Shown here: positions 1 to 64,000 of the stretch, in pieces | Layout of the letters: each line of letters begins with the position of its first letter | Position numbering within the stretch: position 1 is the first letter of the stretch | Source of the DNA: a virus | Lineage: Duplodnaviria; Caudoviricetes | Length of the DNA: 64,000 bases | IMG/VR virus record: IMGVR_UViG_2974611114_000001 | Span: 40,330-104,329 of that record | Strand: one strand, 5' to 3' | The notes under the pieces: model-generated | What the model was told of the DNA's origin: nothing | What the model saw: the letters and a program-made list of their open reading frames with translations, nothing else | Database searches by the model: none | Program-made: the position numbers and the translations under genes

Positions 1-307
1 TAGCTGCTGCGATTTCACGGTAGGTTTTTTCGCCTTCGTTTGCATTCAGATAATCAACTAACTCAGCTTCCATTTCAGGAGTCCATGGACTTTCTTTAGC
101 ATCAACTGCTAACTGAACTTTGTAGCCTAATTTACGCAGTTTAGAACTGATTTGACGAGCTGTTACAGCACGTTCTGTTTCTTCTGCCATTTCGCCAGCG
201 ATAACAACAACTTGTTCTTGTGATACTTCATCAACACCAAGTGCGTTTGCTTTTGCTACTAAGATATCTGTATTTGCTTCGTTCCACGTTAATTTTGCTT
301 GACTCAT
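1..307 (-). CDS. D5: T5 D5-like DNA-binding protein (runs off the left edge)
   Basis: Reverse strand reads MSQAKLTWNEANTDILVAKANALG...RQISSKLRKLGY...SPWTPEMEAELVDYLNANEGEKTYREIAAA; resembles T5 D5 and follows ligB as in T5. Confidence 0.8.
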   Translation of the reverse strand, partial: MSQAKLTWNEANTDILVAKANALGVDEVSQEQVVVIAGEMAEETERAVTARQISSKLRKLGYKVQLAVDAKESPWTPEMEAELVDYLNANEGEKTYREIAAA

Positions 308-311
308 TATT

Positions 312-1070
312 TTATTCCTTTGTATACTTACTTATTAAGTTTTCAATAGTACCTATCTCGATACCATTGTTCTGGGCTTTAAGAAAAGAAGAAGAAGTAC
401 GTTTACTTTCATCTTCACATATCAAATATTTGACTTCTTTTGTTACACTTGACTTAACTGTGAATCCTAGGTTCTCAAGATAAGCCTTTGCATCATTTCG
501 ATTCTTGAAATCATTTAAAGAACCAGTGATGCTTACTGCAATACCTAATGTCTTGGAAGCTACCGCTGTATTACCAGAAGTAGATGTAAATTTCCAAGGA
601 AGAGCCATAATCTCTTTACCTGTTTCAGAACATTTCCAAGACTCTAGGTTCTCCCCAGCCTTACCGCCTAAGCTAGCATTAGCTAATTCAGTAACTCCGA
701 GGGTAGCTTTCTCAGATGCTACATCTCCAATTAATGGGATGGATAAAGAAGCAAGTAATTGTGCCATCGACACAAATCCCTTTAACTTATCCAATTCTGC
801 ATCCAGTTTTGTACCTACTTTGTCTCCAAAGTTTGATACTAGAGTTTCCTTATCTAGAGCAAATAGCTCTGGAATACCAGAAAGATTTAGCTTTTCTAAA
901 GTCTTCTCACCGAATCCTTTGAGCTTCATCTTCTTACAAAAGTGTTCTAGAGATTTAGAGTTTTGAGCAGGGCAGTTATTAGTGTTCCGACAGAACAGTT
1001 GAGCATTCACTAGCTCCAATTTTGAACCGCACTCTGGACAATACTCTGGTGCAACTATTTTCATTTGCAT
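312..1070 (-). CDS. ligB: NAD-dependent DNA ligase subunit B (Zn finger, HhH, BRCT)
   Basis: CPECGS...C-x5-CPAQ Zn finger, KGFGEKT HhH motif, C-terminal BRCT (SITGSL...[11 protein letters not shown]). Confidence 0.92.
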
Positions 1071-1248
1071 TTCCTCTTTCCGACTTTATGTAAATATTAT
1101 ATCAATAATTTTGGTACTTAGCAAGTAAAAATTTAAGTAACTTGCTAAGAGCCTACTCAATAAACCTTTCGTTTCCGAACAATATAACTATTATACATAA
1201 AATCTATGTGTACGTCAAGTAGATTTTAAAATTTGGGATCATATAACC

Positions 1249-1431
1249 TTAGTTATCGAGATTATCACACTCATCAATTATAATTAGATCTGCTTGTTCT
1301 CCACTATATGACTTACCTTCTTTATCTTGCCTATTTTTAGCATGATTTATTAAGTCTTGTAGTTCTTTATTCGTCATGCGTTTAGGTAGCATACCCGTTC
1401 GCTGTGCTCTAATCATAGACTCTCCCAACAA
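1249..1431 (-). CDS. small hypothetical protein between ligase subunits
   Basis: 60-aa ORF overlapping the ligA stop. Confidence 0.4.
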   Translation of the reverse strand: MLGESMIRAQRTGMLPKRMTNKELQDLINHAKNRQDKEGKSYSGEQADLIIIDECDNLDN

Positions 1432-2407
1432 TCTTAGGAATCACACCACCTGCACGAATAACTCTAATCTGGCAACCTATTTCCAGATCTAAGGCGTTAA
1501 TGAACTCAATATTATTTAATGTTGCTTTCTCAATCTTTGCATCATCAATAATAACTGGCTCAAACCAACCTACAGGTGTTACTTTACCAGATTTACCAGT
1601 TTGCCATTTAACATCTAGTAATGTAGTTACTTCACCCTCTTCATCTTCTTTTTCAGCATATGCGCCTTTTGGAAATTTATTAGTGAAACCTGCCTGCCAG
1701 TATACAGTATTATCATTCTCACGAAATACTGTACCGTCAGTTATGATCTCACCAGAACACGCCATCATCTGAACTTCTGCTGTAAGTACAGTATCAAAAC
1801 CTAATCGTTCTAAAAATAACATATCAGATCTAAAATCCTGAGTCAGCCCTTCTGGACGTTCACTACAGTTAACACCATACGCTACGAATATTAGACCCCC
1901 TTCTTCTTTTCTCTCTAGGAACTCCTCAGAAGATTTTAGGTTAACTGCACCACTAGCATAGTTACGGATATTTTCAACTTTCTTAGTTGGTACTACTTCA
2001 CCACGAATTTGAATAATTTCAGGTAGTTCCCCGTCAAATGCGTAGTATAAGTTAGGCATTACCAACTTACCTGCTGTATGGGAACAATCCTTACCCATCT
2101 TACCGTTACCACGTGTGGTTGAATATGCGTACTTGCCCTGTAAATATACGTGAGTTACTGCACACCCATCTAGCTTAGGACTTTCTACAGCATCCTTTAG
2201 TACAGGCGATTTATCTCCACGACACGGGTAAAACTTTTGTAAGCTGTATACAGGAAATACTAATTTAATATCGCCCTTGCTACCTATTTCTTCTTCTAGC
2301 TCTGGGTAATTAGCTACAATAGCATCGTACTCTTCGTTAGAGATTAAAGGATGTCCAGCATAGTAAGCTTCCTGACATTCCTTAATAAATTGTCTAGTAT
2401 TACTCAT
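1409..2407 (-). CDS. ligA: NAD-dependent DNA ligase subunit A (adenylation and OB domains)
   Basis: KLDG adenylation motif, TRGNG, RGEV, WQTGKSGKVTPV, RAGGVIPKI; start taken at MSNTRQF (2407) behind GGAG. Confidence 0.93.
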   Translation of the reverse strand: MSNTRQFIKECQEAYYAGHPLISNEEYDAIVANYPELEEEIGSKGDIKLVFPVYSLQKFYPCRGDKSPVLKDAVESPKLDGCAVTHVYLQGKYAYSTTRGNGKMGKDCSHTAGKLVMPNLYYAFDGELPEIIQIRGEVVPTKKVENIRNYASGAVNLKSSEEFLERKEEGGLIFVAYGVNCSERPEGLTQDFRSDMLFLERLGFDTVLTAEVQMMACSGEIITDGTVFRENDNTVYWQAGFTNKFPKGAYAEKEDEEGEVTTLLDVKWQTGKSGKVTPVGWFEPVIIDDAKIEKATLNNIEFINALDLEIGCQIRVIRAGGVIPKIVGRVYD

Positions 2408-3039
2408 TAATACCATTCTCCTTTGCCAACTTTGAATACTTGAAATACTGTTTCTGCCTCTGATACACCATGGCATATTAACATATCACACAAATTATCC
2501 GCCCAACCATCATGTAGCATATTGAATACTGGGATATTATAAGACATAGCTACTGATACTGCTGTTGCTGTTCCACCTTTAGCCATGCCAAACTTATCTT
2601 CCGGAGCCCAGTATACTACAAAATCAGTAGGATCATCTAAATTATATCCTAGAACCTGTTGCATGTTCCTACAGTGAGCATCCAATGCAAAACCATCCAA
2701 CGTGTCACCGTATTTATGGTGTACATATACTAATGTTTCTAGTTCTTCCCTTAATAGACCATGTTTAGGCACTACTTGACATAGTTCTGGGTCACCAAAT
2801 TTTGCACCAAAATTAGGATTAGGAAGAAATATCTCGGCACATTCTTTATAAGGTAAGGCTGAATGTGGAGTTCTGCTACCTGTACTTGCCCCCTGTTGAA
2901 AAGCATAGTCCATTCCCTCAGCCCTTCCACTGCGTAGCTTTAATCCTAGAATAGTGTTTAATAAATATGCTAGGTATCGTGCTTCTCTTTGTTTATGTAA
3001 AGGAGCTTTACGACTTCCTATACCTGTGTATACTTTCAT
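2407..3039 (-). CDS. DprA/Smf-like SLOG-fold protein
   Basis: YTGIGSR, LRSGRAEGMDYAF, GGTATAVSVA...IPVFN motifs typical of phage SLOG/DprA-like proteins. Confidence 0.7.
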   Translation of the reverse strand: MKVYTGIGSRKAPLHKQREARYLAYLLNTILGLKLRSGRAEGMDYAFQQGASTGSRTPHSALPYKECAEIFLPNPNFGAKFGDPELCQVVPKHGLLREELETLVYVHHKYGDTLDGFALDAHCRNMQQVLGYNLDDPTDFVVYWAPEDKFGMAKGGTATAVSVAMSYNIPVFNMLHDGWADNLCDMLICHGVSEAETVFQVFKVGKGEWY

Positions 3040-3118
3040 ATAATTACTCCCAATCTATTTATAAAATAATTATATCAAAATATTTAGTAAACGTCAAGTA
3101 AAATAAAAGCCGAAGATG

Positions 3119-3457
3119 CTAATCCTCGGCTTTTTCTACTTCCTTTATTTCAACGTTATCAACGTGCTCTAATACCTCTTGTAATAGTTCTGCCTTACTA
3201 AGACAAGTGGCTAATGCTTTAAATAACCTAGTTGTAGAGTCTAATGTAAAGGGTATACTGAACCCTCTAGAGGTCGGTCTCCACACATCTTCTAGATCTA
3301 GATACCAGTATCTAATTCCGAAATACGTGTTGCCTAAAAACTCGGATACGGTGAACCTAACTTGTTCACCGTATTTTTCCCAGAGAATATGATCAATTAG
3401 GTCAGTATTTCCACTAATATCCTGAAGAAATTCCCCCTCAGAGTTTAGTTGAGACAC
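3119..3457 (-). CDS. PC4-like ssDNA-binding protein (T5-conserved); start uncertain
   Basis: EQVRFTVSEFLGNTYFGIRYWY...WRPTSRGFS is a PC4-family pattern; GTG at 3457 is a plausible start. Confidence 0.7.
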   Translation of the reverse strand: MSQLNSEGEFLQDISGNTDLIDHILWEKYGEQVRFTVSEFLGNTYFGIRYWYLDLEDVWRPTSRGFSIPFTLDSTTRLFKALATCLSKAELLQEVLEHVDNVEIKEVEKAED

Positions 3458-3773
3458 GAGCGTTGTTAACGGCAGTTCCGAGGTGTTCCACTTTAAAGAT
3501 ATGTGATACAGGCAGTACTCGGAATTGATCTTGTGCCCAGTTAAACACAAGAATCTCATCTTCCCCCACTTTCATAGGTTTGCTAGTAGCTAGCTTATGA
3601 GCTACGTAAGGGGTTGAGAAATCAGTAGTACAAGCAAAGTGCGTAGTACCTTTAGCCTTGATTTTTCGATAGAAAACAAAAGCATCACCAAATTTAGTTA
3701 GTGCTTCTAAGATTTTCTCTTTCTTATTGGCTTCCGACTTCTCAAAACGGATTACTGGATTAATCATATACAA
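3438..3773 (-). CDS. conserved T5-like hypothetical protein
   Basis: 111-aa ORF with GGAG RBS at the T5-syntenic position after D3. Confidence 0.7.
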   Translation of the reverse strand: MYMINPVIRFEKSEANKKEKILEALTKFGDAFVFYRKIKAKGTTHFACTTDFSTPYVAHKLATSKPMKVGEDEILVFNWAQDQFRVLPVSHIFKVEHLGTAVNNARVSTKL

Positions 3774-3787
3774 CTCTCCCTAGTTAA

Positions 3788-4234
3788 TTATGCAACATTT
3801 ACTGTATTTAATACATCAGCTAAGTGCTGAGCAAATTTACCAGTTAATTTTTCAAACTGATCCATCTCAAGAGATGCTTCGTCGATACCTAATTTTCCAG
3901 TTAATACTGAGATTAACGCTGCCTGTGCTTCTGCCTTAGAAGTACGACCGCCCCCTTTAGATGTGGAAGCTGTTTTAGCAGTCTTTTTAGCCCCTTCTGG
4001 TTTCTTGAAGTAGCGACCAGCTTTTGCTAACTTCATACGAGCGCCTGCTACTGTTGCATCAGTGCCTTCAACTGCCTCTGCTAGAGCTTCTGTAGTATAC
4101 TTACCTTTCAGCTCATCATCAGTCGATTCATCGCTTGGGTTATTTTCACGGTGTGTTGCTACCATAGCCTCTAATGCTTCATCGTATTTATCAGCGATCA
4201 TTGCAAAAGCTTCATCAGTCCATTCAAATGCCAT
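3788..4234 (-). CDS. D3: T5 D3-like DNA-binding protein
   Basis: WTDE...RMKLAKAGRYFKK...GGRTSKAEAQAAL...EKLTGKFAQHLA resembles T5 D3. Confidence 0.85.
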   Translation of the reverse strand: MAFEWTDEAFAMIADKYDEALEAMVATHRENNPSDESTDDELKGKYTTEALAEAVEGTDATVAGARMKLAKAGRYFKKPEGAKKTAKTASTSKGGGRTSKAEAQAALISVLTGKLGIDEASLEMDQFEKLTGKFAQHLADVLNTVNVA

Positions 4235-4307
4235 AATTTTTATATCCTCTTTTGTTTAATTGATATGAATATTATATCTAATATTTAGTGAGTTGGCAAA
4301 TACAATT

Positions 4308-4562
4308 TTAAATTAAGACCCAGTCTTGTGAACGTAGGTCTAATTCATAGATTGATTTGCGTGGTGTGGTTTTTGGAACATCCAGTAAAAGTGTTTCAGT
4401 ATACGTTCCGTCAGGGTACACGGTGGTGTATACCCCTAGAACGTCTCCTTGGGAGTCTGGTCTAGCTACCTCTACACGGCTATTATTCTTTTCTGCTAAT
4501 TTAATAGCAAATAATAGGCTTACTTTCTTAATCACTAAGCTACTTCCTTTTCTTATCATCAT
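4308..4562 (-). CDS. hypothetical protein
   Basis: 84-aa ORF coupled to the D2 stop. Confidence 0.6.
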   Translation of the reverse strand: MMIRKGSSLVIKKVSLLFAIKLAEKNNSRVEVARPDSQGDVLGVYTTVYPDGTYTETLLLDVPKTTPRKSIYELDLRSQDWVLI

Positions 4563-5259
4563 TTGCTTGTTTCTTAGCTTTCTCTAGTGCTGAGCTAAGA
4601 AGAGGATACGCGTCTTCTTTTGTCCACTTAAAACCTACTTTTGCTTGGTCAATCCCAAACTTATGTAGATGTTTTAAACTTCCTAAGTTCCATGAGTTTT
4701 GATGAACGTACTGTTGAGTTCCCTCATCTAGAAGATAAACGCGATAAACATCATCATTAATCTTCTTCATGATCTCCCCAAAGCATTGGTATGCGGATAC
4801 CCATACTTTTTCACCAACTTCGAACTCGAAAGACATAGCCGCCTCTGGAACTAGTGGAGGATTAAGCTCAAAAGGCTTATCTGGCGGAGCCGATTGAGCC
4901 GATCTAAGGTCTGCTCCTACGCTCTCCAAAAACTCTTTAACTTTACTAGAAGATCTATATACTGCACTTGCAATCTCAGCCAATGATTGACCATTAAGAC
5001 TACGTTCAATAATATCTGTAGCCTCTACTCCCTCAATCGGCTTTCCGCGTTTCTGGGCACGCATACGCTTATCAAGTTCTTTATTAGCCTGCCACTCCTC
5101 AATCAGTTTTTCCATTTGAGGATTGGAACTAACTTTGACACCGGATCTACCTAAAATATCTCTCGCACCTACTTTTGTACCACCATTCTCTAGCCATTCA
5201 ATAGCTTCTTTAAACAGAGAATCTGGAATCATATGTGCGTGTTTTCTTGATCTAGCCAT
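4540..5259 (-). CDS. D2: T5 D2-like protein
   Basis: MARSRKHAHMIPD...LENGGTK...SSNPQMEKLIEEWQ resembles T5 D2; start at 5259. Confidence 0.85.
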   Translation of the reverse strand: MARSRKHAHMIPDSLFKEAIEWLENGGTKVGARDILGRSGVKVSSNPQMEKLIEEWQANKELDKRMRAQKRGKPIEGVEATDIIERSLNGQSLAEIASAVYRSSSKVKEFLESVGADLRSAQSAPPDKPFELNPPLVPEAAMSFEFEVGEKVWVSAYQCFGEIMKKINDDVYRVYLLDEGTQQYVHQNSWNLGSLKHLHKFGIDQAKVGFKWTKEDAYPLLSSALEKAKKQANDDKKRK

Positions 5260-5596
5260 TAACTGACTCTCCATCAACAACGGATTTAACATAGTTCACT
5301 ATTGTATCGCAGTGACACCTTTTCTTTGGTTTGCAGAAACATCCAAGAACTATATGCTTTCCATTAGAGTTTCTGTAGTCCTCTATAATAGTATTTACTG
5401 CCATAGCAAACTCAGGGTCTAACTCTAATGATCTAAAGAAGTAGTTCTCATATTCGTCGCATACTCTATCTCTATCTAAAGAATGCTCCATATGAAAAGG
5501 ATTACCTAACACTGATAAATCCTTACCTACTCCTGCATAATAGTTGGGTCTGCCACAATAGTGAGTACATTGTCTAGCTAACCCTGCAAATATCAT
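5252..5596 (-). CDS. DUF4326-like protein
   Basis: YCGR...LGNPF...LGCFCKPKKRCHCD pattern. Confidence 0.75.
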   Translation of the reverse strand: MIFAGLARQCTHYCGRPNYYAGVGKDLSVLGNPFHMEHSLDRDRVCDEYENYFFRSLELDPEFAMAVNTIIEDYRNSNGKHIVLGCFCKPKKRCHCDTIVNYVKSVVDGESVNG

Positions 5597-5628
5597 TTAA
5601 TTTATTCCTTATTCAGAATTTAAATATA

Positions 5629-5877
5629 TTATATTACTTTATAAGGATCTTTGCAAATAGAATTTTCATGTATTTCCGATAGTTCTTTATACCGCTTCTC
5701 TAGAACTAATGTTATCATCTTCTGCAATCTGACTGTTCTTCTATGCTCTAACCAAGATATGGGGTCAGGTAGTAACATCAAGGCTGGTGGAACGACCCTA
5801 CAGATAGGTCGTTCATCTCTTTCCTCGACGTATTTCTTGGCTGGTGGCTTAGCATATACTTTCTTCCATCTACCCAT
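5629..5877 (-). CDS. conserved T5-like hypothetical protein
   Basis: MGRWKKVYAK... ORF overlapping the obp stop. Confidence 0.6.
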   Translation of the reverse strand: MGRWKKVYAKPPAKKYVEERDERPICRVVPPALMLLPDPISWLEHRRTVRLQKMITLVLEKRYKELSEIHENSICKDPYKVI

Positions 5878-8647
5878 CTCCAAGCTCCAAATCAGCAATA
5901 CCCTCATAGTACTTCTGCTTCTCTTCGATAGTCATAAATGCTACAGGTAACTGGATACCTTCTATTCTGCAGTACGTTCTGTACCAGTCTACAATATTAG
6001 TAGTATCCATATCTTTACCGATACCCATCATTGTTAAGTACATTCTAGCATATTTAGGAGATGCACTATTACCAGTTCTAATAAAGAATTCCCTTTTATG
6101 GGATTTCATAGCCTCTACGAATGGGACTATTGTCTTTTCAGAACACCTAGTAATTGGCTCCCAGAAAATGTCTTGAACCTTATGGAAGAACCCAGCTCGT
6201 TCGTGTGGCTTTTCAGTAACGTATTGTTCTACTAATTCTCTGGTTAGCTCATTGATGTTGTCCAACTTATAGTACTGTAATAGTAACATCTTTTCAGAAT
6301 ACGCATCATTATGTCGTAATGGTGTGTAATCAGGAGTAGAAGACATAATAGCATCCACACGTTGATTAAAGTACTCAGTACTAGCGCTCTCTATACCTCC
6401 CCAGCTTTCCGTAAATATATCAATAGTTGCACCTTGATCTAATAAATAGAATCTTAACGTTGATTGATAGTTTTTACTCTCTATCTCCCTACGTCTGGCG
6501 TATAGCTGTTGACTTCTATCAATCCATCCCTCATCAGCATTATATTGCTCAGAACCTGCAACAAATCCAGCAACACCAGGATTAGTATACATATAGATTG
6601 ACATTGCACCACGATCTCGCCTGATAGCTTGCATTCTCATGTTTGGTGAGTGATTGGCTGTATTAGTTATTACAAATACGTTATCAAAGTAATTAAAGTC
6701 AACACCACTAGTTACCGATGGACTACATAATAGGGCATCAATCCCCTGATCAATTAACTCTTGGTTAGTTAAATCTAGGATTCTTCTAATATCGGGATCC
6801 TCTGTAGATGAGGAGTGGACTTCTTTAACATTCGCCCCTGTTGCCGCTCGTAGGGCTATGCCCTTTTCGGCTAACTGGGCGGGACCGGAGTCTGATACTA
6901 ATATTGACTTCTCACCCATCTCTAGAGATGTTTGCAGAGCTGTCCATATAGACTTTTCGTCAGGAAACTCATATACTTGAGCACCCTCCAGCATTCTTCT
7001 ATGGTGATTGTAATAATAAATAGGTTTGGCGAAGCCAATTAGAGCACCATAAGCCTCAATCGTTTCTGCACTAATATCACCATCCGATAGAACAACATAG
7101 TCTGCTGCCAGTAGTAGTTCTCGTAACGTTTCGATGCATGCCCTACGTTGCTTTACGACCGGCGCAAATAATAGGTCATTCATAACAGCGTCTGCTTCAT
7201 CAATAAACACGAAGTTAACTCTATCGGTGAATGTTGCGAACTTATGTATGGAATGAATAGTAGTTGACATTCTATCAATACCACCACGTTTAAAGTTTAG
7301 CATGTCTGCCGTCTTACAATATTGACCTGCACCGAATTTAGCTGCGTTAGATGCTACCAGTGAACGGGTGTTCGTTACTGCTAGGAACCCCCCTTTAACT
7401 AACCCCTTATTAAGCCAATTAATAATTGCAGTTGTCTTACCAGTACCTAAAGATGCTTTAACGAATGTCATACTATTAGGTGGCGGGATTTCCCGAAGTT
7501 TTAAGTACTTTTCCGCCTCGTTGCTATCAGTTTTCAGGGCGTACAAAGGCACTCCCTTTAGATTACCTTCAGGGATTTTTCTAGCTGAATTGTTAACGAA
7601 TGCTTTTAATGCTTGACGTCTACCATTATTAAAGTAATCTTGAACAGAACGTCTGTTATCTTTAGTACTTACATACTCCTCAAGATATGGACGAATTTCT
7701 CTCTCTAGCCAAGCTAGATCAACGCCCTCTTCTAATGCTCTATGGTAGAGTTTAGGAATAATACGAAGATATACACCATCTTCTGCTTCTTCAAGCTCTC
7801 TGATAGTATCCTCTATTTTTTCTGATGTAGATTTTTTTCCTTTAATAGAATCTAATAATGACAAAAATTCCTCTTTAAATTCACCACGAGTTGACTCATA
7901 GTCTGGTGCATTATGTGGAAGATTAATCTTCGAACCCTCAACACGCACCAATCTTGGAATTCTACGTTCTAGGAAAGGATCTACCATGCCATCCTCAAAG
8001 ATAGGATCAGCGAAGTAATGTGGTTGTACTGCTGAATAGTACGCTAAGTCAATAAGGTCGGAACCATACTTTTGGCGTGACGATTCGTTGACAGTCGAAA
8101 ATATAAACTTCAACTGCCCTTGTGTAACTGGAATATTGCTTTCTAGAATTAAGTGAATACGAATCCCTGGCTTTATGCCAGCAGAAGATGATGCATGAAC
8201 AATAAAGCCTGCATCCAATGGAAACATATCCTCACTTATATTATTAAGCATCTTTATAGCAAACTTTGCTTGACCTACCAAATCGAAATGATCAATATCT
8301 TCAGGCAAGGGGAAGTCGTCCACGTCAATAGCTACTACATGGCTTCGCTCTGTTAAATCAAAGTTTACTCTACGTCTATAAATAGCATTCTTAGAACCAG
8401 TACATTTACCGCGAACGGCTAATAGGTACGGATTCCTAGTGAGGGTGTGTAAAAGATCCTCCATCTCGACTAAGTCTTCTGGATATACCTCATCAACAAC
8501 ATTATACTGAATAGCCATAGATGCTGGCTTGCCTTCTGGATGTTCTTTATTGAATCGTTTACAGAATACTAAATCTGTATCCTTTTCATACTCACCAGTG
8601 GCTTTATTCAGACGATAGCCCTCATGTCCCTTTAAAATAGTGAACAT
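5870..8647 (-). CDS. obp: replication origin-binding protein / SF2 helicase with N-terminal primase-polymerase-like region
   Basis: 925 aa; ASLGTGKT Walker A, FIDEAD Walker B, SPSVTSGVDF, QAIRRDR; N-terminal IDVD...IHLIL; T5 synteny. Confidence 0.9.
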   Translation of the reverse strand: MFTILKGHEGYRLNKATGEYEKDTDLVFCKRFNKEHPEGKPASMAIQYNVVDEVYPEDLVEMEDLLHTLTRNPYLLAVRGKCTGSKNAIYRRRVNFDLTERSHVVAIDVDDFPLPEDIDHFDLVGQAKFAIKMLNNISEDMFPLDAGFIVHASSSAGIKPGIRIHLILESNIPVTQGQLKFIFSTVNESSRQKYGSDLIDLAYYSAVQPHYFADPIFEDGMVDPFLERRIPRLVRVEGSKINLPHNAPDYESTRGEFKEEFLSLLDSIKGKKSTSEKIEDTIRELEEAEDGVYLRIIPKLYHRALEEGVDLAWLEREIRPYLEEYVSTKDNRRSVQDYFNNGRRQALKAFVNNSARKIPEGNLKGVPLYALKTDSNEAEKYLKLREIPPPNSMTFVKASLGTGKTTAIINWLNKGLVKGGFLAVTNTRSLVASNAAKFGAGQYCKTADMLNFKRGGIDRMSTTIHSIHKFATFTDRVNFVFIDEADAVMNDLLFAPVVKQRRACIETLRELLLAADYVVLSDGDISAETIEAYGALIGFAKPIYYYNHHRRMLEGAQVYEFPDEKSIWTALQTSLEMGEKSILVSDSGPAQLAEKGIALRAATGANVKEVHSSSTEDPDIRRILDLTNQELIDQGIDALLCSPSVTSGVDFNYFDNVFVITNTANHSPNMRMQAIRRDRGAMSIYMYTNPGVAGFVAGSEQYNADEGWIDRSQQLYARRREIESKNYQSTLRFYLLDQGATIDIFTESWGGIESASTEYFNQRVDAIMSSTPDYTPLRHNDAYSEKMLLLQYYKLDNINELTRELVEQYVTEKPHERAGFFHKVQDIFWEPITRCSEKTIVPFVEAMKSHKREFFIRTGNSASPKYARMYLTMMGIGKDMDTTNIVDWYRTYCRIEGIQLPVAFMTIEEKQKYYEGIADLELGDG

Positions 8648-8721
8648 GCTACTATAACTCCTTTGTTATAAATTTTAGATACAATTATACTATATAGAAT
8701 TACCACTTGTCAATTGCATTT

Positions 8722-9410
8722 TTCACGGCTAAGGCTTCCGGTGGCACAAGTGCTCGGGTTCCCCTTATCTTACTCCTGCAACTTCTAGTTAATAATAAAC
8801 AGATTCCATAACTACCTCTTACGCCATTGTGCTAGGGAGAGTGTTCCACGTAAGCCCCATCGTTGCATCGATTCTTTAAGTTTCATTATGTTCACTGCTA
8901 GTACAGACGTTTTCTCAAAATAGAGAATTACTCCGAAGCTATAAACTTATATCACCATTCATTGTATTACTTCAAAACCATAATGCGGCAAGGTTACGAA
9001 TGCTAACAGCCAGTTGAATCATAATAACCGCCCCACGATATCAGATAACCCGCTAAGGCATACGTGGCTCGGGACCCCTTTCCTCCGAGGAGGCATTAAG
9101 CGCCGTAGTTACTAAGTTCAATATCCGACTTTTTTCAGGCTCGAGGCAGTAGGGCATACATCTCTGATTAAGGCATCGAATGCCATATGTACCGCACGCG
9201 GGATCACACCGCACCTACTCTGTTAGCTTTGAATTGTCATAATACGAATAATGTTACAGGTTCATAGTCATCGGAGACAAAAGTCTCCGACTAAGGCAGA
9301 AATCTACCTCAATATAATAAGAGACCCAACGAACCGTACTCTATCGAGTATCTCTAAGGGCACTCTAGGAATACCCTTAGAGATCGGGGATCCCTCCCCT
9401 CACTCGATAT
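8722..9410 (-). ncRNA. candidate ~690-nt structured non-coding RNA (or origin/primer RNA region)
   Basis: No ORF of 60 aa or more; own minus-strand promoter (TTGACA 9443-9438, TATAAT 9420-9415); many hairpins. Confidence 0.55.
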
Positions 9411-9467
9411 AAATATTATATCAAATATTTAAAAATTTGTCAAGAATACTTTATAAAATCGCATCGA

Positions 9468-10106
9468 CTAACGGCGTACAACACGTAATGTACCGATTAG
9501 ACCATTATCAATAGCAAACCCAAGAATCTCATCCAACGTCGAATCTTTAAGCTCAACATGGAATGCACTAGAATTTGCGCTACTGATGCAAATACCTACC
9601 ATTTCTTTATAGAGATCAGAATCCTCCCCGTAAGTCTCCGATACATAATCAAGGGCATTCAAAAGCACTTCATTTTTAAAACGTCGCATTGCTGGGCAAT
9701 CTTCATTAGTAAGACCCGCTAATAGGTTACGACCAACAATGTTTAAGAGATTTTCATCTCCTAGCACTTCGCTAGTGTCGCATTCAACAATGTTACGTAA
9801 GGAAAAGTCAATAGATGCCTCATCGTATGCAAGTATATGACCAGTACATGCAAAAATTAACGAGTTGATAACCCTAAACCCTGGAGTTAATATCATCTCT
9901 ACCAGCATATTTGCTAGAATACCGTCCGCCACAAACATACTTTCTGTTAAAGTCTTAGATACTCTAGGGGTAAATAGCATTGGGTATTCTTTATGGATGC
10001 ATTTGAGCACGTAAAGCAGATCTACTTTACCAATCCCTGCATCAATCCAGTTGCCATCAGCAACATAACCCATCTGTACACTATCAATAATCTTTACTAA
10101 GTACAT
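9468..10106 (-). CDS. hypothetical protein
   Basis: 212-aa ORF with GAGG RBS and own promoter. Confidence 0.75.
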   Translation of the reverse strand: MYLVKIIDSVQMGYVADGNWIDAGIGKVDLLYVLKCIHKEYPMLFTPRVSKTLTESMFVADGILANMLVEMILTPGFRVINSLIFACTGHILAYDEASIDFSLRNIVECDTSEVLGDENLLNIVGRNLLAGLTNEDCPAMRRFKNEVLLNALDYVSETYGEDSDLYKEMVGICISSANSSAFHVELKDSTLDEILGFAIDNGLIGTLRVVRR

Positions 10107-10177
10107 ATTAATTTCCTCTATTTGTTAATAATATGGGAATATTATATCAATATTCCCATGAATAGTCAAATAAAATT

Positions 10178-12043
10178 TTACTGGATCTTACCGCTACGCA
10201 CATCTGCATGCTTAACCCTACCCATAACCTCATGTTGCTTACCTGGGTTAAATGGTCTAGCACCTGGGTTACCTAAGTATCCACATACCCTTCGTGTAAT
10301 TTCAAGAGTGTTAGTATCGTGGTTACCACAAGCTGGGCATTCAAACCCATTCTCACTGGCTATGGCTTCGCCAATAAAACCACATTCACTACAGGTGTCA
10401 ACAGGAGTATTAATACCAAAGTAATGAACCTTACTAGCAGCATAGTCAATTACCCACTCTAAAGCATCTAAGAATCGCTTCATATCTGGTAACTCTACAT
10501 AAGCAATGCAACCACCACTAGCAATAGAAGTAAAGTTAGATTCATAATCAAATTTGACATCAGGAGCCACCTTTCTAGCAACATCTAAATGATGCGAGTT
10601 AGTATAGTAACCTTTCTCGAATAGCCAAGAATACTCAGGAAATTTATTAGCATCCAACTGGTTGAAACGATTACATAATGACTCACTAGGAGTTGCATAC
10701 AAACTGAAGCCAATACCTGTATTAGCCTTTTCAATATCACACGCCTCACGTATGTATAAAAGAACTTGCTTAACGAATTCGATACATTCAGAGCTCATAG
10801 TATCTACATTTTTACCGAACATTGCTTGCAACATCTCATGGCAACCAATATAACCTACGGAAATGGATGCACGATCCTTAAAATGGTCAAATACTAAGTC
10901 CTTTGCATTCAGTCGCATACCAAAAGCCCCTGACATGTATAAGATAGGAGCAGCTTCTGCTCTTACTTTCTTAAGGTGATCCATTCTCCAATAGCATGCA
11001 TTAATAGCCAGTTCTACCCGCTCTTCTAAAATGTCGAAGAAAGTATCAACATCTCCTTCTGACTCAATAGCGATTCTAGGTAGGTTTATGCTAACAACAC
11101 CTAAATTATTACGACCTGCTGTCTCACCATCTTTATTGGCAGCTAAGAAACTTCTACAACCCATACTTACTTTATAGTCACCAGTAACTTCAACAACCTT
11201 ATCATATGATATGTAGTCAGGATACATGCGTTCACTAGTACATTTAATAGCTAGCTTCTTAATATCGTAGTTAGGGTCACCGGGTTTCATATTAAGTCCA
11301 GGTTTAAGTACATATACTAATTTGGGAAATATAGCAGTATGTTTACCATTCCCTAATCCAGCCATTCTAGTATTTAGGATAGCTTTCTGTATCATTCTAG
11401 CTTCCCAAGAAGTACCTAACCCAAATCCTAGAGTAACAAAAGGGCTTTGACCATTTGAGTTAAAGAGTGTATTGATCTCATACTCCAAACTCTGCATAGC
11501 ATCTTTAACTTCCTTCTCTACCATCTCAGTTGCCATTACAGCAGATTTAGCAACATCCCCTTTCAACCACTTCATTGCAAATGATAGCGCCTTATTATAT
11601 GACGCCCTGACATACGGAGCATATATTTCATCAATTCTATCAATAGATGTTCCTCCATATTGGTGACTTGACACCTGAGCTAAAATCTGTGCGGTCACAG
11701 CCACAGCTGTATCTAGAGACTTAGGAGTTGTAATATCAGCATTCCCTACTCGCATACCATCCCTTAGCATCCCTTCTAAATCTACCAAACAGCAATTAGT
11801 GTAGCCCATAGCAGAGTAGTCAGCGTCATGGAAGTGGATGTCTCCAGAGTTATGTGCTTCTAGGATATCTTCAGGTAGCATTTCTTCTAGTAATGCCTTA
11901 CATACTTCACCCGCCAACATATCACGTTGAGTGGCTAGTCGTTCAGAAGGCTTATTAGCATTATTAAACCGTAAATCATCTTCCGCTGTGTTAGAGATTA
12001 TATCTCTAGAGTTGTTCATCATACTTTTTAATTTTTCAGTCAT
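10178..12043 (-). CDS. nrdD: anaerobic (class III) ribonucleoside-triphosphate reductase
   Basis: HFHDAD, TNCC, QSPF, MGCRSFL, YYTNS, CSECG/CPACG, RRVCGYLG glycyl-radical motif; no ATP cone; start MTEKL behind GGAGG. Confidence 0.96.
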   Translation of the reverse strand: MTEKLKSMMNNSRDIISNTAEDDLRFNNANKPSERLATQRDMLAGEVCKALLEEMLPEDILEAHNSGDIHFHDADYSAMGYTNCCLVDLEGMLRDGMRVGNADITTPKSLDTAVAVTAQILAQVSSHQYGGTSIDRIDEIYAPYVRASYNKALSFAMKWLKGDVAKSAVMATEMVEKEVKDAMQSLEYEINTLFNSNGQSPFVTLGFGLGTSWEARMIQKAILNTRMAGLGNGKHTAIFPKLVYVLKPGLNMKPGDPNYDIKKLAIKCTSERMYPDYISYDKVVEVTGDYKVSMGCRSFLAANKDGETAGRNNLGVVSINLPRIAIESEGDVDTFFDILEERVELAINACYWRMDHLKKVRAEAAPILYMSGAFGMRLNAKDLVFDHFKDRASISVGYIGCHEMLQAMFGKNVDTMSSECIEFVKQVLLYIREACDIEKANTGIGFSLYATPSESLCNRFNQLDANKFPEYSWLFEKGYYTNSHHLDVARKVAPDVKFDYESNFTSIASGGCIAYVELPDMKRFLDALEWVIDYAASKVHYFGINTPVDTCSECGFIGEAIASENGFECPACGNHDTNTLEITRRVCGYLGNPGARPFNPGKQHEVMGRVKHADVRSGKIQ

Positions 12044-12342
12044 TGTTTCTCCTCCGATATATTGATACATTATACCAAATCTGTACGTCTATGTCAACTA
12101 AAATTTATTTATTCTTCCAGCGATAACAAAATATTAACAAAATTTTATTTGACAAGCTGAAAATTATATGATATACGCACGTATGCGCGCTCGCGCGTTA
12201 TAATAAAAGAAAGGATTCGATCTTTCAGGTAGTTTTAAAAATTGTACTTGCAATTTATGTGTAAATGTTATATAATATTAAGTAAATGGGAGAACCTCAA
12301 TCCTAATTTATGGATTCGAGACCTTAAACGGAGAGGTAATGC

Positions 12343-13071
12343 ATGGCTAAAAAGAGTAAGAAGTCAAGTAAGAGAAACCCTGTTAGTACAGATAATATCC
12401 ACGATATTGGTTTGCCAGCGTCTAGTAAGGTGCTGAAACCACGTAACGAGGAGCAAAAGTCTTATATTAATAAAATAAAGAATAATACTATCACAGTAGC
12501 TACCGGAGACCCTGGAACTGGCAAAACCTTTATCCCAGCAGTACTAGCAGCTATAGAACTTTTAAAGGGTAAATCTTCTGATTTCGAAAAGCTTATTTTA
12601 ATTCGACCCAATGAGCCACTAGGTAAATCTTTGGGTATGCTACCTGGTACACTAGAGGAGAAGCTAGAACCTTGGTTAGTACCGATAGCGGATGGCATAT
12701 CTTGGTACGCGGGGGAAACTTACTACAAGTACTGTATACGCTCAGGTAAGATAGATTACTTAGCAGTAGAGCATGCTAGGGGGCGAACTTTTAATAATGC
12801 ATTCGTTATTGTTGACGAAGCACAAAACATTGGCGTAGAAGCTATGAAAGCTCTAGTAACTAGAGCAGGTTTAGACTGTAGGTTAGTTATCTGTGGTGAT
12901 ATTGCTCAAGTAGATATCAATAAGAAAGACTCTGGATTAGCCATGTTGATGCGTCTTAAAGAGAAGTATGGTAGTGCAGTTCCGTTTACACATATTGAGC
13001 TGATAGAGAACGTAAGATCCCCTGAATCAGCTCAATTCGTTAAAATATTTAAAGAAGAAGGATTAATGTAA
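12343..13071 (+). CDS. phoH: PhoH-like ATPase
   Basis: GDPGTGKT, LGMLPGTLEEK, RGRTF, DEAQN, GDIAQVD. Confidence 0.95.
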   Translation: MAKKSKKSSKRNPVSTDNIHDIGLPASSKVLKPRNEEQKSYINKIKNNTITVATGDPGTGKTFIPAVLAAIELLKGKSSDFEKLILIRPNEPLGKSLGMLPGTLEEKLEPWLVPIADGISWYAGETYYKYCIRSGKIDYLAVEHARGRTFNNAFVIVDEAQNIGVEAMKALVTRAGLDCRLVICGDIAQVDINKKDSGLAMLMRLKEKYGSAVPFTHIELIENVRSPESAQFVKIFKEEGLM

Positions 13072-13277
13072 TGTCTAATGTTATTGCTATTAAAACTGAC
13101 TTATCACCAAGAACACGATACGTTTTGGAGAAGTGGAATAAAGTAATTGCTTTCTTTCCAAATAATAGAGATATACATGCAATAGCAGTAAAATTAATAC
13201 AAGAACATCCCTCTGCAACCATTAGACAGTTGTTAGATGTACTAAATAAAATTGCAGAGAAAAGAAAAGACAACTAA
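13071..13277 (+). CDS. small conserved hypothetical protein
   Basis: 68-aa ORF with TAATG overlap to phoH. Confidence 0.65.
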   Translation: MSNVIAIKTDLSPRTRYVLEKWNKVIAFFPNNRDIHAIAVKLIQEHPSATIRQLLDVLNKIAEKRKDN

Positions 13278-13280
13278 TAC

Positions 13281-13311
13281 AAAATGCCGAGCCTAGTGTT
13301 CGGCATTTTTT
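13281..13311 (+). terminator. intrinsic terminator
   Basis: AAAATGCCGA-loop-TCGGCATTTT followed by a T run. Confidence 0.7.
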
Positions 13312-13337
13312 ACCTCTAAAGTTATTAAGGAGAACTT

Positions 13338-16300
13338 ATGGACTTGACAAGATTTTTGAAGCCTGAACAGCCTCAGACACAACTATATAATATTAAAAAC
13401 GTAAGAAAGCGTGATGGCTCTATTGAAGAATTTGATGAGAGAAAATTACTAGGGTGGGCGTCCTGGGCGTGTAAGGGGAAAGAAGATCTTTATTCCAGAT
13501 TAGTGAAAATGGTACTAAGAACGGAAGCTCGTGAGTACATCTATACCGATGAACTACAGGATATGTTAATTAGCGCAGCGGACAGCTTAATTGTATCAGA
13601 GCCTGAGTACGATGATGTTGCTAAACAATTGCTACTAGCTAAGATGCGTAAACAGGTATTTCAGTCAGATAGATTCCAGCCCCCAGGACTTCGCCAGTGG
13701 GCTGACTACTTGGCAGAAGCAGGTGCATGGCAGAAGATCACATGGTTTACGGACAGCGAGTGGGATCAATTAGAAGAAGCAATTGATCATTCTAGGGATG
13801 AAGATTTTACCTATGGAGGGTTAAAACAGTTCTTCGATAAGTATGCACGACGCAATGTAGAGCTAGAAGAAATATACGAAACTCCTCAGTTTATGTATAT
13901 GGGCATGGCAATGGCAATGGGTCAAACAGATGATTGGTCTATTCAGCAAATTATTGACTTATACGATGCATTTAGCACCTTTAAGATTAACGTGCCAACA
14001 CCACCTATGATTGGTCTACGCTCAGGTGACAATGGATTTGCATCTTGCTGTCTAGTAGAATCTGGAGATACATTAGATTCCCTAGATGCATCAGAGCATG
14101 TTGTGTTTAAGATGGTTGCAGCTAGAGCAGGTATTGGGCATAAGCTAACAACTAGATCTGTAGCAGACCCTGTTCGTAACGGATCGTTTTATCATATGGG
14201 TAAGATACCTTACCTACGCCATGCATTTGCTAGCTGTGCAAGTAATACACAACAATCACGTGGCGGTTCAATGAATACTAATATCGCTATGTTTGATCCT
14301 GAAGTAATGACTATCCTGTCAGGTAAGTCACAGCGTTCAGACGCAGAGAGTCGTTTAGATAAAATTGATTATACATTACAGGTTAACGGATTCTTATTAG
14401 AAAGAGCTTTAAAGAAGCAAGACATTACATTAATGTCTTACCTATACGCCCCAGAAGTGTACGAGGCATTCTATAGTAAGGATCTAAGTACGTTTGTAAA
14501 GGCATATGAAGCAGCAGAAAAGCGTCTATCTACTAAGACCAGAAGAACACGAGATGGACACTCAGTTCCTTTATGTCCTACTATTAGTGCTATGGAAGTA
14601 TTAAATCATGCATTAAAAATTCGTATGGAAGTAGGTAGGGTTTATTTACAGTTTGTAGATAATACAAATGCTCATTCTAACTTTGACGAACCTATCACCA
14701 TGACTAATCTATGTGTTGCACCAGAAACACGCATACTAACTAGTATTGGATACCAAACTATTAAGGATGTGCAGGATTCTGAAGTAACACTGTGGAACGG
14801 TCAAGAGTGGTCAAATACTGTAGTACGTAAGACAGGTGAAAATCAGCCACTACTAAATATAGAGTTTTCGGATGGTAGTAGTATTAGAGCAACCCCATAT
14901 CACAAATTCTATACCCCAACAGCGGGACGACGCGCGGATAGGGTGAAGTCTGTAAAGGATAAGTTAATAGAGGTTAGAGCTAAAGACTTAACTATAGGTA
15001 TGAAAATGCCTAAGTTTGACCTACCAGTAATTACCGGCAGTAAAGAACTTACCAGTCCTTGGGCTAATGGATTCTTCACAGGGGATGGTACTGTACAGCA
15101 GAATGGATCAGGAAAGCAGTACCATAAACTTTATTTCTATGAAGATAAGCGGGATCTGGTAGACAAGTGTGATGCAGAGCTTAGCGCCGGACACCACGCA
15201 GATAATATGTCAGCTTATATGGTTAAGGGGTTAGAAAGTAAATTTTTCGTACCATCTGCTGAGTACACTATTCAATCTAGAATTAAGTGGTTAGAGGGCT
15301 TACTTGATGCTGACGGGTGCTTGCAATCCAATGGTCCTACCCCCTCAGTAGTACTAAGCTCAGTAAATAAGCAATTTTTAGAGCAGGTAAGGGAGACGTT
15401 AGCCTCTTTAGGAGTATCCTCTAAGTTCTCCACCACTCGAAGCGCAGGACCACGTATGTTGCCAGACGGTAGAGGTGGGCACAAAGAATACCATACACAG
15501 GAAGTTCACAGGATTACTATATCATCCACTGGGTACTGGCAGTTATATGATCAGGGGTTGAGATTACACAAACATAGTGATACACTAGGCAGACCAAATA
15601 GACCAGCATCGCAGTATGTAACCGTTACGAGTATAGAAGATGGTGGGGTAGCAGATACATTTTGCTTCACTGAACCCTTACTAAACTTGGGAGTATTCAA
15701 TGGTATACTGGCAGGAAACTGTGTTGAAATCAATCAGCCTACTTACTGGTTCGATCATATCATAGACCTGTATAACACTAATGAGGATATTAAACCTGGA
15801 GAACAGGGTGAGGTTTCTCTGTGTAACTTAGCAGGTATCACATTAGGTAAAGTCAAAACTCTAGAAGAGTGGGAATCGGTTTGTTACTTAGTGCTTAAGT
15901 TTGTGGACACTATCATTGATATTCAAGACTACGCGTTCCCTCAAATGGCTATAACCGCCAAGAAGCGTAGAAACGTGGGTATTGGTGTTATGAACGCAGC
16001 AGGTGCTATGGCAGAGCTAGGACTTCAATATGTAGGTGAGGAAGCAAGAAATTGGCTACATAAAGAAATGGAGAAGCATGCCTACTTCCTGCATAAAGCA
16101 TCTGTTAGGTTGGCAAAAGAACGAGGTGCAGCAGATTGGTTCAAATATACTTTACCTGCTAAGGGTGTTTTAGTAATAGATACCTATAAGAAAACTGTAG
16201 ACGAATTAGTATCAGTAGGCTTAGAACTAGACTGGGAGTCGCTGAGAGCAGACATTATAAAATATGGTATGCGTAATAGCGTACTATCTGCTCAGATGCC

Positions 16301-16706
16301 AGGGGAATCCAGCTCAGTAGTTACAGGGTCAACCAATAGCCTAGATCCAATTAGAGCTTTAGTAACTGTTAAAGGTAGTGGTACTAGTAAGGTTAAATGT
16401 GTAGCTCCAGGAGCCACTGACCCTAGTATCAGTAAACACTACATCACAGCATTCAACGTTCCTAAGGAAGAGTGGGTTAAGTTTAATGCTGTTGCACAGA
16501 AGTTCTTCAATCAGGCTATGAGCTTCAACGAATATTACAGATTCTCGGATTACCCAGATGGCAAAATACCAATGGCAGCAGTGCTTAAAAACGTACTATT
16601 GGCATATAAGTATGGAATGAAGTCTATTTACTATGCCTGGTTTGATGATGATAACGGCGGTTCAGTACACCAACAAGGCTGTTCTAGTGGTGGCTGTTCT
16701 ATTTAA
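13338..16706 (+). CDS. nrdA: class Ia ribonucleotide reductase alpha subunit, intein-containing
   Basis: ATP-cone-like start, ETPQ, PTP, ASCC, TNL-[intein]-CVEI, SLCNL, KSIYY, C-terminal CSSGGCSI. Confidence 0.96.
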   Translation: MDLTRFLKPEQPQTQLYNIKNVRKRDGSIEEFDERKLLGWASWACKGKEDLYSRLVKMVLRTEAREYIYTDELQDMLISAADSLIVSEPEYDDVAKQLLLAKMRKQVFQSDRFQPPGLRQWADYLAEAGAWQKITWFTDSEWDQLEEAIDHSRDEDFTYGGLKQFFDKYARRNVELEEIYETPQFMYMGMAMAMGQTDDWSIQQIIDLYDAFSTFKINVPTPPMIGLRSGDNGFASCCLVESGDTLDSLDASEHVVFKMVAARAGIGHKLTTRSVADPVRNGSFYHMGKIPYLRHAFASCASNTQQSRGGSMNTNIAMFDPEVMTILSGKSQRSDAESRLDKIDYTLQVNGFLLERALKKQDITLMSYLYAPEVYEAFYSKDLSTFVKAYEAAEKRLSTKTRRTRDGHSVPLCPTISAMEVLNHALKIRMEVGRVYLQFVDNTNAHSNFDEPITMTNLCVAPETRILTSIGYQTIKDVQDSEVTLWNGQEWSNTVVRKTGENQPLLNIEFSDGSSIRATPYHKFYTPTAGRRADRVKSVKDKLIEVRAKDLTIGMKMPKFDLPVITGSKELTSPWANGFFTGDGTVQQNGSGKQYHKLYFYEDKRDLVDKCDAELSAGHHADNMSAYMVKGLESKFFVPSAEYTIQSRIKWLEGLLDADGCLQSNGPTPSVVLSSVNKQFLEQVRETLASLGVSSKFSTTRSAGPRMLPDGRGGHKEYHTQEVHRITISSTGYWQLYDQGLRLHKHSDTLGRPNRPASQYVTVTSIEDGGVADTFCFTEPLLNLGVFNGILAGNCVEINQPTYWFDHIIDLYNTNEDIKPGEQGEVSLCNLAGITLGKVKTLEEWESVCYLVLKFVDTIIDIQDYAFPQMAITAKKRRNVGIGVMNAAGAMAELGLQYVGEEARNWLHKEMEKHAYFLHKASVRLAKERGAADWFKYTLPAKGVLVIDTYKKTVDELVSVGLELDWESLRADIIKYGMRNSVLSAQMPGESSSVVTGSTNSLDPIRALVTVKGSGTSKVKCVAPGATDPSISKHYITAFNVPKEEWVKFNAVAQKFFNQAMSFNEYYRFSDYPDGKIPMAAVLKNVLLAYKYGMKSIYYAWFDDDNGGSVHQQGCSSGGCSI
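14712..15719 (+). mobile_element. 336-aa intein with LAGLIDADG homing endonuclease in nrdA
   Basis: Starts CVAPETRILT, block B TPYHKF, LAGLIDADG motifs ANGFFTGDG and LEGLLDADG, ends GILAGN/C; inserted immediately before the catalytic Cys of NLCxE. Confidence 0.95.
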
Positions 16707-16772
16707 TTATTTTATTTGACAAAGGACTCCCATTATTATATAATATATGCATATATTAATGGGAGACTAAAT

Positions 16773-17108
16773 ATGCGAAGATTAGAAGAGATAAACGATA
16801 GAATCGACGAACTAGAGAAAGAGATTCGTGATTTAAATAAGGAAGCAGAGCGTATTAGGGACAACTGTACCCACTCTGATGGTGAAGAAGTTTCCTTAAG
16901 TTTTGAAGGATACTCGCCATTAGCAGGCGGTGAAGTAGAGAGCTTCTCTGTTAAGTGCCTAACCTGTGGATTTTGCACACAATATCATGGGATTTCTGAT
17001 CTACTTCGTAACAGACCAGATCTAGTAGAGGATGCACTAAGCTTACTAAGGTCTCACGTATTAAATAAGGAAAATACCTATGCAAGACGAACTAATAAGA
17101 AAGTTTGA
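16773..17108 (+). CDS. coiled-coil plus CxH/CxxC putative Zn-binding protein
   Basis: Start MRRLEE behind GGAG; CTH...CLTC; promoter TTGACA at 16716. Confidence 0.7.
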   Translation: MRRLEEINDRIDELEKEIRDLNKEAERIRDNCTHSDGEEVSLSFEGYSPLAGGEVESFSVKCLTCGFCTQYHGISDLLRNRPDLVEDALSLLRSHVLNKENTYARRTNKKV

Positions 17109-17433
17109 AGAAGTACGAAAAGCGCTAGATGAAAATGAGAAAGAGAGAATACACTTACACGAGAAGCTATATAATCTAAATAATTCTTGTAAGCATGAAG
17201 GGGAAGCAGATGTGCAGATGCTAGCTCACACATATGAGGGTGGTATTGCAAAGTTTATTCCTATATGCTCTATTTGCGGAAACCCAATTAATGGATATCC
17301 TATAGAATCAAATCCATTAACACTGCAAGAGCTAGTAATACAGTTTCCAGACTTAATTGATAAAGCGGTTTCCAAGATAAAAGAGGCAGAAAGAGAATTA
17401 CGTAAAGCAGAATTAGCGTTTTATGGCAACTAA
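17080..17433 (+). CDS. coiled-coil plus CxH/CxxC putative Zn-binding protein (paralog of the upstream gene)
   Basis: CKH...CSIC...PDL, same layout as 16773-17108. Confidence 0.7.
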   Translation: MQDELIRKFEEVRKALDENEKERIHLHEKLYNLNNSCKHEGEADVQMLAHTYEGGIAKFIPICSICGNPINGYPIESNPLTLQELVIQFPDLIDKAVSKIKEAERELRKAELAFYGN

Positions 17434-17443
17434 GGAGTAATAA

Positions 17444-18547
17444 ATGTCAACACTATTAAACTTATCAAAAGACCCTAACGACGCCACACTATTTCTAGGG
17501 GAGGAACTAGGGCTATCTGATTACATTCAGATGGCACACCCACAGCTAAATGAATTAACATTGCTTCAAAGATCGCAGTATTGGATTGAGACAGAGGTAT
17601 TAATGTCAAATGATAGAAAGCAGTGGGGTACGATTCATCCTAACTTCCAGCGTATTACTCTAGATAATCTATCCTGGCAAACAATGACAGATACTTTTGT
17701 ATCCAGAGCACCAGAACAAGTACTACTGCCATTAGTATCTAGACCAGAATTGGAATCCATGATTAAGTGGTGGTCTATCTTTGAAGAGATCCATAGTCGT
17801 GCGTATTCTAATATTATTCAGAACGTGGTTCCTTTACCAGAAGATTATATCGCTAATATTATGCGAGACTTCACTGCACTAGGTCGTATTGAAGATACTA
17901 TTAAGTTCTTTGATGAATTAAATGTACTATCACTTAAATTCCAGTTAGGAGATAGAAGCCCAGTATTAGTGGACGAGTTAAGATCCACAATTCTACGTGC
18001 ATATGTAAGAATCTATGCATTAGAGGCAATTCAGTTTTATGCGTCCTTTGCGTGTACATTTGCATTGGCAGAGGAAGATATTCTACCCGGAATCGCCAGT
18101 AACTTGAAGCTTATTGCTAGAGATGAGGCTTTACATACCAAAATGAGTAAAGCTGTAATTGACATTCTAGTAAAGCAATTACCAGACTGGATGGTAAATA
18201 AAGCTTTCGAAGAAGCCCCAGCAGTATTACTAGACGTATTAAACAGAGAAAAGGAATGGGGTAACTATATCTTCCGTGGTGGAGTGACACTGCCTAAGTT
18301 AGACTCAGAAAGACTGCAAGCGTACCTAGACTATATTGGTGGGCTGGCATTTGGTCTTATTGGTATTAGTATTCCCTCATCTATGAACCATGTTAAAGAA
18401 GATCCTCTTTTATTTATGAACGACTATTTAGACACAGGGCACTTCCAAGTAGCACCTCAGGAAGCAAGTGTAGATAAGTATCGTGTAGCCCAAACAGTGG
18501 CTGCCTCAGATGAGGAACTATCTGAGTTAGGAGATTTCTTACTTTGA
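17444..18547 (+). CDS. nrdB: class Ia ribonucleotide reductase beta subunit
   Basis: EEIHSRAY, LEAIQFYASF, IARDEALH di-iron motifs, VAPQE. Confidence 0.95.
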   Translation: MSTLLNLSKDPNDATLFLGEELGLSDYIQMAHPQLNELTLLQRSQYWIETEVLMSNDRKQWGTIHPNFQRITLDNLSWQTMTDTFVSRAPEQVLLPLVSRPELESMIKWWSIFEEIHSRAYSNIIQNVVPLPEDYIANIMRDFTALGRIEDTIKFFDELNVLSLKFQLGDRSPVLVDELRSTILRAYVRIYALEAIQFYASFACTFALAEEDILPGIASNLKLIARDEALHTKMSKAVIDILVKQLPDWMVNKAFEEAPAVLLDVLNREKEWGNYIFRGGVTLPKLDSERLQAYLDYIGGLAFGLIGISIPSSMNHVKEDPLLFMNDYLDTGHFQVAPQEASVDKYRVAQTVAASDEELSELGDFLL

Positions 18548-19083
18548 TTTCATTACACTTTGCAGTAGGTAGTGCAGGAGAGTTTGGGCTAAATGGGAAG
18601 CTGCCTTGGGGCAGTATTCCCAAAGAGCTAGAAACCTTTTGGAAGGGTCTCAAGTCTGAAAAGCCCAATCATATAGTTATGGGTAGAAACACGTTTAATT
18701 CACTGCCTAAGGCAGTAATTGATAGACTTAAAGAGCTATCAGCACTGAAGGTAGTAGATCTGGAACGTGAACTAACACCAAAAGAAAACACAAAATTGTT
18801 ATACGATACATTAACTTCTCTAGGTGGAAAAGTGGCTGTTATTGGTGGAGCATTTATTCTTAATACCATACTCACGAATATGATAGAATTAGTAGATAAG
18901 ATGTATATATCAGTAATGCACCTGTCAATGGTTAATCCTAGAACTATGTCCTATGAGCCAATGAAAGCTGATACATATCTAGATATGGCTCAACTAAACT
19001 TTATATTCGATAATCTAGCACATAGACGAACTATAGTTGAGGTAGACTCAGAATTCACATCAATGATTATGGAGATGCAATAA
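18544..19083 (+). CDS. frd: dihydrofolate reductase
   Basis: GKLPWG, VMGRNTFNSLP, VIGGA; lies between nrdB and thyA. Confidence 0.9.
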   Translation: MISLHFAVGSAGEFGLNGKLPWGSIPKELETFWKGLKSEKPNHIVMGRNTFNSLPKAVIDRLKELSALKVVDLERELTPKENTKLLYDTLTSLGGKVAVIGGAFILNTILTNMIELVDKMYISVMHLSMVNPRTMSYEPMKADTYLDMAQLNFIFDNLAHRRTIVEVDSEFTSMIMEMQ

Positions 19084-19953
19084 ATGAAACAGTACCTAGA
19101 ATTAGCTCAACGCATTATAGATTCTGGTGAGTGGATAGAGAATAAACGAACTGGCGTTCGTTGCAAAACTGTTATAGATGCATCACTAGAATATGATGTA
19201 GGTGCAGGAGAGCTCCCTTTACTAACAACACGTAAAATGTACCCCAACGCAGCTATCGCTGAATTATTAGGATATTTACGTGGATACAGCAATGCCAATC
19301 AGTTTGCTGAGATAGGGTGTAATACTTGGCACGCAAATTCTAATGAAAACCAAGCTTGGTTAGAAAACCCCAATCGACAAGGACATGGAGATATGGGTAG
19401 GGTATACGGAGTACAGGGTAGGGAATGGAGATCATATGATCCCAATATATCACCTGATTATAAGACCACTGACCAGTTACTTAAAGTCTATAACAATCTA
19501 AAGAAAGGTATAGACGATAGGGGAGAAATAATCACATTCTGGAATCCTGGGGAATTTGATCAGGGTTGCCTACGCCCATGTATGCATACCCATAACTTCT
19601 CTATTCTAGGAGACAGACTATTCTTAACTTCCTATCAACGAAGCTGTGATGTGCCTCTAGGATTAGCGTTTAATATGGTACAATGCTATACATTACTTGA
19701 CATTATGAGTAGAGTAACTGGCATTAAAGCAGGGAAAGCTTACCATAAAATTATAAATGCTCATATTTATGAAAATCAGATTCCTACAATTATGGAACAG
19801 TTAGCTAGAACCCCTTCTAATATCCAACCTGGGTTAGTAATATCAGACAGAATACAAACATTGGATGATGTACTATATAAAGCAACTACTGACGATTTTC
19901 AAATAGTTAATTATGTTCCACAGCCAGCAATTAGGCACCCATTTACAGTCTAA
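19084..19953 (+). CDS. thyA: thymidylate synthase
   Basis: PLLTTRK, LRPCMH catalytic Cys, YQRSCDVPLGLAFN, HIYENQ. Confidence 0.96.
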   Translation: MKQYLELAQRIIDSGEWIENKRTGVRCKTVIDASLEYDVGAGELPLLTTRKMYPNAAIAELLGYLRGYSNANQFAEIGCNTWHANSNENQAWLENPNRQGHGDMGRVYGVQGREWRSYDPNISPDYKTTDQLLKVYNNLKKGIDDRGEIITFWNPGEFDQGCLRPCMHTHNFSILGDRLFLTSYQRSCDVPLGLAFNMVQCYTLLDIMSRVTGIKAGKAYHKIINAHIYENQIPTIMEQLARTPSNIQPGLVISDRIQTLDDVLYKATTDDFQIVNYVPQPAIRHPFTV

Positions 19954-19961
19954 ACTATTAT

Positions 19962-19983
19962 AATAGCCCGAAAGGGCTATTAT
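19962..19983 (+). terminator. hairpin / probable terminator
   Basis: AATAGCCC-GAAA-GGGCTATT after thyA. Confidence 0.55.
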
Positions 19984-20053
19984 CTCAAATATTTTAGTTG
20001 ACATCTTGTAGAATATTTGAGATAATATTTACTAAATAAACACGGAGATACAA

Positions 20054-20527
20054 ATGTTAGAAATATATACAGATGGGGGATGTCACGGAAACCCTGGAGT
20101 AGGTGCATGGGCATTTGTAGTATATGATGCACTAGGGCATAAGATAGGTACAAAGTCTAACTACGCAGAGGAGATCACTACTAATATTAGGATGGAAATG
20201 CAGGCAATCCTAGAGGCGTTAAAGTTTGTAAATAAGCATAAAAAGAAATGCGAGATATTAACAGACTCAAAATTCTCTATTGACGCTATAACAAAATGGT
20301 TGCCTGGGTGGAAACGTAGAGGTTGGAAGAAGGCAAGTGGCGAACCTGTAGCCAACCAAGACCTATGGGAACTAATAGACAGAGAACTTCAGCAATATTT
20401 TAATAACAATAAAATTACAGTATCCCTAACTCATGTTAAAGGGCACTCAGGTATACAAGGAAATGAAGAAGCTGATGAGCTTACTCAAATCCGAATCTCA
20501 GATAGAGAGCTAGATCTGCGAATGTAA
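20054..20527 (+). CDS. rnh: ribonuclease HI
   Basis: YTDGGCHGNPG, TNIRME, TDS, NQDLW, HVKGHSG...GNEEAD. Confidence 0.95.
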   Translation: MLEIYTDGGCHGNPGVGAWAFVVYDALGHKIGTKSNYAEEITTNIRMEMQAILEALKFVNKHKKKCEILTDSKFSIDAITKWLPGWKRRGWKKASGEPVANQDLWELIDRELQQYFNNNKITVSLTHVKGHSGIQGNEEADELTQIRISDRELDLRM

Positions 20528-20660
20528 ATAATTTAAAATTTTAGTTGCAAAACTTCTAAAAAGAACGTATAATATATCTTATAAATTGAGTTAACAGTCA
20601 AATGTATTTTAATGACCTATTTGCAGATAGGTCTCCAAACAACTAAAAGGAAACTAAATA

Positions 20661-21011
20661 ATGGCTAAGAAACCACAAGCGAACGTAGAAGTTAAAGTAG
20701 ATGCTAAAGTTCTGGCAACGCAAAAACGCCGTGAACAGCGTATCGCACGCCATATGAAGAAGCATGAGAACGATGCCCAAACGGCTAATGCCCCTAAAGA
20801 GGGAGCTATCCGTAAAGCTCCTAAAGTTAAGGGTAACTTCCCTGCCAAAAAGCACTGGGTATATGATGCTACTGGTGCTAAAACAGAGTTTTCTTCTTCA
20901 TCTAAGGATGCCCCAAATAAAGAGATTTGGGAAATCTCTAAGGAAAATGCCTTAGAAGATCGCAAAAAGAAAGGAACACGTCGTGGAAAGAAATCTGGTA
21001 GCAAAGCATGA
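20661..21011 (+). CDS. basic T5-conserved hypothetical protein
   Basis: Lys/Arg-rich, RIARHMKKH motif, own promoter and RBS. Confidence 0.75.
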   Translation: MAKKPQANVEVKVDAKVLATQKRREQRIARHMKKHENDAQTANAPKEGAIRKAPKVKGNFPAKKHWVYDATGAKTEFSSSSKDAPNKEIWEISKENALEDRKKKGTRRGKKSGSKA

Positions 21012-21177
21012 CTTTAACAAGGGCGGTGCACACCGCTCTCTAAAAGACTATGCTAGAGAACGTCCCAATATTTTAGATTGTTGGGACGAGTATGAAGATA
21101 TGGTAGATGAAGCCTACCATTATGAGCTAGACAATAAAGTAGATCCTCTAGGGGATCTATCAAAGATTCTACTTTGA
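20983..21177 (+). CDS. small conserved hypothetical protein
   Basis: NLVAKHDFNKGGAH...KDY motif seen in T5-like phages. Confidence 0.6.
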   Translation: MERNLVAKHDFNKGGAHRSLKDYARERPNILDCWDEYEDMVDEAYHYELDNKVDPLGDLSKILL

Positions 21178-21207
21178 TAGATTTCTTACTTTAACTTAGG
21201 AGCAGTA

Positions 21208-21966
21208 ATGAAACAGTTAGCATTATTAGGTTTAGATATCGAAACGTTATCACGACCAAAGGAGGCAGCTTTAGATGGTAAGGTTGTAAACATGACATCT
21301 TTTGCATTTGTGTTAATGACACCACAAGGTGAGGTGGCTACACTATATGTACGTCTCCCAGCTAATTTACAAACACTTCGCGGATACCATGTAGATTTTA
21401 ATACACTGGAATGGTGGTTAGATAGTGAGATGATCTCCGAACCTGTGCGTGACGCACAAAGAGCAGGCTGGACACTAGAAGAACCTGTTGGTATGCTCAT
21501 GTATAACGGTACTATGGGGGATGTAGTGACTTTAACTACAGAAACCCATGATCTAGATTACCTTATAAATACCTTTATTAAGCAAGTATCTAAGGTTCGT
21601 AAGGAATATGGAAAGATTCATGCTGTAGGAAACGGACCGGACTTCGATATGGTTATCTACGAAGCCTTCATGGCATCCGAGTTCCCTAAACTTGATTGTA
21701 TGCCGTACCATTTTAGTGAGGTTGGTAGCTCTAGAACTCTAAAAGCGTTAGCACGAGCTAATATGGAAGAGTGTGAATACTTCGCTCTAGAAAAAGAAGC
21801 GGAGGCAGGTGCTAATTCAGCGGCTAGTTTCATTATGAGAGAGATGGCAATTAAAGTATCTTCTGATTTTATGGCTAAATTAGCATTTGTACCTAACTGG
21901 CACGACGCATTATTCGATAGCCTAAATGAAACAATCTTCAACCACTTAATTATTGAAAAATTGTAA
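21208..21966 (+). CDS. DEDDh 3'-5' exonuclease-like protein (Rv2179c/DUF5051-like)
   Basis: LDIETL, GNGPDFD, WHDALFD. Confidence 0.7.
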   Translation: MKQLALLGLDIETLSRPKEAALDGKVVNMTSFAFVLMTPQGEVATLYVRLPANLQTLRGYHVDFNTLEWWLDSEMISEPVRDAQRAGWTLEEPVGMLMYNGTMGDVVTLTTETHDLDYLINTFIKQVSKVRKEYGKIHAVGNGPDFDMVIYEAFMASEFPKLDCMPYHFSEVGSSRTLKALARANMEECEYFALEKEAEAGANSAASFIMREMAIKVSSDFMAKLAFVPNWHDALFDSLNETIFNHLIIEKL

Positions 21967-22030
21967 TTGACATAACGCTTAAATTAACGTATAATATCTT
22001 TATAAATTAAACAAACAGAGGAACTAAAAT

Positions 22031-22321
22031 ATGGAAGATTTAACCAAACAAGAAATCGAACAGGCAATGTCGGATATGTCAGTAGAGGAGCGAGCACACT
22101 TTGAACAGCACCTACAAAACTTAAAGGCATTAAAGCGCCGTACAGAACGAGCTATGCTGGGTAGTAAGCACCCAAAACAGCGCAGAACTGTAACTATCAC
22201 TCAAGTTAGTGATCGTTTTTCTGGGTTAACTAAAATTTATAAATTCTTAGCTCGTGCAGTTCCGTCAATTGATACAAGCAATACTACTATGTTGCGAGTT
22301 GCAGAGTCCTACGGACTATAA
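22031..22321 (+). CDS. hypothetical protein
   Basis: 96-aa ORF with promoter and GAGG RBS. Confidence 0.7.
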   Translation: MEDLTKQEIEQAMSDMSVEERAHFEQHLQNLKALKRRTERAMLGSKHPKQRRTVTITQVSDRFSGLTKIYKFLARAVPSIDTSNTTMLRVAESYGL

Positions 22322-22387
22322 ATTAGCATTAGGGGATTCTTTGGAGTCCCCTCTACTAAGGGAACACCTTTAGTAGAGGAGGGTATA

Positions 22388-22819
22388 ATGCTAACAACAA
22401 ATATGGCATTTCTTATAGGCACGCTACTACTTAATGCGCCTGGTCTAGTAAATGATGAAGTACATTGTTTAACAGAAAATATCTATTATGAAGCTAGGGC
22501 GGAACCGCTAGACGGACTATACGCGGTAGCAGAAGTAACCTATAATAGAGTACATAGTCCAGTCTTTAAAAAAGATACGGCATGTGGTGTTATTTATCAG
22601 CCATATCAATTTGCATGGACTAGGAGTAAGTATCCTATTAGAGAGCCAGCCATGTGGGAAAGATCACAAAAAGTAGCATTATCTTATTACTACTTTGGAA
22701 AGTGGGTAAAGCCAGTTGTACCAGAAGCACTCTTTTTCCATAGCGGTAAACCACTAGGATACCATAGTAGGCTGACCTATTTAAAACAGATAGGCGGGCA
22801 CAAATTTTACTCACTTTAA
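22388..22819 (+). CDS. SleB-like cell wall hydrolase (Hydrolase_2)
   Basis: CLTENIYYEARAE, NRV, VIYQPYQFAW, IGGHKFY. Confidence 0.9.
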   Translation: MLTTNMAFLIGTLLLNAPGLVNDEVHCLTENIYYEARAEPLDGLYAVAEVTYNRVHSPVFKKDTACGVIYQPYQFAWTRSKYPIREPAMWERSQKVALSYYYFGKWVKPVVPEALFFHSGKPLGYHSRLTYLKQIGGHKFYSL

Positions 22820-22831
22820 GGAGACATAAGT

Positions 22832-23677
22832 ATGTCTAAGGAAAAGCAATTCGCCCCTGTACCAGAGCAGGAAGATTTATATAGGGAGCTATCCAGAATT
22901 GTTGAGATATTTAAAGTATCTAAAGGCGAACTACGACCACATTTTATGTTATCTGGTGCATCAGGGTCAGGAAAATCATTTCTTATACAAGCACTGGCAT
23001 CCATAGCAAAAGTTGGTTTTCTTGAAATTAACGCAGCTCAGCTAACTAAAGAAGGCGTGTCTGGAAATAGCTTATCAAAGGCACTTAGTCCCCTTAGAGA
23101 GCGAGCTGGTAAACCTACAATAGTATTTGTTGATGAATTTGACAAACTGTTCATCTCTGGTAATACTAATAGTGAATTAGCCCATGAAAGTACTAATGGG
23201 GTTCAAAACGAGTTTCTAAAAATTCTAGAATCGGAAACTACTTCTGTATTTGGGGACTATGGCAAGTATGTAGAAGTTCCAACAAATAATGTTTTATATG
23301 TATTTGCAGGAGCATTCAATGGTGCCGAAAATCTGACGCTAGACAAGTTACGGGATATGGGAATTAAGACAGAGTTTCTAGGTCGTGTTGGGTTGATATA
23401 TAATACTACCAAAATATCGTTGTCTAGTATGTTAAACTTCTTAACAGAAAATACACTACTAGACAAATATTTGAGTATCTTTCCTGAAGTAGATAAGCAG
23501 GAAGTAATAGATACTTTAATCCCTATCGTTAAAGATCAGTATGAGGAAAATACTCTTGGTCTTAGAATGATAAACACCCTAATAACTAAATATTTTGTTA
23601 GTGAAGGTAAAATGACTCAGGGCAGTACTGATGAAGCCCCTGTATTACACCGAACACTTAAATTTGGAGCCAAATAA
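22832..23677 (+). CDS. ClpX/HslU-like AAA+ ATPase
   Basis: GASGSGKS, VFVDEFDKL, GVQNEFLKILE, FAGAF, EFLGRV, LGLR. Confidence 0.85.
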   Translation: MSKEKQFAPVPEQEDLYRELSRIVEIFKVSKGELRPHFMLSGASGSGKSFLIQALASIAKVGFLEINAAQLTKEGVSGNSLSKALSPLRERAGKPTIVFVDEFDKLFISGNTNSELAHESTNGVQNEFLKILESETTSVFGDYGKYVEVPTNNVLYVFAGAFNGAENLTLDKLRDMGIKTEFLGRVGLIYNTTKISLSSMLNFLTENTLLDKYLSIFPEVDKQEVIDTLIPIVKDQYEENTLGLRMINTLITKYFVSEGKMTQGSTDEAPVLHRTLKFGAK

Positions 23678-24099
23678 TGGAAGGTAATATGTTAGACTTT
23701 CTTCGGGCTGAAATTGCACAGGCACGATTAAAGAAAGATACTGAATGGGTCACAGTTGTATCTACTGCTGTATCTGAGCTACAGTATCAGTTTGGTGATT
23801 TTGTAACTAAAGATCAACTAATTAAATACGCAAAAGCTCAGATTAGCGCCCTAGAAAAGGCTAAATTAAAAGCTAAAGAGCGTAAAATTGATGCAGAGAT
23901 TAAAATGCCAGAACTTCAGCAAAAGTTATACGACATGATACTGCCACCACAGTTAACATACGATGATCTACTAGAAGTACTTGTTGACTCTACAGGTGAC
24001 ACGTTAGGAACGCATATGAAGTTCCTAAAAGAACACTATAATGGTCAGTATGATGGTAAGATCGCAAAACAAGCTATTCTGGACTTCATGAGCATCTAA
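23677..24099 (+). CDS. YqeY/GatB C-terminal-like protein
   Basis: LPPQLT...MKFLKEHYNGQYDGK; T5 synteny before the tRNA region. Confidence 0.8.
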   Translation: MEGNMLDFLRAEIAQARLKKDTEWVTVVSTAVSELQYQFGDFVTKDQLIKYAKAQISALEKAKLKAKERKIDAEIKMPELQQKLYDMILPPQLTYDDLLEVLVDSTGDTLGTHMKFLKEHYNGQYDGKIAKQAILDFMSI

Positions 24100-24149
24100 T
24101 TTAAAATTTTAGTTGCTAAATGCTAAAAACTTTGATATAATATTTATAT

Positions 24150-24890
24150 TAAATCGGAACACGGATTATTAATAATTCTAATAGTACGATTTCAGGGTAC
24201 AGCAGGCAGACTATGCTGGTAATATAAGTACATTGTGCTAATTACGAATAGAATCTGTGGGTTTCACTATCATAGTGTATAATTTGGCTCTTAACCACCC
24301 CGTAAACTCTACCCTTGCATTTTACTACGGTTTAATGCAGAAGAAAGTAAGTATCTTGGTACAAGAGGCGTAGACACAGGATCGCGGTGCAAATCCGTTA
24401 AGTTATCTGCATAAAAGAAGCAACGAAATCTACTCGTCTGGGTTCAACTCCCAGTAACAGATAATAAGGTACTAAGAGAAAACAACGAATAAGTATACTA
24501 GGTCGCGAACTACTATACTGAGTCCCTAATACTAAATTAGGAAATGTGGAGCTGATCACTTCCCATTTCGGGATATACTACCTCATGGGGCACCAATATT
24601 AATAGCGGAACCCATACGCTTCCTAGGCACGTAAGGGATAAGTCATGACACCCTGCCTATGATGGAATATTGGAGAAAGTGGTAGTGTAATCCCGAAATG
24701 GGTGTGTCGAACTCACTTATGTTGTAACCCTGTTAATATATGAGAGTGTTTACGGGAGTATATTAATAAGAACAAGATAACTGGGGCTTATATATTAAGC
24801 ATCGCTGGCACTACGAACAGTATCCAGGTCTGACCAGGAGACGCTGTTAATGAAGAAAGCCAAAACCCATTACTTAATTATCAGAGATAA
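24150..24890 (+). ncRNA. candidate ~740-nt highly structured non-coding RNA
   Basis: Promoter TTGCTA...TATAAT at 24113-24141, no ORF, several nested long-range helices and two T-loop-like hairpins. Confidence 0.65.
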
Positions 24891-24913
24891 CCTATTAATT
24901 CGGAGATAAAGCA

Positions 24914-25246
24914 ATGAATTGTCTAACAAATAGAGACGTTAGAGTAATACTAGAAACATTACCATTATACTTTAAAACAAGATTAGATAGCTCAGTGGAT
25001 TGTCATACTGAACTTGCAAAGGCTCTAGGGGAGTCCAGATTTGAAGCCAAAGCAAAGCTATATCAGTTCCTATACTCGTATAATGGAGTAGCCCAACTTT
25101 TATGGGTACGTAAACCTTACGTAGCGCTACATATTATGGCTACTGAATTATCCAATCTAAAAGGAACAACAATTAAAGAAGAGCTAGATCAGGCAGAAGT
25201 AAAGGCAGCTATAAAACTTAATATGCCAGAACGCTTCTGTCAGTAA
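24914..25246 (+). CDS. hypothetical protein
   Basis: 110-aa ORF with GGAG RBS. Confidence 0.7.
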   Translation: MNCLTNRDVRVILETLPLYFKTRLDSSVDCHTELAKALGESRFEAKAKLYQFLYSYNGVAQLLWVRKPYVALHIMATELSNLKGTTIKEELDQAEVKAAIKLNMPERFCQ

Positions 25247-25310
25247 AGTATTCCCTACTACCTTAGGGAACCGTAGAGCTGGGACATCTCTTTAATCTGT
25301 CCTACACTAT

Positions 25311-25386
25311 GCGCCCTTAGCTCAGTGGATAGAGCAATAGCCTTCTAAGCTATGGGTCGTAGGTTCGAATCCTACAGGGCGTACCA
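25311..25386 (+). tRNA. tRNA-Arg(TCT)
   Basis: Cloverleaf, ATAGC-CTTCTAA-GCTAT, GTTCGAATCC, CCA end. Confidence 0.95.
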
Positions 25387-25469
25387 TAAAACTTTATAAT
25401 TTTACTTGCTAAATGCTTACAATTATAATATAATATTTATTATAAAGTTTAAGGAAAAGAATAAATAAA

Positions 25470-25705
25470 AATCTACTTTTGGAGATAGTAAAAGTCACTG
25501 CGAAGTTACGGGTGTTTACAAGAGCACTGCGGGAGAGCCTAATAGTAATAGGGCAACCAATTCCACACCAGCTATGGTTCTCTGTATCTTAGGGCAGAGG
25601 GAATTCCTAACCGAAAGGTAACTATTCAGGGGGCGATCAGGTAAACTATACTATCTTAGTAGCTGGTTACTACTACGGGCAACTTGTAAGTCGCAAAAGT
25701 AGATT
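25470..25705 (+). ncRNA. candidate ~235-nt structured RNA
   Basis: Closing stem AATCTACTTTTG/CAAAAGTAGATT, internal ACCAGCTA/TAGCTGGT, GAAA tetraloop hairpin; follows a promoter. Confidence 0.6.
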
Positions 25706-25721
25706 CTTTATTTATTTTTAT

Positions 25722-25806
25722 GCAGGATTAGTCTAGCGGCAATGACAGGAGACTGTAAATCTCCGCCTCTCGGGGTTCCGTGGTTCGAGTCCACGATCCT
25801 GCACCA
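25722..25806 (+). tRNA. tRNA-Tyr(GTA)
   Basis: GGAGA-CTGTAAA-TCTCC, long variable arm, CCA. Confidence 0.93.
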
Positions 25807-25883
25807 ACTTGTAAGTCGGGGAATAACGTCCGCAATCAATGAAGTAATAATTTCATTCTGTGCACTCCCCGACAATGTATTAT

Positions 25884-25961
25884 ATCGTAGTGGACAAATT
25901 GGTAAAGTCACTACCCTTTCAAGGTAGATCTCTGGGGGTTCAAGTCCCCTCTACGATGCCA
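25884..25961 (+). tRNA. tRNA-Glu(TTC)
   Basis: CTACC-CTTTCAA-GGTAG, acceptor ATCGTAG/CTACGAT, CCA. Confidence 0.9.
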
Positions 25962-26126
25962 TTTTAGTAATACTTTAGTCGGTAGGGCTTTCAACAATTC
26001 ATATACTCTAAGTATTACTAGTAAATAAAGCAACAAGTACGCTCTTAGGTACACTTTATACGCGAATAAGGGTTAGTAGTAGCGTGTACAAACGAGTAGC
26101 CCTGAAACACCCAAAGTTGCTTTTAT

Positions 26127-26202
26127 ACTTCGATAGCTTAGTAGGTAGAGCACTCGGCTGATAACTGAGAGGTCACTGGTTCGATCCCAGTTCGAAGTAC
26201 CA
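26127..26202 (+). tRNA. tRNA-Ile(GAT)
   Basis: CTCGG-CTGATAA-CTGAG, CCA. Confidence 0.93.
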
Positions 26203-26225
26203 TTTTAACTTATCTAGGAGTTACT

Positions 26226-26573
26226 ATGTTAGATAATATATTTGCTGGAGACTTTAAAAACATTCGTGACGTGGAAAGTGAGTTCGAACTACCTACTGGT
26301 ATGTTAGAAGACATTACTATTATATACGCAGTATATAACCAACCACAGTATGAGGGGTACGCAGAAGTATACTTTAAAGATAATTTAACAGGTCTTTATT
26401 ATGAAGTTCACGGTAGTCACTGCTCATGCTACGGTCTAGAAAATCAATGGAGTCCGGAGCTTATTGGGGATAAAGACGCATTCCTAGCCTACGCCAATCG
26501 TGTAGAGGTTATGACAGCGCAAAAAGATTATTATTTTGAGGGACATGTTCCTTTAATACAAATTATAGGGTAG
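26226..26573 (+). CDS. conserved phage hypothetical protein
   Basis: YEGYA...YEVHGSHCSCYGLENQW motif; AGGAG RBS. Confidence 0.75.
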   Translation: MLDNIFAGDFKNIRDVESEFELPTGMLEDITIIYAVYNQPQYEGYAEVYFKDNLTGLYYEVHGSHCSCYGLENQWSPELIGDKDAFLAYANRVEVMTAQKDYYFEGHVPLIQIIG

Positions 26574-26652
26574 TTAGCCAAGCGGTTTGGCGGTGGACTG
26601 TTAATCCATGTTCGAAAGAACGACGCAGGTTCGAATCCTGCACTGCCCGCCA
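26568..26652 (+). tRNA. tRNA-Asn(GTT) with long variable arm
   Basis: GTGGA-CTGTTAA-TCCAT, variable stem GTTC-GAAA-GAAC, CCA. Confidence 0.9.
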
Positions 26653-26658
26653 GTTAAT

Positions 26659-26735
26659 TGCGAGTTAGAAGTTCTGGTGAACTCTCTGGTCTCATAAGCC
26701 AGCTTAGGTAGGTTCGATTCCTGCACTCGCTACCA
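26659..26735 (+). tRNA. tRNA-Met(CAT), initiator-like
   Basis: CTGGT-CTCATAA-GCCAG; unpaired 1:72 (T:T). Confidence 0.85.
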
Positions 26736-26752
26736 ATTACTGAGGTAACAGT

Positions 26753-27100
26753 ATGTTTCCACTATTATTATGGTTGGATGATTTAAGAGACCCAAAAGAC
26801 TTTACTGATACAGACGTATTTAAAAAGGTTATTTGGGCGAAAACCTTTAGCGAAGCACTATCAGCTTTAGATGGCTGTAGTGATAATATTACCCATATCT
26901 CACTAGATAATGACCTAGGCGAAGATAAGGAAGGGAATGATGTACTAAATTTTGTGGAAGAACTCCTTCATAGTGGAGAGTTGCCAAATCTAAGAGAAGT
27001 ATATGTACACTCCCACAACCCCTCCGCGGTTGACAAGATGATGTTAGCAAAGCAGAGTCTTAGTAACTACGGAGTATTATTAATACAAAATAAGGCTTAA
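26753..27100 (+). CDS. cyclic-phosphate processing receiver-like domain protein
   Basis: LWLDDLRDP, ISLDNDLG, VHSHNP motifs. Confidence 0.8.
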   Translation: MFPLLLWLDDLRDPKDFTDTDVFKKVIWAKTFSEALSALDGCSDNITHISLDNDLGEDKEGNDVLNFVEELLHSGELPNLREVYVHSHNPSAVDKMMLAKQSLSNYGVLLIQNKA

Positions 27101-27101
27101 T

Positions 27102-27494
27102 ATGTATCTTATAACAGACCACCCACTCTTAAAGCGTAAAGTAAGTAAAGTATACACGTCTAAAAAGACTGGTACTCAATTTGTCTATGATCAAGATAAC
27201 AAATCAGTGTCTATTAAGGATTTAATTGCTCTTGGAATAGATTTTAAATTGTCTGAAATCCGACCAACAACTACTACTAAGAGCAGTGCTAGGGTGAGCT
27301 CAAAGGTAGATGGTTTGATAGATAAGTTAGTCGATGCCTTAGTAGATGATTCAGGTAATGTTAAAGTTAACTCAAAGGTAGACGATTTGATAGACGATTT
27401 GGTCGATGCCTTAGTAGACGATTTGGTAGAAACAAAGACAACCCACAAACCAACGTTTTGGGAACGAATTAAAAAATTATTTAAGCGTGCGTAA
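27102..27494 (+). CDS. hypothetical protein with internal repeat
   Basis: SKVDxLIDxLVDALVDD occurs twice. Confidence 0.7.
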   Translation: MYLITDHPLLKRKVSKVYTSKKTGTQFVYDQDNKSVSIKDLIALGIDFKLSEIRPTTTTKSSARVSSKVDGLIDKLVDALVDDSGNVKVNSKVDDLIDDLVDALVDDLVETKTTHKPTFWERIKKLFKRA

Positions 27495-27560
27495 GATAGT
27501 GGCTATTCGGTCGGGCTTCCAACCCGTACAGCGAGGGTTCGAGTCCCTCCGCCCGCACCA
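27485..27560 (+). tRNA. tRNA-Gly(TCC)
   Basis: CGGG-CTTCCAA-CCCG, GTTCGAGTCC, CCA; one acceptor mismatch. Confidence 0.85.
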
Positions 27561-27576
27561 AATTTAAGGCAGTATT

Positions 27577-27789
27577 ATGCAGAAAAGTAGAGCTAAAATA
27601 TCACTGTTACGGATGCCAGTTATACTAGAGTCTCCTAATATTTTAGTCATGGAAATCCCTGAAAGAACAACTCGTAAGCAATTAGTTATTGTAGATAGGG
27701 AAGTATTTGATATAACACCTACTTTTGAGCAAGTACCTGTTAAGGAAGTGCTACTGCATACTTTTGATAGCTTATGCATTTTAGATTAA
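27577..27789 (+). CDS. hypothetical protein
   Basis: 70-aa ORF. Confidence 0.55.
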   Translation: MQKSRAKISLLRMPVILESPNILVMEIPERTTRKQLVIVDREVFDITPTFEQVPVKEVLLHTFDSLCILD

Positions 27790-27857
27790 AAATTTACTTG
27801 CCAAAACGCTAAATTTCAATTATAATATATCTATAAATTGAAATGAGGAAATAATAA

Positions 27858-28043
27858 ATGACTTTTAGACCCTATTCAGATGGTAGTTGTAATGTAGCAG
27901 TTCAAATAGGCGATGGTATTGTTGAGCATATTAAAGTACCAAAACCGGTATATGATTACATCTTACAGCTTGAAAACGCCGTTCGTGATGAAACTGGTTA
28001 TGTAAGGTCTAAATTGAAAGAAATTTATCCATCACGATTCTAA
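27858..28043 (+). CDS. hypothetical protein
   Basis: 61-aa ORF with promoter and GAGG RBS. Confidence 0.65.
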   Translation: MTFRPYSDGSCNVAVQIGDGIVEHIKVPKPVYDYILQLENAVRDETGYVRSKLKEIYPSRF

Positions 28044-28046
28044 TAA

Positions 28047-28123
28047 GCACCTATCGTCTAGTTCGGTTAGGACACTTGCCTTTCACGCAAGTAACATGGG
28101 TTCAAATCCCATTAGGTGTACCA
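28047..28123 (+). tRNA. tRNA-Glu(TTC), second copy
   Basis: CTTGC-CTTTCAC-GCAAG, CCA. Confidence 0.92.
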
Positions 28124-28129
28124 ACTTAC

Positions 28130-28208
28130 GGGGATTGGGAATGCTTGGGGTGTTCACCTCGCTTGCACCGAGGATATCAGGAGGGTTCGAATCCCTCAAT
28201 CTCCACCA
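28130..28208 (+). tRNA. tRNA-Ala(TGC)
   Basis: CCTCG-CTTGCAC-CGAGG, G3:U70 pair, CCA. Confidence 0.88.
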
Positions 28209-28226
28209 ATTAAAGAGTAGTTAGCT

Positions 28227-28478
28227 ATGATGAAATTATCGAGTTCAAAAGCTTTGGATAGCTTTCTCCTAAATAAAGGATACATATTCATAGGCAGAGC
28301 AGCTACATGTAGTGGCAAGACTTACTCAGTGTGGGCGTATCCCAATACAGATAATATAATGGAGAACGCTAGAACCTCCTGTGCTATTGAAGGGCACGCA
28401 CTTTCAGAATCTGAATTTGAAAAAGTAAAACACCTATCAGATAAATTGGAGGCATTAGATTGTGCACATACTTTTTAA
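28227..28478 (+). CDS. hypothetical protein
   Basis: 83-aa ORF. Confidence 0.55.
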   Translation: MMKLSSSKALDSFLLNKGYIFIGRAATCSGKTYSVWAYPNTDNIMENARTSCAIEGHALSESEFEKVKHLSDKLEALDCAHTF

Positions 28479-28819
28479 ACTGGATGGGTGTGGTTAATGT
28501 AGGGTGGTATGAAGATAATAACGTACCATTTACAGAGGTAGAAGTAGAGTCTACACTCACCCCTGGAACCTTCTATACAAAAAGGGAATATGCTACTTAT
28601 TATTGCTGTGGTAGAATAGACGTAGATGATGACACCACGTTTGGTAGTGAGATAAGCGTACCTGTAATGGACGCAGAATCCTGGAATTCGTTTAGTGATT
28701 TTTTATGGGATTTAGAAACAGAAAATCCTATCTATGATCTTAAAGAGCTAGAAAGGCTATACACCGAGTCTACTGGATTAAAGATCAACTGGTTTAAAGA
28801 ACAAACGTGTGTAGCATAG
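28460..28819 (+). CDS. hypothetical protein
   Basis: 119-aa acidic ORF. Confidence 0.6.
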   Translation: MCTYFLNWMGVVNVGWYEDNNVPFTEVEVESTLTPGTFYTKREYATYYCCGRIDVDDDTTFGSEISVPVMDAESWNSFSDFLWDLETENPIYDLKELERLYTESTGLKINWFKEQTCVA

Positions 28820-28961
28820 GATTAGTTACCCTATGTAAAGCATGACAGGGCTGAGTAGGCTTACTAGCAAGCTCCAGCCGACGCCTTAAGTGGCATGCTA
28901 GCCTCATTAAACAGTCTAACTAACTAAGTGGGAGAAGAGGGTAGCCCACCTTTAATTAACT

Positions 28962-29135
28962 TAGTTGATTAAAGTATGTGTGCAAGAACTAGAACCACCC
29001 GCCAAAAGAATGCGATTCTACATACTAGATTAGATGGGACTTGGTTTACCCTGAGGATTGGCGATCCAATATAGCATAAAAGTTCGATAGGTATATGCTA
29101 GTAATACCTACGGCACACATAGCTTTAATCAACTA
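28962..29135 (+). ncRNA. candidate ~175-nt structured RNA
   Basis: Long closing stem TAGTTGATTAAAG-TATGTGTGC / GCACACATA-G-CTTTAATCAACTA. Confidence 0.55.
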
Positions 29136-29148
29136 TAAGGAACCTACT

Positions 29149-29406
29149 ATGTATGATGAAGAATTGAAAGAAAGAGCTAGGAAAGTAGTTGAAGAGCTAT
29201 TTAGTGGTAGCCTTAAACCACAAGTATTCACGCAGCCAAAAGGCATGTGCAAAGTATGTGGAGAGGAACGAGTAGAGGATCTACTATATCACGGAGCTGG
29301 TAAAGGGGCTTTAATCTACTTACCTTGCCGACATTCAGTTCATTTTGCTGATGGTAAACCAGAGGTATGGGAAGATTCAGAGGGCAATGAAGTAGAGATT
29401 AAATAG
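29149..29406 (+). CDS. small Cys/His-containing hypothetical protein
   Basis: Start MYDEEL behind AAGGA; CKVC...CRH. Confidence 0.6.
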   Translation: MYDEELKERARKVVEELFSGSLKPQVFTQPKGMCKVCGEERVEDLLYHGAGKGALIYLPCRHSVHFADGKPEVWEDSEGNEVEIK

Positions 29407-29482
29407 CCGAGGTGACGGAATAGGCATACGTACTGTGCTTAAAACGCAGGTTCTGCGGGTTCGATCCCCGCCCTCGGCACCA
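29406..29482 (+). tRNA. tRNA-Leu(TAA), short variable loop
   Basis: CTGTG-CTTAAAA-CGCAG, CCA. Confidence 0.9.
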
Positions 29483-29487
29483 AATTT

Positions 29488-29565
29488 GGGACTATGGCGG
29501 AATTGGCATACGCGCTAGTTTTAGGTACTAGTACCTTGGGAGTTCGACTCTCCCTAGTCCCACCA
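29488..29565 (+). tRNA. tRNA-Leu(TAG), short variable loop
   Basis: CTAGT-TTTAGGT-ACTAG, CCA. Confidence 0.9.
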
Positions 29566-29572
29566 AATTTAT

Positions 29573-29664
29573 AGAAGAACAAACCTATTGGAGAGGGGAG
29601 CTACTTGGAAAGTAGCTGAGTGTCGAAAGACGCCTTGTGGGTTCGACTCCCACTTCTTCTGCCA
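29573..29664 (+). tRNA. tRNA-Ser(GGA)
   Basis: GCTAC-TTGGAAA-GTAGC, long variable arm, CCA. Confidence 0.88.
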
Positions 29665-29743
29665 AAATTATAGCTAAGCTAGAGGTAAGCAAGTATCTGT
29701 TAAATACTTATTAAGGGACTGCTAATTCCCCCTTATTTATTAT

Positions 29744-29870
29744 AGTCATCGCGGATGTGGTGTAATCCGATTCGGGAGAGGGTACTGATACGGAGTTCGA
29801 ATCTCCGCGCTAAGATGGGTCTGGGTAAATCCGCACCGAATGATGGGGTTCAATTCCTCAATGACTACCA
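29744..29870 (+). ncRNA. tRNA-like RNA with two T arms and a CCA end, no canonical anticodon arm
   Basis: Acceptor-like AGTCAT/ATGACT-ACCA; T arms CGGAG-TTCGAAT-CTCCG and TGGGG-TTCAATT-CCTCA. Confidence 0.7.
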
Positions 29871-29875
29871 ATTTT

Positions 29876-29951
29876 GCCAGTATAGCTCAGTAGGTAGAGC
29901 AGTCGCCTTGTAAGCGTCAGGTCATGGGTTCAATTCCTATTGCTGGCACCA
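29876..29951 (+). tRNA. tRNA-Thr(TGT)
   Basis: CGC-CTTGTAA-GCG, CCA. Confidence 0.92.
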
Positions 29952-30016
29952 ATTTTAAAAATTTAGTTGCCAAGTTACCCAATTTATTATATAATATATT
30001 TATAAATTAAAGATAT

Positions 30017-30092
30017 AGGGGTTTATTATAATGGCTATTATGCAGGTCTCCAAAACCTTGCGATGTGGGTTCGATTCCTACAACCTCTGCCA
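30017..30092 (+). tRNA. tRNA-Trp(CCA)
   Basis: AGGT-CTCCAAA-ACCT, GCCA end. Confidence 0.88.
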
Positions 30093-30111
30093 AATTTAAA
30101 GGAACGACAGT

Positions 30112-30282
30112 ATGAAAGTTGATAAGATTTTACGATGCAAGAAGTGCGGAGATCAGCACCACTTTACACATCGAGGGGAGTTCTGGATGTGTAAGTGTAA
30201 CTCTATTGGTTTCGATGCTGGAGATTCCTATTACTGTCGTTGGTTAGGTGATACTAAGCTGTTTGATTGGATTAAGAAATGA
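30112..30282 (+). CDS. small Zn-ribbon-like protein (56 aa)
   Basis: MKVDKILRCKKCGD...CKCNSIGFDAG; AAGGA RBS; below the ORF-track cutoff. Confidence 0.6.
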   Translation: MKVDKILRCKKCGDQHHFTHRGEFWMCKCNSIGFDAGDSYYCRWLGDTKLFDWIKK

Positions 30283-30461
30283 TTTTGCTAACTGGAAGAG
30301 TACGGGCAATAGTACAGTATCCTTGTGGAGACATTAGAGAAATACTATTACCAAATATAGTATCGGGGTACACACACGAAGAGCTACATAAATACCTGGA
30401 TACCGTAGAAACTACTCTAGATATAGTTATTATTGATTGGGAGATTATTGACGATGAGTAG
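30279..30461 (+). CDS. hypothetical protein
   Basis: ATGA overlap with the upstream ORF. Confidence 0.55.
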   Translation: MILLTGRVRAIVQYPCGDIREILLPNIVSGYTHEELHKYLDTVETTLDIVIIDWEIIDDE

Positions 30462-30747
30462 CCAGCTAAGGTTTAAAATAGTAGTAGAGTATATGTCTGG
30501 TGACTCTTTTGGATCTAGTTTAGAATCTGACGAAATTCCGTATGAGTGGAGTAACTTATCAGAGTGCCAGAAAGCACTAGATATAATTCTAGAAACTACT
30601 AAAAGCCGGTCAGACTTTACAATTATGCTACCTCTAGATGATGGGTCAATGCATCAATTCTCTAACTTCTGGAATGCGGGCTATTTTGAAAGCCTGCATT
30701 CTTTGGAAATTAAACTAGTAGGTGTTGGGGAGAAAATATATGTATAA
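30454..30747 (+). CDS. hypothetical protein
   Basis: YMSGDSFGS motif; start MSSQ. Confidence 0.6.
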   Translation: MSSQLRFKIVVEYMSGDSFGSSLESDEIPYEWSNLSECQKALDIILETTKSRSDFTIMLPLDDGSMHQFSNFWNAGYFESLHSLEIKLVGVGEKIYV

Positions 30748-31003
30748 TAAAGAAGAAGATCAAACGATCGCTAACCTTATTGATATGCGCATTCGTCAAC
30801 AGGTACAGAACGCGATTAAAGTGTCGGAACCGGAGCGTATTGGTGGTAAACTAGTAGTAACTATCTCAGTAGACGCAAAATTAGCAAGTAAGGTTTACGA
30901 AGCATTAAACGATTTAGTAGGTAAGCTAGAATACATTGAGATTGACTCTAGTTCAGATACTACATTATTTAAAGTAAGACCAGTAATCAATAAATTTATT
31001 TAA
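30740..31003 (+). CDS. hypothetical protein
   Basis: Start MYNK behind GGAG. Confidence 0.6.
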   Translation: MYNKEEDQTIANLIDMRIRQQVQNAIKVSEPERIGGKLVVTISVDAKLASKVYEALNDLVGKLEYIEIDSSSDTTLFKVRPVINKFI

Positions 31004-31073
31004 AATTTCACTTGCAAAACTCCTTAAAATCTAATATAATATATTTATAGTTTGAAGTTAGGGAGTTTTTCAA

Positions 31074-31595
31074 ATGAATGTTTTAGATGTCCTTAAAAGT
31101 AAAGGCGTTACAGATAGTCATAAAGTTTGGTTAGATCTAGAAGGAAATAAGGCAACTTTTCCACTGTTTGCAACAGATGGTAGATTGGTTGGATTTCAGC
31201 AGTATACACCAGATGCTCCTAAAAAGCATAAAGAGCCTAGTAAGGCAAGATATTTTACTTGGAGTTCTGAGCCAGCATTATGGGGTCTAGACACTGTAAA
31301 CCCTAATGACACTTTAGTGTTTGTAACGGAAGCAGTATTTAGAGCTACCGCACTACAAAGACTCGGCGTCAACGCCGTATCTGCTTTAGGCTCTAGTATG
31401 CACAAACCATTACTGAGATTATTAAATAATCACCAAACATATAAGTTTGTTTGGGTAGGTGATCCAGATAATGCAGGTGCTAAGTTATGTAAGAAGTTTA
31501 AGCACGGTGGTATGCAGTCTCCTAAAGACTTAGATGATATGTCAGACACTGAACTGCTTATGTTTAGTAAAGTATTACTAGATAATTATAGATAA
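31074..31595 (+). CDS. stand-alone TOPRIM primase-like protein
   Basis: FPLF...LVGFQQY, FVTEAVF, DPDNAG, KDLDD. Confidence 0.8.
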   Translation: MNVLDVLKSKGVTDSHKVWLDLEGNKATFPLFATDGRLVGFQQYTPDAPKKHKEPSKARYFTWSSEPALWGLDTVNPNDTLVFVTEAVFRATALQRLGVNAVSALGSSMHKPLLRLLNNHQTYKFVWVGDPDNAGAKLCKKFKHGGMQSPKDLDDMSDTELLMFSKVLLDNYR

Positions 31596-31604
31596 AAGAA
31601 TAAC

Positions 31605-31682
31605 GGGATGTTAGCTCAATTGGTCTAGAGCACTCGCCTTTTAAGCGATAGGTTCGGAGTTCGAGTCTCCGACATCCCACCA
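31605..31682 (+). tRNA. tRNA-Lys(TTT)
   Basis: TCGC-CTTTTAA-GCGA, CCA. Confidence 0.93.
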
Positions 31683-31688
31683 AATTAC

Positions 31689-31765
31689 GGGGCATTAACT
31701 CAGTTGGTTAGAGTAGCAGACTCTTAATCTGAATGTCGTAGGTTCGAATCCTACATGCCCCACCA
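31689..31765 (+). tRNA. tRNA-Lys(CTT)
   Basis: CAGA-CTCTTAA-TCTG, CCA. Confidence 0.93.
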
Positions 31766-31783
31766 AATAATAGGAAATAGCTA

Positions 31784-32179
31784 ATGAAAACTAAACAACA
31801 TGTCGGTACTTTCTTTCTCCACGTTATTGTAGAGATTGCCTTAATGAAGGGCTGGGATTTCGATAGTATTAAAAGTCCTGAAGAGTACCTAGAATCTTAT
31901 AATGAAAGTACTAAAGACATGGTTTTGTATAAGTTAAGAAATAGCAGCGCAAAACTAACCGTACACAACGCTATTGAACTGATTAATGGTACTATTAGTG
32001 ATGAGTCCTTGGAGTTTTTCAACTCGTTATATAAGGTGATCCTAGAGTCTACACCAGAGGTTTTATATGACCCGCATTATGTAGTGTTCGTATCAATGCA
32101 TTCAGGCTCTAGTGATTATTTTACTGTTAGCATGTTGCAAGACGTTATTAAAATTAGCCCCTTTAGCTCAGAAGAGTAG
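31784..32179 (+). CDS. hypothetical protein
   Basis: 131-aa ORF with AGGA RBS. Confidence 0.65.
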   Translation: MKTKQHVGTFFLHVIVEIALMKGWDFDSIKSPEEYLESYNESTKDMVLYKLRNSSAKLTVHNAIELINGTISDESLEFFNSLYKVILESTPEVLYDPHYVVFVSMHSGSSDYFTVSMLQDVIKISPFSSEE

Positions 32180-32233
32180 AGCACCCGACTCATAATCGGT
32201 AGGTCGCTGGTTCGATCCCAGCAAGGGGCACCA
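32157..32233 (+). tRNA. tRNA with CAT anticodon, probably Ile2 (lysidine) rather than elongator Met
   Basis: CCGA-CTCATAA-TCGG; GCCCCTT acceptor and GGTCGCTGGTTC resemble enterobacterial tRNA-Ile2. Confidence 0.85.
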
Positions 32234-32248
32234 AATTATCAATAAACT

Positions 32249-32653
32249 ATGAGGTATATTATGCCAGACTATCTAGGGGCTAAACAGTCCATTAATAAAA
32301 TGAGTAAAGCAGCTTTAGAATTAGCAGAGTGTATGTATCCTCTACTAGAAGAAGCGCATAACCGTAAACCAAACGCAGGGTTTGATGCTAAGCTCTTAAA
32401 GTTAAAAGAATTAGCGTCCCAGCTAAAATTCTATGAAGAAGTAGATAAAGAAGTATCCATGTATACTCTAGAGTACGGCGGAGAAGTATTGTACATTGCT
32501 ATTAGAGGTGATGACATGGTCGTTCATTCTAGTATGTTAAAGCATCTATGGGAAGATAGAGAATCCTTTGAATTCGATAAGTATTATTCCTGTAAGGTTA
32601 ATGAATACTTCTTAGACCCATCTGTGCTTGATAATAAGGTGCGTATCTGGTAA
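32249..32653 (+). CDS. hypothetical protein
   Basis: 134-aa ORF; likely start MPDYL behind GAGG. Confidence 0.65.
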   Translation: MRYIMPDYLGAKQSINKMSKAALELAECMYPLLEEAHNRKPNAGFDAKLLKLKELASQLKFYEEVDKEVSMYTLEYGGEVLYIAIRGDDMVVHSSMLKHLWEDRESFEFDKYYSCKVNEYFLDPSVLDNKVRIW

Positions 32654-32669
32654 ATATTTAAGGGCAATT

Positions 32670-32861
32670 ATGAGTAGTTCAGGGGTTATTTTAATTAGTA
32701 TTCTTACTGTGCTATGTATATTATCAGCAGTAATATACTCTGCTATCGTAGCAAATATACTAACAGGGTATTCCCCAACGGAAGATATAAAGAGTACGTA
32801 CTCTAAGGCGGTTAGTTCAGCCACTAATAAGTCTTGGAGTACTAAGAGGGAGTTGGTGTAG
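32670..32861 (+). CDS. small membrane protein
   Basis: One long hydrophobic helix; start MSSSGV. Confidence 0.5.
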   Translation: MSSSGVILISILTVLCILSAVIYSAIVANILTGYSPTEDIKSTYSKAVSSATNKSWSTKRELV

Positions 32862-32921
32862 TCGGTAGCACTCCAGTCTTTGACACTGGCATCACAGGTT
32901 CGAGTCCTGTACTCCCTGCCA
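32847..32921 (+). tRNA. tRNA-Gln(TTG)
   Basis: CCAGT-CTTTGAC-ACTGG, GCCA. Confidence 0.92.
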
Positions 32922-32932
32922 ATTTTACTATA

Positions 32933-33026
32933 GGAAGAATAACCCTAAAGGTAAGGGAACTGTTTGCTAAACAGTCAGTAGCTGATGAAAGTCGGTGTGT
33001 GGGTTCAAATCCCACTTCTTCCTCCA
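32933..33026 (+). tRNA. tRNA-Ser(GCT)
   Basis: ACTGT-TTGCTAA-ACAGT, long variable arm, CCA. Confidence 0.9.
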
Positions 33027-33258
33027 ATCTTATAGGTAGGATATGAAAAGTGTAGTATATATCGCTAAAAATAAGTCAACTGGTAATCTAATATTTATAA
33101 GACCAGGAGAATACTACCCACAATATGAATATGAGTTAATATATTCCATGTCAGCAGAGCAGGCTATGCAGTTGGTTATAGATAGTCAAAAAGATTAAAA
33201 TTGTATTTGCAAAACTCTCAATTTCTTGATATAATATTTATTAGAAATTGAGAGAAAG

Positions 33259-33472
33259 ATGTACTTAAGAATCAAGCCCTATATCGTTCAGTTTAGGTAT
33301 TGGACTTAAGATAACGAAAGGTTTAGATAGTAATTCTAGAAAAAACTACTTAACCGACGATGAAGCCTGTATATTAAATGTGAGTCATGATCACACTATA
33401 AATTACAGCGCCTACGTTTGTAGGACTTGTTCAAGCATTGTCTTGATGAAGGGGCTTGATTCTTAAATACAT
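33259..33472 (+). ncRNA. candidate ~215-nt structured RNA
   Basis: ~22-bp closing stem ATGTACTTAAGAATCAAGCCCT/GGGGCTTGATTCTTAAATACAT, directly after a promoter. Confidence 0.6.
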
Positions 33473-33476
33473 TTTT

Positions 33477-33551
33477 GGTACTATAGTATAACGGCAATTA
33501 TAACGGTCTGTCGCACCGAAGATCGGGGTTCGATTCCCCGTAGTACCGCCA
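33477..33551 (+). tRNA. tRNA-Asp(GTC)
   Basis: CGGT-CTGTCGC-ACCG, GCCA. Confidence 0.92.
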
Positions 33552-33581
33552 ATCAACTAGAAAGTATGGAGAGTATATCAT

Positions 33582-34151
33582 ATGGAAGGGTTTACCCCTA
33601 TACCAGAACACCCAGAGTACTTAGTATCAGATAGTGGGGGCATATATTCTACTATTAGTAATAGATTACTACGTCCAACAGTTGATGGTGCAGGGTACCT
33701 ACACTTCGCTGTACGACTAGACACAAGGAAGTATAAATGGTTACGAGTTCATAGGGTTGTATGTAGGGTGTTTGGTAACCTGCCAAGTCTCGACTCCACT
33801 CTGGAAGTAGACCACATAAACAGGAATAAATTAGATAACCGAGCAGTCAATTTAAATGCCCTAACCCCTGAAGAGCATATAAGTAAGACCCTAACTGATA
33901 AAGGGCTAAAGCCTGGAACAAAACTATGCTCATGTGGCATTCCTATCTCAACTAGAAACAATACGTGCTTTGCGTGTGCGCACAATAAGGGCTCACATAT
34001 AACTATAGAGGATATTATTTATTGGGTAACAAACTACTCGTGGAGTAGAGCCTCTAGAGAGTTGGGAATATCCGACAACGGATTACGTAAAAAGTACCGA
34101 TCACTTACTGGAAAAGACCCTAAAAGTATAAAGTACGATTTTTCTAAGTAG
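33582..34151 (+). CDS. free-standing HNH homing endonuclease (NUMOD4-like N-terminus, HNH, Zn ribbon, HTH)
   Basis: YLVSDSG-IYS, VHRVV, VDHINRNKLDNRAVNL, CSCG...CFAC, ASRELGISDNGLRK. Confidence 0.9.
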   Translation: MEGFTPIPEHPEYLVSDSGGIYSTISNRLLRPTVDGAGYLHFAVRLDTRKYKWLRVHRVVCRVFGNLPSLDSTLEVDHINRNKLDNRAVNLNALTPEEHISKTLTDKGLKPGTKLCSCGIPISTRNNTCFACAHNKGSHITIEDIIYWVTNYSWSRASRELGISDNGLRKKYRSLTGKDPKSIKYDFSK

Positions 34152-34315
34152 GTTAAATCCTACATCAGAGACCAAATTATAGTGTAATTAGCTTATAGCT
34201 ACTGAATAGTCCTAAGGTAGCACGGCAAAGCAGTCGCCCGTTCGATGTCAGGCTTGGAAACGCTTGGTACACGTAGGGAGTCCGATGTGTAGGTTCAAAT
34301 CCTACATCAGAGACC
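34148..34315 (+). pseudogene. duplicated tRNA 3' remnants (Pro-like) flanking a degenerate tRNA-like RNA
   Basis: GTAGGTT(C)AAATCCTACATCAGAGACCA at 34148 and 34289; no matching 5' acceptor strand nearby. Confidence 0.6.
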
Positions 34316-34322
34316 AAATTAA

Positions 34323-34415
34323 GGAGGAATGGCAGAGATGGATTATTGCACCTGACTTGAAATCAGACGGGTCTAGCGATAGGCTCCAGGGGTTCGAATC
34401 CCCTTTCCTCCTCCA
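34323..34415 (+). tRNA. tRNA-Ser(TGA)
   Basis: CTGA-CTTGAAA-TCAG, long variable arm, CCA. Confidence 0.92.
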
Positions 34416-34438
34416 AATTAATTAAAGAGAATAGCGCG

Positions 34439-34894
34439 ATGAAAAATCTAGAAGTGAAAGTAACGCATCTTGTAGATAACTGGGATTGCGATGATTGTGG
34501 GTGTACTATGGAAGAGGGTTGGAAAGTAGTAAGTCCTACCCACCCAGAATTAGACGTTACTATGACACCATCAGCATTTTGCTATGATGGTGAGGGATAT
34601 ACAGTTGGTGATCTAATTAAGCACTGGATGTCAAAGGGTATTACCCCTACTGGCATTAATGTATTGGGATTACCATTCCATGATTATGAGTTTTTACCAT
34701 TAGTAGTACCAGAAGCATTTAAGAATACAACTTACATGCTAGATGGTGAAGAATTTACCGACCATGAGCAACAAATATGTGATGCTGGTTTAATACAGGA
34801 ATTCCTATCTAAGGTGTACAAGTTACCAGTCAACCTAGTAACTAGTAGTAAAGATATCTCCACCAATTTTAACGAAGAACTAGAGGTTATTTAA
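34439..34894 (+). CDS. hypothetical protein
   Basis: 151-aa ORF, CDDCG motif. Confidence 0.65.
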   Translation: MKNLEVKVTHLVDNWDCDDCGCTMEEGWKVVSPTHPELDVTMTPSAFCYDGEGYTVGDLIKHWMSKGITPTGINVLGLPFHDYEFLPLVVPEAFKNTTYMLDGEEFTDHEQQICDAGLIQEFLSKVYKLPVNLVTSSKDISTNFNEELEVI

Positions 34895-34897
34895 TAA

Positions 34898-35290
34898 ATG
34901 AAACGCTTAAGAGCAATTATGTCGGCAATTGTACTATCATCAGTAATATTATTAACTGGGTGTCCTGCGGACTCTGATGTAGCATCTCATAACCTAAGTA
35001 AGTCCTCAGATAACTTTGAAGTACAACGAAGAATTGTGTTTTACAATGGCATTACTGGAGATTACATGCTGACCATTGAGGGTTTATGTACTCGAGATAA
35101 TACCAGTACTGAACATGTTCTAGGCGTAGTCTGCAAGGTAGGTGATGGGCAATATAAAAAGCATCTGCTTGGGCTATCAGATAACGTTACTTTCTTTATG
35201 GAACAGGTTGACCCAGTATCTGTAAGTAAATACCATTATAGAGTTGTATTTAAACCATCTGTAATTATTCCAGATATTGATATTCGTTAA
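34898..35290 (+). CDS. conserved phage lipoprotein
   Basis: Signal peptide with lipobox LTGC; NFEVQRRIVFYNGIT...GLSDNVTFF. Confidence 0.8.
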   Translation: MKRLRAIMSAIVLSSVILLTGCPADSDVASHNLSKSSDNFEVQRRIVFYNGITGDYMLTIEGLCTRDNTSTEHVLGVVCKVGDGQYKKHLLGLSDNVTFFMEQVDPVSVSKYHYRVVFKPSVIIPDIDIR

Positions 35291-35299
35291 TATAGTAAA

Positions 35300-35374
35300 G
35301 CACCTTTAGCTGAGATGGATTAGCACTAGCCTGAAGAGCCTGGGAGGTTGGATCGTTACCAACAGGGTGCACCA
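35300..35374 (+). tRNA. tRNA-Phe(GAA), atypical
   Basis: GC-CTGAAGA-GC loop, mismatched anticodon stem, T loop ATCGTTA, CCA. Confidence 0.8.
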
Positions 35375-35433
35375 AATTAATACTGTAGACGCTATCGTCT
35401 ACATTTAAGAATCTTACAGTAGGGTTCTTAAAT

Positions 35434-35510
35434 GTGTCGGTAGCATAGTTGGATAATGCCCCTGATTGTGATTCAGGAATACGCGGGTTCGAATCCCGTC
35501 CGTCACCCCA
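35434..35510 (+). tRNA. tRNA-His(GTG)
   Basis: CCTGA-TTGTGAT-TCAGG, C73 discriminator, CCA; T rather than G at position -1. Confidence 0.9.
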
Positions 35511-35526
35511 AATTTTAGGAGATAGT

Positions 35527-35727
35527 ATGTCTGATGTACATTTTAACGTAGCACACGAGAAGTTTCGAGATGGAATGGTTAAAGTTACATACTCTGCTGT
35601 TACAGATGGTGTAGTCGTATATAGTAATAGGCTTATTTGTTATTACAATCATTTAACTAATGACCATATTTACAAAGTGTGTGTTGCTAGGATGCGCAAG
35701 ATATTAAGAATTACTAGCAAAAGCTAG
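35527..35727 (+). CDS. hypothetical protein
   Basis: Start MSDVHF behind AGGAG. Confidence 0.55.
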   Translation: MSDVHFNVAHEKFRDGMVKVTYSAVTDGVVVYSNRLICYYNHLTNDHIYKVCVARMRKILRITSKS

Positions 35728-35786
35728 AATGCCCAGTAGGTGGCTTACCTACATACTACTAATAGTAATAAATAGGAATAGTAATT

Positions 35787-36059
35787 ATGGAATTTGTATT
35801 AAAGTTAGTTCGTAGTTTTTCAGATGAAGAGGCGAAGCTTAACACAGCAGTAGAGGGTCAATATCGTATATTTGAAACCACTACGTATATCCCCTTAGGT
35901 AGCAGACCTGAAATCTTAAAAGGTAGATCTATCACCGGCATAGAGAATGTATCAGCAGTTATTAGAACAGGCGATGGGGATATTGTAATTTATCGAGAAG
36001 TAAGCGCATATCTGCTAAATGAAGATGGTAAAACCATCCAAATCATTAATAGACCGTAG
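35787..36059 (+). CDS. hypothetical protein
   Basis: 90 aa ending AYLLNEDGKTIQII. Confidence 0.7.
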   Translation: MEFVLKLVRSFSDEEAKLNTAVEGQYRIFETTTYIPLGSRPEILKGRSITGIENVSAVIRTGDGDIVIYREVSAYLLNEDGKTIQIINRP

Positions 36060-36069
36060 AATTCATACA

Positions 36070-36100
36070 TAAGGGATTGCAGAGATGCAGTCCCTTTTTT
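36070..36100 (+). terminator. intrinsic terminator closing the tRNA region
   Basis: AAGGGATTGCA-GAGA-TGCAGTCCCTT followed by a T run. Confidence 0.75.
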
Positions 36101-36232
36101 GTACACGTAACAAATTAATTATGCAGTATATCCTTACTGGTAAGGCGCGGGGAAATACTTACAATATAAAAATTTTTATTGACCTCGTGGCATAATTATA
36201 GTATAATATCTATATAATAAAGGAGGATTATT

Positions 36233-36529
36233 ATGATTATTTATTTATTAATAATGCTCTGGGCACTTGTAGGACTATTTAATACGTATGTGGTATTTAG
36301 AAGCCTTTCAGCAAAGGATATTATATGCATACGTTATTGGTTGTACAATTCATGGAAACGTAATCATAAGACTATGCTTAGTATAAGCGAGTACGAGGAG
36401 ACTAAGATTATAAAGCCATATTTAATGTTTAAATTACAGGTATACTGTGCCGGAGCCATGCTAGGGATGTTCTCATACGTACTTAGTGACACTTTGAGAG
36501 GGATTTGTTCTTATGAAAATATTATCTGA
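36233..36529 (+). CDS. membrane protein
   Basis: Hydrophobic N-terminus, AGGAGG RBS, promoter. Confidence 0.65.
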   Translation: MIIYLLIMLWALVGLFNTYVVFRSLSAKDIICIRYWLYNSWKRNHKTMLSISEYEETKIIKPYLMFKLQVYCAGAMLGMFSYVLSDTLRGICSYENII

Positions 36530-36938
36530 GTACATGGACTTTTACGACTTACAACATAGGTTTGGTAAGTCTGATAGAATTTGGGAAAGGAATAGTGATC
36601 GGTACCTACTAGACGCAGATAGTCAATATGTAGAGCCAGCGACTGCTTATATTAAATATCTAGATAACTGGTATGAGCTTCAAGGGAGTACTCTTATACA
36701 CATGGTAGATATAAACCCTATTCTAGAAGCTCCAGACACTTTGACCAAATTAGTAGATGTAGCCCCGATAGTTGTAGTAATACCAAACGTAGGTTCACAA
36801 CATATAGTATATATTAATCCACCAGTATATAAGCAGACAGCCATTCTAAATTTTATAGAGAATAATGCTGTTCGTATGCATAAGGAAATAGAAATGTTCC
36901 TTATACGTAAAGGAGCAATACGTGGGAATACTAATTGA
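36513..36938 (+). CDS. hypothetical protein
   Basis: MKILSEYMDFYD motif; T5 synteny. Confidence 0.65.
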   Translation: MKILSEYMDFYDLQHRFGKSDRIWERNSDRYLLDADSQYVEPATAYIKYLDNWYELQGSTLIHMVDINPILEAPDTLTKLVDVAPIVVVIPNVGSQHIVYINPPVYKQTAILNFIENNAVRMHKEIEMFLIRKGAIRGNTN

Positions 36939-37332
36939 TTTTCTAAAAAGGAATATAGCGCCTACCATAGCTGTGCTTATTATAGGGTTTGGTCTTATTC
37001 AAGTTATGTATTACCAAAATAAAACTATTAATGCATTGGAGAGCCAAGCAGTGATGCTGGCTAAGGATAACAAAGGATTGCAAGCATCATTGTCTGAGCT
37101 TCACTCTAGAATGGATATTATGGCAGGTGATATTAATAACATAGTAATAAATAGACAAGCTTCACAGACACTTCGCGAAGCGGAATCATCTAAAATAGAA
37201 TCAGCTAGAGGTAGAGAACATATACTTATTGCAAAACCAACTTTATCGGCAAAAGCTATAGAACGAGCCGTGAATCAAACCGGAAAGGAGATATCATGTC
37301 TAACTGGAGACGAGTCGTCTTGTCATCAATGA
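36922..37332 (+). CDS. Rz-like inner-membrane spanin
   Basis: N-terminal TM helix plus coiled coil, C-terminal Cys; overlaps a lipoprotein gene. Confidence 0.75.
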   Translation: MGILIDFLKRNIAPTIAVLIIGFGLIQVMYYQNKTINALESQAVMLAKDNKGLQASLSELHSRMDIMAGDINNIVINRQASQTLREAESSKIESARGREHILIAKPTLSAKAIERAVNQTGKEISCLTGDESSCHQ

Positions 37333-37610
37333 TCGTGCTGGGGCTTGTGGGATGCTCTAGCGAACCTTACATACCACCACCTAAGATTATAGAAATTTCC
37401 AAGCCTATTATAGCACTGCCTAAGCCGGTAGAGTATTGTTCAGTACGCAATTTATCTATTCAGGTTGTTGATAATAGAGCATATATAGCTATACCTTATT
37501 CTGACTATATTGACTACTCTAAATGCACAAGAGACTATGTAAGATACTTAAAAGATATTAATAATACAGTATGCTACTATACAAATAATAAAGGGGAAAA
37601 TTGTAAATGA
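37296..37610 (+). CDS. Rz1-like outer-membrane spanin lipoprotein
   Basis: Lipobox LVGC, Pro-rich segment. Confidence 0.75.
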   Translation: MSNWRRVVLSSMIVLGLVGCSSEPYIPPPKIIEISKPIIALPKPVEYCSVRNLSIQVVDNRAYIAIPYSDYIDYSKCTRDYVRYLKDINNTVCYYTNNKGENCK

Positions 37611-38353
37611 TTTTATTGGGACTTACTGGAGACGCTGGTGTTGGTAAAGACACGGTAGCCCAGCTGTTAAAGGAAGCGGGAGAGAATGTACACTTCCAGG
37701 TTGAGCGTATAGGTTTTGGTGACGCGTTATACGGATTAGCGTCAAAACTATCCGGTATACCTATTGAGTATATGCAAAATAGGGAATACAAGGAAGAAAA
37801 AGTCCATATGTGCTTTACAGAGCAAAGTCTCATAGATGCTAGCGACTACTGGGACGAGATTGGTATTGGAAGCTACGGCGATTTCCCGTATTGCATCTCT
37901 GAGTGGGTACATAACGATCTACTGCCTAAGTTCGGGGAGCCTAATATTCTTCCAGACGCAGTCTACTCGTTTTATTTATCACCACGTGAGTTATTACAGC
38001 TAACTGGTACAGAACTTGGTAGAGATAGAGTGGACACAGACCTGTGGCTTAATTTAGTAGACCAAAAGATAAGCTCAGCCTGCTCAGATGTAATAATTAT
38101 CACTGATGTTCGTTTTCCTAATGAAATTGAATACGTTAAAAGTAGTGGTGGAGAGATAGTACAGATAGTTAGTAGTGTTAAAAAGTTTGCTACCAAAAGT
38201 ACAAACCATCCTAGTGCTCAGAAACTAGATTACTATGATATTAAAATTGATAATACATTTGAGGGGTTAGATAAGTTAGCCTTTACCTTATCAACAGAAC
38301 TGTATCCGACCCTGCCTTTACGATTTGTAGATAGCTTACTAGAGGAGCGCTAA
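37607..38353 (+). CDS. dnk: deoxynucleoside monophosphate kinase
   Basis: GDAGVGKDT, RELLQLTGTELGR, ITDVRFPNE. Confidence 0.92.
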   Translation: MILLGLTGDAGVGKDTVAQLLKEAGENVHFQVERIGFGDALYGLASKLSGIPIEYMQNREYKEEKVHMCFTEQSLIDASDYWDEIGIGSYGDFPYCISEWVHNDLLPKFGEPNILPDAVYSFYLSPRELLQLTGTELGRDRVDTDLWLNLVDQKISSACSDVIIITDVRFPNEIEYVKSSGGEIVQIVSSVKKFATKSTNHPSAQKLDYYDIKIDNTFEGLDKLAFTLSTELYPTLPLRFVDSLLEER

Positions 38354-38354
38354 T

Positions 38355-38948
38355 ATGTTTGAAGACGAAGAAGGAATCATCTCATTGAAACAACCAGTAC
38401 TTACCGCACAGGTAGGTTCCACAGTGTATAATTATCATATGGATGAGCCTATTGGTGATCCCTCTAACTATAGAGATCTAATTACTGTACTTAGCATGGC
38501 TACCGAAGCAGACGTTATTAATCTGTATATCAACGGACCTGGGGGCGATCTTAGCACTACGATGCAGTTATGCAATGCTATTGCGTCATCTAGTGCTACT
38601 GTTGTTGGGCATTTGCAGGGATCTGCGTGTTCAGGTCATGCGTTCATTTTCTTAGCATGCCACGAATGGGTAGTGTACCCAGTATCTTACGTAATGTTGC
38701 ATACCTCAACTGGTGGTACTTACGGAACTGGTAATAATAACCATGCAGCTATCGCTAACCTAGATCAAATTATGTCAGCATTAATGGACTACTTTGTAGT
38801 TCCCTTTATGAGTAAAGAGGAGGTTGAGCAGAGGATCTTTACCTATAAAGACGATGTATATTTTTCAGGAGAGGACTTATCTACTCGCTTAGATAAGTTA
38901 TCTAAGTATAGACAGGCAGCCATCAAAGAATACATGGAATCTAATTAG
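38355..38948 (+). CDS. ClpP-like serine protease
   Basis: LYINGPGG, ACSG catalytic Ser region, VMLH, D-x-YF. Confidence 0.85.
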   Translation: MFEDEEGIISLKQPVLTAQVGSTVYNYHMDEPIGDPSNYRDLITVLSMATEADVINLYINGPGGDLSTTMQLCNAIASSSATVVGHLQGSACSGHAFIFLACHEWVVYPVSYVMLHTSTGGTYGTGNNNHAAIANLDQIMSALMDYFVVPFMSKEEVEQRIFTYKDDVYFSGEDLSTRLDKLSKYRQAAIKEYMESN

Positions 38949-38955
38949 TTGTATA

Positions 38956-38988
38956 AAGCCACCCTGATACTTCAAGGTGGCTTTTTTG
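38956..38988 (+). terminator. intrinsic terminator
   Basis: AAAGCCACC...GGTGGCTTTTTT. Confidence 0.7.
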
Positions 38989-39107
38989 TTGGAAATAGAA
39001 AATATACTTGACAATTGTATGATAATATGCTAGGGAAGAATTATAATATTTACTTGTAAAATGCGTGCGCTTCTGGTATAATAGTAGTATCAGGAGGTGA
39101 GAAATTT

Positions 39108-39764
39108 GTGGACAATCTAATAAAACTGCTAACGCTCCTATTTAGTCAAATTAGTAATCCAAAGGATTTGTTACGTAATAGTGCCACGTTGTTGATCGGT
39201 ACTCTCATATTTATATTAGTAGAGTACCATGCCGAGATAGGGGAGTATATGTCAAACTTCTCTTCTTCAAAGATAATCGCTGAACAACAGCTACTAAGGG
39301 AAGCTAAGTTTCCAGAAGTTGCTACGGAAAAGGCTCAAGCACTATATTTGCAAACTAGAGCTGATGCGGTATTTGTTTACAAATATGAACCTACCGCTGT
39401 TAATGACTATCAGAAGATAATCTATTGGGAGAGTGCTATACCGCTACCTAAAGAGGATTATGAACTAAAACCGGTCGACAAAACTAGCAATCTATATATG
39501 GAGCAGTTAGCGGGGATAAACTACGTAGTTTCATCCCCAGAAGAGCGAGTCTATTTTAAAGGATCAGATATACCAGCATTTAAAAATGTAGAGTTCAGCT
39601 ACGTGTATACTTGTCCGTTTTTTAATTTAGATAATATATATTCCGGCTACATTGGTATAGCCTGGAGAGAGATACCAGCAGACAAGGAGCACATGGAAGA
39701 TTTAGAGAATTATCTATATAGAGTGTGCTCAACACCTGCAAGAGCCCTAGGCAGGGCTTTATAG
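39108..39764 (+). CDS. hol: holin (T4 T / T5 type)
   Basis: One TM helix plus large periplasmic domain with YTCPFFNLDNIYSGYIGIAW. Confidence 0.88.
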   Translation: MDNLIKLLTLLFSQISNPKDLLRNSATLLIGTLIFILVEYHAEIGEYMSNFSSSKIIAEQQLLREAKFPEVATEKAQALYLQTRADAVFVYKYEPTAVNDYQKIIYWESAIPLPKEDYELKPVDKTSNLYMEQLAGINYVVSSPEERVYFKGSDIPAFKNVEFSYVYTCPFFNLDNIYSGYIGIAWREIPADKEHMEDLENYLYRVCSTPARALGRAL

Positions 39765-39772
39765 GAGATACT

Positions 39773-40279
39773 ATGGAGACGAGAGGATTACCTTGGTTAG
39801 TTGAGGGGTATAAACTACTAGGGATACATGAAGCAACTAAAGATGGTGGTGCTGAGGTAGATAAACTGTGGAAAGACTTTAAGATGGGTGGTCTAATGGG
39901 CAGTCCAACAACTATACCATGGTGCTCTGGGTTTGTTGGCGGTACGCTAACCAGAGCAGGGCTACCTACTACCAGCACCAGTCAATACAATAAAGCTAGT
40001 TCTCAGTACTGGCTAGGTTATGGAACCAAATTGAGTAAGCCAGCTTTTGGGTGTATAGTAGTGTTTAAGTACCCTAACGGTAACGGTCATGTTGGGTATG
40101 TAGTAGGTAAAACCTCAAGTGGGTTATTATTAGTATTAGGTGGTAATCAAAGCGATATGGTATGCGTAAAAGCATTCAAAACCGGACTAATACAAGGATA
40201 CGTATTCCCAGAAGGTAACTACACTATAGATTATGACCTACCAATAGGTGATGCAGAGTTAGTGGGATCAACTAGATAA
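39773..40279 (+). CDS. endolysin, TIGR02594/NlpC-P60(CHAP)-like
   Basis: PWCSGFV, GHVGYV, LGGNQSD; follows the holin; start METRGLPW. Confidence 0.8.
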   Translation: METRGLPWLVEGYKLLGIHEATKDGGAEVDKLWKDFKMGGLMGSPTTIPWCSGFVGGTLTRAGLPTTSTSQYNKASSQYWLGYGTKLSKPAFGCIVVFKYPNGNGHVGYVVGKTSSGLLLVLGGNQSDMVCVKAFKTGLIQGYVFPEGNYTIDYDLPIGDAELVGSTR

Positions 40280-40283
40280 TAAT

Positions 40284-40320
40284 AAAGGGAACTATCGAAA
40301 GGTAGTTCCCTTTTCTTTTT
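40284..40320 (+). terminator. intrinsic terminator
   Basis: AAAGGGAACTATC-GAAA-GGTAGTTCCCTTT followed by a T run. Confidence 0.75.
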
Positions 40321-40383
40321 AGTTGACAAATACTACGATTTTTGATATAATATTTATATAAATTGATAAGAAAGGATTATTTT

Positions 40384-40578
40384 ATGAAGAAGTTCCGTAT
40401 TAGTCACTACTTCTCTGGCTACGTTAGAGGTACATGTCATATTGAGGTTGACGCAGAGAGTCTAGAAGAAGCGCAAAGGATGTCGGAAGACCTCGGCGTT
40501 ATAGATGCAGATGTGTTTGATCTTGCTAGAAGTGACGCAGAGATTGAAGATACTATGGTAGTGGAGATCGAAAAATGA
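40384..40578 (+). CDS. hypothetical protein
   Basis: Start MKKFRI; promoter upstream. Confidence 0.55.
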   Translation: MKKFRISHYFSGYVRGTCHIEVDAESLEEAQRMSEDLGVIDADVFDLARSDAEIEDTMVVEIEK

Positions 40579-40932
40579 AAACTAAACTTATTGGTTGGTA
40601 CAATTCAATGAGCACAGATACTAAAGCTATGATCTGGTTTATTATAATCACATTACCAGTAATACTGGTCATAGGGGTGTTAGGTGCCTAACTCACTAGT
40701 ATTAGTAATATCAATGCTATTATCTGTAGCCCTAGGAATGGGTGTTAGTATAGCTATTCATGTTGGTCTTAGTATAGAAATATGCCTAGTATTACTGGTT
40801 ATATCAGGGCTATTAGGTATGAGCACCTATAGATTACACCAAATATGGTAAATGCGTTAAAAAATGTACTTGCCAACTTACTAAAATTTTAGTATAATAT
40901 ATGTATAAATTGCGAGATAGGAGATCAAAAGA

Positions 40933-41346
40933 ATGTCCAGTCGCTACTACGAGCAAATGTGTGAATTTTTACGCATTAGCCCGTCAGAACTAGATAATTA
41001 TTTAAAACACGAACCGGAAAAATTACAGAGTAAAATAGACCGCAAACTTAATAGAGGTACTAAAACAGTGGCAAGTAAGAAGAGAACCCGCAGAGATATC
41101 TCAAACTATATTAGTGAGCGTATTGGTGCAGATCTTACTATTGAAAAGCTACCATTACCTACACTAGAAGCTGTTGAGGATTGCGCTAAAGTAAAAGGAA
41201 AGTTTACCAAAGTTGAAGTGCCTACTGGTAGACTGAAACAACCATACATTGATGCACTTAAAACAATGTTTGGCAAAGATCTAGAGTTTAGTTCCATTAC
41301 TGTAAAGTCAATGACTGAACTGTTAACTGCATTTAATAACCTATGA
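40933..41346 (+). CDS. T5-conserved hypothetical protein
   Basis: PTGRLKQPY motif; promoter and GGAG RBS. Confidence 0.7.
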   Translation: MSSRYYEQMCEFLRISPSELDNYLKHEPEKLQSKIDRKLNRGTKTVASKKRTRRDISNYISERIGADLTIEKLPLPTLEAVEDCAKVKGKFTKVEVPTGRLKQPYIDALKTMFGKDLEFSSITVKSMTELLTAFNNL

Positions 41347-41361
41347 AGCAGGAGAGGCTCT

Positions 41362-42174
41362 ATGCAACAAATTAATACTAGGAACTTTATAGGTATCAAA
41401 CACAATGATACTCTTAATGTACCTACAGATGCAAAATTATTCTTCGTTGGGGATATCCATGGTCATTATGATCACTTAATGAAAGCGTTGCATAAAGCAG
41501 ATTTTGACTTTGATAAAGATTTCCTAGTCTCAGTAGGAGATCTTATTGACCGAGGTCCGAATAGTGCTAGAGTTGTGATGCTCATCGGAGAGAGGTGGTT
41601 TCATCCAGTAATGGGTAATCATGACTTCTTCCCAGTTGTGGATGACTATGTAAATTGGATGGGTAATGGTGGTACCTGGGCTTTAGATTATCCAGACCCA
41701 GATAGCAATGGGCTTGATCCTATACTTTTAAGGAAACTAACTAGCCTACCCCTAACTAAAACTGTTACATATGGAGACCTAAGATTTGGGGTAAGCCATG
41801 CAGGTATCCCTAAGTTTTTTAAATTCTGGAGAGACTACGCTACCCAGGACTACATTGACTTGCCAACAGACTGGGATGGTATTGTTCAAATGCTTACAGA
41901 AGCCGTTAATGATCCTTTGTTGCATAGGGAATTAGTAATGACTATGTTATGGGATCGCACAGTACGTAGAGACTCTGATAGGGGACTTACATTCCCAAGT
42001 ATTACAGGTGTAGACTACACTATTCATGGGCACACCTATTCCAAAGATAGACTAAATATAGGTAATAGAGTATATTTAGATACTGGTTGTGGGTGGAAAG
42101 ATGGCAACTTAACTGTAACTAGAGCTAACGCGGATGGTACATTTACTGATTTCTTAGTACCTACTAAGGAGTAA
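41362..42174 (+). CDS. Ser/Thr protein phosphatase (NinI-like metallophosphoesterase)
   Basis: GDIHG, GDLIDRG, GNHD, HAG, HGHT, LDTG. Confidence 0.92.
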   Translation: MQQINTRNFIGIKHNDTLNVPTDAKLFFVGDIHGHYDHLMKALHKADFDFDKDFLVSVGDLIDRGPNSARVVMLIGERWFHPVMGNHDFFPVVDDYVNWMGNGGTWALDYPDPDSNGLDPILLRKLTSLPLTKTVTYGDLRFGVSHAGIPKFFKFWRDYATQDYIDLPTDWDGIVQMLTEAVNDPLLHRELVMTMLWDRTVRRDSDRGLTFPSITGVDYTIHGHTYSKDRLNIGNRVYLDTGCGWKDGNLTVTRANADGTFTDFLVPTKE

Positions 42175-42326
42175 TTTATGCGTAGTAAATTTGGGGTTAA
42201 GATTATACCGTTAGGTGCTCCTTCCTGGGTTAACTGGTACTCCAGTATAGCAGAACTAGAAAAGGCTATTAAAGATATTGACGTAGCATATACAGTTTAT
42301 TTGTGTACACCTAAAAAGGATCAAAC

Positions 42327-42527
42327 ATGGAAAAGGGGCATAAAGTAGTAGTTAACCGCCATGACATAGGATGGGGTACACTTACTTGGGTAAATTCTTT
42401 TTATACTGAAAAAGAAGCCAAAGACTGGATATCAGATATGGAAGTGGAAGATTACGAACGCGAAAAGAACTTGAAAGGTACATCTAATACTTATTATACA
42501 TATACATATATTCCTTTAGAAAAGTAG
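42327..42527 (+). CDS. hypothetical protein
   Basis: 66-aa ORF with RBS. Confidence 0.55.
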   Translation: MEKGHKVVVNRHDIGWGTLTWVNSFYTEKEAKDWISDMEVEDYEREKNLKGTSNTYYTYTYIPLEK

Positions 42528-42585
42528 TTGCAAAGTTGCGATATTCTTGATATAATATGTTTATAAATTGAAATGAGGAATAATT

Positions 42586-42861
42586 ATGAAAAAACTAAGT
42601 TCAGCTATGCAAGATTTAAAATTAGATAAGAAAGAGATGTGTAACACTTTACTTATCCTAATGGGCATGGATATCGCAGAGTTCCATTCTCAGTTTATGA
42701 AGATGAGTATCGCAACTCTTAACGTTATGTACGAACAATTAACTCAAAACGCTGTAGCACATGCTGAAGCTCGTCGCCAAGAGCGATTTGCTAAAGAACA
42801 CTTAGCAGTTGCAGAGCGACGAATCGCATCTCTAGAGCGCTCATTACAAAAAAGGAAATAA
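42586..42861 (+). CDS. hypothetical coiled-coil protein
   Basis: Promoter and GAGG RBS. Confidence 0.7.
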   Translation: MKKLSSAMQDLKLDKKEMCNTLLILMGMDIAEFHSQFMKMSIATLNVMYEQLTQNAVAHAEARRQERFAKEHLAVAERRIASLERSLQKRK

Positions 42862-42862
42862 T

Positions 42863-43156
42863 ATGATTTTAGAGTCAGTTGTAGGATTATTAGTAGTATC
42901 TGTACTTGGCAATATTGGTTTAGGTATTGCTTACAAAGGGGTGCAGAACCGTTTACTACGTTATGCTGAAAATACAAAAGAAGCAATTAGAAACTTGGAT
43001 GCTAAGATTCTAGAGACGGAGGAGAATCTAATCCTACGTGAAGAGGAATTAATTGCCCAAATTCATCATGCTATTGCTACTACTCCAATGAAGCAAACAG
43101 ACAGAATCCAACTAATTTCACGTATTAAAAGGATTCAAGATGGGACTGATAAATAA
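42863..43156 (+). CDS. membrane-anchored coiled-coil protein
   Basis: N-terminal TM helix. Confidence 0.65.
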   Translation: MILESVVGLLVVSVLGNIGLGIAYKGVQNRLLRYAENTKEAIRNLDAKILETEENLILREEELIAQIHHAIATTPMKQTDRIQLISRIKRIQDGTDK

Positions 43157-43430
43157 ATTATTTGGTAAGCCCACACCACCAGATCCTTTAACGCTTAGAT
43201 CTGGTGGGTATAGTTTATCCTCCTATTTTGGTATTGAAGCATTGAGAGTGCCAATATGGGCTAAGCACTGGAGTGTGGATCATAAAGGGTCGTTGGTAGT
43301 ATGGGAAACTACACCTATGTATGATGATTGCTTAATGGAATTTGAAGCTGAAGGTAAATGCCTGCACTTACTAATGCTAGACAAAGATAATATATTAACT
43401 ACAGCTAAAGGAGCATTATATAATGTCTAA
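43140..43430 (+). CDS. hypothetical protein
   Basis: YFGIEALRVPIWAKHWSVD motif. Confidence 0.65.
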   Translation: MGLINKLFGKPTPPDPLTLRSGGYSLSSYFGIEALRVPIWAKHWSVDHKGSLVVWETTPMYDDCLMEFEAEGKCLHLLMLDKDNILTTAKGALYNV

Positions 43431-43611
43431 TAAAGTAACACTAGAACTAGAGGAATCGACCATTGATTTAGTAATGGTTGCTATTGCTGAAATGAGTACA
43501 TCAGGTACAGAGTTCACTTCCGCTGAACGATTACATGCACTTATGGATTTAAATGAAGCTATGGATAACGCAAAGTTTGCTATGGCTAATAAGGTAGATA
43601 CAAGTGAGTAA
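43423..43611 (+). CDS. hypothetical protein
   Basis: 62-aa ORF with GGAG RBS. Confidence 0.55.
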   Translation: MSNKVTLELEESTIDLVMVAIAEMSTSGTEFTSAERLHALMDLNEAMDNAKFAMANKVDTSE

Positions 43612-43757
43612 ACAAATAACAATAACTTTACTACAATCTGATGTAGAAACCTTTCTTGTATGGGCTAACTCTATGTTCTTATATGACATTGACGAAGATG
43701 AGGCAGAAGCCTTAACCAAGTTAGCCGATGCACTTACAAGCGAACTGGAGAAATTAG

Positions 43758-44093
43758 ATGATTAATTTAAATTTAACATACGAAGAAGCAGAAGAACTAC
43801 AAAAGGCATTAGTGCCAATCATTAAAAAGGCTGGCGAAGGTGACTTACCAATAGTAAAGATAGCATCTAGACTAGGGGCAGCCTTAATTGAGGAATGGAA
43901 CCCAGGAACCTCACTCATGCCCCTTCACGTTCCGGTAATTATCAATTTACAAGGTAGTATGATAAAAGCTATTAGAACATCATTAGCTGATAGTTATCAT
44001 CCCAAATTCCAGGAAGTAACGTATACCCTAGTAAATGGTCTAGATGTTACTACCGTGTTAGATACAAGCAAATTCTCGTGGAGACGACTATAA
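43758..44093 (+). CDS. hypothetical protein
   Basis: 111-aa ORF with GGAG RBS. Confidence 0.65.
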   Translation: MINLNLTYEEAEELQKALVPIIKKAGEGDLPIVKIASRLGAALIEEWNPGTSLMPLHVPVIINLQGSMIKAIRTSLADSYHPKFQEVTYTLVNGLDVTTVLDTSKFSWRRL

Positions 44094-44094
44094 T

Positions 44095-44511
44095 ATGAAA
44101 GAGTTACTTCTTGCTAAAGGGTATGTTCAAGGAACAAAAACAACTGCACTATTTGAAGAAGCATTTATTAATATGGATGGATCGTTAGATATTGCATTCT
44201 TTAATTTTGTTCATGATACTACCTATACAGCAAAAGCTTTGCGCGGGGCGTTAAAAGAATTGGGCGTTACGCCCCTTTACCTGGGTAAAGGAGAAGAATC
44301 CACTAAGGAGATCTCCGAAATGTATACTTTCGGAGCGCATGCAAACGCTAAAATGTGGATTATTGATTTATATAATAAGTTTGGCAAAGTCTTTTCTAGA
44401 GGTTCTGTTCTGGGTTGGATTGCAAGACAACGCCCAGAAAAGTCAGCAGGATCTTTCTCACCTCTAGGAATGGCACACATTCCAAGTGTGAATGAGACGG
44501 AAGCGATTTGA
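44095..44511 (+). CDS. hypothetical protein
   Basis: 138-aa ORF in operon. Confidence 0.65.
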   Translation: MKELLLAKGYVQGTKTTALFEEAFINMDGSLDIAFFNFVHDTTYTAKALRGALKELGVTPLYLGKGEESTKEISEMYTFGAHANAKMWIIDLYNKFGKVFSRGSVLGWIARQRPEKSAGSFSPLGMAHIPSVNETEAI

Positions 44512-44984
44512 CACAAGATGAGATAAGAAAGCTAGGTAGAGAGTCTAGAGAAGATGCCTTTATTGACATGATGCTAGATTTCCCTGCCTTTAGGTTTACT
44601 AAGCGAGATGGTAGCCTTAACCTTAGGAAGATTAACCAACTAGATGTTGGGTATAGGCAACTAGCTAAAAATGCTTGGTTTGTTCAACGGGCATTAAAAG
44701 TACATGATAGGGTATACGGGTACTATAATGTAGAGTATGAAAGAATGGATGTCCCAGTAGCGATATTCTGTAATGTTCATGAAGGCATGTTTCTACAAAC
44801 CCCTAAAGCCCACCTAGCTGGCAGTGGTTGCCCTGAATGTGCTAAGACCTTAGTAGATAGAGAAACAGAGCTAGGTACATTTAAGGTACCTTTTCCATTC
44901 CACTATTATAGGATAGAGGATAACTTAGTTATTTTCTATAATGCAAAGAACGAGGAGTATGTACCAGAGGGTCAAACCCTCTAG
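44508..44984 (+). CDS. DUF723-like Zn-binding domain protein
   Basis: VHDRVYGY..VEY...VAIFCNVH...FLQTPKAHLAGSGCPEC. Confidence 0.7.
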   Translation: MTQDEIRKLGRESREDAFIDMMLDFPAFRFTKRDGSLNLRKINQLDVGYRQLAKNAWFVQRALKVHDRVYGYYNVEYERMDVPVAIFCNVHEGMFLQTPKAHLAGSGCPECAKTLVDRETELGTFKVPFPFHYYRIEDNLVIFYNAKNEEYVPEGQTL

Positions 44985-45074
44985 AACTACTAACAATATG
45001 AAAAATGACATACATGCTGTTATTTTATTTGTATTATTAATATTCCTAATTTGTTTAATAATATAAGGAGTTAT

Positions 45075-45305
45075 ATGAATGCCGTGCTTTTAGTTATTAG
45101 CTGTGTATTTTTGCTAATCTTAGGATTAGGCTTTATGGTGGTTGCTGATATAGCCTCTAAGGTAGTGTATAGTCACGTTCTAAGGTATAGAACTCGTGGG
45201 TTCTACTCAGCACTAGTGCAACCATGTGTATGGGTAGCTACTATTGCTGTATTAGTCTCTATTACACATCCAATACTTCTAGGGATAATGACCCTACTAC
45301 TGTAA
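45075..45305 (+). CDS. small membrane protein
   Basis: Two hydrophobic segments; start MNAVLL behind AGGAG. Confidence 0.55.
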   Translation: MNAVLLVISCVFLLILGLGFMVVADIASKVVYSHVLRYRTRGFYSALVQPCVWVATIAVLVSITHPILLGIMTLLL

Positions 45306-45312
45306 TGTTTCA

Positions 45313-45346
45313 GCCCAGTGAGATTTCTCGTTTCACTGGGCTTTCT
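45313..45346 (+). terminator. probable terminator
   Basis: AGCCCAGTGA...TCACTGGGCT followed by TT. Confidence 0.6.
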
Positions 45347-45422
45347 CGTTTAAAATACTATTTGACAATTTACATGTTATTTAGTATAATATATTTATAA
45401 ATTGAATAAAAGGAGTAAATAA

Positions 45423-45764
45423 GTGAGAGCTTTATTAAATGCTTTAGAAGAGGCAGTAGCAAGGCAAGCCCTCTATAAGAGCAATATGGGTTTACGGTAT
45501 AATGAGAAGTCTAATAAAGCCATTGAACTTGCGGATAATATGTCTGAAGCATTGTTTCTAGTTAACTCTTTAGTTATTAAAGGTAGTAGAGTACGGCAGG
45601 CACTGGTAAATAGATTAACATATCTATATAAGGTTAGAGCACTTACTGCAAAGTCAAAACACAAAGCTAAAGGTACTACTAAAGCACTAGGAGCAGCTAA
45701 AATGCTTACTAGTATTAATGCAGATATTGTTGAATTAGAAGAATTACTTATAGGGATAAACTAA
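45423..45764 (+). CDS. hypothetical protein
   Basis: Promoter, AGGAG RBS, GTG start. Confidence 0.65.
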   Translation: MRALLNALEEAVARQALYKSNMGLRYNEKSNKAIELADNMSEALFLVNSLVIKGSRVRQALVNRLTYLYKVRALTAKSKHKAKGTTKALGAAKMLTSINADIVELEELLIGIN

Positions 45765-45765
45765 G

Positions 45766-46098
45766 ATGGAAGAACATTTAAAGTATATGCTAAAGCAGTC
45801 CTTCTCAGTATTTAAGGACTTAAGCTCTCAAGAGTTCATGTCTTGTCTAGATAAGTCTAGTGTAGCTGGCACTGTACTAGTAGGTAGAATGAGTATAGTA
45901 TCTGCTGGTTTATATGATGCTATAATGGAAGAAAATTCCTTATCAGTATTAAAAGCACTCAACACTATTGAAAAACTTGCTATACTAGCAGAACACGCAG
46001 ACGCCACTAATGTAGATTTTGAATACATTACATATTGCATTAAGAATGGTACAGAGTTTGATGCAAATATTGCAATTGGTCAACGAACTGGAGTATAA
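45766..46098 (+). CDS. hypothetical protein
   Basis: 110-aa ORF. Confidence 0.6.
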   Translation: MEEHLKYMLKQSFSVFKDLSSQEFMSCLDKSSVAGTVLVGRMSIVSAGLYDAIMEENSLSVLKALNTIEKLAILAEHADATNVDFEYITYCIKNGTEFDANIAIGQRTGV

Positions 46099-46189
46099 TA
46101 AATGAATATTGTAGAGATGTACGTTGTAGTTTACTCACTAACCCAACTTTGGGCTAATCAAGACAACTTCATAGCGTGGTTACTAACAA

Positions 46190-46375
46190 ATGATAATTAA
46201 ACTACCAACAAATAAGCTAGGGATTCTAGATCATTTCCCTATAGCAGTAATACAAACACTAAAGTTACAGAAGGGGATGCTTACATTAAATGTTATGCCC
46301 AGCAGACGTTGTAAGTTAAACCAATTGGAAGAGTATATTACTAAAGTTGGGGGTGTTATATGTACATTGCACTAG
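46190..46375 (+). CDS. hypothetical protein
   Basis: 61-aa ORF in operon. Confidence 0.5.
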   Translation: MIIKLPTNKLGILDHFPIAVIQTLKLQKGMLTLNVMPSRRCKLNQLEEYITKVGGVICTLH

Positions 46376-46701
46376 CATTCATTGCATTCATTGCCGGTTG
46401 GCTTGCGCTAGACTGGATAGACGATAATGTTAAGGGTAAGCTAACTAAGTTAGTGCTAGGAGTAGTAATTATTTGTAGTTATATTTTCATACTAGACTAT
46501 ATAACTAATATACATGATAGGAATACTATTCGCGAAGCGCTACTGGGGGATGGGTGTAAAACAACTAACCAAGTAGTAGACAAACCTGTTATAGAAAAGA
46601 TAGGTAATGAATATTTTATAACCAATGATACAGAGCAGTTATTTGAATATCAGTGCAACTCGAGAAACCAATATTTGAAGAGCCCTAATTTGGAACAGTA
46701 A
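46360..46701 (+). CDS. membrane protein
   Basis: Two TM helices. Confidence 0.65.
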   Translation: MYIALAFIAFIAGWLALDWIDDNVKGKLTKLVLGVVIICSYIFILDYITNIHDRNTIREALLGDGCKTTNQVVDKPVIEKIGNEYFITNDTEQLFEYQCNSRNQYLKSPNLEQ

Positions 46702-46749
46702 TCCCCAGTTATACAAAGCCACCAATAAGGGGCTTATTTTAGGAGTAAT

Positions 46750-47265
46750 ATGAAAGACTTTCACACAACTAAACGAGTTTTCCTAAACTCAGAAGATACA
46801 TCAGATTTAGCATCTGCAAGTTTTCTAGCAGAGTCCATTGATGGCTCATTCAATGCAAAGTTCGTGGTATCTTATGGCAATAGACAAATCATACTACACT
46901 CTAATCTACTTAATCAGATATCACCAGAGCGATCTTCAGTACTGTTTTATAATAAGATGAAGCTATTGGTGACTAAACTAGATGATTTCATTGCTAGAGC
47001 TAAGGTAACATACCATACTAAAAGTTACGGTGTAGTTATCCCACTAGGTAATGATGAGGAAGCCACTTCATCTAGTATTAACTACCAAGAATTTGAGGGT
47101 AAATCTGCCCTAATATCTATAACTGATTGCGTTAATAAATTAGTAGTATTAGATATAGTTAACTGCGATTCGGATGATCGTGTAGATGAACAATTCTCTA
47201 GAGTTATAGCACTAAGCAACTTTATCCACGAATTCTTAACTGAGCTAGAGGAAAACATATTATGA
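46750..47265 (+). CDS. hypothetical protein
   Basis: KRVFLNS motif; AGGAG RBS. Confidence 0.7.
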   Translation: MKDFHTTKRVFLNSEDTSDLASASFLAESIDGSFNAKFVVSYGNRQIILHSNLLNQISPERSSVLFYNKMKLLVTKLDDFIARAKVTYHTKSYGVVIPLGNDEEATSSSINYQEFEGKSALISITDCVNKLVVLDIVNCDSDDRVDEQFSRVIALSNFIHEFLTELEENIL

Positions 47266-47558
47266 AAAGAGTAATACTATTCCCTAGAGCGTATCCAGAA
47301 CCATTCATAGCCTTTTACGAAGGTAAAGGTAATAAGAAGATCCATTTTAAAGACATAAAGTCACTAGACATAGAAATAGATGAAGCAGGTATCTATATAA
47401 TCCTAGATGGGAAGCAGGAAGCACTACTAGCGGATAGATACGGTACTATCAGAGGAATTGACTTTATTTTAACACCAGAGGGTGAAGAACTATATCATGA
47501 ACTGCAAGAAACATTAGGACAACTTAACTCAGTAGTAGGAGTGTATAATTATGATTAA
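47262..47558 (+). CDS. hypothetical protein
   Basis: ATGA overlap. Confidence 0.6.
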   Translation: MKRVILFPRAYPEPFIAFYEGKGNKKIHFKDIKSLDIEIDEAGIYIILDGKQEALLADRYGTIRGIDFILTPEGEELYHELQETLGQLNSVVGVYNYD

Positions 47559-47940
47559 ATTTGAGCAGTATAAAGAGCTGTTTGAGATTATGGAAGCCTC
47601 CGGAAAGTTTAGATTCTCATTAAGTTCCGGAGATGGTGGATTAACATTTTTAGTTCGTATTATTAATAGCGCAGATACTGTAGTAGCTAAGTTAGAGGAA
47701 AAGTTCATTTACACAATCAATGAACTTGGAGATAGTGAGCTCCCTAGAATCTTTATAGGTGAGGACAACATAGCTAGAATTGGAAAGGGCATGTACTCTC
47801 TCACTTTACCAGTAGCATTTAAAGCAGTCTGTGATGCCTGTCCAAGATGTAACGGATACGGTAATACATATGGGCTAGTAGGTGGAAAAGTAGATTTTAC
47901 AACATGCACAGAATGTAATGGAACAGGAGTAAAGAAATGA
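47551..47940 (+). CDS. protein with DnaJ-type CxxCxGxG Zn motifs
   Basis: CPRCNGYG...CTECNGTG. Confidence 0.65.
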   Translation: MIKFEQYKELFEIMEASGKFRFSLSSGDGGLTFLVRIINSADTVVAKLEEKFIYTINELGDSELPRIFIGEDNIARIGKGMYSLTLPVAFKAVCDACPRCNGYGNTYGLVGGKVDFTTCTECNGTGVKK

Positions 47941-48266
47941 TTACTAAAGTACGTAAGATATTAAACCCAGAAGTTTATATATTTGGAAAACCAGCATCAC
48001 TATACGCGTGCGACAAGGGCGATCTATACGTCTCTTTAAAGCAAGATATCCTAGATGAATTAGGCATTAATCTGTGTAGTCACAATAAAACACTGCACGT
48101 AGTTGATATAGAACATCGAGATATGACTAGAACCTATAGCAAGAAGAAACACTACCTTATTCACGGGTTTAATCTTACAGAAGTATGTAATACACTACGT
48201 AAGGCAGGTACTAAAACCCAAATTGAAGTTGCTAACTTTCTAGAAGAGATTATTAGAGATAAGTAA
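47937..48266 (+). CDS. hypothetical protein
   Basis: ATGA overlap. Confidence 0.6.
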   Translation: MITKVRKILNPEVYIFGKPASLYACDKGDLYVSLKQDILDELGINLCSHNKTLHVVDIEHRDMTRTYSKKKHYLIHGFNLTEVCNTLRKAGTKTQIEVANFLEEIIRDK

Positions 48267-48725
48267 ATGAAGCCACATATCTATAGTAAGCTCTTAAACG
48301 AACTTACACAAACAGCAAGGGTATACAAAGACACTCAACAGCTCAGAGCACAGTTAGGCAGTACTCTAAGTAAGTATATTGAAGTTGAACACAATACAGG
48401 GGCTCACTTAATGTTAGAGGTAACAAAGTTAGACACTAATCTAGATATTAAAGGAGCGAAGGCATCCTTATATAAAGCAAAAGATGGAACTTTATACATT
48501 AGAGTACCATTTACAGATATCATTAACCCAGAGGATAAAACAACACTACTATCTGTATATCCAGACGTTGTAGGCATCTATACTACTCGCTACTTTGGAG
48601 GGGATAAATTCATAGAGTACCACGAAGCATATGAGTTACAGAGCGTTATAGACGCTGTGTGTATTTATACAAAGGACAAGGAATTAGCAAATTTTCTTTC
48701 AATATTAAGAGATATAGTAGAATGA
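48267..48725 (+). CDS. hypothetical protein
   Basis: 152-aa ORF. Confidence 0.65.
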   Translation: MKPHIYSKLLNELTQTARVYKDTQQLRAQLGSTLSKYIEVEHNTGAHLMLEVTKLDTNLDIKGAKASLYKAKDGTLYIRVPFTDIINPEDKTTLLSVYPDVVGIYTTRYFGGDKFIEYHEAYELQSVIDAVCIYTKDKELANFLSILRDIVE

Positions 48726-48878
48726 AAGTAATGGAAATCAGGTCTGATATATTAATTAAGTCTCATACGCAGTAACTTATAAAGTAAGCTTTATAGAGTG
48801 ATTATTGCGGATTTTGCCTAGGGGCAGATTTCGCGGAATTGGGCAGTAACAATATTAAACAATATAAAGGAGAGCACA

Positions 48879-49277
48879 ATGGAAACTAAAATGTTAGGTA
48901 AATCAAAACTTGAAAATGCAGTATTAGATGCAATTATCGAAGACTCAGCCAAGCTAGAGAAGCAATTAGATTTCTTTGCCGCTGTAGAAGATTATTCTGA
49001 AGAAGATTATGAGATGGGTGAAAAATTAAAACAGGAGGTAATAGAGGGACTTAACCAAATAGACCAGATTAAAACACACTTAAGATCCCTATTACAGGAA
49101 GTTCGTTATGATATAGAGAATGTAGAAATTGATGAATATGTAAACCATAAGTGTGATTTTATTCCTTACTACACTACAGAGACATGGAAGGGACTAGAAC
49201 CTGGAGATGGCGTTAGAACTACTTATTCGCAATGCCCATTATGTGGTGAAAAGAAATTAACTGAGAAGATTATCTAA
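48879..49277 (+). CDS. coiled-coil protein with C-terminal CxxC
   Basis: HKC...CPLCG. Confidence 0.65.
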   Translation: METKMLGKSKLENAVLDAIIEDSAKLEKQLDFFAAVEDYSEEDYEMGEKLKQEVIEGLNQIDQIKTHLRSLLQEVRYDIENVEIDEYVNHKCDFIPYYTTETWKGLEPGDGVRTTYSQCPLCGEKKLTEKII

Positions 49278-49337
49278 TCAGATTAAATTGGGGTGGGTTT
49301 AGCGAAGCTAGTCTCACCAAACTGACTAGGAGACGAA

Positions 49338-50321
49338 ATGAGAGTACCATTAAACATTTTTCTACAAAGAGAGAATGTATTAGGCAATGAGCACCTATTC
49401 CAAAAGGCATGGAATGAATTTAAAATGCTAGATGGAATGAAAGTTTCAGAAATGAATGACAGACAGAAAGCTCTAGTACTTATATTTACTAAACGTACTA
49501 TTGATGAAGGGGGAGTGATTAAACGAGCTGTACACCAGATAGCTATACATACTTTAGCATACTTAAAGGTTACAGATTCAGTAGGTATAACAGCTAAGAT
49601 ATACAAGGTAAACATTATAGAAGATATCGAATGTAAGTTAGAACAGACAATATTCCCAAAAAGTGAAGCACCATTCATCTGCTCTATATTAAATTTAGAT
49701 AAGGGGTTTGTGCCGCTAGAGTACCATAATGGAAAGAAACAATATCGCATATACTATCATAAGAAGCAGTTTATGGTATCTGTTAGAGATCCTGATGATA
49801 CTAAATTACCATATGCCTCTGTTGATTACCCTAATGATAACTATGCAGAGGTATATAAACAAGTAATTCTTAAAGCCAAAAAACTACCAGTATCTACTTC
49901 AGATACTACCTGTACACAACCAGTGTGGGCAGCTATCTACGCTCTAGCAGATAGGGTAGGTGATCATCTAATAGCTAAGCCTAATAGTGGAGTAGAGTTT
50001 AATATACCAATAGATTCTATCCTACCCCTTAATAAGAAGTACTCAGAAGTACCACTAGAAGGGTCTATAGGTTTTGAAAGTGTAGTAACCACCTACCACA
50101 TTGCCGAAGCAATTTCGCAATGGGCATTCAGAATAGCAACAAACCAAGCTACAGATAATGACTTAGATGCACAATCTGTACAGTGTCCAGTATTCAAAGC
50201 CACATGCAAAAAGGTATACCTAGACGTACCAAAAATAGAAACTAGAGAATGTACTAACTCTCGCAGTTTTCCTTCGCATTCACTGTCACTCATCATGGAC
50301 GAGTACTTAAACATTAACTAA
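49338..50321 (+). CDS. hypothetical protein
   Basis: 327-aa ORF with AGGAG RBS, last early gene before the non-coding region. Confidence 0.75.
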   Translation: MRVPLNIFLQRENVLGNEHLFQKAWNEFKMLDGMKVSEMNDRQKALVLIFTKRTIDEGGVIKRAVHQIAIHTLAYLKVTDSVGITAKIYKVNIIEDIECKLEQTIFPKSEAPFICSILNLDKGFVPLEYHNGKKQYRIYYHKKQFMVSVRDPDDTKLPYASVDYPNDNYAEVYKQVILKAKKLPVSTSDTTCTQPVWAAIYALADRVGDHLIAKPNSGVEFNIPIDSILPLNKKYSEVPLEGSIGFESVVTTYHIAEAISQWAFRIATNQATDNDLDAQSVQCPVFKATCKKVYLDVPKIETRECTNSRSFPSHSLSLIMDEYLNIN

Positions 50322-50418
50322 TTACATACCCTAGAAAATAAAATCTTGTTGACAAATATTTTAGAGCATGTTATAATTAAACCATGATTTGAGAAATTTC
50401 AAAGAATGTAGTTTAATT

Positions 50419-50519
50419 GGAGAGGGTGTAAGTACGCTGTACGAACACCAGAGGCGACGGAGGTTTAAGGAGGAGGAGCCAGATGGTGCTTCGTGCAAGG
50501 CGTATTCCACACCCTCTCC
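50419..50519 (+). ncRNA. ~100-nt rod-like hairpin with GGA-rich loop
   Basis: GGAGAGGGTGT/ACACCCTCTCC, TACGC/GCGTA, CACCA/TGGTG; promoter TTGACA 50349, TATAAT 50372. Confidence 0.5.
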
Positions 50520-52119
50520 TCCATGTGTATAAGATATAAATGGTTTTTAAGTATTTTAAGTTAATATAACAAACAATAACGCATGGTGGGGGAAGTTGTA
50601 ACTATTAAAAGAGTACAAAGAAAATCTTTAATGAAAAGAACGAGGTAGGAGGGTTATTTAATAGTAAAGATTTATTAATGAAAAGATTTGGTAACATAGT
50701 TTTATTCGCCAGAACTGCCTCCCCATTTTTCCGCTAGACAACTCCCCAATCCATTTCTAGCGATAATGAAATACGTTATTCAGCCTCTAGAATAGTGGAT
50801 AAAAAGATACTTTTCTCCCTATTCCCACCCCTTAATGCCTTCTAGTAATATTAGTAGGCATCTCACCTTATTATTACCAGCTAACCTATTAATCCCCATT
50901 ACCCGCCAATCTATTATCAGACAATCTATTAATCCCCATTAGCAGCCAATCGTCACAGTTTTGCTTAAAGCACATTTGTGACAAACCCAGTGTGAAGACC
51001 CGAATTAGACACCAATCCCAAAAATATTATCATATAGTAATTTCTTCCTAGCTATGAACTAAATGAGTAGCTCTATGATTTTATAGTCCATAATTTCTCT
51101 CTAGCTATAAACTAAATGCCCACATCAGTAGCTATATGATTTTATAATTATAATCATGAGACCATAAGAAAATTGTCTCTATTTTGCCGGTGGCACGTTT
51201 GAGACGGGCTGCCACCCCCGTAAATTTTTGTCAAGCCTTTCCCTAGTGTTTTGCAAATAATTTTTTAGGCACAGGGCGGTTATAGATCAGGGGGGTTTCG
51301 CTCTAAGAGCGAGTTCCTACAAAACAGCCCCACCCCCTCCTTAAATAGCAGTAAATCCTTCCACAGTAGCCCACAATTCCCACTAAAAATGTCAAAGATT
51401 GCAAAAGTCTGTAAAATTCTCCCAGAATCCCCACAATGCCTGCAAATAAAATCCTACAGATGCAATAGCTTGCAAATCTCTGCAAATCCTATCCAAAGTC
51501 GCTCTCATACAACTCCCAATCTATTTCTAGCATTAAAATCCCCCAATTATACTTATTATAGCTAAATAAACCTTACCAGCTAAAATCCCCCATTCCGCTT
51601 CGCGAATACTCAGCTAAACAGTTCTAGCTAACAATTACTAGTTTAACCCTCCTATAATACAGCCACGCATAAATTCTACAACATAAAATTTAACTTAGGC
51701 AATCACATTCCCAAAACTAATTTTGTATATAAAGATTCTTGGTAATACCCCACTTAGTTAGTTATACGCCAGCTAGACAGATCAGCTGGTGGCTTTGAGA
51801 ATCTTCCCCCTGTTGTCGCGAGTTTTGCTTTGAAGCAAGTTTCGCGAATTTGGGGTGAGGAAGAAAAAATTTCTCACAAAAATAAAAACACGTTTCGGAT
51901 TTCCCAGAATAAAAAGTCCACACGTAATATTTTTGAAAAAACGAAGTCGATTACGCACATAGGCGCAGGGAAGAGGTGTTACTGAGAAGCATTCTCACCT
52001 GCGAGGGGTTATCATTACTCTAGCTGAATGCGTCTAATTCGTATATGCGAGTGGTTATCATTACTCTAGCTGAATGCGTATTATTTGCGCTTGATAGTGA
52101 GAAACACTATCAATTAGAC

Positions 52120-52191
52120 TTATCCACAGTTATATAATTAACTATATAACGCTGAAACGATTCAGTTTGAGTTATCAACAAGTTATCCACA
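52120..52191 (+). promoter_or_regulatory. three DnaA boxes
   Basis: TTATCCACA 52120-52128, TTATCAACA 52172-52180, TTATCCACA 52183-52191. Confidence 0.75.
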
Positions 52192-52202
52192 GGTTATAAC
52201 TA

Positions 52203-52218
52203 CTGTATATAATTACAG
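52203..52218. promoter_or_regulatory. LexA (SOS) box
   Basis: CTG-TATATAATTA-CAG. Confidence 0.65.
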
Positions 52219-52445
52219 GGTCACTATATAGGGTAATATTTTGGTATAGGGATATTTGCGCGTATACGGCATTTTGAGGGGTTTTAAGGGTGGGAGTGAT
52301 ACTAAAGTATGGGGTAGAGTGGTGGGGCAAATAAAAAATAACGCCCCGTTATAGTCATGAGGCGTTATTATCAGTCAACGCAAGGGATTTTACATATTAT
52401 CGTAAAATATTTTTAGTGCCTTTCTATACAGCCCAATCAGGGGTA

Positions 52446-52811
52446 TTATGCACAATAAGCCCCACAAGCCGTATCAGATTTAACAGTAGGCTTGTGTAGT
52501 GTTACGTTGATAAACACACGCGCCACCTTGAAGCTATCCCCAATAGGTAACACCTTAACAGCATACTGATATTCAGTGCAACCGACTGTATAGACAAAGC
52601 TGTCTATTAATCCTTCATTAGCTTCTAGAGCGGTGCTGATAGCTGTTATCATGCGTAGTGGTGCATGGTTAGGTTTAACTTCAGCGCAATCTAAAAGCCC
52701 ATCTAGTAAAGATATTGCTCTAGCTGGATTGTTAACAAAAACGTCCGCACTAGCTGAAATCTCTACTAGGCTATTGTTTACGATCAGTTGAATCGATTGA
52801 TAGTGTCTCAT
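52446..52811 (-). CDS. pre-early hypothetical protein
   Basis: 121-aa ORF, ATGA overlap. Confidence 0.6.
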   Translation of the reverse strand: MRHYQSIQLIVNNSLVEISASADVFVNNPARAISLLDGLLDCAEVKPNHAPLRMITAISTALEANEGLIDSFVYTVGCTEYQYAVKVLPIGDSFKVARVFINVTLHKPTVKSDTACGAYCA

Positions 52812-53167
52812 AGCACTGTCTCCGCGCAGTCTTTAAGGTGTAGGGTTGTGTTACCGTCCTTAGAAATGATAGTAAGCTCCGCACCCTCGAAATTAACGTA
52901 GCCGTCCACTCGTTTAGTATCGGCGACTATCATAGAGTTTTTGCCAACAAAAACATAAGGTGATTGCTCCCCTATAAACACGTCCTTATGATACACGCCT
53001 TTAAAAGACGTTTCAACAACAAAAGCACCATTGATGCCGTATACATTGGCTAGTTGCGTGCTATCGCTAGTAACTGCTTTACATACTGTTAAATTAAGTG
53101 GCTTAGTGTCACTCATTGCACTAGCAGAAAATAGACATAGTGCCAATGGAAATAGAAAAAGTTTCAT
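52808..53167 (-). CDS. pre-early secreted/periplasmic protein
   Basis: Signal peptide MKLFLFPLALCLFSASAMS. Confidence 0.7.
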   Translation of the reverse strand: MKLFLFPLALCLFSASAMSDTKPLNLTVCKAVTSDSTQLANVYGINGAFVVETSFKGVYHKDVFIGEQSPYVFVGKNSMIVADTKRVDGYVNFEGAELTIISKDGNTTLHLKDCAETVL

Positions 53168-53219
53168 TAGTAAATCCCCCTAAAGCGGTAGCCCTTGAAA
53201 GCTACCGCCGATTGTGTTA

Positions 53220-53705
53220 TTAGTGGAAAGAAATAGGATCTTCGCCAGCGCTCGATTCCTCATACAGTGGCATCACACCATTATCGGATAGCTCCAAGCC
53301 CTCTAGAAAGTGTTTGCAATACATATTCCAGTGACCGATACCCGTAAACACCGCATCAATAAATTGTAGTGCAAACACAGGGGCGGAGCTATCACTTTCT
53401 TTTAGTTTAGCAACTACGAGCATCTCATCAAATGGCTTTAATAAGTTATCGCTTGCCATCTCGCCCAATGCTTTATAAGCTCGTTCAACGATATCGCGGG
53501 GCACGCTATCAAACAGGACACGAGCATCTACAACCAGATCACCGCTTTCAATACTTGCCACAATATCAGCAAATTTGAAAGCACAATCAATGCTAGGAGC
53601 ATCTTGCTTAACTGGTAATGCTAGAATGATATCCGCGCCAGCTTGAGTTAAATAGCCCTTAGATACAGCGGTAGTAATATAACGGGTAAATTTTGGATTA
53701 GACAT
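53220..53705 (-). CDS. pre-early hypothetical protein
   Basis: AAGGTG RBS; paralog of 53795-54349. Confidence 0.7.
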   Translation of the reverse strand: MSNPKFTRYITTAVSKGYLTQAGADIILALPVKQDAPSIDCAFKFADIVASIESGDLVVDARVLFDSVPRDIVERAYKALGEMASDNLLKPFDEMLVVAKLKESDSSAPVFALQFIDAVFTGIGHWNMYCKHFLEGLELSDNGVMPLYEESSAGEDPISFH

Positions 53706-53794
53706 AATATAGACACCTTATTTTGATAGGGGCGACCTATTCGCCCCGTAATGGTTAATATGCTACTAACTACTAGTTGTTGTCAACCTATTAT

Positions 53795-54349
53795 TTAGAA
53801 TACAGCAGGATAAAGGGGCTCTTTGTCTAGCTCGCAGTTTTCTTCATAGTCTGGCTCACTGCCCATAAGTACGCATAGGGTAAAGGTTTCCTCCCCACTT
53901 AATAGCTCAGGACGAAATAGCCCGTTAGTAATAAACACAACATTGAGCCAGTCAAACACTTTAGGGGCTTTATCTACTACGATAGAATTTTGGCGCTCTT
54001 TAGATAATACGGTTTCATCGCCCGCAACTGCTGATAGTCGTTTAACCGCGTTATCAACCGCTTTATCACTAACACTAGCAATCAGCACATCTAAATTAAT
54101 AGCAGTAGGATCACTCTCTAGTACATCTTTTAATTTACCCCAGTTTAGGGAACAATCGAGGCTAGGAAAATCCTGAATACAGTCAAACTTAGCATTAAAC
54201 GGTACTACTTGCGGATAGCGGTTAACAAGCCCCGCAATCTGATTAACCCCATCAATTGAGATAAGCCCGCGATCAACTGCTACGGCTAAGTAACGCGCAA
54301 ATTTAGGCATAGTAGCAGATAATTTAATTACTTGTTTCATAATAGACAC
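53795..54349 (-). CDS. pre-early hypothetical protein
   Basis: AAGGTG RBS (likely start MKQVI at 54340); PKFARY motif. Confidence 0.7.
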   Translation of the reverse strand: MSIMKQVIKLSATMPKFARYLAVAVDRGLISIDGVNQIAGLVNRYPQVVPFNAKFDCIQDFPSLDCSLNWGKLKDVLESDPTAINLDVLIASVSDKAVDNAVKRLSAVAGDETVLSKERQNSIVVDKAPKVFDWLNVVFITNGLFRPELLSGEETFTLCVLMGSEPDYEENCELDKEPLYPAVF

Positions 54350-54516
54350 CTTGTTTTAATAGGCGCATTCTAGCGCCTAGTTTAATTTAATAGTTCCAAT
54401 ATTGCGACCAATCAAAGGTTATAAACTTGTAAAATATAACAAGCCCTAGTATAGTTACAATATATAGCGTTGGTTTTGTACCTTTAGCAAAGTTTACTAA
54501 TATATTTATTAGTTGT

Positions 54517-54912
54517 TCAATCAGTGCCCCCTATATCGCCCCACAGGCGAAGTTTTATTCCTAGTGCGCCGTTTTGTAGTATTACAAAATTGCCACAAGT
54601 GAAAAGATACTCTATATCCTTAACGCTGTCAATAGGAAAACTTTCACCTTGGAACGTTGCAAAAGTAATAGCGTTTTCATTGCCTATCGCTTCAATGATA
54701 TCTAACAGGTGCGCTACAATACTTTCGTTAACTACCGTAGACGCTCGACCGTATATCACCGTGACTGATTCACCACGTTTAATAGTTCCTAGCTGGTAGC
54801 CCTCTAGTACACTAAATAATTGCCCCGTCAGGGATAGCCGAGGCAATAGATAGAATGGTTTACCGTCACGATTTACCTTAACGCGAAAACGTTCTAGCGT
54901 AAATCGTGCCAT
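54517..54912 (-). CDS. pre-early hypothetical protein
   Basis: 131-aa ORF with GAGGAG RBS. Confidence 0.7.
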   Translation of the reverse strand: MARFTLERFRVKVNRDGKPFYLLPRLSLTGQLFSVLEGYQLGTIKRGESVTVIYGRASTVVNESIVAHLLDIIEAIGNENAITFATFQGESFPIDSVKDIEYLFTCGNFVILQNGALGIKLRLWGDIGGTD

Positions 54913-54917
54913 TATTT

Positions 54918-56111
54918 TTACTCCTCTCCCTTAGTTAATAGGTTGCTAAGTTGAGCGCTAGGCACACCTTTCACAACATCGTCAATCAGTTTAGGGATAT
55001 CTAAACCGCGTAACAACTCATAAGACGCTGAATTTACAGCGCTTTCAGCTAATGCCATAGCTACCTTATTATCGTTTGCAAAGTTTTGCACCACTAATAA
55101 GAAAAGATTAGCAACTACTAAATGCCCTAACTCAGTTTGAGCATAACCGCGCACCATTAAAGGCAAGGATTTAGCCATAACAGCGCCTAATTGCTGGTTT
55201 ACAGTGCGCCCCGCTTCTAGCTTTCCAGCTTGGATTGCGCTATCTTTGTTTTGCTCGATAATTTGTGCTAGTGATAGTTTCATTGTGTTATTTCCTGTTT
55301 TAGTAACGGATTGATTTGGAATAGATTTTGCCTGTAATAGTCTCTCATCATCGGAGCTAGGGAAAATCAGGTTATTGTTTGGTAATAGTACGCCCACAGA
55401 ATGCAAGTCTGATAAGCCACGGGGATCATTAAATGATCTGCTTTCTAGTATCCCACACGCTCTAGACACGCCTGAATAGTAGCTACACCCTATATCACGT
55501 AGGTAGCTATCAGGAAGATCTAGGCTTGCCCATCTAGCAGTTAGTTGATCTCTAAACAGTTTGCCAGATAGCTCATTGCTTACATTACCGCTAAATTGCG
55601 CCAGTTGTTGTAAAATTGGCGTGCCTATATAACCGCCTAATGCAAAGAAATTAATTCCTTTGTCACTAATTTTACTAGGGGATTTTACTGTATTGCCCCA
55701 ATAGTACGATACATAGGTACTTCGACCGCTATGAGCTGGCACTAATAATAAGACGTTAGCGTCCCCGATAGCATTCGATGGCATATCTTCTAACCAATCA
55801 TAATCAAATGTTAAAAGATTAAGTGGTGAGTAGATAACAATGGGGTTAATTGCGTTGGCTTCACTAGCGTTTTTTGCATCTAAAACTTGAATAGCAAACG
55901 CGCTAATGATATTGTTAGCTACTTGACTGTTAGATACGTTTGCCCCTGTAATGGAATCAAGGGGAATATTTCCGAGGTATAGTGGGTTATCACTACAAAA
56001 GCTAAACACTTTATCATTATTTAAAGTTTGAGATGGTTTATCTCCTAGTAGCTTTGTAATAGTGGTTTTCCAACTAACCCCCCTTAAACTGCTTAAATCA
56101 AGCGGAGTCAT
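54918..56111 (-). CDS. pre-early protein with T5-conserved C-terminal domain
   Basis: C-terminal KLEAGR...PLMVRGY...VVANL resembles a T5 pre-early product; possible internal start at 55283. Confidence 0.75.
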   Translation of the reverse strand: MTPLDLSSLRGVSWKTTITKLLGDKPSQTLNNDKVFSFCSDNPLYLGNIPLDSITGANVSNSQVANNIISAFAIQVLDAKNASEANAINPIVIYSPLNLLTFDYDWLEDMPSNAIGDANVLLLVPAHSGRSTYVSYYWGNTVKSPSKISDKGINFFALGGYIGTPILQQLAQFSGNVSNELSGKLFRDQLTARWASLDLPDSYLRDIGCSYYSGVSRACGILESRSFNDPRGLSDLHSVGVLLPNNNLIFPSSDDERLLQAKSIPNQSVTKTGNNTMKLSLAQIIEQNKDSAIQAGKLEAGRTVNQQLGAVMAKSLPLMVRGYAQTELGHLVVANLFLLVVQNFANDNKVAMALAESAVNSASYELLRGLDIPKLIDDVVKGVPSAQLSNLLTKGEE

Positions 56112-56387
56112 GAGTGATCACCTTATTAAATTGTTAAAGAGCGTATCGAGTTATTGCCTTTCGATGTGATTAACTATACCCCCTTTAGATTTTAGCGCAA
56201 GTGTTTAATTGTAAAGAAGTGTAAATACGCAAGCGCTTATAAATGAATATAGAGCGCACGCGCGTAGCATAAAGTCAATAACTTTGTTTAGCAAAAAGTG
56301 CTAAATCGAGATCTTTTTGTTTTGATACTAACGTATAGCTTCTAGATAAAATCGCCTAGAGTCGATTCTAGGACGTTCTAGGGCATA

Positions 56388-56403
56388 CTGTTTATTTATA
56401 CAG
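56388..56403. promoter_or_regulatory. LexA (SOS) box
   Basis: TACTG-TTTATTTATA-CAGTA between the divergent pre-early promoters. Confidence 0.65.
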
Positions 56404-56778
56404 TAGGTTGACAAATTAATATAAACATGTTACGCACACGCGCGGTCTTTATATCCACCAGCTTAAACCGTCTTTACATTTCTTTACAAATAAACACTTG
56501 CACTAATTATCTATTAGAGTATATTTATAAGCGTACCAAGTAACAACGCTCTTTAAAAATCTAACATTCTGGTTTACTGGTTATCGGTAGGCTTCTTACT
56601 AGCGAGTACGAGCGCGGAGTTTAGGCGAAAGCCTTTAGTAAGAAAACTTTTAGGATTCTCGAAAATAACCGCTTGACAATATAATTAGAATGTGGATAAT
56701 AGAAAGCGTACCAAGTAACAACGCTCTTTAACAATCTGGCTTATTATAGGTGACTCACTACTAACGAGGTGAATTACT

Positions 56779-57057
56779 ATGAAAGAATTAACATTAATCG
56801 AAGCTATGTTCCTACTTGCGAAGCAAGAGTGCTCAGACGAAGCAAAAATCCTCTTAGCAGGAATTGATGCTTACATGAATGAAGATGACGCACGCACTGC
56901 TTACCAAGTAGTAGCGAAAGAATATGAAGATATTCTAAGCGACTTCTTCAATAATGGTAAGTCTAACGTCAGCACGTACCCGAAAGGGGCTTACTTAGCA
57001 TGGAATAATATTTGTATGCTTCAAAAAGCCCGTGACTTAATTATTGCGGAGGTGTAA
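56779..57057 (+). CDS. pre-early hypothetical protein
   Basis: GAGGTG RBS. Confidence 0.7.
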   Translation: MKELTLIEAMFLLAKQECSDEAKILLAGIDAYMNEDDARTAYQVVAKEYEDILSDFFNNGKSNVSTYPKGAYLAWNNICMLQKARDLIIAEV

Positions 57058-57061
57058 AGAA

Positions 57062-57388
57062 ATGACTCTCAAGCTCGATCTTATTGATATTATTAATTCT
57101 AATGACGGGATCAAACACTTATATCCTACGGCAACGCGTAAAGAGATATTAGATATAGACTACGCCAATGCTCATGCGGAAACCCAAGCCCTAGCGTTTG
57201 CATTCTTTATCGAAAACGGGCATGATGCGCATACAGGGCTAGAATGCACTCGCGCAGATATCCTAGAACACTGTAAGTCTAATTATCTATTACTTGAGGA
57301 CTACCAAGTTAATAGAGCATTAGCAGTATTAGCAGGTATTACAAAGGTATACGATATCATCATTAAGATAGACACAAGCGATATCTAA
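57062..57388 (+). CDS. pre-early hypothetical protein
   Basis: Start MTLKL behind GGAGGT. Confidence 0.65.
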   Translation: MTLKLDLIDIINSNDGIKHLYPTATRKEILDIDYANAHAETQALAFAFFIENGHDAHTGLECTRADILEHCKSNYLLLEDYQVNRALAVLAGITKVYDIIIKIDTSDI

Positions 57389-57688
57389 AAATTAACTTGA
57401 CAATTAAAACTTAGTCACCTATAATAAGCTCTAGATTGACCGCTCTTTAAAAATTCCGTTAAAATTAGATAGTAAAAAGTGCTTGACAAGGTTAACGGTT
57501 GATGTATAATAAGCGGTATAGAAACAACGCTCTTTAACAATTTAGAAAACACGCTAACGAATTCATTGCCATTGAATGCTTTACTTGCTTGATGTGTTAA
57601 TTTATAGGGCACTTGTACAAGTACCCTATTTAATAACACAATAGTGTGTTATAATTTCCCTTTAAAAACTATTTAGGAGTTACAAATT

Positions 57689-58138
57689 ATGTCTATTAAA
57701 TTCGGTTGGACTGATGAAAACACTGTTATCGTTATCGAAGCCTATCAAGCTGATTTAGTACCGCAGGACGGCGAAACAGAAGCCGATGCAATTTTACGTG
57801 CTAACGCTACTGATAACTTAACACGCATCGGTGAGTTGGTTGATAATCCCTCCCCGCACTCAGTTCGCACTAAGTTAGTTAATGCTAAAGTATACGTTAA
57901 GCCATCTTCACCGCGCAAGGTCGGTGCTGGCTCTAGCATTCGCAAGGCTCATGTAGTCTTTGCAATTGCAAAAACTATCGAGGAGTTAGGACAAGTTGAA
58001 GATATGGGCGAAGTTAAGAGCGCAACTAACAACCCACTGTTATCATTAGAAAGTGCGAAAATGGATAGCCTGATGATCATCGCGCAAGGTTTCGGCTTAG
58101 ATGAAGATGCTATCAAAGCATTAAATAACTTAGAATAA
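57689..58138 (+). CDS. A2: T5 A2-like DNA-binding protein
   Basis: FGWTDENT...SVRTKLVNAKVY...RKVGAGSSIRKAHVV...SLESAKMDSL. Confidence 0.85.
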   Translation: MSIKFGWTDENTVIVIEAYQADLVPQDGETEADAILRANATDNLTRIGELVDNPSPHSVRTKLVNAKVYVKPSSPRKVGAGSSIRKAHVVFAIAKTIEELGQVEDMGEVKSATNNPLLSLESAKMDSLMIIAQGFGLDEDAIKALNNLE

Positions 58139-58318
58139 GTTTCCTTATACAATACGCCTACTTAGTGGGCGTATTAATAAGCAAATCGCCTCGTAAACGT
58201 GCTTACTTTGATAGAGTATTTTAATCTACCCCTTTGGTATGAAGGGGCTTTTTAAAGTGTTCTTAATACTATATTTCTACAATGCTGTTAATTTCCCTAA
58301 TAAATAGGAGTGTAATAA

Positions 58319-60037
58319 ATGTATAAAATCGAATCGCTATCTAAAGCCCATAAAGAATGCCTAGCAAAAATGGCTCAGGATTTAAATTTCTATGGAAAGC
58401 GAATCCTAGAAAGCAAGTTAGGCGTATGTGAGCAAGTGGCTAGCGCGTTTCATAAAGACACTGGCAGAGAAATATCTAGTACCGATTTAATGGATTGGTA
58501 CGAGGAAAACCGCCCCGTAAAAGTTGCCACAAAGCGAGAAAAGGCAATCAAAGAAGACACACGTCCAGTTTCGGACGGTATCTTAAACAATGAGTGGGAA
58601 CGTTGGGAAACACTTAGCGGTAATTGTTGGATATTAACCAGCGCGCAAAATAACACTGATTTAAATAAGCCGTTCTGGTTAGCATTGAAGCGCTTGTCTG
58701 ATTATCTTAATGCGCCTATCCTAACAAATAGCGTTACTTATGCGCTTACAGAGTTTAAGAAGATGGATAGACTCGAACACCGTTACCCCGAAGAAATACG
58801 CTCTACGTTAATTAACGAAAACGTATATTTAGGTAATAACGGGTTTTGTTTCCTAGCGAAAACTAATATCACGCCTAGCGCTCGATTCCCTATTCAGGGA
58901 TTAGGGGGCATTTTACCGCCTAATGCGAGCGGTGCGTTTGGTACGGTTAAGCAGGACAGCGAATCCTTGCCAGTTGCTAAAGGTTGTGATAGTCGTCAGA
59001 TTTTCGGCACTGGTACGTTAACACAACGTAACTATCGCGGTAAGAAAGCAGGTCAAAAAGTTGAACCTTTCCATACATACGGGGCTTTAATCGTTACTAT
59101 GGACGAGGACGGCTATCACCACGTTAGACAGATTCAATCGGTTGATGATACTGGCGCATTTTATGATTTTGATGGCAACGAGGTTTTTTATGTTACGCCA
59201 GATAGCATTGATTTAGTTAATGTTGATGAAGATCGTCCAGTGTCGGCTATCCAATATGGAGATATTCACGCCGAAAAAGTTGATCCTCTAGTGGCAGAAA
59301 TTAGCTGGGATATGAGTTATCCGTATAGCTTATCGCGTCGGCTAAAGCCTGTTTATACATGTATTCATGATGTAATCGACTTTATGAGCCGTAACCATCA
59401 TAATCGCAATAACCCAGACTTCTTGTTTGAACAATGGTTACTAGGTCGTGAAAATGGCGGTCGTAGCGTAGAAGATGATTTGCGAGATACCGCTAACGTG
59501 TTAGAGCAAATCGCAGAAAACCAAGATACTACGCTAGTGATTGTTGAATCTAACCATGATTTAGCATTAACTCGCTGGCTAACAGATCGCGATTATAAAG
59601 TGGGTTATGATCCAGCTAACGCCATTACTTACCATAGCTTAAACTTAGCTAAGTTTGAAGCGCTCAAAGCTGGAAAAGAATTTAATGCACTTGAACACGC
59701 ATTAAATAACATTGGCGGGCTTGATATTGATAACATTCGTTATCTAAGCGTTGACGAAGATTTTACGGTTGCTGGCGTTGCTATGGGCTTTCATGGTCAC
59801 AACGGAATTAATGGCTCGCGCGGTAGCGCTAAAGGCTATACAAAAATGTTTATGCCAATGAATACAGGACACACTCATTCGGCATCTATCCTAGATAACG
59901 TATGGACGGCTGGCGTTTCAGGCTTAAAAGACATGGGCTATAACATCGGCGGTACTTCATGGACGCAGAGCCATATCATAACCTTTAAAAATGGTCAGCG
60001 TATGTTATTAAACGTTGTTAACGGTCGCTTCTTTTAA
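58319..60037 (+). CDS. A1: T5 A1 protein (host DNA degradation / second-step transfer; metallophosphoesterase-like)
   Basis: LTSAQNNT, GDIH, HDVIDF, SNHD, HGHNG-NGSRGS, GHTHS, MGYNIG. Confidence 0.9.
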   Translation: MYKIESLSKAHKECLAKMAQDLNFYGKRILESKLGVCEQVASAFHKDTGREISSTDLMDWYEENRPVKVATKREKAIKEDTRPVSDGILNNEWERWETLSGNCWILTSAQNNTDLNKPFWLALKRLSDYLNAPILTNSVTYALTEFKKMDRLEHRYPEEIRSTLINENVYLGNNGFCFLAKTNITPSARFPIQGLGGILPPNASGAFGTVKQDSESLPVAKGCDSRQIFGTGTLTQRNYRGKKAGQKVEPFHTYGALIVTMDEDGYHHVRQIQSVDDTGAFYDFDGNEVFYVTPDSIDLVNVDEDRPVSAIQYGDIHAEKVDPLVAEISWDMSYPYSLSRRLKPVYTCIHDVIDFMSRNHHNRNNPDFLFEQWLLGRENGGRSVEDDLRDTANVLEQIAENQDTTLVIVESNHDLALTRWLTDRDYKVGYDPANAITYHSLNLAKFEALKAGKEFNALEHALNNIGGLDIDNIRYLSVDEDFTVAGVAMGFHGHNGINGSRGSAKGYTKMFMPMNTGHTHSASILDNVWTAGVSGLKDMGYNIGGTSWTQSHIITFKNGQRMLLNVVNGRFF

Positions 60038-60084
60038 TAGACACCATAGGGCAAGGAAGCCCACTTTATAAAGGTATTCAACCC

Positions 60085-60387
60085 ATGAAGCATAAACAAG
60101 CCTATCTATGCGAGTGTGGGGCATTGTCAGATACTCAAGATAATTGCCCCGATTGCGGTAACGATGATTTAAGCGATATCAGCGTATATCTTAAATTTAC
60201 CATCTTTGATGCTGATAGTTGTAATAGTCTAGAAGTATATATTGATACTAATATGTGTCTAGAAGATTGGAACAATTTAAGCGACACTGATAAAATTCAG
60301 CACGTAGCAGAATGCAAAGAGCAATTACTTATCCGCTCAGAAGTTATTGCTGTTGATAATGATGGTAACGATATGTTTGAGGTTTAA
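60085..60387 (+). CDS. pre-early hypothetical protein with N-terminal Zn ribbon
   Basis: CECG...CPDCG. Confidence 0.65.
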   Translation: MKHKQAYLCECGALSDTQDNCPDCGNDDLSDISVYLKFTIFDADSCNSLEVYIDTNMCLEDWNNLSDTDKIQHVAECKEQLLIRSEVIAVDNDGNDMFEV

Positions 60388-60462
60388 CAAGTGCCACCGT
60401 TTTTAATCTATTTTATAGTAGTTGTTTTACTTTCCCTTTCATTTCTTTAAGGAGTTTTAAAA

Positions 60463-60912
60463 ATGACCTTAGTTGATATAGTATTAACTTACAGTAACGG
60501 CAGACAATGGCACGCAAAAAACATCGTGTTAGAATCTATCCACGCATCGGTCAATGAGTACGGCAGACCGTTGTTAATCTACCATAATGAGCAAGTGGAA
60601 ATTAGCTCAGAGGTAGAAGATATTCACGAGTTTTCAAAGAGTGAAAATTCTTTTGTAACTAATAATTTAACCATATATTCTAGCACTGGCGTAGAGTTAG
60701 ATATTTTAGCAGATGGGCTTATTAACCTTGAGATCACCGCCCATGAATCACTATGGGGCAAAGAATTGTCTAATTTTGAGAACGTTCTTTCTAAGTTAGT
60801 GATTGATTTATCCGACTCAGATAAATTTGATATTGTTGAATTTACTGCATTAGGAACAACCTATTCCGTAGGCGATATGGTAAATATTTATATTGTACCC
60901 CTAACAAATTAA
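60463..60912 (+). CDS. pre-early hypothetical protein
   Basis: AGGAG RBS; lies between A1 and dmp. Confidence 0.7.
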   Translation: MTLVDIVLTYSNGRQWHAKNIVLESIHASVNEYGRPLLIYHNEQVEISSEVEDIHEFSKSENSFVTNNLTIYSSTGVELDILADGLINLEITAHESLWGKELSNFENVLSKLVIDLSDSDKFDIVEFTALGTTYSVGDMVNIYIVPLTN

Positions 60913-60976
60913 TAATATAATAAAGCCCTTGCCTTATAGGGCTTTATATTTCCCTTTAATTAGGAGTTGTTTTAAA

Positions 60977-61696
60977 ATGAAATGTTACCCACATGTTAAG
61001 AATGTGATGTTATGGGATTTAGACGGAACGGTCATAAATTCCTTTGGTCGCGTGTCGCCTTGCCTTGATGCTAACGGCAATCTAGACTTGCAGAAATATA
61101 TCAATACAGCTTGCACTCATGACAAGGTTATGACGGACAGCTTGCTACCCCTAGCGGAGATTATGAAAGCCTACCAGAAGTTAGAAGGCACGCATAACAT
61201 CGTTATCACAGCCCGAACAATGGGCAAGAGTGACTATTATTTCTTGCGTAAACACGGGCTTATTACCAGCACAAGACAGGCTTGCTCTTTGATGAGCCGT
61301 GACCGCTTGCATAAATACTTTGACCTAGATGAAGTATTAAAGATTTATCGCTGTAAAGACGGGGAATACAAAGGATTTTATTTTGATCGTGTTCGTGAAA
61401 TGTACCCTAACGCAACTATAACTATGATTGATGATCATAAAGGTGTGCTAGCGGTTGCGGTTGAAAAAGGTTTTCGTGCCGTTGATGCCACCCTATTAAA
61501 TGATATCATCGGCATCGGGGCAACCATCGCAGGGGCGGACTTCTTAGATGATATGCTAACAGATTTTAGTGACCCTGAAATTCTAGAGGAAAATATCACT
61601 CGGTTATGGGAAACGTTAACAGTAGAGGAACAAGAATCGTTATCAACTACTGTTAGCACCCTAGCGAAACGTTCACATATTGAAAAGGTTGCATAA
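60977..61696 (+). CDS. dmp: deoxyribonucleoside-5'-monophosphatase (HAD family)
   Basis: WDLDGT, ITAR, MIDD; start MKCYPH; terminal pre-early gene as in T5. Confidence 0.88.
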   Translation: MKCYPHVKNVMLWDLDGTVINSFGRVSPCLDANGNLDLQKYINTACTHDKVMTDSLLPLAEIMKAYQKLEGTHNIVITARTMGKSDYYFLRKHGLITSTRQACSLMSRDRLHKYFDLDEVLKIYRCKDGEYKGFYFDRVREMYPNATITMIDDHKGVLAVAVEKGFRAVDATLLNDIIGIGATIAGADFLDDMLTDFSDPEILEENITRLWETLTVEEQESLSTTVSTLAKRSHIEKVA

Positions 61697-61909
61697 CTAA
61701 ACAATACGCAGTAGCTATAATAACACTGGACGATTGAAAGGTTGAGTTATAGTTACATTAAGAAACAATAACGTTAGGTGATAGCTACTCAATGCGACTG
61801 TTGCGAGTAGCTATCATAAATAATAGTGATAGTAACGCAACGTTATAGTTACGCACAGGGGCGGTAACGAGACTAAACTATCACCCCCTGTTATTGGGAC
61901 ACACCCTCA

Positions 61910-62040
61910 CGTACATAACACCAATTTTCCGTGAAAAGGCAATTTAGGAGCTAATTAGGTTATTATCTCTACTATAACGTTAATGCGTACATAACACCAA
62001 TTTTCCGTGAAAAGGCAATTTAGGAGCTAATTAGGTTATT
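61910..62040 (+). repeat. 55-bp perfect direct repeat (2 copies)
   Basis: CGTACATAACACCAATTTTCCGTGAAAAGGCAATTTAGGAGCTAATTAGGTTATT at 61910-61964 and 61986-62040. Confidence 0.9.
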
Positions 62041-62057
62041 GTCCCAAGTTTAGGCTA

Positions 62058-62133
62058 AATGTGGCACACCTGACGAACAATGTGACTCATCTGACGAATA
62101 ATGTGACACATCTGACGAACAATGTGACACACC
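62058..62133 (+). repeat. 21-bp tandem repeat (~3.6 copies)
   Basis: AATGTGACACATCTGACGAAC consensus at 62058, 62079, 62100 and partial at 62121. Confidence 0.9.
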
Positions 62134-62144
62134 CAAGACCCAAA

Positions 62145-62492
62145 TCACCACTTAGCTATAAACACTACAGACTTGCTGTGATCCTGATTAATAACTAGTT
62201 CAAGGTCAGTATCCCTTAGCCAAGCTATAGTTTCTGCAACCGACTTACTACAAACTTCTGCAATTGCATCATTATCTAAATTGCATAGATAAGGAGCTAC
62301 CTTACCCCAGGATTCAATATTCAGTGTATATCTTAACTCATTATGCCCCTCTTGAGCAGAAAGACGTAGATTTGTAATTATACTATTCTCAATCTCTTCT
62401 ACTATAGTTGAGATGGCTTGCTTTATTTTCTCACTTCTAGCGTCTCTAGCGCTTTGCGCTGTTCTCGCCAAACTGTCTTTTAACTTAATCAT
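62145..62492 (-). CDS. hypothetical protein
   Basis: 115-aa ORF with GGAG RBS. Confidence 0.65.
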   Translation of the reverse strand: MIKLKDSLARTAQSARDARSEKIKQAISTIVEEIENSIITNLRLSAQEGHNELRYTLNIESWGKVAPYLCNLDNDAIAEVCSKSVAETIAWLRDTDLELVINQDHSKSVVFIAKW

Positions 62493-62509
62493 CTTTACTC
62501 CACTATAAT

Positions 62510-62887
62510 TTAGTCTAACACTCCTAGAAGATCAGGATATTCATCAATTCTCATTAGGATATAGCTATTTAATTCGTATCCCCAATACGGCGAGTATGGC
62601 ATATGGATGATGCCAGTTGCGCCGTCCTTTTCCACGTGGATTGCTAATAGCTCAGCATGCAAATCCCCAAGTAGTTCTAGGTGGAATAGTTGGTATACTT
62701 CCCCTGGATGAACACCGTACTGTCTTGCTCTTTCCTCAATAGACCATTGCACCGGTTCGAAGTGTTGCATTCCACCTTCGAAAGATCCAATGTTTATAGT
62801 ATTATCGGATGCTTGATCTACCTGTCTCCACTCATGATTAAAATACTCTTGAGCAAATCCCAAACTATGTATTGATAAAATTTTCAT
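62510..62887 (-). CDS. hypothetical protein
   Basis: 125-aa ORF with AGGAG RBS. Confidence 0.65.
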   Translation of the reverse strand: MKILSIHSLGFAQEYFNHEWRQVDQASDNTINIGSFEGGMQHFEPVQWSIEERARQYGVHPGEVYQLFHLELLGDLHAELLAIHVEKDGATGIIHMPYSPYWGYELNSYILMRIDEYPDLLGVLD

Positions 62888-62896
62888 GCGGTCTCC

Positions 62897-63136
62897 TTAA
62901 TCTAACCAATCTTCAATAACGTTGTTAGTTACTTTCCATACACGAATATCTAGGGGTCCGATTATTCCCCTGTCAATCTTGTAATTTACGTTAAACTCTT
63001 TCTCTAGTCTAGAGATAACCTTAGTTGCCAGGTCTACTACATCCTTAGAGTACATATGCTTTTCTAGGTAGGAGAAATCATATTTACCCTTGTATATTAA
63101 ACTATTCCTAGCTTCTAGGTATATACTATCTTCCAT
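62897..63136 (-). CDS. hypothetical protein
   Basis: 79-aa ORF, TAATG overlap. Confidence 0.6.
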   Translation of the reverse strand: MEDSIYLEARNSLIYKGKYDFSYLEKHMYSKDVVDLATKVISRLEKEFNVNYKIDRGIIGPLDIRVWKVTNNVIEDWLD

Positions 63137-63411
63137 TATCTAACCTCTAACTGTATAGTATCACTATTTAGCTGGGTTGCTTTGAATTTGCTACCGCTAT
63201 TAATAATATCAACAACCTTTTCGGTTAGAAGATACGTAAATTCGTACCCACTTAGTTGGTATCGTCTATGTACCTTAGTGTATTCTTCAACATATGCATA
63301 CTCGGTAATGCTAACAACTGAGATATCCGGATGGTGTGTTAGTACCTTATGCTCAAAAGAGCTGATATGTTTTATAATTCGTTCTGCTAATGCTTCTGCA
63401 AATTTATCCAT
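63136..63411 (-). CDS. hypothetical protein
   Basis: 91-aa ORF. Confidence 0.6.
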   Translation of the reverse strand: MDKFAEALAERIIKHISSFEHKVLTHHPDISVVSITEYAYVEEYTKVHRRYQLSGYEFTYLLTEKVVDIINSGSKFKATQLNSDTIQLEVR

Positions 63412-63413
63412 TA

Positions 63414-63971
63414 TTAAACCCTTACATCATATTCAACTTGCCACAGTTCATATTTGTCATCGTATAAATTAGCTAACAAAGTCTTTATTTCTAGAGCACG
63501 AGTTTCTACTGCCTCCAGTTCTTCTTCTAAAACGTCTATTTCTTTCTTCTGCTCACAGGATTCTTCATCAATAAACTGCTCATGTAAGCTAGAAGTTTCA
63601 CAATCAGAGCATATATGGTGTGTGCCCTTAAATACATGCTCATTACTAATAAGACCACAGGCTGGGCACATTAGTCTAGTACCTTCAGGGAACTGTTCTG
63701 GTAAAATTCTGCGAACCTTAATAATGCCAGATAGAAAAGGGGTTGTTACATCAAATGAATCATTCAGTAATTTTCTTAAATAGTGTAGTACCTCATTCCT
63801 AAGTTCATCAGAATCTATAGTCAGTGCTGAATCAGTTTCTAGCTCTTTTCTAGCCTCTAGATATAGTGCTGATGTTGGAATACTAAACTCTAGACGTTCA
63901 GGGTTATCTCTTATGTCTATAAATATTTTGTAGGCTACTGCTAGAGCTAATGCTTTATCTTCTTTGTTCAT
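63414..63971 (-). CDS. hypothetical protein with CxxC...CxxC and coiled coil
   Basis: CPACG...CSDC. Confidence 0.65.
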   Translation of the reverse strand: MNKEDKALALAVAYKIFIDIRDNPERLEFSIPTSALYLEARKELETDSALTIDSDELRNEVLHYLRKLLNDSFDVTTPFLSGIIKVRRILPEQFPEGTRLMCPACGLISNEHVFKGTHHICSDCETSSLHEQFIDEESCEQKKEIDVLEEELEAVETRALEIKTLLANLYDDKYELWQVEYDVRV

Positions 63972-64000
63972 AGAAAGACCCTCTAGTTCGGGTCTTGTTA

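Follow-up and report, generated by a model that had tools for sequence, protein, structure and literature searches.

Large structured RNAs without a known function are uncommon, and time and again they have opened up new biochemistry. T5, a model phage for seventy years, carries an RNA of this description, RNAX (rnaX), which is entered in GenBank as a misc_RNA, a "stable RNA with unknown functions". Folded RNAs are also known in association with replication functions: ColE1 RNA II is a folded RNA of ~550 nt, and folded primer RNAs of that type have a conserved structure, while the leader of T4 gene 32 is a structured autoregulatory mRNA leader of a phage replication gene. The RNA described here is encoded directly upstream of obp, the gene for a helicase with an origin-binding annotation, and is a real, undescribed structured RNA family of the enterobacterial T5-like phages, including T5 itself. 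The literature searched contained neither a description of a T5 RNA at this site nor a mapped T5 origin.

The locus upstream of obp and the fold of its transcript

The window, the whole stretch of 64 kb (64,000 nucleotides) that was analyzed, comes from a T5-like Proteus phage of the genus Novosibvirus in the family Demerecviridae, with ~99% identity to the phages Stubb, RP7 and VTCCBPA139. Its obp gene (5870-8647, minus strand) codes for a UL9-like SF2 helicase of 925 aa, which matches PF02399 at residues 391-536 as well as phrog_3712 and is annotated as an origin-binding protein. The protein is ~66% identical to its T5-type counterparts; its T5 orthologue, the D2 bipolar helicase, has the same Pfam domain at residues 392-532 (PMC3632103). 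Between obp and the next gene upstream, which specifies a hypothetical protein of 212 aa and likewise lies on the minus strand, there is a gap of 820 bp (8648-9467).

The original prediction proposed that a near-consensus minus-strand promoter fires into this gap and that obp has a promoter of its own, and both are present. The RNA promoter (9443-9415, minus strand) combines a -35 element TTGACA (9443-9438) with a -10 element TATAAT (9420-9415) across a 17-nt spacer; it matches the sigma-70 consensus at 12 of 12 positions, has an extended -10 (TGnTATAAT) and places the predicted transcript start at ~9408 on the minus strand. The separate obp promoter (8713-8684, minus strand), directly before the gene, is likewise a 12/12 sigma-70 match. 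No terminator-like site was found in 8400-9800, and transcription is hence predicted to continue from the RNA into obp. The -10/discriminator stretch of the RNA promoter is common to the T5-type promoters at the same place, and the T5 record itself carries an annotated promoter at the equivalent position with nothing between it and obp. When the sequences of T5 and GZ8 were read by eye, no correctly spaced equivalent of the second obp promoter was seen; in these phages the element is therefore likely to be the 5' part of the obp/D2 transcript. Within the window, the RNAX-like locus (24101-24160), which heads the tRNA cluster, and 9415-9445 have almost the same extended -10 and discriminator. 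This stretch, common to the RNAX-like locus, the window RNA and the T5-type obp-upstream promoters, suggests a putative promoter class dedicated to the large RNAs of the phage.

The minus-strand RNA folds at -220.7 kcal/mol with z = -4.5, as against z = -0.6 for its complement (20 shuffles), and a repeat of the test with 25 shuffles gave z of -3.0 for the minus strand versus -0.2 for the plus strand; the unusually good folding is limited to the transcribed strand. All six helices that had been named from inspection occur both in the sequence and in the minimum-free-energy (MFE) fold. At the predicted start lies P1 (9343-9408, minus strand, as are all the elements that follow), a compound 5'-terminal hairpin seen in the MFE fold with pair probabilities of 0.5-0.9. 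It is followed at 9323-9339 by a block which, on a reading of the sequence, is like the T5-type single-stranded block UACGG..C.GUU.GG, the likeness to the T5 types being weak and that to the PR1 lineage closer. A long, irregular closing stalk (P0/P2a) is formed by a 5' strand at 9228-9253 and a 3' strand at 8953-8976, the latter regarded as the place where the conserved core ends. The stalk is among the top long-range helices of an unbiased list, and the probability of P2a is 0.89-0.96. Immediately inside it, P2 joins 9220-9227 to 9002-9009 by 8 bp of perfect Watson-Crick pairing; its 3' strand was placed from the long-range helix list and the homology-guided fold. P2 is a top-three helix of the unbiased list, in which it stands (RNA positions 182-189/400-407) with the stalk (176-185/429-438) and the outward extension of the latter (156-181/433-456), and it has a low probability in the thermodynamic ensemble of the window RNA.

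Within the domain, the hairpin H5 (9033-9067), which corresponds to copy A of a duplicated module, has the invariant 8-mer CUUAGCGG (9057-9050) enclosed by an outer helix. Between the 3' strands of P2 and the stalk is a P6-like hairpin (8976-8995) with a UUGCC-containing loop, resembling in position and loop the hairpin of the lineages T5-B, L032, L033 and GZ8; its stem has only 3-4 bp and a low ensemble probability. The stalk, P2, H5 and the P6-like hairpin follow each other in the window in the same order as in the T5 types. This homology-guided architecture costs the window RNA 5.9 kcal/mol relative to an MFE of -154.1, and the thermodynamic ensemble favours only P1 and the stalk, not H5, P2 or P6. 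Beyond the stalk lies a lineage-specific 3' extension (8714-8952), which is less conserved, holds copy B of the module (8728-8766) and is without a counterpart in the T5-type RNAs, which stop ~60 nt before obp.

The duplication of the module, also part of the original prediction, holds: GCCTTAGC has just two occurrences in the 64 kb, one at 8728 and one at 9052, and both copies are preceded by an AAGGGG..CCCGAGC block. Compared with copy A (9052-9080), copy B (8728-8766) again presents GCCUUAG in a hairpin loop, and it seems to derive from the H5 region by partial duplication and decay. A reading of the two copies as iterons was rejected because copy B sits in the lineage-specific extension and the other lineages are without such a repeat. 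The shorter string CUUAG has five occurrences in the RNA of the window.

Homologues in T5 and other relatives

When the gap was searched with blastn against 50,697 phage records, near-identical Proteus phages alone were recovered; hence, homologues were collected through the synteny with obp, using tblastn of phage records (908 records), IMG/VR (52 loci) and metagenomes. Every lineage inspected has a gap of 600-860 bp before obp that is unannotated or dubiously annotated, and in each of the 20 enterobacterial sequences that were examined, a strong promoter precedes the start of obp by 480-773 nt. Seven enterobacterial lineages, barely alignable with each other by blastn, could be distinguished, namely the window, PR1, GZ8, L032, L033, T5-A and T5-B, with T5 itself belonging to the T5-A type. 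A start-proximal hairpin is found in every lineage, its stem sequence being different in each. The 8-mer CUUAGCGG is present exactly once per obp-upstream RNA in all seven lineages, and in the 64 kb of the window it occurs once per strand. Across the lineages, H5 is built as a UUAGCG hairpin set inside an outer helix of 5-8 bp with an internal loop on the 3' side, the outer sequence being lineage-specific; this two-tier fold is the MFE structure in 8 of 10 isolated segments. The T5-type RNA has one copy per genome, always upstream of obp, and in T5 it is a folded RNA of ~430 nt before the D2 helicase gene (~59054-59482 in AY543070).

The window was left out when the two covariance models R1 and R2 were built; on it they score 9.6 bits (E 1.3) and 10.3 bits (E 1.8), respectively. 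Their best match in the window falls at H5, in the right place, with a score that is not significant and is equalled by a chance hit elsewhere in the genome; the models also contain P6 flanks that are absent from the sequence of the window. Given this score, the assignment of the window RNA to the family is not statistically established; its basis is the synteny, the common promoter core, the motif and the architecture.

The same models detected nothing in the Vibrio lineages, nor in a group of phages with ~50% identical obp proteins. In four Vibrio Demerecviridae (L006, L046, L048 and L049), a consensus promoter is followed by 690-815 non-coding nt before obp. The first 100 nt are almost the same in all four and include a hairpin close to the start, a further hairpin displays CUAAGCG or CUAAGUG, and the obp-upstream region may be distantly homologous to the enterobacterial RNA. 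L007 and L008, which are likewise Vibrio relatives, have a gene annotated as PhoH-like on the reverse strand, farther upstream of obp. The metagenomic L038, L050 and L063, which belong to the group with ~50% identical obp, have a divergent gene and an AT-rich gap of 380-450 bp with two close promoters and no large RNA. As the large RNA is missing from such relatives, the helicase does not universally need it.

Salmonella phage Shivani has the promoter and first hairpin twice in tandem (L004, 1845-2060). The promoter is ~100 nt farther upstream in L012 and L034, in which the sequence at the usual place of the first hairpin also differs, and it is farther upstream in L043 too. The 5' end of the element thus seems to be a candidate hotspot of duplication or insertion. 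As for the interior, Tequintavirus and Epseptimavirus have two barely alignable central domains, T5-A and T5-B (e.g., L004 versus L009, RNA nt ~110-400), and the two types of RNA share both ends and the UUAGCG hairpin. This pattern indicates a probable modular exchange of the RNA interior by recombination.

Covariation, strand and constraint

Compensatory change was assessed on a MAFFT alignment of ten T5-B variants with L032 and L033, which leaves the window outside. Seven helices (P2, P3, P3a, P4, H5 outer, H5 inner and P6) with 36 pairs were tested. In these, 98% of the cells are standard pairs and both sides change in 18 of the 36 pairs, the structure having been derived from the same sequences. 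None of 500 shuffles reached the observed values of pairing or covariation, and sliding the partners by 1-3 columns reduced the pairing to 40-47%, with 0-6 pairs changing on both sides. The obp-upstream regions of T5-like phages, proposed at the outset as the place to look for covariation, thus have compensatory changes in half of the T5-type pairs tested. The pairs of the stalk helix P2a covary too. The closing helix P0 shows compensatory differences between T5-A and T5-B, and in L032, L033 and PR1 it is made of unrelated sequences of 12-16 bp. For the outer helix of H5, the cognate flanks sum to -62.5 kcal/mol, as opposed to -43.4 for the best of 1854 between-lineage derangements. The tested helices have ~20 G-U cells versus 1 C-A cell, and this excess of ~20 to 1 indicates that the structure belongs to the sense strand as RNA. 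The reading of the locus as a large phage ncRNA is supported in this respect, that is, at the level of a conserved, strand-specific and covarying RNA structure.

Three further approaches were set aside. A MAFFT alignment of short H5 segments did not keep the structural register and was not used for pair counts. A generic nested-helix search against shuffles was dropped as a test, as its search space was too large to discriminate, yet it exposed the P0 stalk. An alternative pairing of the conserved 5' block with P6 or the 3' region was dropped because the partners were inconsistent between lineages.

Constraint on the element was compared among three Proteus phages, namely the window, Stubb and RP7. 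Of the 438 nt from 9408 to 8971, 2 sites vary, and none varies in the promoter region. The number of variable sites per 100 nt is 6.0 in obp, 10.4 in the upstream genes and 4.7 in the 3' extension (8970-8714), the last corresponding to 12 sites in 257 nt; relative to the flanking genes, the variability of the core is 13-20 times lower. The first variable sites past the core, at 8952 and 8942, are just beyond the end of the stalk. Variable sites thus resume right after the stalk, which defines the conserved unit as a core of ~450 nt (9408-8953). The low diversity of the core could reflect a recent exchange of the segment among three close phages rather than selection. The RNA core is in any case among the most conserved stretches of the replication region of the Proteus phage.

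Possible roles and comparison with known systems

We infer that the element acts as RNA, and neither as DNA nor as protein. The explanation that we favour, and consider probable, is a structured RNA element that heads the replication-gene block of the T5-like phages. The host RNA polymerase would start at the consensus promoter, and the transcript would begin with the stable hairpin P1. A domain of ~450 nt would then fold, closed by the long irregular stalk and containing the long-range helix P2, several hairpins, H5 with its displayed UUAGCG loop and the small P6 with its UUGCC loop; with no terminator, transcription would run on into obp. One role open to such an element, which we rate as a serious candidate falling short of an even chance, is that of an ornate cis-acting leader of the obp/D2 replication transcript. 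It might shield the 5' end from decay and serve as a platform on which a protein of the phage or the host docks to control the expression or processing of obp. A second role, rated only slightly lower and proposed by analogy with RNAX of T5, is that the closed domain might be released, or might accumulate, as a stable trans-acting RNA. In the window, the second promoter together with the poorly conserved 3' extension suggests that the core is a self-contained module. It is also conceivable, albeit rather unlikely, that this ornate phage RNA works with the UL9-like D2 helicase, either as a cofactor or primer marking the start of replication or as a ligand- or protein-sensing switch gating the replication block. 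The RNA is present in genetically tractable phages that grow on laboratory strains, and whether it contributes to the control of replication, to RNA stability or to the interaction with the host is directly testable.

The original prediction also raised the possibility of a replication origin with a primer or R-loop RNA, in which the transcript would hybridise to the template close to obp, and the UL9-like helicase together with the replisome would use it to initiate DNA synthesis. Such an origin would account for the position of the site next to a protein annotated as origin-binding, for the strong promoter without a terminator and for the location of the T5 counterpart near the middle of the T5 genome. 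The structural conservation would pose no difficulty for it either, being a property also of folded primer RNAs such as ColE1 RNA II. Nevertheless, the cumulative GC skew passes the site without a turn and reverses only at the change of gene orientation near 12.1 kb, the repeated module is absent from the other lineages, and the relatives with ~50% identical obp have just a short AT-rich gap with divergent promoters in place of the RNA. Furthermore, the strand bias seen in recombitron editing of T5 fits a replication that proceeds predominantly from one end of the genome (PMC10055335). The absence of a skew switch, the unconserved repeat and these T5 data weaken the case for an origin, which we regard as mildly disfavoured and, overall, as doubtful.

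A considerably poorer account is that of a non-functional spacer, namely a promoter-bearing mosaic junction between the accessory and the replication blocks in which the structure is incidental. The central part does differ strongly even within Tequintavirus (T5-A and T5-B), the 3' extension of the window is poorly conserved and the single-sequence fold z-scores are weak in some lineages, but a mere junction should not have compensatory changes in seven helices, a hairpin motif invariant over seven lineages and a core so much less variable than the genes on either side; we consider it very improbable.

With regard to coding potential, the transcribed stretch of ~690 nt was originally described as free of ORFs. 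Its length (~695 nt) and the lack of a credible ORF stand. "ORF-free" goes a little too far, as there are short ORFs of 25-53 aa, all of them unconserved in other lineages; the longest in the gap (8648-9467) has 53 aa and a GTG start. Several GenBank records call "hypothetical proteins" of 30-61 aa here, on either strand and with no RBS, in Stubb (L001, 6069-6774), RP7 (L002), mar004NP2 (L009, 1916-2418) and D233 (L007, 1808-2432). A coding function of the region for one or several small proteins, as annotated in the records of Stubb, RP7 and mar004NP2 and in keeping with the ORFs of 25-61 aa called in several GenBank entries, deserves hardly any credence, since the annotators of Stubb themselves record missing Shine-Dalgarno sites, the called ORFs are on different strands in different records, and no ORF is conserved across lineages, the stop-free segments being explained by conserved nucleotide blocks, beyond which they are unconserved and with frames that differ between lineages. 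These small "hypothetical proteins" are probably spurious, the product of gene callers that filled the locus of a non-coding RNA.

Returning to the RNA element at the head of the replication-gene block, its relationship to known RNAs was sought by the cmscan comparison with Rfam that had been suggested at the outset. The search of Rfam 15 (4227 models, permissive E <= 1-10) gave nothing relevant for the window and the seven lineages; no family was matched, including GOLLD, ROOL, OLE, 6S and RNase P as well as tmRNA, group I/II introns and riboswitches, and ARAGORN found no tRNA or tmRNA in the region. With GOLLD, ROOL, OLE and raiA the obp-upstream RNA has in common a size of several hundred nt, multi-helix junctions and a frequent association with phages, and it differs from them in being predicted to read through into the downstream gene. 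The likeness to ColE1 RNA II and to oriF/oriG of T4 is one of analogy, in that each has a promoter-driven, unterminated transcript beside replication functions; unlike that type, the window site is without a skew switch. Like the autoregulatory leaders exemplified by T4 gene 32, the element is situated 5' of a replication gene in the same transcript. It is, however, five to ten times larger than such leaders, the RBS is not visibly sequestered and, in the window, there is an independent downstream promoter for obp.

RNAX of T5 resembles the obp-upstream RNA in being large (719 nt), in having its own promoter and in occurring in the same phage family. The two have no similarity at E <= 1, and RNAX is without the UUAGCG motif; when T5 RNAX and the RNAX-like locus of the window were compared with the obp-upstream RNA, the promoter core was shared and nothing more. 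They also differ in their genomic context, with RNAX heading the tRNA cluster and the obp-upstream RNA, which is unannotated in T5, heading the obp/replication block. The obp-upstream RNA is a new family within the known kind of large structured phage RNAs of unknown function.

Follow-up and report, generated by a model that had tools for sequence, protein, structure and literature searches.

The region that follows a strong promoter ahead of a phage tRNA cluster (positions 24150–24890) contains what is very probably an ortholog of RNAX, the large stable non-coding RNA of phage T5, in its Novosibvirus (Proteus phage) form; it would occupy 24148–24872. Positions are those of the window, the whole 64,000-nucleotide stretch of DNA that was analysed, which was taken from a virus record of 104,329 bp, that of a T5-like Proteus phage (Novosibvirus). 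The queried region is 99.6% identical to Proteus phage RP7 (Demerecviridae, Novosibvirus) and 96–99% identical to Proteus phages Stubb, VTCCBPA139, PL1, phage 1 and phage 2. What is new here is the Proteus form of RNAX, RNAX itself being already annotated in T5.

The order of elements, all on one strand, is the same in the window and in T5: a YqeY-like ORF, a promoter, the RNA and tRNA-Arg(UCU). In the window, the last three lie as follows.
24113–24141, + strand: early sigma-70 promoter (TTGCTA, 17-nt spacer, upstream TG, TATAAT; score 10/12)
24148–24872, + strand: very probable RNAX ortholog of about 725 nt (ORF-free, with covariation and an nhmmer match to T5 RNAX)
25311–25386, + strand: tRNA-Arg(UCU), conserved downstream of RNAX in all genera examined

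The RNA would be transcribed rightward from this conserved promoter, which the initial annotation had called strong and whose TTGCTA-17-TATAAT boxes and TG bear that description out. The promoter is the homologous counterpart of T5 promoter P16-17 and is conserved in more than 500 T5-like genomes, which match the first 78 nt of the query. Judged from the position of the −10 box, the 5′ end of the RNA would be at 24148, and conserved sequence runs to AAACCCATTA (24872). The promoter, the tRNA genes (22 in the window by ARAGORN, all on the + strand and starting at 25311) and the T5 annotation all agree on the + strand, and 19 G-U cells in the core helices would become A-C mismatches if read on the other strand.

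In T5 (AY543070), positions 40848–41566 (719 nt), from promoter P16-17 to the base before tRNA-Arg, are annotated as misc_RNA rnaX, ‘RNAX, stable RNA with unknown functions’. RNAX has been in the T5 genome record since 2004. The same slot in DT57C (NC_027356, 30992–31627, 636 nt) is annotated misc_RNA rnaX as in T5. Phage saus176N has at this place a 0.9-kb unannotated gap with its own promoter, which follows the YqeY-like ORF and ends at tRNA-Arg(UCU); the Pectobacterium phage My1 has a similar gap, and both gaps share motifs with the window. An nhmmer profile built from the Proteus and Providencia copies matched RNAX of T5 (E = 1.5e-7) and of DT57C (6e-7) and the saus176N gap (5.6e-11), as well as KEY, bastian, Spc35 and Sugarland, and the reverse comparison, with the A3 family profile described below, matched the window at 24693–24872 (E = 2.4e-31). 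Like RNAX of T5 and DT57C, the element occupies the slot after the T5.081/YqeY-like ORF, on the same strand, with its own early promoter and with tRNA-Arg(UCU) downstream; it also has the same sequence blocks (GGGGTGTCGAA, CTTATGT..AAC, AAGA....GATAACTG and [AT]AAACC), the same covarying helices P5, P6 and P7 and closing helix, and one tRNA-like T-arm per copy. The shared slot, promoter and profile matches together indicate that the window element is an RNAX ortholog, and its core helices P5 and P6 and closing helix are kept by compensatory change, which places it within the RNAX family. The suggestion in the initial annotation that the RNA was possibly a new class therefore fails, as the element is an ortholog of an annotated RNA (T5 AY543070, DT57C NC_027356). 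The designation ‘stable RNA’ comes from the GenBank entries of T5 and DT57C and would extend to the window by homology. A literature search found no paper describing the structure or function of RNAX; the primary paper, Ksenzenko et al. 1982 (pmid 6285979), surfaced only as a citation in PMC8084836.

As the initial annotation had stated, 24150–24890 has no substantial ORF, the longest reading frames reaching 38 aa (+ strand) and 53 aa (− strand). Substitutions fall evenly on the three positions modulo 3 (36/40/30 and 44/42/34), with no codon periodicity, and the small ORFs annotated at the locus in different phages do not coincide in position; the region is therefore not coding. A protein-coding reading was accordingly ruled out by the absence of a conserved ORF and by the flat periodicity.

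To look at conservation within the Proteus and Providencia form we used alignment A2, which holds six sequences from phages of these hosts that fall into only two deep groups. Overall identity to the Providencia phage PSTCR5 is 62.8% for the RNA region against 59.9% for the neighbouring gene, and blocks of 88–96% identity are separated by variable, indel-rich segments; as the overall identity resembles that of the neighbouring gene, selection would act on the blocks and the pairing rather than on the entire sequence. The RNAalifold structure of A2 has 144 pairs, with standard pairing in 93.8% of cells. Both sides change in 25 pairs, compared with 12.6 ± 2.4 in shuffled alignments (0 of 500 reach 25) and at most 6 when partners are slid by 1–3 columns. 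In this comparison, near-invariant blocks alternate with variable helices that evidently keep their pairs through compensatory change between Proteus and Providencia. The helices that A2 supports are two 5′ hairpins, a TAG-GTCGCGAA-CTA stem, a CCTAAT/ATTAGG hairpin, the distal part of a long hairpin and P5. Two whole-molecule closing helices proposed by RNAalifold (helices 3 and 8) are broken in Providencia and were rejected. The thermodynamic signal is weak (minimum free energy z-scores of −2.0 for the + strand and −1.8 for the − strand), and it is covariation that carries the argument for a structured RNA. The covariation across relatives that the initial annotation had proposed to look for is present in both A2 and A3, and these two independent alignments support its central claim of a large structured non-coding RNA beside tRNA genes. 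It is highly improbable that the region is instead a spacer without function, made up of the remains of tRNA genes and the scars of recombination within a plastic tRNA region: T-arm fragments, segments swapped in PL1, inserted ORFs and an identity to the Providencia copy no higher than that of the neighbouring gene would fit such a spacer, but the alternation of highly conserved blocks with variable segments, compensatory changes far above both the shuffled and the slid controls and the retention of the element in about 540 phage genomes of seven genera all speak against it.

The RNA divides into a 5′ hairpin domain, a minihelix resembling tRNA, and the core that it has in common with enterobacterial T5-like phages, three parts in all. 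Upstream of the core, the following features were delineated in the window; the minihelix and the T-loop-like hairpins are described further on.
24151–24264, + strand: 5′ domain (A2 helices 1, 4 and 5; in helix 5, 4 of 5 pairs are compensated)
24151–24156 with 24187–24192, + strand: stem AAATCG/CGATTT, part of the 5′ domain
24200–24218, + strand: hairpin CAGCA...TGCTG, part of the 5′ domain
24219–24245, + strand: hairpin GTAAT...ATTAC, part of the 5′ domain
24246–24264, + strand: block GAATAGAATCTGTGGGTTT, part of the 5′ domain
24301–24325, + strand: family-wide block CGTAAACTCT, with a possible hairpin GTAAA...TTTAC (pairing predicted by eye)
24478–24541, + strand: Novosibvirus/Priunavirus-specific block GAAAACAACGAATA and two stems (helices 14 and 15, 2 compensated pairs each)
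24492–24519, + strand: stem enclosing TAG-GTCGCGAA-CTA, with covariation in A2
24525–24541, + strand: hairpin CCTAAT-ACTAA-ATTAGG, which changes to CCAAGT/ACTTGG
24562–24702, + strand: long hairpin, with a 13-bp perfect base extending to about 22 bp, then CCAATATT/AATATTGG and TAGGCA/TGCCTA

The hairpin and block of the 5′ domain were also found by nhmmer in My1, KEY, Spc35 and Sugarland; RNAX of T5 and DT57C is without this 5′ hairpin domain. A further difference from the T5-like copies is that the window carries about 390 extra nucleotides (24311–24696), which include the 140-nt long hairpin, and is without the roughly 400-nt 3′ domain of T5-like RNAX. The distal part of the long hairpin covaries (A2 helices 17–21), and its tip is 21 nt shorter in the Providencia phages. 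Next to its base, a helix TGATCAC (24553–24559) / GTGTCG (24704–24709) is invariant and so gives no covariation signal either way.

Five long-range pairings had been listed for this region, and three of them, those nested in the long hairpin, stood: 24562–24574/24690–24702, 24593–24600/24666–24673 and 24624–24629/24654–24659 are complementary as described, and only 4 of 300 mononucleotide shuffles produce a perfect 13-bp inverted repeat like the one at the base. The other two did not. About 1.4 perfect 9-bp pairs such as CCCGTAAAC (24299) with GTTTACGGG (24748) and about 20 7-mer pairs such as TGGGTTT (24258) with AAACCCA (24863) are expected by chance, so that neither is remarkable on its own; the first is absent in the Providencia phages, its 3′ arm lying within a variable hairpin tip, and the second is broken in Providencia.

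The shared core was defined in alignment A3, which covers twelve sequences (T5, DT57C, Spc35, saus176N, bastian, Sugarland, My1, KEY, PSTCR5, PR1, Stubb and the window); its covariation spans seven genera. Seventeen of its pairs change on both sides, against 7.3 ± 1.6 after shuffling (0 of 500 reach 17) and at most 4 in controls slid by 1–3 columns, and 93% of cells pair. Its elements in the window are listed here.
24697–24703, + strand: 5′ strand of the closing helix, AATGGGT, which pairs with ACCCATT at 24865–24871
24712–24785, + strand: helix P5 (24712–24725 with 24772–24785), in A3 paired in 99.3% of cells and compensated at 7 of 12 pairs
24786–24800, + strand: hairpin P6, GCTTA-TATAT-TAAGC, with 100% of cells paired and 3 of 5 pairs compensated in A3
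24801–24872, + strand: junction ATCGC, helix P7 (TGGC with GCCA), which changes in step, and GAAGAAAGCCAAAACCCATTA

The strands of P5, CTCA-C-TTAT-G-TTGT and ACAA-G-ATAA-C-TGGG, contain invariant C/C and G/G mismatches and a conserved internal loop, AAC(A/C)CU opposite AAGA; its tip in the window is a plain AU-rich hairpin (24726–24771). P7, which lies 5′ of [AU]AAACC, is formed by GGC/GCC, GCUG/CAGC, GCUA/UAGC, GGCAGU/ACUGCC or GGCA/UGCC, depending on the genus, and is accompanied by an optional hairpin (24816–24848) that is missing from Stubb, PL1 and VTCCBPA139. Covariation pairs the AAACCCA motif, which had earlier been paired to 24258, with AAUGGGU at 24697–24703 as the closing helix. This helix reads AUGGG/CCCAU in the window, GUGG/CCAC in all T5-like phages and UACGG/CCGUA in My1, so that two adjacent positions show three different Watson–Crick combinations in three lineages. 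The covarying closing helix and P7 suggest that the core is most likely a four-way junction, an arrangement that is provisional and draws on three to five lineages: the closing helix (24697–24703 with 24865–24871), P5, P6 and P7 would radiate from one junction, whose linkers (GUGUCGAA, AUCGC and AAA) are strongly conserved. A covariance model of the core, CM R1, scores 84 bits in the window at 24697–24808. Pairing of the junction GUCGAA with T-loops, checked by eye, is not conserved.

The closing helix and the 13-bp base of the long hairpin share AUGGG (24698–24702) and are thus alternative pairings in the window; a further conflict is with the invariant TGATCAC/GTGTCG pairing, which the closing helix would cross. 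The fold proposed for the window may therefore be provisional, as the closing helix competes with the stem base and TGATCAC/GTGTCG never varies. The alternation between the two pairings of AUGGG could itself be a conformational switch in this lineage.

The remaining part of the RNA resembles a tRNA. The relevant features in the window are these.
24384–24398, + strand: T-loop-like hairpin GCGG-TGCAAAT-CCGT, in the Proteus lineage only
24403–24464, + strand: tRNA-like minihelix of 62 nt, with an acceptor-like stem TTATCTG/CAGATAA and a T-arm
24438–24454, + strand: T-arm CTGGG-TTCAACT-CCCAG, which covaries (CTAGG/CCTAG in VTCCBPA139)

Both hairpins had been noted as T-loop-like, and only the one at 24438–24454 held up; the one at 24384–24398 is deleted in PL1 and absent in the Providencia phages. 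One canonical T-arm, and no more, is present in each RNAX examined; its closing pair is G-C and its loop reads UUCRANU. In the window this arm belongs to the minihelix, which consists of an acceptor-like stem and T-arm only and has no cloverleaf; three nucleotides separate the T-stem from the 3′ strand of the acceptor, no CCA follows, and neither ARAGORN nor the Rfam tRNA model (RF00005) recognises 24403–24464 as a tRNA. In T5-like phages, My1, KEY and Sugarland, the T-arm is part of a tRNA-like insert at the tip of P5, which differs from the arrangement in the window, where the P5 tip carries no such insert and the minihelix lies upstream. The Rfam tRNA model gives the insert 29.3 bits in saus176N and 38.3 bits in My1. 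Its annotation is pseudo-tRNA in T5 and tRNA-OTHER, Sec, Pro or Leu in other phages, and the insert is most like the phage’s own tRNA-Asp. It is a feature of most members and lies outside any published family definition.

RNase P accepts minihelices of the acceptor and T-arm type as substrates, as in the processing of MALAT1/mascRNA. It is possible, if doubtful, that the locus is composite, with RNase P and 3′ nucleases cutting at the minihelix (24403–24464); the cuts would leave two or three separate RNAs, a 5′ RNA (about 255 nt), the tRNA-like piece itself (60 nt) and a 3′ RNA (about 400 nt). Consistent with such processing, PL1 and the Providencia phages have replaced the minihelix sequence while retaining its acceptor and T-arm design, and the 5′ domain and the core are separately dispensable, T5 and DT57C being without the former. 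However, T5 RNAX is annotated as a single 719-nt RNA despite its internal pseudo-tRNA; the 3-nt spacer, the lack of CCA and the absence of any score with the Rfam tRNA model also count against it; and the tRNA part of the T5-like copies is clamped by P5, which would be expected to hinder RNase P. A tRNA-shaped module within or abutting a longer non-coding RNA is also seen in MALAT1/mascRNA and in the bacterial Y-RNA-like YrlA; their likeness to RNAX is an analogy only, and YrlA (RF02553) had no Rfam match at the window, the T5-like loci or the My1 locus.

We found the element in about 540 phage genomes of seven genera, whose hosts are Escherichia, Salmonella, Klebsiella, Pectobacterium, Erwinia, Proteus and Providencia. 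With the window region as query, blastn matched only Proteus T5-like phages and the Providencia phages PSTCR5 and PR1 (Priunavirus, approximately 72% identity), which have an unannotated gap of the same size in the same place; the saus176N gap as query matched 530 records. In IMG/VR, the core motif was present in 31 genomes, all T5-like; the two further matches, inside a coding region, are due to chance (L096 and L104). An exact-motif scan of metagenome contigs gave a single match, also by chance, inside a GC-rich bacterial gene (L009). An nhmmer search found RNAX in 0 of 60 IMG/VR loci that share the neighbouring AAA-ATPase; for 35 of these 60 loci the complete records were also scanned with CM R1, which matched ordinary tRNAs only.

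The other neighbour, the upstream ORF (23677–24099), matches phrog_1460 (‘tRNA amidotransferase’, YqeY-like; E = 2.6e-32), a family kept in 477 phage records. Pfam YqeY matches to this ORF family were sub-threshold (24–25 bits against a cut-off of 27), and the window’s own upstream protein had no Pfam YqeY match. Sugarland carries RNAX without an adjoining YqeY-like gene, and the Vibrio T5-like phage VPG01 carries the YqeY-like gene while CM R1, run on its whole genome, matched ordinary tRNAs only. A functional tie between RNAX and the YqeY-like protein was rejected on these two grounds, the sub-threshold Pfam matches and an adjacency that is not universal.

The initial annotation had likened the RNA to GOLLD and ROOL, both of which are large RNAs carried by phages and prophages near tRNA islands, with tRNAs sometimes embedded in the GOLLD linker (10.1101/2024.12.08.627333). 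In size, phage setting and position beside tRNA genes the likeness is sound; it does not extend to family membership. Among the 4,227 models of Rfam 15, nothing but tRNA matched the window at the gathering score or at E ≤ 10, and the T5-like and My1 loci had no match besides tRNA at E ≤ 1. The families singled out for scanning (GOLLD, ROOL, OLE, introns, tmRNA and RNase P) were all without a match; for group I and II introns, RNase P RNA, OLE, 6S and tmRNA there was neither an Rfam match nor an ARAGORN tmRNA call. RNAX shares with GOLLD (RF01998) its large size, its phage or prophage origin, its place beside tRNA islands and its division into a conserved and a variable part, and differs in having no match to the covariance model and in its hosts; of the multimeric cages of GOLLD the analysis of RNAX gave no sign. 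With ROOL (RF03087) it has in common that it is a large, ornate phage or prophage RNA near tRNA islands whose function is undescribed, again without a covariance-model match. That RNAX is a divergent member of either family is very improbable: size, phage origin, the place beside tRNA genes and the tRNA in the variable region of the T5-like copies, which parallels the GOLLD linker tRNAs, would be expected of one, but no Rfam covariance model other than tRNA matches.

How the RNA ends bears on a further alternative. In T5, the annotated 3′ end of RNAX is the base preceding tRNA-Arg, which suggests release by RNase P; in T5, DT57C and Stubb, in which the RNA abuts tRNA-Arg, cleavage at the tRNA 5′ end would free the 3′ end of the RNA. 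From the conserved RNA end to tRNA-Arg there are approximately 70–90 nt in Stubb, PL1 and VTCCBPA139. A 110-aa ORF without a family match sits between the RNA and tRNA-Arg in the window and in RP7, and is absent from Stubb. Because this ORF is inserted after 24872, the 3′ end in the window may form differently, or the RNA may remain joined to the mRNA of the ORF. We consider it unlikely that the RNA is a cis-acting leader for tRNA-Arg or the tRNA operon, serving as a processive antitermination element or a processing platform. Its place directly behind the promoter, the lack of any terminator-like site between the promoter and the tRNA genes of the window and the constant presence of tRNA-Arg(UCU) downstream would suit a leader, as would the family-wide block AAACTCTT, in which we presume a loose likeness to boxA (GCUCUUUA). 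Nevertheless, some 700 nt with a covarying multi-helix junction far exceed what known antitermination leaders need, the T5 operon is short (RNAX, tRNA-Arg, one gene and a terminator), GenBank labels the RNA stable, and several phages carry ORFs between the RNA and the tRNA, those of the Providencia phages and KEY being different ones.

What is known of RNAX constrains its function in several respects: a strong early promoter, presence in about 540 genomes, constant linkage to tRNA-Arg(UCU), one movable T-arm, and a junction core that is small and invariant while the domains around it vary freely. Our own tentative preference, well short of an even chance, is that RNAX acts in trans as an RNA scaffold that would present one tRNA-shaped module on a rigid, conserved junction and thereby engage the tRNA-handling machinery of host or phage. 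GOLLD and ROOL are alike in kind to such a scaffold (size, phage origin and tRNA islands) and are separate families. The picture of one RNA with one function may be too simple, because the tRNA-like module moves and the roughly 400-nt 3′ domain is absent here. A broader proposal, more speculative than the scaffold and doubtful as it stands, is that RNAX, including its Proteus and Providencia form, would be a third giant phage RNA of the GOLLD and ROOL kind: an RNA-only or RNA-centred machine with a tRNA module on a conserved four-way junction, acting on the tRNA and translation machinery or on tRNA-directed host defences.

RNAX is widespread, in about 540 T5-like phages, yet has no Rfam family, and it shares the hallmarks of GOLLD and ROOL in being very large, phage-borne, placed beside tRNA genes and equipped with a built-in tRNA. 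The Proteus variant narrows down what is essential, in that it retains one T-arm and some 175 nt of junction core while the T-arm has moved and the periphery has been swapped. As RNAX, unlike GOLLD and ROOL, sits in T5, an E. coli phage with easy genetics, the role of a giant phage RNA would be directly testable there.

The tRNA-like module of RNAX, the large non-coding RNA orthologous to T5 rnaX, differs in Proteus phage PL1.

PL1 (L011) ~595-715, corresponding to window ~24355-24475: exchanged tRNA-like segment of RNAX.

In PL1, this segment has been replaced by a version similar to the form found in Providencia phages, with a GGTTCGATTCC T-arm followed by GGAGCA. The swap indicates modular recombination inside the RNAX gene. 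As to where the tRNA-like module of T5-like RNAX came from, the best alignment to the tRNA-like portion of the RNAX covariance model was to the tRNA-Asp of the window (33478-33546; 22.4 bits), which shares with the tRNA-like inserts of T5-like RNAX a UAGUAUAA..GG D-arm and a GAAGAU variable region. These common features suggest that the module embedded in T5-like RNAX originated from a tRNA-Asp gene.

Calls by ARAGORN and by the Rfam tRNA model differed at three places in the window: 35300-35371 scored 38.3 bits with the Rfam model but was not called by ARAGORN, whereas the ARAGORN tRNA-Ala (28130-28208) and tRNA-Ser(GGA) (29576-29664) were absent among Rfam matches at gathering score.

Two ORFs flank RNAX.

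Window 23677-24099: ORF upstream of RNAX, phrog_1460 ('tRNA amidotransferase').
Window 24914-25246: 110-aa ORF between the RNAX end and the segment preceding tRNA-Arg.

The upstream protein had no Pfam match in the window, and its orthologues matched Pfam YqeY at 24-25 bits, slightly under the cut-off of 27. The 110-aa ORF, which had no match in Pfam or PHROG, is carried by the window and RP7 and is missing from Stubb, PL1, VTCCBPA139, phage 1 and phage 2, which are 96-99% identical elsewhere; the gene appears to have been inserted recently.

Directly 3' of tRNA-Arg lie strong promoter-like sites (25401-25434; TTGCTA-17-TATAAT), after which ~290 nt of the interval to tRNA-Tyr (25387-25721) contain no convincing ORF. 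Escherichia phage EscoHU1 has a second copy of the early promoter that precedes RNAX, followed by ~370 nt without an annotated gene, upstream of the 'replication origin binding protein' (whole region, L003 2501-2940). This stretch is a candidate for a further leader or non-coding RNA in T5-like phages.

Follow-up and report, generated by a model that had tools for sequence, protein, structure and literature searches.

A T5-type repeat region with conserved DnaA boxes and a LexA-like palindrome between the pre-early and early genes of a Novosibvirus phage

The DNA analyzed here (the window: 64,000 nucleotides, positions 40,330 to 104,329 of record IMGVR_UViG_2974611114_000001) belongs to a T5-like Proteus phage (Novosibvirus) that is close to phages Stubb and RP7 and carries the A1 and A2 genes. 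A gap of 2.1 kb without genes (50321-52446), flanked by convergent genes and located ∼9-10 kb from the left end as in T5-type regions, separates the pre-early (A1/A2) from the early genes and harbors the array of short sites listed in Table 1. A preliminary description of this DNA had interpreted the array as a promoter-less landing pad for the host regulators Fur, DnaA, Cra, and LexA at the position where DNA injection stops. All strings on which it was based were found where it had placed them, i.e., TGAGAAGCATTCTCA at 51983, GGTTATCATTACTC at 52007 and 52053, GATAGTGAGAAACACTATC at 52093, TTATCCACA at 52120 and 52183, TTATCAACA at 52172, the 8-6-8 palindrome at 52129-52150, GCTGAAACGATTCAG at 52151, and CTGTATATAATTACAG at 52203, and the sites do lie between convergent genes. 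The term promoter-less is almost correct: the LexA-like box overlaps with a single weak match to a promoter, TCCACA-16-TATAAT (52186-52213, 10/12), and we left it as weak rather than as a genuine promoter because it is absent in T5.

Table 1. Sequence features of the array and of the associated pre-early promoter region (window coordinates; a dot marks features given without a strand).
Feature	Position	Strand	Remarks
DRD-like unit AAGTCGATTACGCACATAG	51944..51962	+	Adjoins the nick motif on its left, also in T5 and Sugarland; no variation among six Novosibvirus genomes
T5 major-nick motif GCGCAGGG	51963..51970	+	Homolog of the T5 7.9% nick
7-1-7 palindrome TGAGAAGCATTCTCA	51983..51997	.	One diverged representative of the ...CATTCTCA units found throughout the family (in T5, direct repeat C and palindromes E to I)
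Tandem pair of 46-bp units, both containing GGTTATCATTACTCTAGCTGAATGCGT	51991..52082	+	51991-52036 and 52037-52082
'Fur box' of the preliminary description, GATAGTGAGAAACACTATC	52093..52111	.	Core AGTGAGAAACACT (52096-52108) corresponds to the outer end of inverted repeat C' in T5
Whole IRC'-spacer-IRD' homolog	52096..52218	+	123 bp (T5: 131 bp); from T5 comparison and BLAST
Consensus DnaA box TTATCCACA, arm C'	52120..52128	+	Homologous in position to T5 box; partner box lost
Palindrome GTTATATA-N6-TATATAAC (8-6-8)	52129..52150	.	Lineage-specific part of the spacer; in six Proteus phages with few changes
Cra/FruR-like palindrome GCTGAAACGATTCAGT	52151..52166	.	Belongs to the lineage-specific spacer sequence; unchanged in six Proteus phages
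DnaA box pair TTATCAACA-AG-TTATCCACA, arm D'	52172..52191	+	TTATCAACA at 52172, TTATCCACA at 52183
SOS-box-like palindrome TACTGTATATAATTACAGGG (T5 'palindrome D')	52201..52220	.	16/20 of LexA consensus; perfect CTGT-N8-ACAG core
Second SOS-box-like palindrome TACTGTTTATTTATACAGTA	56386..56405	.	18/20; divergent pre-early promoter region; remnant of T5 IRD copy; inverted repeat I8
Consensus DnaA box	56691..56699	-	Over the -10 of the strongest pre-early promoter-like site (TTGACA-16-GATAAT)

Direct comparison with T5 showed that the segment 52096-52218 is homologous to the 131-bp IRD'-spacer-IRC' element of that phage, in agreement with its position and orientation, and both arms align with T5 6022-6152 and 9332-9462 (IRC-spacer-IRD and IRD'-spacer-IRC'). 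BLAST searches with the same segment yielded matches in 313 phage records, which belong to the Demerecviridae and in which the element resides in non-coding DNA. The element is located 9.7-9.9 kb from the point that matches the left terminus of Stubb. In T5 it is part of Repeat Region 3, the putative injection stop signal, iss (GenBank AY587007; Davison 2020, bioRxiv 10.1101/866236, citing Heusterspreute 1987 and Wang 2005). At the level of sequence, homology and part order are demonstrated, as is the conservation of the DnaA boxes and the CTGT-N8-ACAG palindrome across the family, and the array is very likely the Novosibvirus form of T5 Repeat Region 3, i.e., a homolog of the putative iss. 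Both the T5 homology and the adjacent nick motif agree with the injection-stop position proposed in the preliminary description, and two-step injection itself has been demonstrated only in T5 and BF23 (Davison 2020, bioRxiv 10.1101/866236).

In the order of DNA entry, the array begins with the SOS-box-grade palindrome (T5 palindrome D), followed by the DnaA box pair and a lineage-specific spacer, and continues with the single DnaA box, the AGTGAGAAACACT arm end, the two 46-bp units, the 7-1-7 palindrome, and the nick motif GCGCAGGG. It shares with T5 Repeat Region 3 the location at the inner end of the first-transferred DNA, the orientation, and the part order; the homology includes arm ends, DnaA boxes, palindrome D, and the linker GGTTAT, and in both regions the nick motif is adjacent. 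The two regions differ in several details. The whole element is 8 bp shorter here, and the distance from the first to the last box is 63 bp compared to 73 bp in T5, i.e., one helical turn less. The spacer carries palindromes of its own, a full second inverted copy is missing, and the approximately five Fur-like repeat units of T5 correspond to one diverged palindrome plus the 46-bp repeat. According to Davison (2020, bioRxiv 10.1101/866236), the arms are separated by 52 bp "always", in all phages, whereas the spacer of our phage is ∼10 bp shorter. Since the box distance of Vibrio phage X1 is also 63 bp, the 52-bp rule does not hold family-wide.

Relatives were collected in two ways: with the A1 protein as sole query, Stubb was the only phage retrieved, and the DNA anchor AGTGAGAAACACTNT gave 114 matches, mostly due to chance, of which ∼35 were T5-like. 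The close-relative comparison comprised six Proteus phages (Novosibvirus genomes), including Stubb, RP7, VTCCBPA139, PL1, and Proteus phage 1. The iss region of Stubb, classed as 'Type 4' by Davison (2020), is 85-88% identical across the region and has a nearly identical 52096-52218 module, but differs in that it contains one 46-bp unit instead of two, carries the degraded box TTACCCACA in place of the second TTATCCACA, has a perfect TGAGAATCATTCTCA palindrome, and shows four additional genes between the module and the conserved operon. To judge chance matches, motif counts in the whole 104-kb genome were compared with 100 Markov simulations. Of the motifs scanned in this way, those for DnaA, SOS, and Cra exceeded the simulations and the Fur motif did not.

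On the left side of the array, the nick motif is preceded by related sequences in the different genera (...GTCGGATTTGCACAAAA before GCGCAGGG in T5, ...GTCGGATTCGCACATAA before GCGCAGG in Sugarland). In T5, GCGCAGGG is the minus-strand sequence of nick 1 (9661-9668) as well as of nick 2 (22250-22257); in the genome analyzed here the motif occurs once, and GCGC.GGG occurs five times, always on the plus strand. From the motif to the point that matches the Stubb left terminus we count 9,938 bp, compared to 9,668 bp for the T5 equivalent. Position 11415 of Stubb corresponds to window position 51963, so that the nick motif coincides with the 'terminal repeat end' assigned to Stubb by PhageTerm. Two deposited terminal-repeat lengths of T5-like phages, those of Stubb and Sugarland, may stop at the virion nick and not at the true end of the repeat. 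Beyond the nick, T5 and the window shared only a 15-nt motif (51271-51285), and counts of DRD-type iterons left of the nick were at background. Units related to TGAGAAGCATTCTCA are present in T5, SP15, Sugarland, Vibrio phage X1, and Stubb. The direct repeat of ∼28 bp noted earlier exists but is in fact a 46-bp tandem duplication, with 85% identity between the units and an identical core of 27 bp; Stubb, RP7, and VTCCBPA139 have one copy of the unit, and PL1 and Proteus phage 1 have three.

The DnaA boxes exceed chance expectation and are conserved. Perfect TTATCCACA boxes occur three times in the genome compared to 1.24 expected in the simulations, and all three are in non-coding first-step-transfer (FST) DNA, the third at 56691. 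Two of them, 63 bp apart, form a conserved cluster of the TTWTNCACA type in the array together with TTATCAACA. A repeat region with paired DnaA boxes, Stubb included, is already published: Davison (2020, bioRxiv 10.1101/866236) describes the element and its box pairs. As read from their sequence, these boxes are real, conserved, and previously known. The published pattern is two pairs per element with a 3-bp gap, i.e., four DnaA-type boxes in T5, compared to three here, arranged as one pair and one lone consensus box. The pair gap is 2 bp instead of the 3 bp seen in T5 and Vibrio X1, and an extra base in the linker keeps the distance from the first box to CTGT at 31 bp. The boxes resemble the DnaA clusters of oriC and datA in being consensus R-type boxes TTATCCACA in close pairs, and differ from them in that their DNA enters the cell ahead of all replication genes; Davison (2020) considered a role as origin unlikely. 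DnaA would probably bind the array, as predicted from these sites. The candidate IHF site TATCAACAAGTTA in the box pair fits WATCAANNNNTTR only through the 2-bp gap and is not found in T5; it was taken as a chance match.

The palindrome at the other end of the element, referred to as a LexA box in the preliminary description, is a palindrome conserved across the family that looks like a real SOS operator. Judged against the E. coli-type reference (CTG-N10-CAG; 20-bp ideal TACTG(TA)5CAGTA), two SOS 20-mers with at least 16/20 matches were observed compared to 0.36 expected, and one with at least 18/20 compared to 0.00. Both SOS-grade sites of the genome are in non-coding FST DNA. Palindrome D, TACTGTATATAATTACAGGG, is invariant in the six Proteus phages, and 28 of the 29 elements compared, which represent four genera, retain CTGT-N8-ACAG, with invariant outer positions and a variable center. 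The iss copies of Tequintavirus reach 19/20 to the SOS consensus, and the copy of our phage is the weakest SOS match among the elements seen. At the place of the second box, Stubb and RP7 carry TACTGTATAAATATACAGTG, which keeps the arms and differs from the window at three center positions. Thus, as in an E. coli-type LexA operator, the CTGT-N8-ACAG core is perfect, the center is all A/T, and the arms are fixed and the center free, as a LexA dimer would impose; unlike such an operator, the iss copy regulates no gene and is, in the phage family, always joined at a fixed distance to the DnaA pair. The prediction from sequence that LexA binds the array is slightly favored. We found no paper that describes the LexA match of palindrome D.

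The sites attributed to Fur and Cra do not hold up as conserved host operators. For Fur, with GATAATGATAATCATTATC or the 7-1-7 form as reference, one 19-mer with 15/19 matches was observed compared to 1.22 expected and 13 with at least 14/19 compared to 9.0, i.e., background level; TGAGAAGCATTCTCA itself scores 14/19, the GGTTATCATTACTC 'half-sites' stay below this value, and no 7-1-7 form with at least 13/14 is present in the genome. The core of the supposed Fur box, the 13-mer AGTGAGAAACACT, occurs in both T5 copies and ∼30 T5-like loci. Its left flank is GAT, GGT, or GCT among the six Proteus phages, with GGT or GCT replacing GAT in the closest relatives, and GGAAGTG or TTAGTG in T5. Binding of Fur is accordingly judged from sequence to be quite improbable here, even though the Tequintavirus counterparts of the repeat units are much nearer to Fur boxes (e.g., TGAGAATCATTATCA, 13/14). 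The Cra-like string GCTGAAACGATTCAG matches the consensus on both strands and 14/16 of the ideal palindrome, with RSTGAAWCSNTHHW as the Cra consensus. At this threshold, one palindrome was observed compared to 0.01 expected. Although a match of this quality is rare by chance, it is restricted to Proteus phages, lies in a spacer whose sequence is not conserved between genera, and is missing from the elements of T5, SP15, Sugarland, and Vibrio X1; Cra binding would be improbable. The 8-6-8 palindrome is likewise not found in the spacers of T5, Sugarland, and Vibrio X1.

The array is also unusually self-complementary, with hairpin-forming palindromes in excess of shuffled sequences (z = -3.47; none of 200 shuffles equally stable). 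An Rfam scan gave no real match (top hit CrcZ, 14 bits compared to a cut-off of 95). This self-complementarity and the nick motif next to the array in Novosibvirus, T5, and Sugarland would fit a stop set inside the virion or channel, by the nick at 51963, by hairpin palindromes, or by the repeats beyond it rather than by cytoplasmic proteins, with the DnaA and LexA sites serving, e.g., the flanking pre-early operon. In line with the latter, two LexA-like boxes bracket one pre-early operon in the window as well as in T5, and the second one resides together with a DnaA box among the pre-early promoter-like sites. The iss copy, however, is downstream of the operon terminator and has no gene there to control. 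Moreover, T5 mutants without nicks reportedly retain two-step transfer. We regard a stop of this kind as unlikely. It is also unlikely, if a little less so, that the palindromes and arms are read by phage proteins (A2, an A1-A2 pair, or a virion protein) that restart or cut the DNA for the second step, in which case the resemblance to DnaA and LexA sites would be incidental. In T5-like phages, the element is always found together with A1 and A2, an action of A1/A2 on DNA adjoining the region was proposed by Davison (2020), and the arm is conserved even where no host site matches (AGTGAGAAACACT, GGTTAT). Such a reader would, however, give no reason for a 19/20 SOS optimum plus an exact R-type box TTATCCACA, and sites that good should bind the abundant host proteins regardless.

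The paired DnaA boxes recall oriC, and the array is near the inner end of the terminal repeat, which in the right-hand copy is near the physical genome end. That the boxes, together with the repeats and the AT-rich palindromes, make up an origin of DnaA-dependent replication or a signal for packaging (terminal-repeat end) is nevertheless very improbable: T5 origins were mapped near the genome center, the replication genes are not yet inside the cell at this stage (Davison 2020), and the element has no fixed distance to the end of the repeat (∼680 bp in T5). Least credible is a pad for all four host regulators by which the phage would monitor iron, carbon, replication, and DNA damage ahead of the second step. 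The rare Cra-like palindrome, invariant in the six Proteus phages, and the more Fur-like Tequintavirus repeats would speak for it, but Fur matches in our phage are at background with an unconserved flank, the Cra-like site occupies a spacer of unrelated sequence in other genera, and its half-site CTGAATCG is similar to CTGAATGCG, a repeat motif of the phage itself. Given that ∼200 motifs of host regulators are known, a single good match is to be expected by chance. E. coli DH5a is recA1, so LexA cannot be cleaved in this host. Growth on DH5a is on record for a T5-like phage that carries the element; we therefore rejected LexA cleavage as the trigger of second-step transfer, and a reading of host state by this route is unlikely. 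Titration of the regulators at the first-step stage was rejected on copy number, being quantitatively implausible with one or two copies of FST DNA.

Of the landing-pad idea, the conserved high-affinity-type DnaA and LexA sequences remain, without Fur and Cra; in this form it is essentially the published DnaA model of Davison plus LexA. We consider the reading as a Novosibvirus Repeat Region 3, with a putative host DnaA-LexA complex, the best explanation overall, at roughly three chances in four. As the DNA reaches the cytoplasm, the conserved sites, which lie at a fixed mutual distance, would be occupied by host DnaA and a LexA dimer, the two would form a joint protein-DNA complex, and this complex might mark or hold the inner end of the first-transferred DNA until phage A1 and A2 act. 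The low SOS score of the iss copy, the degraded DnaA box of Stubb, and the shortened spacer speak against this explanation. A simple roadblock is, by our reasoning, physically weak, as proteins bound inside the cell are expected to favor entry. Conservation also spans the whole arm, beyond the LexA-like part, and a phage protein, e.g., the DNA-binding A2, could be the real reader. That DnaA or LexA is needed for the pause is doubtful. Slightly more doubtful is the proposal that LexA is a built-in part of a T5-type injection-stop complex, in which case LexA would be required for the pause or for the A1/A2-dependent restart. On this view, because the Fur-like repeats have largely decayed in Novosibvirus and the LexA and DnaA sites persist, the latter would form the core of the complex.

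The stop of T5 DNA entry at ∼8% of the genome is still unsolved (BF23 paper 2023; PNAS 2026). If LexA does take part, it would be the second host factor named for this ∼60-year-old puzzle. Compared with T5, the stop region of this distant genus retains its nick motif and DnaA boxes along with the SOS-grade palindrome and the arm end, and has lost the Fur-like repeat array and the spacer content. This set of survivors narrows the candidate essential cis elements to a few short sites.

The region at 51980-52225, described preliminarily as a promoter-less array of Fur, DnaA, Cra and LexA operators, is well supported as a T5-type injection-stop element. Both copies of the T5 element can be aligned with positions 52096-52218 in each arm. 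Common to all three are the outer end AGTGAGAAACACT, one TTATCCACA box, a DnaA-type box pair, a GGTTAT linker and, at the other end, a CTGT-N8-ACAG palindrome, the "palindrome D" of the GenBank annotation of T5. By BLAST, 313 phage records carry the ~130-bp module in non-coding DNA, their hosts including Salmonella, Klebsiella, Escherichia, Proteus and Vibrio; in Vibrio phage X1 it occupies the corresponding gap within the gene layout seen in the window. The best BLAST match is to the central T5-type copy, on the same strand; this copy is the inverted twin of the one at the injection stop signal (iss). Because the window and the T5 map have opposite directions, it is the iss copy to which the window element is homologous in both position and orientation. 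The order of nick, repeat units, arm C', spacer and arm D' is that of T5 reversed.

The region is 86-90% identical to that of the Novosibvirus (Demerecviridae) Proteus phages RP7, Stubb, PL1, Proteus phage 1 and 2, M4H10_20 and VTCCBPA139, and occurs once in the 104,329-base virus record, of which the window covers bases 40330-104329. Neighbouring genes in Stubb are annotated as homologs of the T5 pre-early proteins A1 and A2, and A1 of the window is 99% identical to that of Stubb. The gene-free gap separates early genes on the + strand from the pre-early operon on the - strand. A hairpin with a T-run just before the module is likely the terminator of this operon and fits the layout of T5, where terminators are followed by palindrome D. 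A perfect sigma-70 consensus promoter directly after the last early gene points into the gap; at 56407, behind the second SOS-like box, lies a sequence related to it.

Coordinates of features in the window (positions alone) and in related phages
Feature	Position	Strand	Remark
T5 IRC-spacer-IRD	AY587007 6022-6152		compared with window 52096-52218
T5 IRD'-spacer-IRC'	AY587007 9332-9462	reverse complement	compared with window 52096-52218
Gene-free gap	50321-52446		2.1 kb, contains the array
Sigma-70 consensus promoter	50349-50377		TTGACA-17-TATAAT with TG
GCGCAGGG	51963-51970		motif found at T5 major nicks 1 and 2
GCGC[AG]GG(G)/GCGC.GGG	15442, 36145, 44241, 51963, one 3.3 kb before window	+	
CAGGG(G)CGGT(TA)	61856-61868; 51272-51285; T5 10342; Kenya-K36 8244; Sugarland 10231 and 10941		51272-51285 in non-coding gap
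Hairpin AACGCC...GGCGTT, then T-run	52325-52375	-	by eye
Second SOS-like site	56386-56405		18/20; divergent pre-early promoter region
Pre-early promoter-like site	56673-56700		TTGACA-16-GATAAT, 11/12
TGATAATCATTATCA	SP15 NC_048627 233-247; Sugarland 206-220		perfect Fur-type 7-1-7 palindrome

The LexA-like palindrome of the element is conserved across the family. Among 29 complete elements, collected by an anchor that excludes the palindrome, CTGT-N8-ACAG is kept in 28, from Tequintavirus, Sugarlandvirus, Novosibvirus and Pogseptimavirus, the sole exception reading CCAG. Ten distinct 20-mers are invariant at positions 2-7, 9 and 16-18 and freely variable at 10-11, and the common Tequintavirus iss forms match the 20-bp SOS consensus at 19/20. 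Genome-wide, this consensus is matched at two sites at >=16/20 (0.36 expected) and at one at >=18/20 (0.00 expected); both CTGT-N8-ACAG sites of the window have all-A/T centres, and the one further site in the remaining genome has a mixed centre. Judged by its sequence, a palindrome of such quality should bind LexA. The second SOS-like site lies where T5 has its other repeat copy, and is retained in Stubb and RP7 with three differing centre bases. A TTGACA hexamer adjoins it, and a weak promoter-like site on the minus strand, TAAACA-18-TAGAAT, overlaps it (56386-56414), so this SOS-like site could regulate a pre-early promoter.

Perfect TTATCCACA DnaA boxes number three in the genome (1.24 expected), all in non-coding first-step DNA, the DNA that enters first. 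Two of them stand 63 bp apart in the module. The distance from first to last box is 63 bp in the window and Vibrio X1 but 73 bp in T5 and SP15, a difference of one helical turn, so that a 52-bp spacer in all phages is not upheld as a rule. The box pair TTATCAACA-AG-TTATCCACA has a gap of 2 bp in place of 3, and one added linker base brings the distance from the first box to CTGT back to 31 bp. Among the pre-early promoter-like sites upstream of the A2/A1 cluster, the strongest is the one whose -10 the third perfect box overlaps.

All strings listed in the preliminary description are present at their coordinates. The 19-mer at 52093 matches the Fur box at 15/19, no better than AT-rich background in this phage (one such site, 1.22 expected; 13 at >=14/19, 9.0 expected). 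Its conserved core is the end of the T5 arm, and the GAT flank, on which the likeness to Fur depends, is GGT or GCT in the closest relatives. The proposed half-sites in the repeat score lower still; this repeat, reported as 28 bp, is 46 bp long, a tandem duplication whose units are identical over a core of 27 bp. The T5 repeat units that resemble Fur boxes have their true homolog in the palindrome at 51983 (14/19), one of the family-wide ...CATTCTCA units of which direct repeat C and palindromes E to I of T5 consist. The homologous units of T5, SP15 and Vibrio X1, in contrast, are much nearer to the Fur box, with 13/14 of the 7-1-7 palindrome form. The half-site common to all genera is ATTCTCA, that of Fur ATTATCA. 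SP15 and Sugarland, T5-like phages from other genera, have a perfect Fur-type palindrome ~200 bp away from their left end. GCTGAAACGATTCAGT fits the Cra consensus on both strands (one observed, 0.01 expected) and is invariant in six Proteus phages, but it lies in the spacer, which is unrelated in T5, Sugarland and Vibrio X1. The half-site of GCTGAAACGATTCAGT is similar to CTGAATGCG, a repeat motif of the phage itself. Because many host motifs were available to choose from, this single match is not compelling evidence of a host operator.

Beside the array, the nick motif is directly preceded by a unit resembling T5 direct repeat D. The PhageTerm "terminal repeat" ends of Stubb (NC_048086 11415) and Sugarland (MG459987 10138) fall exactly 5' of this motif, GCGCAGG(G). 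Since nick and repeat end are 471 bp apart in T5, the deposited repeat lengths may give the distance between the left end and the nick rather than that to the true repeat end. The 4-5 genome-wide sites of the degenerate motif all lie on one strand, with none on the other, which fits T5-type single-strand nicks. Another motif, CAGGG(G)CGGT(TA), occurs near the equivalent of the Stubb left terminus (61900) and again in the gap.

Davison's 2020 preprint (bioRxiv 10.1101/866236) describes the 131-bp element in Repeat Region 3 and eight DnaA or DnaA-like boxes that are paired with 3-bp gaps, classes Stubb as "Type 4" with the iss copy only, and proposes that DNA is stopped by membrane-bound DnaA; it mentions neither LexA, Fur nor Cra. 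The BF23 paper (2023) and the PNAS paper (2026) both call the role of these sites untested. Within the literature outside most subscription journals, no paper that links T5 with LexA, an SOS box or a Fur box was found.

As the best reading, we infer that host DnaA and LexA would form a complex at the inner end of the DNA transferred first, on which A1 and A2 would act later. A plain roadblock is a weak explanation, because proteins bound inside the cell should aid rather than block DNA entry; more plausibly, the complex would hold or mark the DNA or act in a restart. The suggestion that the element reads host state through LexA cleavage is unlikely to hold, because strain DH5a, which is recA1, is on record as the growth host of a T5-like phage that carries the element. 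Competing with a host complex are a phage protein as the real reader of the sites, and a stop set by the nick or by DNA structure still in the virion. In single-stranded form, 266 bases of the region are far more stably folded than shuffled sequences (z = -3.47), owing to a succession of six short palindromes; an Rfam search gave no significant match. The description as promoter-less is nearly correct, the exception being a single weak match to a promoter, which overlaps with the LexA-like box. The window contributes a Novosibvirus case in which the LexA and DnaA sites are retained and the Fur-like array has largely decayed.
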